Assembly (NCBI GenBank): GCA_046757025.1
Contig: JBHHXN010000158.1
Coordinates: 1 to 11,974, forward strand
Direction: 5' to 3'
Origin: a bacterium
GTDB taxonomy: Bacteria > Zhuqueibacterota > Zhuqueibacteria > Oceanimicrobiales > Oceanimicrobiaceae
Length of the DNA stretch: 11,974 nt
Shown: in pieces, positions 1-11,974 of the stretch
How the letters are laid out: the number at the start of each line of letters is the position of its first letter
How positions within the stretch are numbered: the stretch's first letter is position 1
Translations under genes and position numbers: made by a program
The notes under the pieces: generated by a model
What the model was told of the DNA's origin: nothing
The model's database searches: none
What the model saw: only the letters and a program-made list of their open reading frames with translations

Positions 1-52
1 TTTAGCCATTTTCTTGTAAAAAAATGCAAAAGTTCAGAAGTAATACTATAAA
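1..52. repeat. Left copy of a 52-bp perfect inverted repeat bounding the window; probable end of an IS or MITE
   Basis: 1..52 (tttagccattttcttgtaaaaaaatgcaaaagttcagaagtaatactataaa) is the exact reverse complement of 11921..11972. Identity stops at 53/11920. The IS origin is inferred; no transposase is in the window. Confidence 0.9.
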
Positions 53-117
53 AAGCATGTTTTAGCTTAACTATTCGTCAACAAATTTTGTTAGGGAACA
101 TACATTAATTTTGGGGA

Positions 118-543
118 TTAATTTTTAGGAAAAAAATCTCGAGATATATCGTGATGCTGACCATTATTTTCTTTAGATATTTCTGCAAAAAGTTCCTCGG
201 CAAGTCGTTCTGCCTTTCTTATAGCCCTCTCCATACTTTTAAATCTATCCATCGGAGAAATTACATTGGCAATATAAAACTCTCCTAACCTTTCTAATTG
301 ATCAACTCGCATGCCTGCAATCGACCGTACCTTTACATCGCCTTTTTTAGGTACAGCAATTTTATTTAACATCCAGGGTGTAATGAGGCTAAAGGTATAA
401 AAATCCTCCGTATCTCGCAGACCTATTACTTTAACAGAAAGGACATTATTTACAACAGGCAGTCCCGAAAAACGAGTTTTGAAAATGTCGATGTACACTT
501 CTTCAAAAATCTTCTTTACTTCTTGAGAACTAGAGAAATTCAT
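118..543 (-). CDS. hybE: [NiFe]-hydrogenase assembly / Tat-proofreading chaperone, HybE/HupJ family
   Basis: LPVVN...ITPWML and SPM motifs typical of the HybE family, ~141 aa, last gene of the hydrogenase cluster. ATG at 543 follows the protease stop; the ORF track uses TTG at 549. Confidence 0.8.
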   Translation of the reverse strand: MNFSSSQEVKKIFEEVYIDIFKTRFSGLPVVNNVLSVKVIGLRDTEDFYTFSLITPWMLNKIAVPKKGDVKVRSIAGMRVDQLERLGEFYIANVISPMDRFKSMERAIRKAERLAEELFAEISKENNGQHHDISRDFFPKN

Positions 544-545
544 GT

Positions 546-1049
546 TCAATTTTCATTTAATGTGTATTGCGATTTTTTTGAGGTTGCCTCGATCCCTAAA
601 GATTTAAGCTCCTTTAATATAAACTCAATCAGTTTTGGAATATGTTCTTGAATTGTAAGCTCGGTGCCATAAGTAGAAATATCTTTCGGTTGAATGCCAA
701 TAATAACTGTTGGCGGTCGCTTCTCCAGTGCCTCAGCAATATTCAGAACATCAATAACATCAATTTCATGTGCAGACAACTTTCGTATGAGTCCAGATGG
801 TAAATCTTCAAATTTAAATTTGACTATTGTGCCGGGTGGCTCACCGATCAAAACGGAATCCACCACAATCAACTGGTCTGTATTTTCAATGATTGCTAGA
901 AGACTCATTCCTCCGGTGCCGCCATCATAGAGCTGTACATTTGGTGGAAATGAGAAATTCTGCTGCAACTCTTCAATAACCCGTACCCCTACTCCCTCGT
1001 CGGTCAAAAGAATATTACCAATGCCTATGATGGTAACCTTTTTCAGCAT
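546..1049 (-). CDS. hybD: Hydrogenase maturation endopeptidase, HyaD/HybD family
   Basis: GIGNILLTDEGVG, DGGTGG, IVVD, SAHE and IGIQP motifs. The adjacent large subunit has a cleavable C-terminal extension. Confidence 0.95.
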   Translation of the reverse strand: MLKKVTIIGIGNILLTDEGVGVRVIEELQQNFSFPPNVQLYDGGTGGMSLLAIIENTDQLIVVDSVLIGEPPGTIVKFKFEDLPSGLIRKLSAHEIDVIDVLNIAEALEKRPPTVIIGIQPKDISTYGTELTIQEHIPKLIEFILKELKSLGIEATSKKSQYTLNEN

Positions 1050-1448
1050 CTTTTTTTTCAGATTTATATGTCTCCTCCCACCCTAATCAAAATCTATCAA
1101 ATTTTCAGGAGCGTTTTGTCAGAAGTTCTACACTAATAGGAGCATTAAGTTTTATTTTAATTACAAATTATTTAGATTTTTCCTCCTCGTTCTATCAGAG
1201 ATTGTCAAAAATCAATAAAGCGGGACTGCCTACGTATATCAGCAAGCGTTCTGAATTTTTACACTAGATATTTGCGAGCCACAATTTGGAAATAATCGCG
1301 CACTTAAAGTGATAATAATCACATCATTCATTTACTCACTTCTATACCCACTACCTTTTCCATAGCTTTCTAACACCGCAGCAGTCCCTTTTGCAGTTCA
1401 ACTTACCATTTTTCATAATATAATAATATTCCCCCACCCTTCTTGGAA

Positions 1449-2120
1449 TTAACGCTCTAACCTGTACCCACTTATAATTGCATTTATGTTGCCCGTTTTG
1501 AATTTAATCGATTTCCAGATTTGAAAGTAAACGTGGATAACAAACCAGACTAAGATTAACCACCACATAATATGATGCGCGCTTCGGACATTTTGAAGTC
1601 CTCCGAACAAGGCCACAATCCAATCCGTCGCAAAATGCAGCAATGCTGGCCACCACCAATTTATAGCATATTGGACAACATAGAGTGCAAAACCAGTGAA
1701 TATTAATAGTATGGCTAAGATGTGAAATGATAAGAAAGAAATTATATCGATTGGATCTTCATATTCATATTTAACATTTTCTCCCGAAAGTTTGAAATAA
1801 TATTTAAGTTGAATCCAGAATTTCTTTAAATTTCTGGGGGTAGGCAAAAGCTCTTTCCAAGGAGCATGGAATGTGGAAAAGAAGATCAGATAGATACTCA
1901 ACAAAATAGCCACATCAAAAACAATGGCAGCAACAAAATGAATAAACCTCATCTGAGCCATGAAAAAAGTTTCTGCGGGTTCTCCATCTGGTGAGATGAA
2001 AGATGGTGTATGAGCAATATAATTTCCTGTGATTAATAAAACAACCACACTGAGAAAGATGGTCCAGTGAATGATTCGCACTGTACCAGACCAGACATAT
2101 TTCATTTTTCTATCCGCCAT
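1449..2120 (-). CDS. cybH: Ni/Fe-hydrogenase b-type cytochrome subunit (HyaC-like, quinone-reactive)
   Basis: Four hydrophobic helices with heme-ligand His residues (RIIHW, RFIHF, RSAHH, VIHVY). Start reassigned to ATG 2120 (MADRKMK), preceded by GGAGG overlapping the true large-subunit stop. Confidence 0.92.
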   Translation of the reverse strand: MADRKMKYVWSGTVRIIHWTIFLSVVVLLITGNYIAHTPSFISPDGEPAETFFMAQMRFIHFVAAIVFDVAILLSIYLIFFSTFHAPWKELLPTPRNLKKFWIQLKYYFKLSGENVKYEYEDPIDIISFLSFHILAILLIFTGFALYVVQYAINWWWPALLHFATDWIVALFGGLQNVRSAHHIMWWLILVWFVIHVYFQIWKSIKFKTGNINAIISGYRLER

Positions 2121-2124
2121 CGTC

Positions 2125-3735
2125 TCACCTCCCGAAAAGCCCTGAACGAGCCCGAAATTTGAGAATTCTATTTGTCTTTGGTTCAATCACGTGAACCCCA
2201 CAGCCCAGTCATGGATCGTAGGAGTGAACGACTCTCAGGATCTCTACAGGCTTTTCGGGATCGGCCACCGGCGTACCAATTAGCGCTTCTTCTACCGGTC
2301 CCCGCACACCTTTATCATCTCTGGGAGAAAAATTCCATGTGGATGGAGAAATCACCTGGTAGTTTTTGAGCTTGCCTTCTTCGATCACATTCCAATGCGC
2401 TAATGCACCTCTTGGCGCTTCCCACAAACCCACACCGCTGCATGAATCTGGAGCTTCAAAGTCAGCATAAAGATTAGTCTGGCCACCTTTGAAGTTTTCG
2501 ACAAGTTCCAGAGTCCAATCGACCATAGCATCAGCAATTATCTTACACTCCAAAGCTCGGGCGCCCACCCGGCCTAAAGTCGACAACAGCACTCCGGGCT
2601 GGTCTGGAACTCCAAGAGTAGCTAAGGTGTCATCGATCAGTTTTTTAGCTTTTTGATTGCCAGAAAGATAAGCAACTAACATCCTCGAGAGAGGTCCTAC
2701 TTCCATAGGCTGATCTTTAAATCGTGGCGCTTTACACCAACTGTATTTGGCATTTGTGTCAAGATCAGAATATCTTGGCTCAGTCACGCCTTCGCTAGGA
2801 TGTAACGGACCAGATTCATCGGTGTACCAGCTATGGCTTATATACTCGGTCACTTCTTCAGGCTTAACCTCTTCAACTTTCAGTTCGCCACCGAAAACTG
2901 CTCCAGGCGGAAACAGTCTTTTTTGTGCATCCCAGCTTTCATCTTCGAATACACCCCAGGCCAGGTAATTTGTATGGCTTTTGCCGATTGCAGCCCAATC
3001 TAAATAATAGCGGGCTACCGCGACCACATCTGGAATATAGACATCATCAACCCAGGTTTTAAGCTCCTTCGCTCTGAAAAGCGCATCACCTAACATCTTT
3101 GCATCCGGGGTAACCGTAACCCCGCCAGGAACACAGGTCATCATGTGCGGAAATTTTCCACCAAAAAGAGCCAACAATTGTGAGGCTTTGGCCTGCATAT
3201 CTAATGCCTCTAAATAATGGGCAACTGCAACTAAATTCAATTCAGAGGGAAGCCTGTAGGCAGGATGACCCCAGTATGCATTGGAAAACGGACCCAGTTG
3301 ACCGCTATCCACAAAGGCTTTGATTTTCGCCTGCACTTTTTTCAGAGAAGCTTCTTTGGGTTTTGCATTCAAAGCGCTGACAATGTCCACATAATCTAAA
3401 GCATGCAGATGATAAAAGGCAAGGATGTGAGAGTGAACATATTGTGCGCCTTCGATAATATTTCGAATAATACGGGCATTATCTGGCGGGGTCACGCCGA
3501 ATGCATCTTCAAGACCGTAGGTCGAGCAATGACCATGAGAGATCGGACAAACGCCACATATTCTCTGAGATAAATAATAAGCATCTTTAGGGTCGCGGCC
3601 TTTTAAGACAATCTCCATGCCTCGAAACAGCGGACTGGTACTCCAGGCGTCCTTAACCTTGCCGCCTTCCACTTCTACTTCGATACGAAGATGTCCTTCC
3701 AGACGAGTGAAAGGATCAATCACCACTCTGGCCAT
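2125..3735 (-). CDS. hysA: [NiFeSe] hydrogenase large subunit (group 1a-like), selenocysteine at TGA 2209..2211, 536 aa
   Basis: TRLEGH, L1 motif QRICGVCPISH, EAPRGALAHW. Readthrough of the TGA gives L2 motif YDP-U-LGCGVH plus the 21-aa extension VIEPKTNRILKFRARSGLFGR and a stop at 2125..2127. SD GGAGG lies upstream of ATG 3735. Confidence 0.95.
2173..2202 (-). promoter_or_regulatory. Bacterial SECIS-like hairpin
   Basis: Upper stem GGUUCA/UGAACC (2180..2197) starts 11 nt after the UGA, with loop CGUGAU (GU at loop positions 2-3) and a possible lower UGU/ACA stem. Confidence 0.8.
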
Positions 3736-3737
3736 AA

Positions 3738-4892
3738 TTATTCACCTCCTTCCGCATTCTTGTCAGGTTTAGATGTTTTCGGTTTTTCTTCCACTTCCTC
3801 TACTTCTGAGTTCTGGTCAGCTTTTTTTCGAGATGTCCAAATCGCATGAGCGGCGATCCCGCCGGCGGCCGCGCCTACCAGGGTAAAACCAATTCGGTCC
3901 GCCGTTCTTTCAACACCGCCAAAACCGGGAATCTTGACGCCGGGACGGCGAGTGAAAAATGGCGAGCCGTTATCTGCCCATTTCTGCTGGGCACAGCCAA
4001 TGCAAGGCGAGCCAGCACCGATACACCAATTCGCTTTGTTGTTCCAACGGTCCAGCGAGCAGGAAGAATAGGTTTCCGGGCCTTTGCAGCCCATCTTATA
4101 GAGACAATACTGCTTTTTAGCCTCTTCGCTGCCAAATTCCTCAACAAATTCGCCGGCATCAAAATGAGCCCGGCGCTCACAGATATCGTGAATTCTCAGC
4201 CCATACAAGAATTTAGGCCGACCCTTGTTATCCAATTCAGGCAATCTGCCCAAAAGAAGGTAATTCACGACCGTCGCCGTAATCCACTTCGGATGCACCG
4301 GACAACACGGCAGGTTAACGAACTTTTTAGCGCCCATTTGAGTGGCTTGCTGGGTACCGGTTGCTCCTGTCGGATTGGGATTGCAGCCCACCCAGCCGCC
4401 ATCAAAGGAACAACTGCCAACATTAATTACAGCAGCCGCATCGGCACACACTTCTTTAGCAATTTCTACCCCAGTTTTACCGCCTATTCGCATGAAATTA
4501 CCATCTGCTCCAGTCAAACTTGCCCCTTCAACAGCCACCAAATACTTTCCTTTATATTTCTCCATTGTGGCATTTCGAGCTTCTTCTGCCTGCTTTCCTG
4601 CAGCAGCCATAATGGTCTCATGGTAATCAACGGATAAGATATCGAGAATAACTTCATCTGCTGTGGGATAATATCCTTGAATAAAGGATTCGGTGCAACC
4701 TGTACACGAGGCAAAATGGAGCCAAATTAAAGGCGGACGGGACTTGGCTTTCTCAATAGCATTGGCGATTTCTGGAACAAAGACCTTACTCAACCCCAAC
4801 ATCGCCGCAACAGAACCGCAATACTTGAGAAAGTCTCTTCGAGACAGCTCGTCTTGAAAAATTCTCAAGGCGATTTTTTGCGCATTCGTCAT
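3738..4892 (-). CDS. hysB: [NiFeSe] hydrogenase small subunit, Tat-exported with C-terminal membrane anchor
   Basis: Tat motif SRRDFLK; SCTGCTES, GSC, CP, HDICERR, CLYKMGCKGP and NWCIGAGSPCIGC cluster motifs; hydrophobic tail IGFTLVGAAAGGIAAHAIW. Start likely ATG 4892 with AGGA upstream (ORF track uses TTG 4910). Confidence 0.93.
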   Translation of the reverse strand: MTNAQKIALRIFQDELSRRDFLKYCGSVAAMLGLSKVFVPEIANAIEKAKSRPPLIWLHFASCTGCTESFIQGYYPTADEVILDILSVDYHETIMAAAGKQAEEARNATMEKYKGKYLVAVEGASLTGADGNFMRIGGKTGVEIAKEVCADAAAVINVGSCSFDGGWVGCNPNPTGATGTQQATQMGAKKFVNLPCCPVHPKWITATVVNYLLLGRLPELDNKGRPKFLYGLRIHDICERRAHFDAGEFVEEFGSEEAKKQYCLYKMGCKGPETYSSCSLDRWNNKANWCIGAGSPCIGCAQQKWADNGSPFFTRRPGVKIPGFGGVERTADRIGFTLVGAAAGGIAAHAIWTSRKKADQNSEVEEVEEKPKTSKPDKNAEGGE

Positions 4893-4905
4893 GACAATCC
4901 TGATT

Positions 4906-4943
4906 TTCAAACCTAAACGAAACTGGAATCGTTTAGGTTTGAA
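4906..4943. repeat. Perfect 15-bp inverted repeat just upstream of the small-subunit RBS
   Basis: ttcaaacctaaacga (4906..4920), 8-nt loop, tcgtttaggtttgaa (4929..4943). Confidence 0.85.
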
Positions 4944-5201
4944 GGACGCCTTTCTTCGTCCATTAAATGTTTCTCTAATGATGGAAGAACAGAGATGTCC
5001 ATCAGTTATTTTATACGCCCTTCATAAAACGTTCAATCTTCACTCATATTCAAATTTTGAGACAAGGATAATATTGCCAGAGCTCAAGGCAGCAGACTTA
5101 ACGCCTCCTTTCATTAGTGATAGTGTCAGTTTATTATTTTACAGAATTGTTTAATCGGATGTGGTTGGACAATCTGGTGTCCTTGCTGTATTTTTTACTT
5201 A

Positions 5202-5334
5202 GTGATTGACCGAAAACTCGATACCGATCATCATGATTATAATTAAAATAGGGAGTCGGTGTGCTCTACGTTATTGTTTTTCCGACAGCAGAGGACGCCC
5301 GTCGGTGCGGATAGTGTAGTTTTCGGTCCATCAC
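5202..5334. mobile_element. Putative 133-bp MITE with 17-bp TIRs and 6-bp target-site duplication
   Basis: gtgattgaccgaaaact (5202..5218) and agttttcggtccatcac (5318..5334) are a 16/17 inverted match. They are flanked directly by tactta at 5196..5201 and 5335..5340. Confidence 0.6.
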
Positions 5335-5390
5335 TACTTATTTGCCAGGTACGCCCATTCTTCCTGACCAAATAACTTTAGGACTCTTTA

Positions 5391-5406
5391 TGCAATCATT
5401 ATACCA
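5391..5406 (-). promoter_or_regulatory. Sigma54 (-24/-12) promoter of the hydrogenase operon
   Basis: Minus strand TGGTAT-AATGA-TTGCA, GG-N10-GC spacing, correct orientation. Predicted +1 near 5380. Confidence 0.75.
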
Positions 5407-5437
5407 GCATAATTGTCAAAACGCCTTTATCCAGGGA

Positions 5438-5450
5438 TTAATTATTGATT
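5438..5450 (-). promoter_or_regulatory. IHF-like site upstream of the sigma54 promoter
   Basis: Minus strand AATCAATAATTAA, one mismatch to WATCAANNNNTTR. The same 10-mer occurs at a similar offset in the second promoter. Confidence 0.45.
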
Positions 5451-5641
5451 TGTAAGTAGTTAGTACAGTTTAGACTCGACGATGGGCATCGATTCGTCCT
5501 AGATTGAAAGCGGAAGGTGTGTCACAAATGTCATATAGAATACTGGTGTAATTCTGACTTAAAGGATTTGTTTTTTTAAATATACGTAAAGTGGGACATA
5601 TAAATCATTGATGTGACACGAGTGTCTCTATTAAATAAAAA

Positions 5642-6847
5642 TCATGGACGTTCAAATTCTACGCGGGCCTCATCCCAGGGCGGCATTATCGCGAACAACA
5701 CGTACAAAATGAGCAGGGGCAAAATCAACAGGCCAATGGAGACAAGTAAACCTTCCAGACCCAAAAAGGACATTTTATAAGTGGTCAAGCCGCTGAAACT
5801 CTTGGAAAAGAGCTGGCCGCCGATCACCACGTTCCAACGGGTAGAAAAAATACCCACCTGCACCAGCAAAGCCGACACAAAATACAGCAGTTTTTTCAAT
5901 TCGTCCGGAGTTTTGAAGAGCTTTACGGCTGCGATGGCGCCAAGGGGTATCAGCATTCCCATGAGTAATTGGATGACCACCAGACTGACAAACAATTTGC
6001 CTGACACCAACTGCGCCAGAATTTTGATGGACTCTTCTGACTCATAAATGCGGTGAATAAAATCGAGAATTTCTAACGAAAAATCAACGATCATGGCGTA
6101 AAAAAGATAACTGGCCAATTTGTCCAGACATTTCATATCCACCATTTTCGAGCGCATGGGGGTGACGATCATGTAGATGAGCAGAACCAGCGCAATGCCC
6201 GAGACGATGGCCGAGAACAAAAACACGATGGGCATGAGCACGCTCGACCACCAGGGATTCGCCTTCACCGAACCAAAAATAAATCCCACATACCCGTGCA
6301 GCAAAAACGCCGAAGGGATGCCGATGATGGTGACGGTTTTTACGGCTTTTTTGTCGAACCGCAGGGCTTTTTCCGAGAGGTCCGATGAAAACAAAGACAA
6401 AAGTTTGTGCAGCCATTTTCGCAGGCCTTTTTCTTGCGAGGCCCAGATAATGAGATCTTTTCTGTAATCAAACCAGATTTCCAGCAGCAGCACGGCCATC
6501 AGATACCAGGCGTAAACAAAGCCAAACATGGCCATGGCCGAGCTGGTGTTGGGAGTGAGAAAAATCTCAAATGACTTTTCCGGATGCCCCAGGTGGGCCA
6601 ACAGAGGCAACGGCGCCACCAGTAAAAACGCCAGCGCTGTCAGCAACGACATGCGGTAAGTGGGCTGCATTTCTTTGACGTTGAAGACTTTCACCAGAGA
6701 GGCCAGAATGAAAGCGCCAGCGACCAAACCGGTGACGTACGGATAGATCACCACCAGCAGCCCCCAGTGCAGTTCAATTTCGTTGGGATAAATATAACCC
6801 GAAATTTCTTTCAGTAGCGGAGTGAGATGATTTACGATTTCTTCCAA
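5642..6847 (-). CDS. nrfD: NrfD/PsrC-family integral membrane quinol-interacting subunit
   Basis: WGLLVVIYPYVTGLVAGAF, HLGHP, TSSAM, ANPWWSS, FLFSAIVSG and RWNVVIGGQ motifs; roughly 8-10 hydrophobic helices; TTG start after GGAGG. Family-level call only. Confidence 0.9.
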   Translation of the reverse strand: MEEIVNHLTPLLKEISGYIYPNEIELHWGLLVVIYPYVTGLVAGAFILASLVKVFNVKEMQPTYRMSLLTALAFLLVAPLPLLAHLGHPEKSFEIFLTPNTSSAMAMFGFVYAWYLMAVLLLEIWFDYRKDLIIWASQEKGLRKWLHKLLSLFSSDLSEKALRFDKKAVKTVTIIGIPSAFLLHGYVGFIFGSVKANPWWSSVLMPIVFLFSAIVSGIALVLLIYMIVTPMRSKMVDMKCLDKLASYLFYAMIVDFSLEILDFIHRIYESEESIKILAQLVSGKLFVSLVVIQLLMGMLIPLGAIAAVKLFKTPDELKKLLYFVSALLVQVGIFSTRWNVVIGGQLFSKSFSGLTTYKMSFLGLEGLLVSIGLLILPLLILYVLFAIMPPWDEARVEFERP

Positions 6848-6849
6848 GG

Positions 6850-7647
6850 TTATTTTACCTCCATATCAAGGTTTGCATAAAAAACTTTTGGTTCGGTATT
6901 TAAGAACGGTTTCAAAACGCGAATCTTGTTCATACGCATGAACCGCACCAGTGGACTGGCCTTTTTCTCGACTTCACCAAAAATTCGCGCCTGCGTGGGG
7001 CAGACCTCTACACACGCCGGCACCAATCCCTGCACAATGCGGTGATAACAGAAGGTACATTTTTCAGCGGTGCGTGTCTCCGGATCGAGAAAGCGAGCGC
7101 CGTAAGGACAGGCCTGAATACAGTATCGACAGCCGATGCAGTAATTCTCATCCACCAGCACCACGCCATCGGCATTGATGAAAGTGGCGCCAACGGGACA
7201 AACCTGCACACAGGGCGGATTTTCACACTGGTTGCAGATCTTCGGCACAAAAAAGCTGCGGATGATGTTTTTAGCCAGGGGTTCATATTTAAAGCTGTTT
7301 ATGGCGGCCTCGGGGCTGTCGATGAGAACTTCGCCATCGGCGAGGATGCGGTAGCGCTCCACCCAGGTACGCGTGAAAAAAGGCACACGCGGAACGTTGT
7401 TTTCTCTTTTGCAGGCATCCACACAGCGGCCGCAGCCAATGCATTTGCTGATATCGATGCCCATGCCCCACTTATGATCAGAGGGTCGGTAACCGTCGCC
7501 GAGGATCCAATCCAGCACTTTTTTATGTTTTTCTTCTCCGATCAGAAAACTCGGAATAATTAACGTGATGAACGAACCGAATATTTTTTTGAGAAAATGT
7601 CTTCTGTTGTGATTTGGTTTTTCCATTTTTTCTTGCATCCTTTTCAT
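6850..7647 (-). CDS. NrfC/PsrB/DmsB-family 4x[4Fe-4S] electron-transfer protein with Tat signal
   Basis: CIGCGRCVDAC, CNQCENPPCVQVCP, CIGCRYCIQACP and CTFC...PACVEVCP motifs; NRRHFLK Tat-like motif. Start set at ATG 7647 (TGATG overlap with the upstream stop); downstream ATGs are possible. Confidence 0.93.
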   Translation of the reverse strand: MKRMQEKMEKPNHNRRHFLKKIFGSFITLIIPSFLIGEEKHKKVLDWILGDGYRPSDHKWGMGIDISKCIGCGRCVDACKRENNVPRVPFFTRTWVERYRILADGEVLIDSPEAAINSFKYEPLAKNIIRSFFVPKICNQCENPPCVQVCPVGATFINADGVVLVDENYCIGCRYCIQACPYGARFLDPETRTAEKCTFCYHRIVQGLVPACVEVCPTQARIFGEVEKKASPLVRFMRMNKIRVLKPFLNTEPKVFYANLDMEVK

Positions 7648-8432
7648 CAATTGGCCTCCGGTAGATGAGGATAATGACATTGCCAACAAACGTATCTTTC
7701 GCCGTGGATAGCGATATCCACCTGAGGTATGCCTTTGGTTTCTGGCGTTTCTTGAGCATGGCATCCGCCGCAAAATTCCCGCGTCTGCGGTTTGTTCGGT
7801 AAAAATTGCCGCGGACTAATTTTGTGGTTTTCCGGCGTCTCATGACATCTGATGCACTCTACATAAGCATGATGCGAAATGGTTTTCGTACGGGCAATAT
7901 TGGCATGGCATGCAGAGCATTCCTTGGGCGTCTCCGGCGGCTTCGGATCATGCGGTTCGTGACAGGTAATGCACGGTTTAATAGGATTGTGCGAGGCTGA
8001 AACAATTTGAGGAAAACCCGTTGGACGGGAGGGCAGATATTCATGGCATAAAGGACAATAGCCCCGGCCACGAGGAATTTGCAGCATGCCCGGTTCTGGT
8101 TCCTCGGTGTGTTTGGCCGCCGGCCCATGGCAGACTTCACAAGCCAAAGATTTATGATAACCGGCGTTTTTAACCTCCATCAGGTCGTCATGGCATTCGG
8201 CACAAATCTCATGACCAGCGTAATTGATTTCTTGAGAAACGATCTCTTCCACGGCCGAAGCGCGAAAGTGCCCATATTTGCCAAAATCGGACGGCACGAG
8301 CGTTACTCGCACCGCCACCAGTAACACGATGACCACCAACAACAAAATGGACAGTCTTTTAATCTGCTCGGGAAAGCGTTTCCAGAGCTGCCAAAGGGCA
8401 TTCAATAAGCGATCGGGCTCAAAATTGTTCAT
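7647..8432 (-). CDS. Membrane-anchored octaheme cytochrome c
   Basis: Eight CxxCH motifs (CAECH, CEVCH, CPLCH, CITCH, CSACH, CIRCH, CGGCH, CWQCH), N-terminal hydrophobic helix, AGGA upstream of the ATG. Confidence 0.93.
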   Translation of the reverse strand: MNNFEPDRLLNALWQLWKRFPEQIKRLSILLLVVIVLLVAVRVTLVPSDFGKYGHFRASAVEEIVSQEINYAGHEICAECHDDLMEVKNAGYHKSLACEVCHGPAAKHTEEPEPGMLQIPRGRGYCPLCHEYLPSRPTGFPQIVSASHNPIKPCITCHEPHDPKPPETPKECSACHANIARTKTISHHAYVECIRCHETPENHKISPRQFLPNKPQTREFCGGCHAQETPETKGIPQVDIAIHGERYVCWQCHYPHLPEAN

Positions 8433-8550
8433 GTTTTCCTGTTCTTAGTAGATTCACCTAATTTAAGCCAAACTAAGGATTTACGATTATTGGTGAAAAG
8501 CAACCATTTTTCCTGTACCAGCAAGCCAAATTTATAATTGTGGACACACA

Positions 8551-8566
8551 AGCAATCTTTATACCA
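8551..8566 (-). promoter_or_regulatory. Sigma54 (-24/-12) promoter of the cytochrome c/FeS/NrfD operon
   Basis: Minus strand TGGTAT-AAAGA-TTGCT, 14/16 identical to the promoter at 5391..5406. Confidence 0.75.
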
Positions 8567-8933
8567 CGATTGTTAGAGCCAGCTATTTTCATCCCTTAAT
8601 TATTGTTTTTTTTCTATTTAAACCCTATTAATTTTCAATAAATGAATGTGAGTTTATCCATTTTGAAACATAACTGGGACAGGCTTATCACACCGATTTT
8701 TTCATAAAAACTTCTATATTTTAGTTAATTTTAAATTTACGGCAAACGTATCCCACGATTCTCACTGTAGCTTGATTGTCTCATTTTACCGAGACCCGTT
8801 TGATCACTTGTTTGAGATATTAATTGAAATTGGATGGGCAGCCCGTTTTCGTTGGCTGCTTCGACAGGTTGCGATGCTCGTGAACAATCCCGTGCTGTCG
8901 GTATCCCGGCTCGGCATTTTGGGGACGTCCCGA

Positions 8934-11798
8934 TTAATGTGGCGGACTATCCACTCCCGAATAATCCGCTGCCGGTTTCCAGATCAGCCAGTCGATCAAT
9001 CCCTTAAAACGTTGATTGTTGCTGGCGCCCGGCATATCATTGTGATTGGCATTGTCGCCGATATAGCTCAACTTGTTTTCAGCAAGGATCTCATCCCCCG
9101 GCTGTGACATCCATTTACACCCGCCGCTATCTTCTGGATTTGGCTTGGCGATATTGATAAATCCTGACCAGTTCTCGCCGGCGCCGTTGCCGTTGGCGCC
9201 CTGATGGTCTGCCCAGATGTCGATGGGAATGTTTGATTTGTTAGAATTAAACACCACTCTGATTTTGTACCAGTGACCAGCTACACTCGGATACAAGTCT
9301 ATATCGGAAGAAACCTGCTTCCACCAGGCGCCAGCGCCTTCAGCGCCGCAATCCCGTCGATATTGTGAAGGCACCCGGTACTTCACCATAACCCGCGCTT
9401 TACCCGCGCGCGATTCAACATAATCGCCAGCCCAGCTACCACGCATGATGGTAAACTGAAGGGTTTTCTGTCTTTCAAATATTCTCTGCTGGGTGCTGTT
9501 TCGACCGCCGGGCAGCACGGTGAAGGGATCCTTATCAAAATCGAAATCATCGTCAATCCCATTGCCGTCTGCATCCAAATAGTCCAGATCCACCACTTCG
9601 GGTTTGATTCTCGCTTCCAGGGTGATTTCACGCAGATAGCCGGTATAACCGATGGAAAGCAGACAGCCTGCACTGTTGGTCAATTCCACATACGCATCCA
9701 TATTCTCATTACCGTGGAAATAGCCGTCGCCAGGAATAGCATACGATGGATTCGAAACCGTGCCGGCGAGCACACCCTGGTCGTCGTAAACCGTGCTGCT
9801 GCCCGCAGGTTCATTGAACTGGAAACTTACGGTGCCGATGGGGCACACGGTGCCGCTCAGAGCGATCTTATCGGTTTGCAAGGGAATGCCGACATTATCG
9901 AAAATTTGGGCGGCAGCAGCAGCCAGCTCGTCCACGCCGATATCATTTTGAGATATCCAGCGGTGAGCTCAAAGATACACGGGCGGTGCTGGCGCCGGCG
10001 GTGTGGTCCACACTGACGATCGTTCGGTGGTTGTCATCATCAATAAATTGCAAATCGGCCGGGGTAAGTTGGCCCGTTAGATCGGCATGGGAGTAAACCG
10101 CTTCAGAGAAAGTCACCTCCAGAATGTGGCTGCCCGCCGCACCTTCGACTTCCACTATTTCTGGAACGCCGGCGGGCGTCCAGAGATATTTGGTGTAGCT
10201 GTGAGTAACATGAATGATGCGATGAACGGAGTTGGCTTCGTGACAGGACGCGCTGCCGCAGCTCATGCCCGCGTGATGCCCGCCATAGTAATAGTGGCAG
10301 TTGTTACACATGGTGTTCCAGATGCTGGTTGAGGTATGGCAATTATAACAAAACTCGACCAGTGAGTCGGCCGAATCGGCATTAAGTAACTTGATGTTTT
10401 CTGAACCGTGTCCGGTGGCGTGACAGCCGAAACTTTCGCCGTCCCCCATACAGGTGAGGGGCGTGCCATAGTCGCCGCCTGTTTTATGTGCGGCCACGTT
10501 CCAGAGGTTTTCACGGACGTACGGCGGCGTTCTGCCGGCGGAAAACGGCGTATCGCCATCGCCGTCATGGCAATTCAAACAAAACGGAACCAGTTTTGCC
10601 GCCTCTGTGGGGTCTGTCATCGGCCGGTTTATCAGCTCGTAAACAACCGCACGATCATCCGCATCCAGTAGCCTGACCCGTCCCTGCGAATGTTTGGTCA
10701 TATCATGACAAACGCGACAGTCGGTTTTTTCCAGCTCGGCGCCGTGCAGTTCAGGCCCGGATTGTGCGGGTGGTAGCCTGAGCTGTTATTGCGATGATAA
10801 GCGGTAGCCGTGTGGCAAACCTCGCACACGCCATCGTAATTCGAATCTCTGTCGGCAAAAGAATGCTCTCCCGATTCTGCGGTAAATACCACCGAGCGAT
10901 CGCCGCTGTTTGGAGTGGAGATGGTAGGTTTGACCAAAAACAGGTTGTTTCGGGATGGATCGTGTGGAGAAGGGCATTTATGGCAGCCCTGGTTCTGATG
11001 CGCCTGGTAGGTGTGGCAAGATTGGCACAAATCGTCCTCGTTTTTGGCGCGCAAGATGTAGCCGTCTCCGGCGCCGCTATTGGCCCCGCCGGAATCGGCA
11101 TAATGCGGACTGTGACAGCTCGTGCATTCCACGCGATTCGGATGGATCAACAGAATATCGGGATTTTGTGGAGCGCGGTAGAATCGATTGTCGTTCGTCG
11201 GGTAAACGATGCCATCGGGATGGCTGCCCTTGTTATCCGGATGGGTACGGTAGCTGCCGACATTGCGCACGGCATGACCATCCTTGCACATGGCATTTTG
11301 AAAATTCGACGCGCGTAAAAATGGTGAAAACGTCTGATCATGCTGGTTGTGACAGGTTGAACAGACGACTTTGTTATCGAAAATTCGACGCGCCATTTCA
11401 GGATTGGATGGGGTTTGCGCGCCTTGGGTTGGGTTGTTTGCCAGCACATTCCAGGCGTGAGAAATGCCGGTAATCCCGGCTTGCGCTCAGTAAGCATCGG
11501 CAAACGGTTTGCTGCTGGCCAAACCCGCCGGGTTGTGGCAGCTCATACACAGATTGGCGTTCCCCTCCACCATGGTCAACTGCACATCCGCACTTTGATG
11601 GGTCATGTGGCAGGAGCTGCAATTGATGCCAAAACGGGTGTGCGGAGCATCGATGGATTTCAGGGAAGCTTGCGCATCTTTCCCCGTTGACGCCGGCAAC
11701 GGGACTTTGGTCTGTCCAATCAAGTGAACCGGAAGCACACTTAAAAAAATAACCAACCAACATCTGACAAACCGCCATTCGAAAACAACACCAATCAT
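8934..11798 (-). pseudogene. Disrupted large secreted multiheme cytochrome c with Ig-like and LamG/concanavalin-like C-terminal regions
   Basis: Four ORF-track pieces join into one gene. SD GGAGG and a signal peptide at 11798, in-frame TGA at 11487..11489, frame change near 10745, +1 frameshift in the T4 run at 9946..9949. Ten intact CxxCH, two damaged (CKDGH, CHKCP), one truncated, plus CX8CH and CX4CH. Confidence 0.85.
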
Positions 11799-11920
11799 CT
11801 ACTTCCTCCCGTCACCTGAACGCGAATTTAAAGGTCTGTAGAATTCTCGAAAGGGTGAGTCAATAAGGCATCCCGGTTTCAGCTCAATTGGCGTAATTTC
11901 ACATTCTGATGACTTGTTGC

Positions 11921-11972
11921 TTTATAGTATTACTTCTGAACTTTTGCATTTTTTTACAAGAAAATGGCTAAA
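11921..11972. repeat. Right copy of the 52-bp inverted repeat
   Basis: Exact reverse complement of 1..52. Confidence 0.9.
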
Positions 11973-11974
11973 TG

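Follow-up and report, generated by a model that had tools for sequence, protein, structure and literature searches.

Two intact respiratory modules, a likely [NiFeSe] hydrogenase and an octaheme-FeS-NrfD trio, beside a broken multiheme cytochrome gene on one contig

The window (the whole stretch of 11,974 nucleotides analysed here) holds genes for a hydrogenase with its cytochrome b, a trio of octaheme cytochrome, iron-sulfur (FeS) and NrfD-type subunits, and a large multiheme cytochrome. We favor, at a probability of about 0.55, the reading that these are two intact respiratory modules, separately promoted and likely coupled via the menaquinone pool, together with a broken multiheme gene likely outside the electron path; the exit, if used, most likely lies elsewhere. 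The original prediction had placed all three blocks in one island encoding an electron conduit, a claim that we correct, since the surface cytochrome is dead here and the exit is likely elsewhere. What emerges is a widespread, unstudied quinol:octaheme module that repeatedly neighbors uptake hydrogenases and so has in them a concrete donor, and a cytochrome b-linked [NiFeSe] lineage outside HysA, which with its Cys-type sisters makes a natural pair on the role of selenium in a membrane-bound uptake enzyme.

Gene Content of the Window

All genes of the window lie on the minus strand (Table 1), and the three blocks are co-oriented, as had been stated; in the order of transcription the multiheme gene comes first and the hydrogenase last, with separations of 501 and 731 bp, the latter between hydrogenase and trio. 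Because a single public contig covers 2182-11949, the linkage is not a mis-assembly, although the run behind that contig may be the source of this DNA. Read depth over 200-2200 was lower in three runs.

Table 1. Features of the window, with strand and basis of assignment.
Feature	Coordinates	Strand	Basis
Dispersed-repeat end	1..53	.	~236-bp non-coding MITE-like repeat; breaks assembly; 22 near-full copies, 38 matches at contig ends
HybE-type hydrogenase chaperone	118..549	-	PF11939
HyaD/HybD hydrogenase maturation protease	546..1049	-	TIGR00140 over cut-off
Hydrogenase cytochrome b subunit	1449..2120	-	TIGR02125 over cut-off; 4 predicted TM helices; start likely ATG 2120
Group 1 hydrogenase large subunit	2125..3735	-	536 aa with Sec (DP-U-LGCGVH); L1 motif QRICGVCPISH; NF033181 622 bits, cut-off 600
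In-frame TGA (2211-2209) and SECIS-like hairpin (2197-2180)	2180..2211	-	6/6 pairs in 4/4 other TGA loci, 0/65 Cys loci
Hydrogenase small subunit	3738..4892	-	Tat signal and C-terminal membrane anchor; TIGR00391, TIGR01409
Sigma-54-type -24/-12 box	5391..5406	-	Upstream of hydrogenase operon; consensus match only
NrfD/PsrC-family membrane subunit	5642..6847	-	PF03916; 65-85% identity in 52 aligned orthologues
Tat-type 4x[4Fe-4S] subunit (NrfC/PsrB-like)	6850..7647	-	Four Cys groups; profile matches
Membrane-anchored octaheme cytochrome c	7647..8432	-	8 CXXCH and 8 invariant distal His
Sigma-54-type -24/-12 box	8551..8566	-	Upstream of trio; consensus match only
Pseudogene of large exported multiheme cytochrome	8934..11798	-	Intact homologue P0003: 1285 aa, 18 haem motifs; 11 left here
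Dispersed repeat, same end, inverted	11921..11974	.	Sequence match

The repeat at both ends of the window is dispersed genome-wide and was rejected as an island boundary for that reason. No integrase, transposase or tRNA was found in the window, and an island is thus not shown; neither a genomic island nor a composite transposon can be recognized with no such gene or tRNA target and a genome-wide flanking repeat, the true flanks lying past the contig ends. Profile searches found no molybdopterin subunit in the window, and ORFs and profile searches gave no porin or beta-barrel gene. The Rfam search returned 0 matches, and sigma-70 and terminator scans of the window stayed at chance level. Two sigma-54-type boxes were found (0.10 expected; 2/200 shuffles), such a box being upstream of octaheme orthologues at 2/72 loci only and hence not conserved.

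The large subunit ends at 2125 by read-through of a selenocysteine (Sec) codon, not at 2209. It had rightly been called a hydrogenase before, but the TGA at the position of a nickel ligand, which is in frame, conserved and aligned to Cys, had been omitted. The genome encodes selA, selB, selD and tRNA-Sec (selB and selD by motif and ORF inspection); together with the TGA at the nickel ligand and the SECIS-like hairpin, these genes point to a likely [NiFeSe] enzyme. The lineage is likely membrane-bound, cytochrome b-linked and outside HysA, judging from sequence comparison: the HysA model NF045518 gave 456 bits (cut-off 780), the large subunit scored 563 bits to Desulfovibrio [NiFe] chains vs 357 to [NiFeSe] chains, and one clade with HysA was rejected (AU p 2.5e-11, with one HysA row under LG+G4). 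In the tree it is separated from classical HysA and close to Cys-type Nitrospirota and Coriobacteriia (group 1i-like) enzymes, with one Coriobacteriaceae protein on a long branch as sister to its clade (98/96); its closest relatives are Cys-type Nitrospirota/Desulfobulbaceae enzymes, and the Cys-type sisters share 60-66% identity with the Sec-type lineage, whose members appear in databases as proteins cut short at 508-509 aa. A HysA reference sought in five deltaproteobacterial genomes gave none over cut-off. The Sec motif had 0 occurrences in viral contigs, and the Sec-type hydrogenase was not found in 86 genomes from the phylum of G179 or in 50 trio genomes. A literature search, mainly of openly accessible papers, returned no paper on Sec in this hydrogenase clade, on the octaheme family or on hydrogenase-trio operons.

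The trio is a constant assembly: among 80 NrfD loci the FeS gene was present in 80/80 and the octaheme in 75/80, or 74/74 where the contig had room. Species genomes hold it in at least 589 stretches, and orthologues are present in Melioribacteraceae and Deferrimicrobiaceae records. The octaheme orthologues share the 8 motif His and 8 further invariant His, by which alignment all 8 haems would be bis-His. The predicted octaheme-FeS complex scored 0.89 vs 0.35 for the best of 3 controls, with contacts at least 97% consistent between runs and a partner pLDDT of at least 78; the mark is passed by 116/157 solved pairs and 2/215 mismatched pairs, and the pass may partly reflect resemblance to solved FeS-cytochrome complexes. 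The fold search with the octaheme gave no match at E<=0.001, with no solved structure matching over its full length and a match of only 37 residues to NrfH, and the NrfD profile matched no PDB sequence. The NrfC/NrfD equivalog models were missed (TIGR03148, 54.5 vs 347.6; TIGR03149, 152 vs 378), and the QrcD and QrcC models gave scores far under cut-off or none. A molybdopterin subunit, of ACIII-like type, lies near the trio in just 7/85 loci, in keeping with the claim of a trio that has no catalytic subunit. The claimed resemblance to Cbc-type modules was borne out as well, and assignment of the trio to a widespread known kind, a putative Cbc4/NrfCD-like quinol:cytochrome c module without catalytic subunit, is supported.

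The multiheme gene had been described as large, secreted and decayed. Its decay is confirmed by several lesions: a nonsense TGA at 11487-11489 in place of Arg in an intact homologue, reading-frame shifts near 10745 (where ~46 codons are also deleted) and at 9946, the loss of two haem motifs to point changes, and the absence of a ~285-residue block that is present in 21/26 long homologues. TGA 11487 was rejected as a selenocysteine codon because it aligns to Arg and has other lesions around it, and assembly errors were rejected since two of the lesions occur in all four sequencing runs, three of which may be the source. Export rests on a Sec-type signal peptide, so that "secreted" means no more than this, and the gene is broken. 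The C-terminal domain of the family has LamG-like Pfam matches in 9/26 homologues. We regard the broken gene as likely not part of the electron path.

Linkage across Genomes

A reading in which hydrogenase and trio are never linked was overturned by their adjacency in other genomes. Among the eight other phylum genomes with both, they are adjacent and co-oriented in two, where the hydrogenase is a different, Cys-type one, and apart in six. On C75 of G067, HydS, HydL, cytochrome b, octaheme, FeS and NrfD genes form one run with a 113-bp gap; on C52 of G165 a hydrogenase operon is followed by hypA, hypB and the co-oriented trio. At L072 hydrogenase and trio are convergent, and on C7 of G232 a Sec-type hydrogenase and the trio lie 29 kb apart at opposite ends of one multiheme supercluster. 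Of the Sec-type large subunits, 2/22 come from the same source and an exactly equal-sized contig as an octaheme (P0032 with P0365, 14,783 bp; P0038 with P0405, 40,633 bp), vs 0/96 Cys-type ones. NrfD or octaheme genes occurred at 0/82 hydrogenase loci (metagenomes and genomes), G013 and G021, the nearest relatives that share this hydrogenase, lack a trio orthologue, and no group 1 hydrogenase was found in 7/15 trio genomes. Other neighbors of the trio include Rieske/cytochrome b (21-25 of 85 loci) and a nonaheme (27 of 85). The modules are mix-and-match cassettes: depending on the genome, the trio has Rieske/cytochrome b, NapC-like, ACIII-like or hydrogenase genes for neighbors.

Shuffling in a repeat-rich genome could have made neighbors of two modules that share only the quinone pool. 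Such an origin would suit blocks that each occur alone with other neighbors, the 731-bp gap, the repeat at both ends, and the location of the usual partners of the trio, Rieske/cytochrome b and nonaheme, on C12 of this genome. We nevertheless hold it unlikely, since 3/16 phylum trio genomes show adjacency, involving two hydrogenases that are not orthologous, a frequency inferred to be far above random placement in 4-6 Mb genomes, and the equal-sized contigs add two more assemblies. We tentatively put forward the possibility that hydrogenase and trio form an undescribed unit, put together more than once, and with hydrogenases that differ, in KSB1-like, Calditrichota and Fidelibacterota genomes; it would act as a redox loop driven by H2 and supplying extracellular electron transfer. 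Here its hydrogenase would belong to a membrane-bound [NiFeSe] lineage of group 1 in which Sec may have arisen apart from classical HysA.

Proposed Electron Path

In the two-module reading, the Tat-exported, membrane-anchored [NiFeSe] hydrogenase would oxidize H2 at the outer face, and cytochrome b would pass the electrons to menaquinone, for which menB and menD are over cut-off and MqnC of the futalosine pathway was not found in the genome. The NrfD subunit would oxidize menaquinol, a direction that we infer, and four [4Fe-4S] clusters would carry electrons on to the octaheme. This cytochrome is predicted to occupy the docking position of the molybdopterin subunit in Psr/Nar-type enzymes and, all bis-His, would pass the electrons to periplasmic cytochromes. 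Since the multiheme is broken here and unlinked in the relatives examined, the locus by itself does not make a wire to the outside. If electrons do leave for a solid or a partner cell, they would most likely do so through porin-cytochrome-type clusters on C94, C12 and C52 of this genome. Porin-cytochrome genes elsewhere had been envisaged, and an NHL-PPIase-multiheme-beta-barrel cluster is indeed present on the separate contig C94, with beta-barrel candidates on C94 and C12.

It is doubtful that the trio supplies periplasmic terminal reductases, in the manner of NrfCD and SirCD, instead of an acceptor outside the cell. The genome has NapA (over cut-off) and three HAO/HDH-like octahemes, and SirCD substitutes for CymA with several soluble acceptors (PMC11434368, in part). 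However, NapA is accompanied on C12 by NapGH-like genes of its own (ORF inspection), NrfA (PF02335) was not found in this genome (G000, 95% complete), a molybdopterin subunit is rare near the trio, and 37 ORFs with at least three haem motifs, together with the beta-barrels, favor extracellular transfer.

A still poorer prospect is the one island originally proposed, a complete conduit from H2 via quinone and octaheme to a surface cytochrome, its last part decayed. The blocks are co-oriented and truly linked, two have similar sigma-54 boxes, hydrogenase-trio adjacency recurs, and trio and multiheme family occur together in four other phylum genomes. Synteny has largely refuted it already: the multiheme family was beside the trio at 0/80 loci (0/61 with room) and beside the hydrogenase at 0/82, the four co-occurring genomes place it on separate contigs or 67 kb from the trio, and all three blocks are found only in this one of 167 phylum genomes. 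Its intact relatives adjoin an NHL propeller, PPIase, multihemes and a beta-barrel, the normal porin-cytochrome-type setting; this locus has no barrel, integrase or transposase, and the two intact blocks each have their own box. The segment from H2 via quinone to octaheme likely survives in the modules, the menaquinone genes and the recurring adjacency; the single island for the whole conduit does not.

NrfD-family modules run either way, QrcABCD for example; making H2 from menaquinol takes an uphill step, and cytochrome b hydrogenases of HyaC type work in uptake. Inward flow, with a Qrc-like trio handing electrons from periplasmic cytochromes to menaquinone and the Se-hydrogenase perhaps evolving H2, would suit a family that works in both directions and the bias of Sec toward proton reduction (PMC13582414, in part), but is the least probable course given that uphill step and the poor QrcD and QrcC scores.

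Comparison with Known Systems

Like HysAB (periplasmic [NiFeSe], group 1a; PDB 1CC1, 2WPN), the hydrogenase has Sec at the C-terminal DP-U-xxC nickel ligand and a CGVCP L1 motif, but it falls in a separate clade below the NF045518 cut-off and has a membrane anchor and cytochrome b. The small-large-cytochrome b-protease operon resembles group 1i of Coriobacteriia type (PMC9686372, in part), and Sec with cytochrome b recalls the three-gene [NiFeSe]-cytochrome b clusters of Firmicutes such as Syntrophaceticus (PMC5113046, in part), though the host is neither actinomycete nor firmicute. By gene content, the intact relatives of the pseudogene resemble the SEEP-SRB1/Desulfuromonadales operon with beta-propeller, PPIase and 16- and 26-haem cytochromes (PMC5539420, in part), unlike the isolated, broken gene of the window.

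Unlike NrfABCD, the trio has no NrfA found in its genome and scores below the NrfC/NrfD equivalog cut-offs, and unlike Psr/Ttr-type CISM enzymes, it has no molybdopterin catalytic subunit in the window. It is like Mros1571-1572 of Melioribacter roseus and SHF-111 of MBNT15, in which FeS and NrfD subunits go with a multiheme in place of the molybdopterin subunit; such NrfCD-multiheme modules, their function predicted only, were suggested to supply electrons to periplasmic cytochromes and for Fe(III) reduction (PMC3534657; PMC9386147; both in part). A hydrogenase operon stands beside the trio here, a link that the excerpts of those papers do not make. The closest likeness in plan is to Cbc4 (CbcSTU) of Geobacter sulfurreducens, proposed as a menaquinol:cytochrome c oxidoreductase (10.1101/2025.04.14.648717; PMC11434368; both in part), with a membrane-anchored bis-His cytochrome c, a 4x[4Fe-4S] subunit and an NrfD-type subunit in the same order and no catalytic subunit; CbcS, however, is a tetraheme with a CymA/NrfH-like core, whereas the trio described here has an octaheme with 8 invariant CXXCH motifs.

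Layout and Assembly Context

The genome (G000; 5.96 Mb, 374 contigs, 95% complete) contributed contig C158, which was taken entire as the window. A dispersed repeat of ~236 bp, which has sharp ends (TATAG...CTAGG) and no obvious terminal inverted repeat, occurs in this genome in 22 near-full copies, with 38 hits at contig ends, and is behind many of its contig breaks. Because both window termini consist of this repeat, they are assembly breaks and not demonstrated island borders. The DNA was found in four runs of one study labeled "hydrothermal vent metagenome," three of which may be its source, and a single contig of run X3 covers 2182–11949, demonstrating physical linkage. Close named homologs came from KSB1, Calditrichota, Fidelibacterota, Bacteroidota, and Ignavibacteria records, and T9SS-type sorting domains are present in the genome, which together point to a diderm of the FCB group.

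All blocks are arranged as in the original prediction, co-oriented on the minus strand, the gaps measuring 501 bp between multiheme and octaheme, 731 bp between NrfD and the ORF of the small subunit, and 399 bp between cytochrome b and protease. A 23–28-bp sequence at 5195–5222 recurs at at least 13 further genomic sites, one of them upstream of the Rieske gene on contig C12.

Features of the window and of other contigs of the same genome
Feature	Location	Remark
Dispersed repeat	1–53 and 11921–11974	Same end at both window ends; non-coding; ~236 bp full unit
Multiheme lesion, nonsense TGA	11487–11489	Versus P0003
Multiheme lesion, frameshift and deletion	near 10745	Versus P0003
Multiheme lesion, frameshift	9946	Versus P0003
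Two sigma-54-type boxes, TGGTAT-N5-TTGC	Gaps upstream of trio and of hydrogenase	Consensus matches; expected 0.10
Porin-cytochrome-type cluster	C94 (L164)	NHL propellers, PPIase, tetrahemes, nonaheme, beta-barrel, 21-haem protein
Respiratory supercluster, ~54 kb	C12, 12700–66454	16 multiheme ORFs
HmcB/HybA-like FeS and HmcC/HybB-like NrfD pair	C130 (L151:4430–6407)	Adjoins hypABFC

Probable Selenocysteine in the Hydrogenase

The hydrogenase large subunit reads DP-TGA-LGCGVH. Of its best 23 homologs (74–100%), 22 stop at DP; Cys occupies the TGA site in 95 of 120 large-subunit matches listed. TGA stood at this Ni-ligand site in 4 of 70 readable hydrogenase loci and in 5/5 of a second set. A 6-bp hairpin located 14 nt downstream was perfect in 4/4 TGA loci and in 0/65 Cys loci (its loop G, present in 64/65 Cys loci, is undiscriminating), and the genome carries tRNA-Sec, selA, selB, and selD. 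The small subunit (3738–4892) has an extra Cys beside a proximal-cluster ligand (PCCP), as in G013 but not in G021, the closest relatives with the same hydrogenase. In the phylum of genome G180, five Sec-type operons (L305–L309) each carry two tandem cytochrome b genes (47–55% and 69–70% to that of the window), and no HybE match was found in these operons.

The large subunit scored below the cut-off of the HysA model (456 vs. 780), and Desulfovibrio [NiFe] structures were closer to it than [NiFeSe] structures. In both trees (FastTree, 82 rows; IQ-TREE LG+G4, 32 of those rows), which are unrooted and include one HysA row and no mixture model, the Sec clade (100/100) was nested among Cys-type Nitrospirota/Desulfobulbaceae enzymes. 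Its sister is a Coriobacteriaceae protein, and it stands apart from the single HysA row (P0178, 835 bits; AU p 2.5e-11). A second DP-ending pair, P0138 and P0149 (likely Sec), lies near but outside this clade; given this pair and the limits of the trees, Sec may be ancestral to a wider clade.

The Octaheme-FeS-NrfD Trio

Among the best 80 of at least 589 stretches with NrfD in species genomes, FeS was found in 80/80 loci and the octaheme in 75/80 (74/74 where room allows). All eight CXXCH motifs and eight further His were invariant in the octaheme alignment (n = 53), which suggests bis-His ligation of all eight haems, with no catalytic haem among them. The octaheme was modeled (pLDDT 85) with an anchor at its N-terminus, and no overall match to this model was found in the PDB. 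Structure prediction of the octaheme-FeS pair gave a predicted contact with a score of 0.89 (best control, 0.35; the mark was passed by 116/157 solved pairs and 2/215 mismatched pairs), with contact agreement of at least 97% and partner pLDDT of at least 78. The predicted contacts of FeS (residues 66–73 and 200–218) ring its first Cys group, the side that in Psr/Nar enzymes contacts the catalytic subunit.

Common neighbors at 85 trio loci were a nonaheme (at 27 loci), a cytochrome b (at 25), a Rieske protein (21), 11-haem/cytochrome b561 (21), and NapC-like (18) and ACIII-like molybdopterin proteins (7); in this genome the usual neighbors are located on C12. In run X4, NrfD shows closely spaced changes between 5897 and 5942, most of them at third codon positions, resembling a recombined segment under purifying selection.

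Pairing of the Hydrogenase and the Trio

The window's hydrogenase was present in 3 of 167 phylum genomes, the remaining two being without the trio. Neither NrfD nor an octaheme was found at any of 82 hydrogenase loci (30 had at least 5 kb upstream), and a large subunit was found at 1/80 trio loci (best 80 of 589 stretches). On the other hand, 8 of 15 other trio genomes of the phylum have a group 1 hydrogenase, which lies directly upstream of the trio and co-oriented in two of the eight (G067, with a gap of 113 bp, and G165, joined via hypA-hypB). This is a Cys-type CTTVH enzyme, different from that of the window. At locus L072 the hydrogenase is convergent to the trio. The C12 end of G000 retains a broken cytochrome b and the protease of the CTTVH-type hydrogenase; the ~236-bp repeat lies directly upstream of this cytochrome b. 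In another phylum, 5 of 351 genomes searched have a Sec-type hydrogenase and two of these five the trio, in one case 29 kb away within one supercluster. Exact contig size and source were shared with one of 119 octahemes by 2/22 Sec-type and 0/96 Cys-type proteins (jitter null 5e-5), a putative co-location. From these counts for and against linkage, the pairing recurs in a minority of genomes and is not obligate.

The layout described in the original prediction is confirmed, and its interpretation as a path from H2 through quinone and octaheme to a surface cytochrome is supported in part. That a single island encodes the entire conduit is not supported: the multiheme family was found beside 0/80 trio loci (best 80 of 589 stretches) and 0/82 hydrogenase loci.

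The Multiheme Pseudogene and Candidate Electron Exits

Compared with the intact homolog P0003 (1285 aa, 18 haem motifs), the multiheme has lost two haem motifs by point change, leaving 11, and lacks a ~285-residue block, which is present in 21/26 homologs and absent from G000. The nonsense codon and the deletion lesion occur in 4/4 runs, and the remaining frameshift is not in X2 or X4, which show a 1-bp difference there. The pseudogene is otherwise polymorphic between runs, X3 having a changed stop codon and a 3-bp insertion (sites 8936 and 9435). A search of G000 turned up no intact copy sharing its C-terminal domain. Of 167 genomes of the phylum, 9 have this family and 16 the trio; in four other genomes with both, they are on separate contigs or 67 kb apart. 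In the relatives inspected (G012, G027, and G052), the family adjoins an NHL-propeller/PPIase/tetraheme/barrel cluster.

As to the suggested search for porin-cytochrome genes elsewhere, C94 carries a porin-cytochrome-type cluster of the kind seen in these relatives, with an intact 21-haem paralog of the multiheme; the predicted fold of the cluster's 656-aa ORF is that of a large beta-barrel of the outer-membrane type (pLDDT 66, 4 rows). A sigma-54 two-component system lies next to this cluster, as do IS21-like genes. The C12 supercluster includes two Rieske/cytochrome b sets, a Qrc/ACIII-like module, NapA, HAO-like octahemes, barrels, and T9SS-tagged multihemes. With 37 ORFs of at least three haem motifs and NapA, ACIII, and Qrc/ACIII-like clusters in the genome, several candidate exits exist. 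No hydrogenase large subunit was found near the C130 FeS/NrfD pair.

Regulation and Putative Redox Loop

Boxes similar to the two sigma-54-type boxes of the window precede the C94 and C12 clusters, beside sigma-54 activators, and conservation of the boxes was not found at orthologous loci. These motifs suggest separate promoters for trio and hydrogenase in one regulatory style. The genome has menB/menD. By the known roles of HyaC-type and NrfD/PsrC-type subunits, the hydrogenase would oxidize H2 outside and reduce menaquinone via cytochrome b, and NrfD would oxidize menaquinol with protons released outside, the two together forming a redox loop with the octaheme as the putative electron exit from the trio.

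Comparison with Known Systems

In the accessible portions of the literature, trio-type modules are already in print (PMC9386147; PMC3534657), including Cbc4 (10.1101/2025.04.14.648717; PMC11434368), while the accessible portion of 10.64898/2026.05.27.727921 mentions no NrfD, octaheme, or Cbc. Within the same bounds, HydDB Table 1 gives group 1 [NiFeSe] variants for 1a only (PMC5037454), Sec together with cytochrome b was reported in Firmicutes (PMC5113046), and repeated Cys-to-Sec gain in group 4 (PMC13582414). The Zhuqueibacterota paper reports hydrogenase groups 1d and 3b–3d, "selen" having no match in the main text as accessible (PMC11683472). The SEEP-SRB1 operon, as partly accessible in PMC5539420, resembles the NHL-propeller/PPIase/tetraheme/barrel cluster of G012, G027, and G052. 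The window joins modules of known kinds in a combination that is new, and the original prediction overlooked its likely selenoenzyme.

Follow-up and report, generated by a model that had tools for sequence, protein, structure and literature searches.

The [NiFeSe] hydrogenase HysAB, a periplasmic enzyme of group 1a, is represented by proteins from D. vulgaris Hildenborough (PDB 2wpn and 5jsh) and D. baculatum (1cc1). Selenocysteine (Sec) at the Ni-ligand position considered below is described as canonical (PMC13582414), and a canopy Ser in place of Asp and a medial Cys in place of Pro, with a medial [4Fe-4S] cluster, are given as features of [NiFeSe] enzymes (PMC8020662). Reviews place these enzymes in group 1a or 3 and in sulfate reducers and methanogens (PMC8020662, PMC13188914), the HydDB table gives [NiFeSe] variants only for 1a, 3a and 3c (PMC5037454), and Tamura et al., who sampled deltaproteobacteria and clostridia, recovered a single [NiFeSe] clade (PMC4730141). 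Three-gene clusters that combine a [NiFeSe] enzyme with a cytochrome b are described from Syntrophaceticus schinkii, Thermacetogenium, Carboxydothermus and Desulfosporosinus (PMC5113046). Group 1i is described as exclusive to Coriobacteriales (PMC5037454), and the passages that treat the Anaerosomatales 1i cluster make no mention of Sec (PMC9686372). For the phylum, groups 1d, 3b-3d and [FeFe] have been reported, and the string ‘selen’ does not appear in the passages concerned (PMC11683472).

The locus described here lies in a window of 11,974 nucleotides (the whole stretch of DNA that was analysed) and resembles HysAB in several respects. In both, Sec takes the place of the first Cys in the C-terminal motif, and both have a SECIS element just 3′ of the UGA, a canopy Ser, a medial Cys, a C-terminal extension and a cognate protease. 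Unlike HysAB, whose hairpin has a 5-nt loop and a GUGCA/UGCAC stem, the window hairpin has a 6-nt loop and a GUUCA/UGAAC stem; the window protein is only 39% identical, fails the HysA model NF045518 and sits on a separate branch, its operon supplies a cytochrome b and a membrane anchor, and its host lacks dsrA. Group 1b enzymes (D. fructosovorans 1frf, D. gigas 2frv and D. vulgaris Miyazaki 1h2a) give the best PDB sequence and fold matches, and they and the Wolinella/E. coli-type enzymes have a similar C-terminal extension and a cytochrome b electron exit. In contrast to the window protein, however, both carry Cys and a canopy Asp, 1b-like rows have a medial Pro, and they form a 100/100 clade of their own.

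The grouping of small subunit, large subunit, cytochrome b and protease is that of the group 1i Coriobacteriia-type clusters (PMC5037454, PMC9686372), and relatives named Coriobacteriia/Anaerosomatales carry an identical SECIS core. The window protein nevertheless shares only about 52% identity with them and belongs to a distinct 100/100 subclade, in a host that is likely KSB1. Like the S. schinkii-type clusters as described (PMC5113046), the locus combines a Tat small subunit, a Sec large subunit and a cytochrome b, but those clusters come from a different phylum and have their maturation genes elsewhere. The recoding mechanism, the position of Sec, cytochrome-b-linked [NiFeSe] clusters and the NCBIfam NiFeSe_hydrog model that covers this protein are thus already known, while the placement of the lineage and its natural Sec/Cys pairs are new. 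A literature search of titles and abstract starts returned no description of this lineage as Sec-containing; the survey of [NiFeSe] sequences reportedly made by Baltazar et al. 2011 may list members. No publication was found that links group 1i hydrogenase with selenocysteine, and NiFeSe combined with Coriobacteri returned HydDB only.

Read with the standard code, the large-subunit frame (3735..2209, minus strand) encodes 508 residues and ends HSYDP*. With TGA read as U, it continues through U509-LGCGVH and 21 further residues (VIEPKTNRILKFRARSGLFGR) to a TGA at 2127..2125, for a total of 536 residues, and a GGAGG sequence ends 7 nt 5′ of the cytochrome b ATG at 2120. The first codons of the 21-residue extension also form the loop and 3′ arm of the SECIS element. 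A sequence-only reading of this DNA had proposed a stop where the third Ni-binding Cys should be, a frame continuing to a stop that doubles as the cytochrome b Shine-Dalgarno sequence, and a hairpin 11 nt 3′ of the UGA. Each of these features is found at its coordinates, the hairpin at 2197..2180, on the minus strand, which that reading had left unstated.

The large subunit carries L1 RICGVC (C60, C63), canopy Ser102, Glu13, Arg442 and L2 DPULGCGVH. The features of group 1 [NiFe(Se)] enzymes, namely L1 RxCGxC, L2 DP(C/U)xxCxxH, Glu13, Arg442 and the large-subunit fold, are all present. In alignments to solved [NiFe] large subunits U509 stands opposite the first Cys of DPCxxCxxH, and it would therefore join C60 and C63 as the third Ni ligand. 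Alignment to mature PDB chains stops at residue 515.

Table 1. Features of the hydrogenase operon, with positions in the window.
Feature	Position	Strand	Basis or remark
HybE-like assembly chaperone	118..549	minus	PF11939; TIGR03993 57 < 78.5
HyaD/HybD-type maturation endopeptidase	546..1049	minus	TIGR00140 160 > 151.8
Hydrogenase b-type cytochrome, 223 aa	1449..2120	minus	TIGR02125 158 > 121.5; hydropathy
[NiFeSe] hydrogenase large subunit	2125..3735	minus	536 aa including U509; PF00374, NF033181
GGAGGTGA: true large-subunit stop overlapping cytochrome b Shine-Dalgarno	2125..2132	minus	sequence
C-terminal extension of 21 residues beyond His515; removal in maturation predicted	2128..2190	minus	
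SECIS upper stem-loop GGUUCA-CGUGAU-UGAACC	2180..2197	minus	11-nt spacer; invariance and compensation in relatives
UGA in frame; putative selenocysteine 509 and, by homology, a terminal Ni ligand	2209..2211	minus	
Small subunit	3738..4892	minus	TIGR00391 385 > 179.5; TIGR01409

Four independent lines of evidence, namely the sel machinery, conservation of the TGA, conservation of the hairpin in TGA genes only and the absence of an alternative base, indicate that the UGA at 2211-2209 is very likely read as selenocysteine, and the proposal of the sequence-only reading that this is a [NiFeSe] enzyme made by Sec recoding stands on the same four lines. That reading had named a complete genome without sel genes, or TGC or TGT at 2209..2211, as results that would count against it; neither was observed. 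In profile searches of the 5.96-Mb, 94.8% complete assembly, selA (581 bits), selB (362) and two selD genes (406 and 380) all score above their cut-offs, and selC is present as a 97-nt tRNA-Sec(UCA). No base other than those of TGA was seen at the codon in four of four runs, which are assembled contigs from a single hydrothermal-vent study, three of them possibly the source of this DNA.

The assembly contains other candidate selenoprotein genes. One of the two selD genes also carries a TGA in frame, in the context CAGU, and the second (G000:C344:about 130-2450, plus strand; L004) is of the Cys type and is fused, by eye, to a cysteine-desulfurase-like N-terminal domain. A PrdB-like selenoprotein (G000:C2:7882-8634, plus strand) has the motif VPV-U-PMC and a 7-bp SECIS with a CGUGA loop that begins at the same +18 offset as the loop in the window; the N-terminal part of this gene scores 83 bits with TIGR04483, below the cut-off. 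On the minus strand of G000:C4, at about 62594 on the reverse complement, a long ORF ends with C-U-A-E-P and 11 further residues.

The large subunit is matched in 20 of 61 related genomes, and the TGA is kept in G013 (89%) and G021 (85%). Among 80 GTDB loci, 76 have a readable motif, with TGA in three (G013, G021 and one Actinomycetes genome at 56%) and Cys in 73, mostly from Nitrospirota; one further TGA match, which was out of frame, was set aside. Within the phylum the TGA motif is confined to 3 of 167 genomes; we infer lateral acquisition of the gene. The selA gene is above cut-off in all three TGA carriers tested and is present in four of the seven Cys carriers tested, so that loss of the sel machinery does not account for the Cys form.

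Truncation by gene callers, also proposed earlier, is evident in the databases, where the entry for this gene has 508 residues and ends at DP. Of the top 120 homologues in the databases, 22 (that entry included) are cut at DP, 97 have DPC and one is a fragment, the Cys label of such rows applying to the protein level only. The DP-ended homologues make up 21 of the 22 best-ranked (74-100% identical), with one more at 79%. When a Coriobacteriia-like member that itself ends at DP is used as query, 118 of 120 database proteins end at DP.

The hairpin has six base pairs and a 6-nt loop that starts 17 nt after the UGA, with G at loop position 2. The bSECIS model specifies a loop of 3-9 nt, a stem of 4-16 bp, G in loop positions 1-2, a spacing of 16-37 nt and an MFE of at most -7.5 (PMC13188914), and the hairpin, checked by hand, lies within the first four limits (6 nt, 6 bp, C-G-U, 17 nt). 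Its MFE is -8.4 and -9.2 kcal/mol in 39- and 52-nt windows, and -7.1 for the bare 23-nt hairpin, just short of -7.5. Its folding energy is ordinary when compared with shuffled sequences (z = -0.03, -0.85, +0.61 and -1.48 in four windows), and 25,093 of the 221,505 TGA triplets in the genome (11%) are followed by a hairpin that fits a loose SECIS model, so the hairpin of a single sequence makes a weak argument. Genome-wide, a strict hairpin model returned 61 rows, hairpin scans proving too unspecific to list selenoproteins, and motif scans for selenoproteins gave matches mostly in non-coding frames. An Rfam search of the window returned no family at gathering thresholds.

Comparison among relatives is more informative. 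We searched metagenomes with the pattern DP-UGA-x-[GA]-C-[GA]-V-H-V-I-(D/E), which leaves 96 synonymous codon combinations free and, through its fixed V-H-V-I-(D/E), selects this clade by design. At least 119 loci match, and in 119 of 119 TGA loci among the matches listed the sequence reads GTT CAC GTG ATT GA(A/G) and all six stem pairs form. By contrast, none of the 66 Cys relatives compared has this core, and in these at most four pairs form; the remaining 14 of the 80 Cys motifs have other tails and were set aside. Also among the matches listed, 77 distinct sequences have G-C (54) or C-G (23) as the outer pair, even though C-G requires a change from Pro to Arg, and pairing in register reaches 98.9% against at most 55% in slid registers, with 0 of 5000 shuffles as high. 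On a tree of 22 rows the outer swap is a single event and the next stem pair, which is unformed in the window (G-A), changes six times, so that the covariation rests on few events. Synonymous-site invariance across proteins that are 43-89% identical is a stronger argument for the element than covariation.

Logan contigs break and pile up exactly over the SECIS element (window positions 2170-2223), where depth is 40-240 as opposed to 6-14. The pile-up is consistent with co-occurring organisms that share this stretch nearly unchanged, and assemblies may often break at it.

The genes of the operon occur in the order small subunit, large subunit, cytochrome b, endopeptidase and HybE-like chaperone. 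The endopeptidase holds the same place in L028, L029, L179 and L115, and the chaperone does so in L028, L029 and L179. The small subunit, for which we assumed an ATG start (the ORF finder chose TTG at 4910), has a Tat signal (SRRDFLK), proximal, medial and distal FeS Cys motifs with medial Cys290 in place of Pro, and a C-terminal hydrophobic anchor at 334-352. Four hydrophobic segments and His18, His61, His182-183 and His196 are present in the cytochrome b. The genes hypA, B, C, D and E were found by tblastn, and hypF, tatC and menA are also in the genome; the locus and genome thus supply the parts of a group 1 uptake hydrogenase: a small subunit with a Tat signal and a membrane anchor, a cytochrome b, a protease and the hyp genes. 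Two heme-copper oxidase subunits score far above cut-off. In searches of the 94.8% complete assembly we found neither mqnC nor dsrA, the latter result setting this host apart from sulfate reducers, and no other group 1 hydrogenase. The host is likely KSB1 by its RpoB, since eight of nine relatives with a taxon name bear that label, but the closest named one is labelled Calditrichaeota.

Several further features of the region were observed. The proximal motif of the small subunit (residues 193-198) is NLPCCP, in which an additional Cys precedes the ligand Cys; this Cys also occurs in L007, L115, L179 and L031, and elsewhere the position varies (T, G, L, R). Cytochrome b and protease genes are separated by an AT-rich gap of 400 nt (window 1049-1449), compared with about 25-105 nt in L028, L029, L179 and L115, and two tandem cytochrome b genes lie 3′ of the Sec large subunit in L115 (4129-5472). 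Upstream on the same strand, window positions 5642-8432 encode a multiheme cytochrome c, a 4Fe-4S protein and an NrfD-family membrane protein; linkage of this module to the hydrogenase was not seen in relatives, there being no match to it beside the orthologues in L028 and L029. Positions 8934-11798 (minus strand) contain a number of paired-CXXCH cytochrome ORFs that have degenerate motifs and lie in different frames, together with a 333-aa ORF that matches no family; they may represent a large multiheme gene that is frameshifted or decaying. A scan for promoters and terminators gave consensus-level matches only.

The sequence-only reading had taken Desulfovibrio HysA as the reference family, and this part of it did not survive comparison. 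The large subunit scores 622 bits with NF033181 (NiFeSe_hydrog; cut-off 600), a model that also passes the Cys protein P0042 (623 bits) and hence is not diagnostic of Sec, and only 456 bits with the HysA model NF045518 (cut-off 780; control P0163, 835). Its PDB matches score 563 bits to 1frf, the D. fructosovorans [NiFe] enzyme, against about 355 bits to HysA chains, and the top 50 fold matches in a predicted-structure search are all [NiFe] enzymes (TM about 0.9). The large subunit is 39% identical to the HysA row and 55% identical to a 1b-like row, and its identity with the Cys relatives is 63-66%.

We built an LG+G4 tree of 70 rows, picked by hand from 245 extracted rows together with three later matches (three further picks are absent), in which the group labels of reference rows (1b, 1c, 1d, 1e, 1a) are provisional assignments, based in part on matches to PDB and NCBIfam entries. 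The window clade comprises seven rows (100/100) inside a 38-row group (93/82) that also holds Coriobacteriia-like, other Sec and Nitrospirota Cys proteins. This group and groups 1b-1e form a 53-row branch (100/99) that excludes HysA, and an AU test with one truncated HysA row rejects the union of the window clade with HysA (p = 8e-83). Ten HysA-like UGA loci from another phylum form none of the six pairs in the stem register of the window (10 of 10) and use a different register, the six with Sec rows long enough for the tree join HysA rather than the window clade, and no cytochrome b was found in the short flanks of the ten. CGUG at the loop start (+18) is common to both kinds of hairpin, in part because of the V-H-V codons.

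The canopy Ser (HSH) and medial Cys (NWCIG), positions that we assign by alignment, are present in the window proteins; both are common to the Cys relatives and so are not diagnostic of Sec. A Sec-bearing subclade (L109, L145, L154, L160 and L170) has a canopy Asp (YDH), and L145 has a medial Pro (TWPV) as well, and so combines Sec with [NiFe]-like features. Membership of group 1i was assessed with a label taken from an Anaerosomatales MAG protein, not from a HydDB reference: the window protein falls in the same 38-row branch (93/82) but in a separate subclade, at about 52% identity to Coriobacteriia sequences, and has the small-large-cytochrome b-protease cluster of that group. A group 1b prototype was ruled out because the protein lies outside the 1b-1e clade and has neither the Cys nor the canopy Asp. 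An O2-tolerant group 1d enzyme was likewise rejected, the motif being CTGC as opposed to CTCC in 1d rows and the six-Cys proximal cluster (supernumerary Cys19/Cys120) being absent.

A wider proposal, which we hold tentatively and with less than even confidence, is that these proteins belong to a second [NiFeSe] radiation of independent origin: a lineage, widespread and linked to cytochrome b, sister to 1b-1e and including group 1i, with its own near-invariant SECIS, in non-sulfate-reducing and even oxygen-respiring hosts, that returned to Cys in Nitrospirota and others and went unseen because databases cut the proteins at the UGA. When the lineages that share the SECIS are constrained to one clade without the Nitrospirota Cys group, the AU test gives p = 0.27; parsimony needs five changes, and the root of the tree is not firm. 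The Cys group may therefore be a reversion or a sister group, and Sec may have arisen independently here or be ancestral with later losses.

Other explanations of the UGA itself fare poorly. That it is a nonsense mutation or an assembly error in a pseudogene might be argued from the predominance of Cys in the readable GTDB loci (73 of 76) and the scarcity of the TGA motif in the phylum, but this is barely credible given the same TGA in genomes of other genera and in at least 119 metagenome loci, the synonymous-site invariance downstream of it, an intact operon and post-UGA frame, and the lack of any variant base in the four runs. Insertion of an amino acid other than Sec, whether by a reassigned code (Trp or Gly) or by a recoding tRNA that delivers Cys, is very improbable: SECIS-dependent UGA-to-Cys recoding tRNAs are mentioned in the literature (PMC13582414), but TGA ends 588 of 1,638 long open frames and is therefore a normal stop genome-wide, the 46 tRNAs called include a single tRNA-Trp(CCA), a single tRNA-Cys(GCA) and a single tRNA-Sec(UCA), and SelA, SelB and SelD are present.

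With Sec recoding as the preferred reading, the identity and direction of the enzyme can also be questioned. An ordinary group 1a HysA-type [NiFeSe] enzyme is improbable. The 1a-like L1 motif RICGVCP, DPULGC, the canopy Ser and the medial Cys are common to the window protein and HysA, HysA-like genes share the CGUG loop start, and HydDB may still label the window protein 1a; these points are set against the NF045518 score, the identity to HysA and the AU test, and against a stem register that differs in 10 of 10 HysA-like loci with no cytochrome b match in their short flanks. Somewhat more plausible, though still unlikely, is a true Sec enzyme that mainly evolves H2 or passes electrons to an acceptor other than quinone, for example the multiheme/NrfD module that lies upstream. 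Better H2 production is reported for [NiFeSe] enzymes (PMC9961374), the cytochrome-b-linked [NiFeSe] cluster of S. schinkii is reported to be expressed under H2-producing conditions (PMC5113046), and the multiheme-FeS-NrfD module does lie upstream on the same strand. The architecture, however, matches that of uptake enzymes, menA and two heme-copper oxidase subunits are present in the host, and the module has no match beside two orthologues.

We therefore favor, as highly probable, a UGA that is read as Sec to give the 536-residue large subunit of a predicted membrane-bound, cytochrome-b-linked H2-uptake [NiFeSe] hydrogenase that stands apart from HysA on trees. The steps given here are inferred from established pathways, starting from the observed codon and its position, the hairpin, the sel, hyp, tat and menA genes, the operon and the tree position. 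A SelB-GTP-Sec-tRNA complex would bind the hairpin and decode the UGA, and Hyp proteins would assemble the Ni-Fe centre, in which C60 and U509 would be terminal ligands of Ni and C63 and C512 bridging ligands. The operon endopeptidase would then cut after His515 to remove 21 residues, and the Tat signal of the small subunit would allow the dimer to be carried out and anchored. H2 would be oxidised outside the membrane, its electrons passing through three predicted [4Fe-4S] clusters and a diheme cytochrome b to menaquinone; both the uptake direction and the quinone acceptor are predictions from gene content. Without selenium, translation would stop at Pro508 and yield a product that lacks two Ni ligands.

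The setting is a [NiFeSe] enzyme whose likely KSB1 host has heme-copper oxidases but lacks dsrA, and whose lineage is nearer to prototype [NiFe] enzymes. As no second group 1 hydrogenase was found in the assembly, the host would need selenium for respiratory H2 uptake. The L2 motif is missing from the closest proteins in the databases, and hydrogenase surveys that filter on motifs would miss or misfile them. The gene encodes a real and well-supported selenoprotein with an ordinary mechanism in an under-described lineage. Its natural Sec and Cys versions, which are 63-66% identical and have the canopy Ser, medial Cys and cytochrome b in common, set the effect of selenium apart from whatever else distinguishes HysA from HynA and so bear on the long-standing question of the role of Se at the Ni site.
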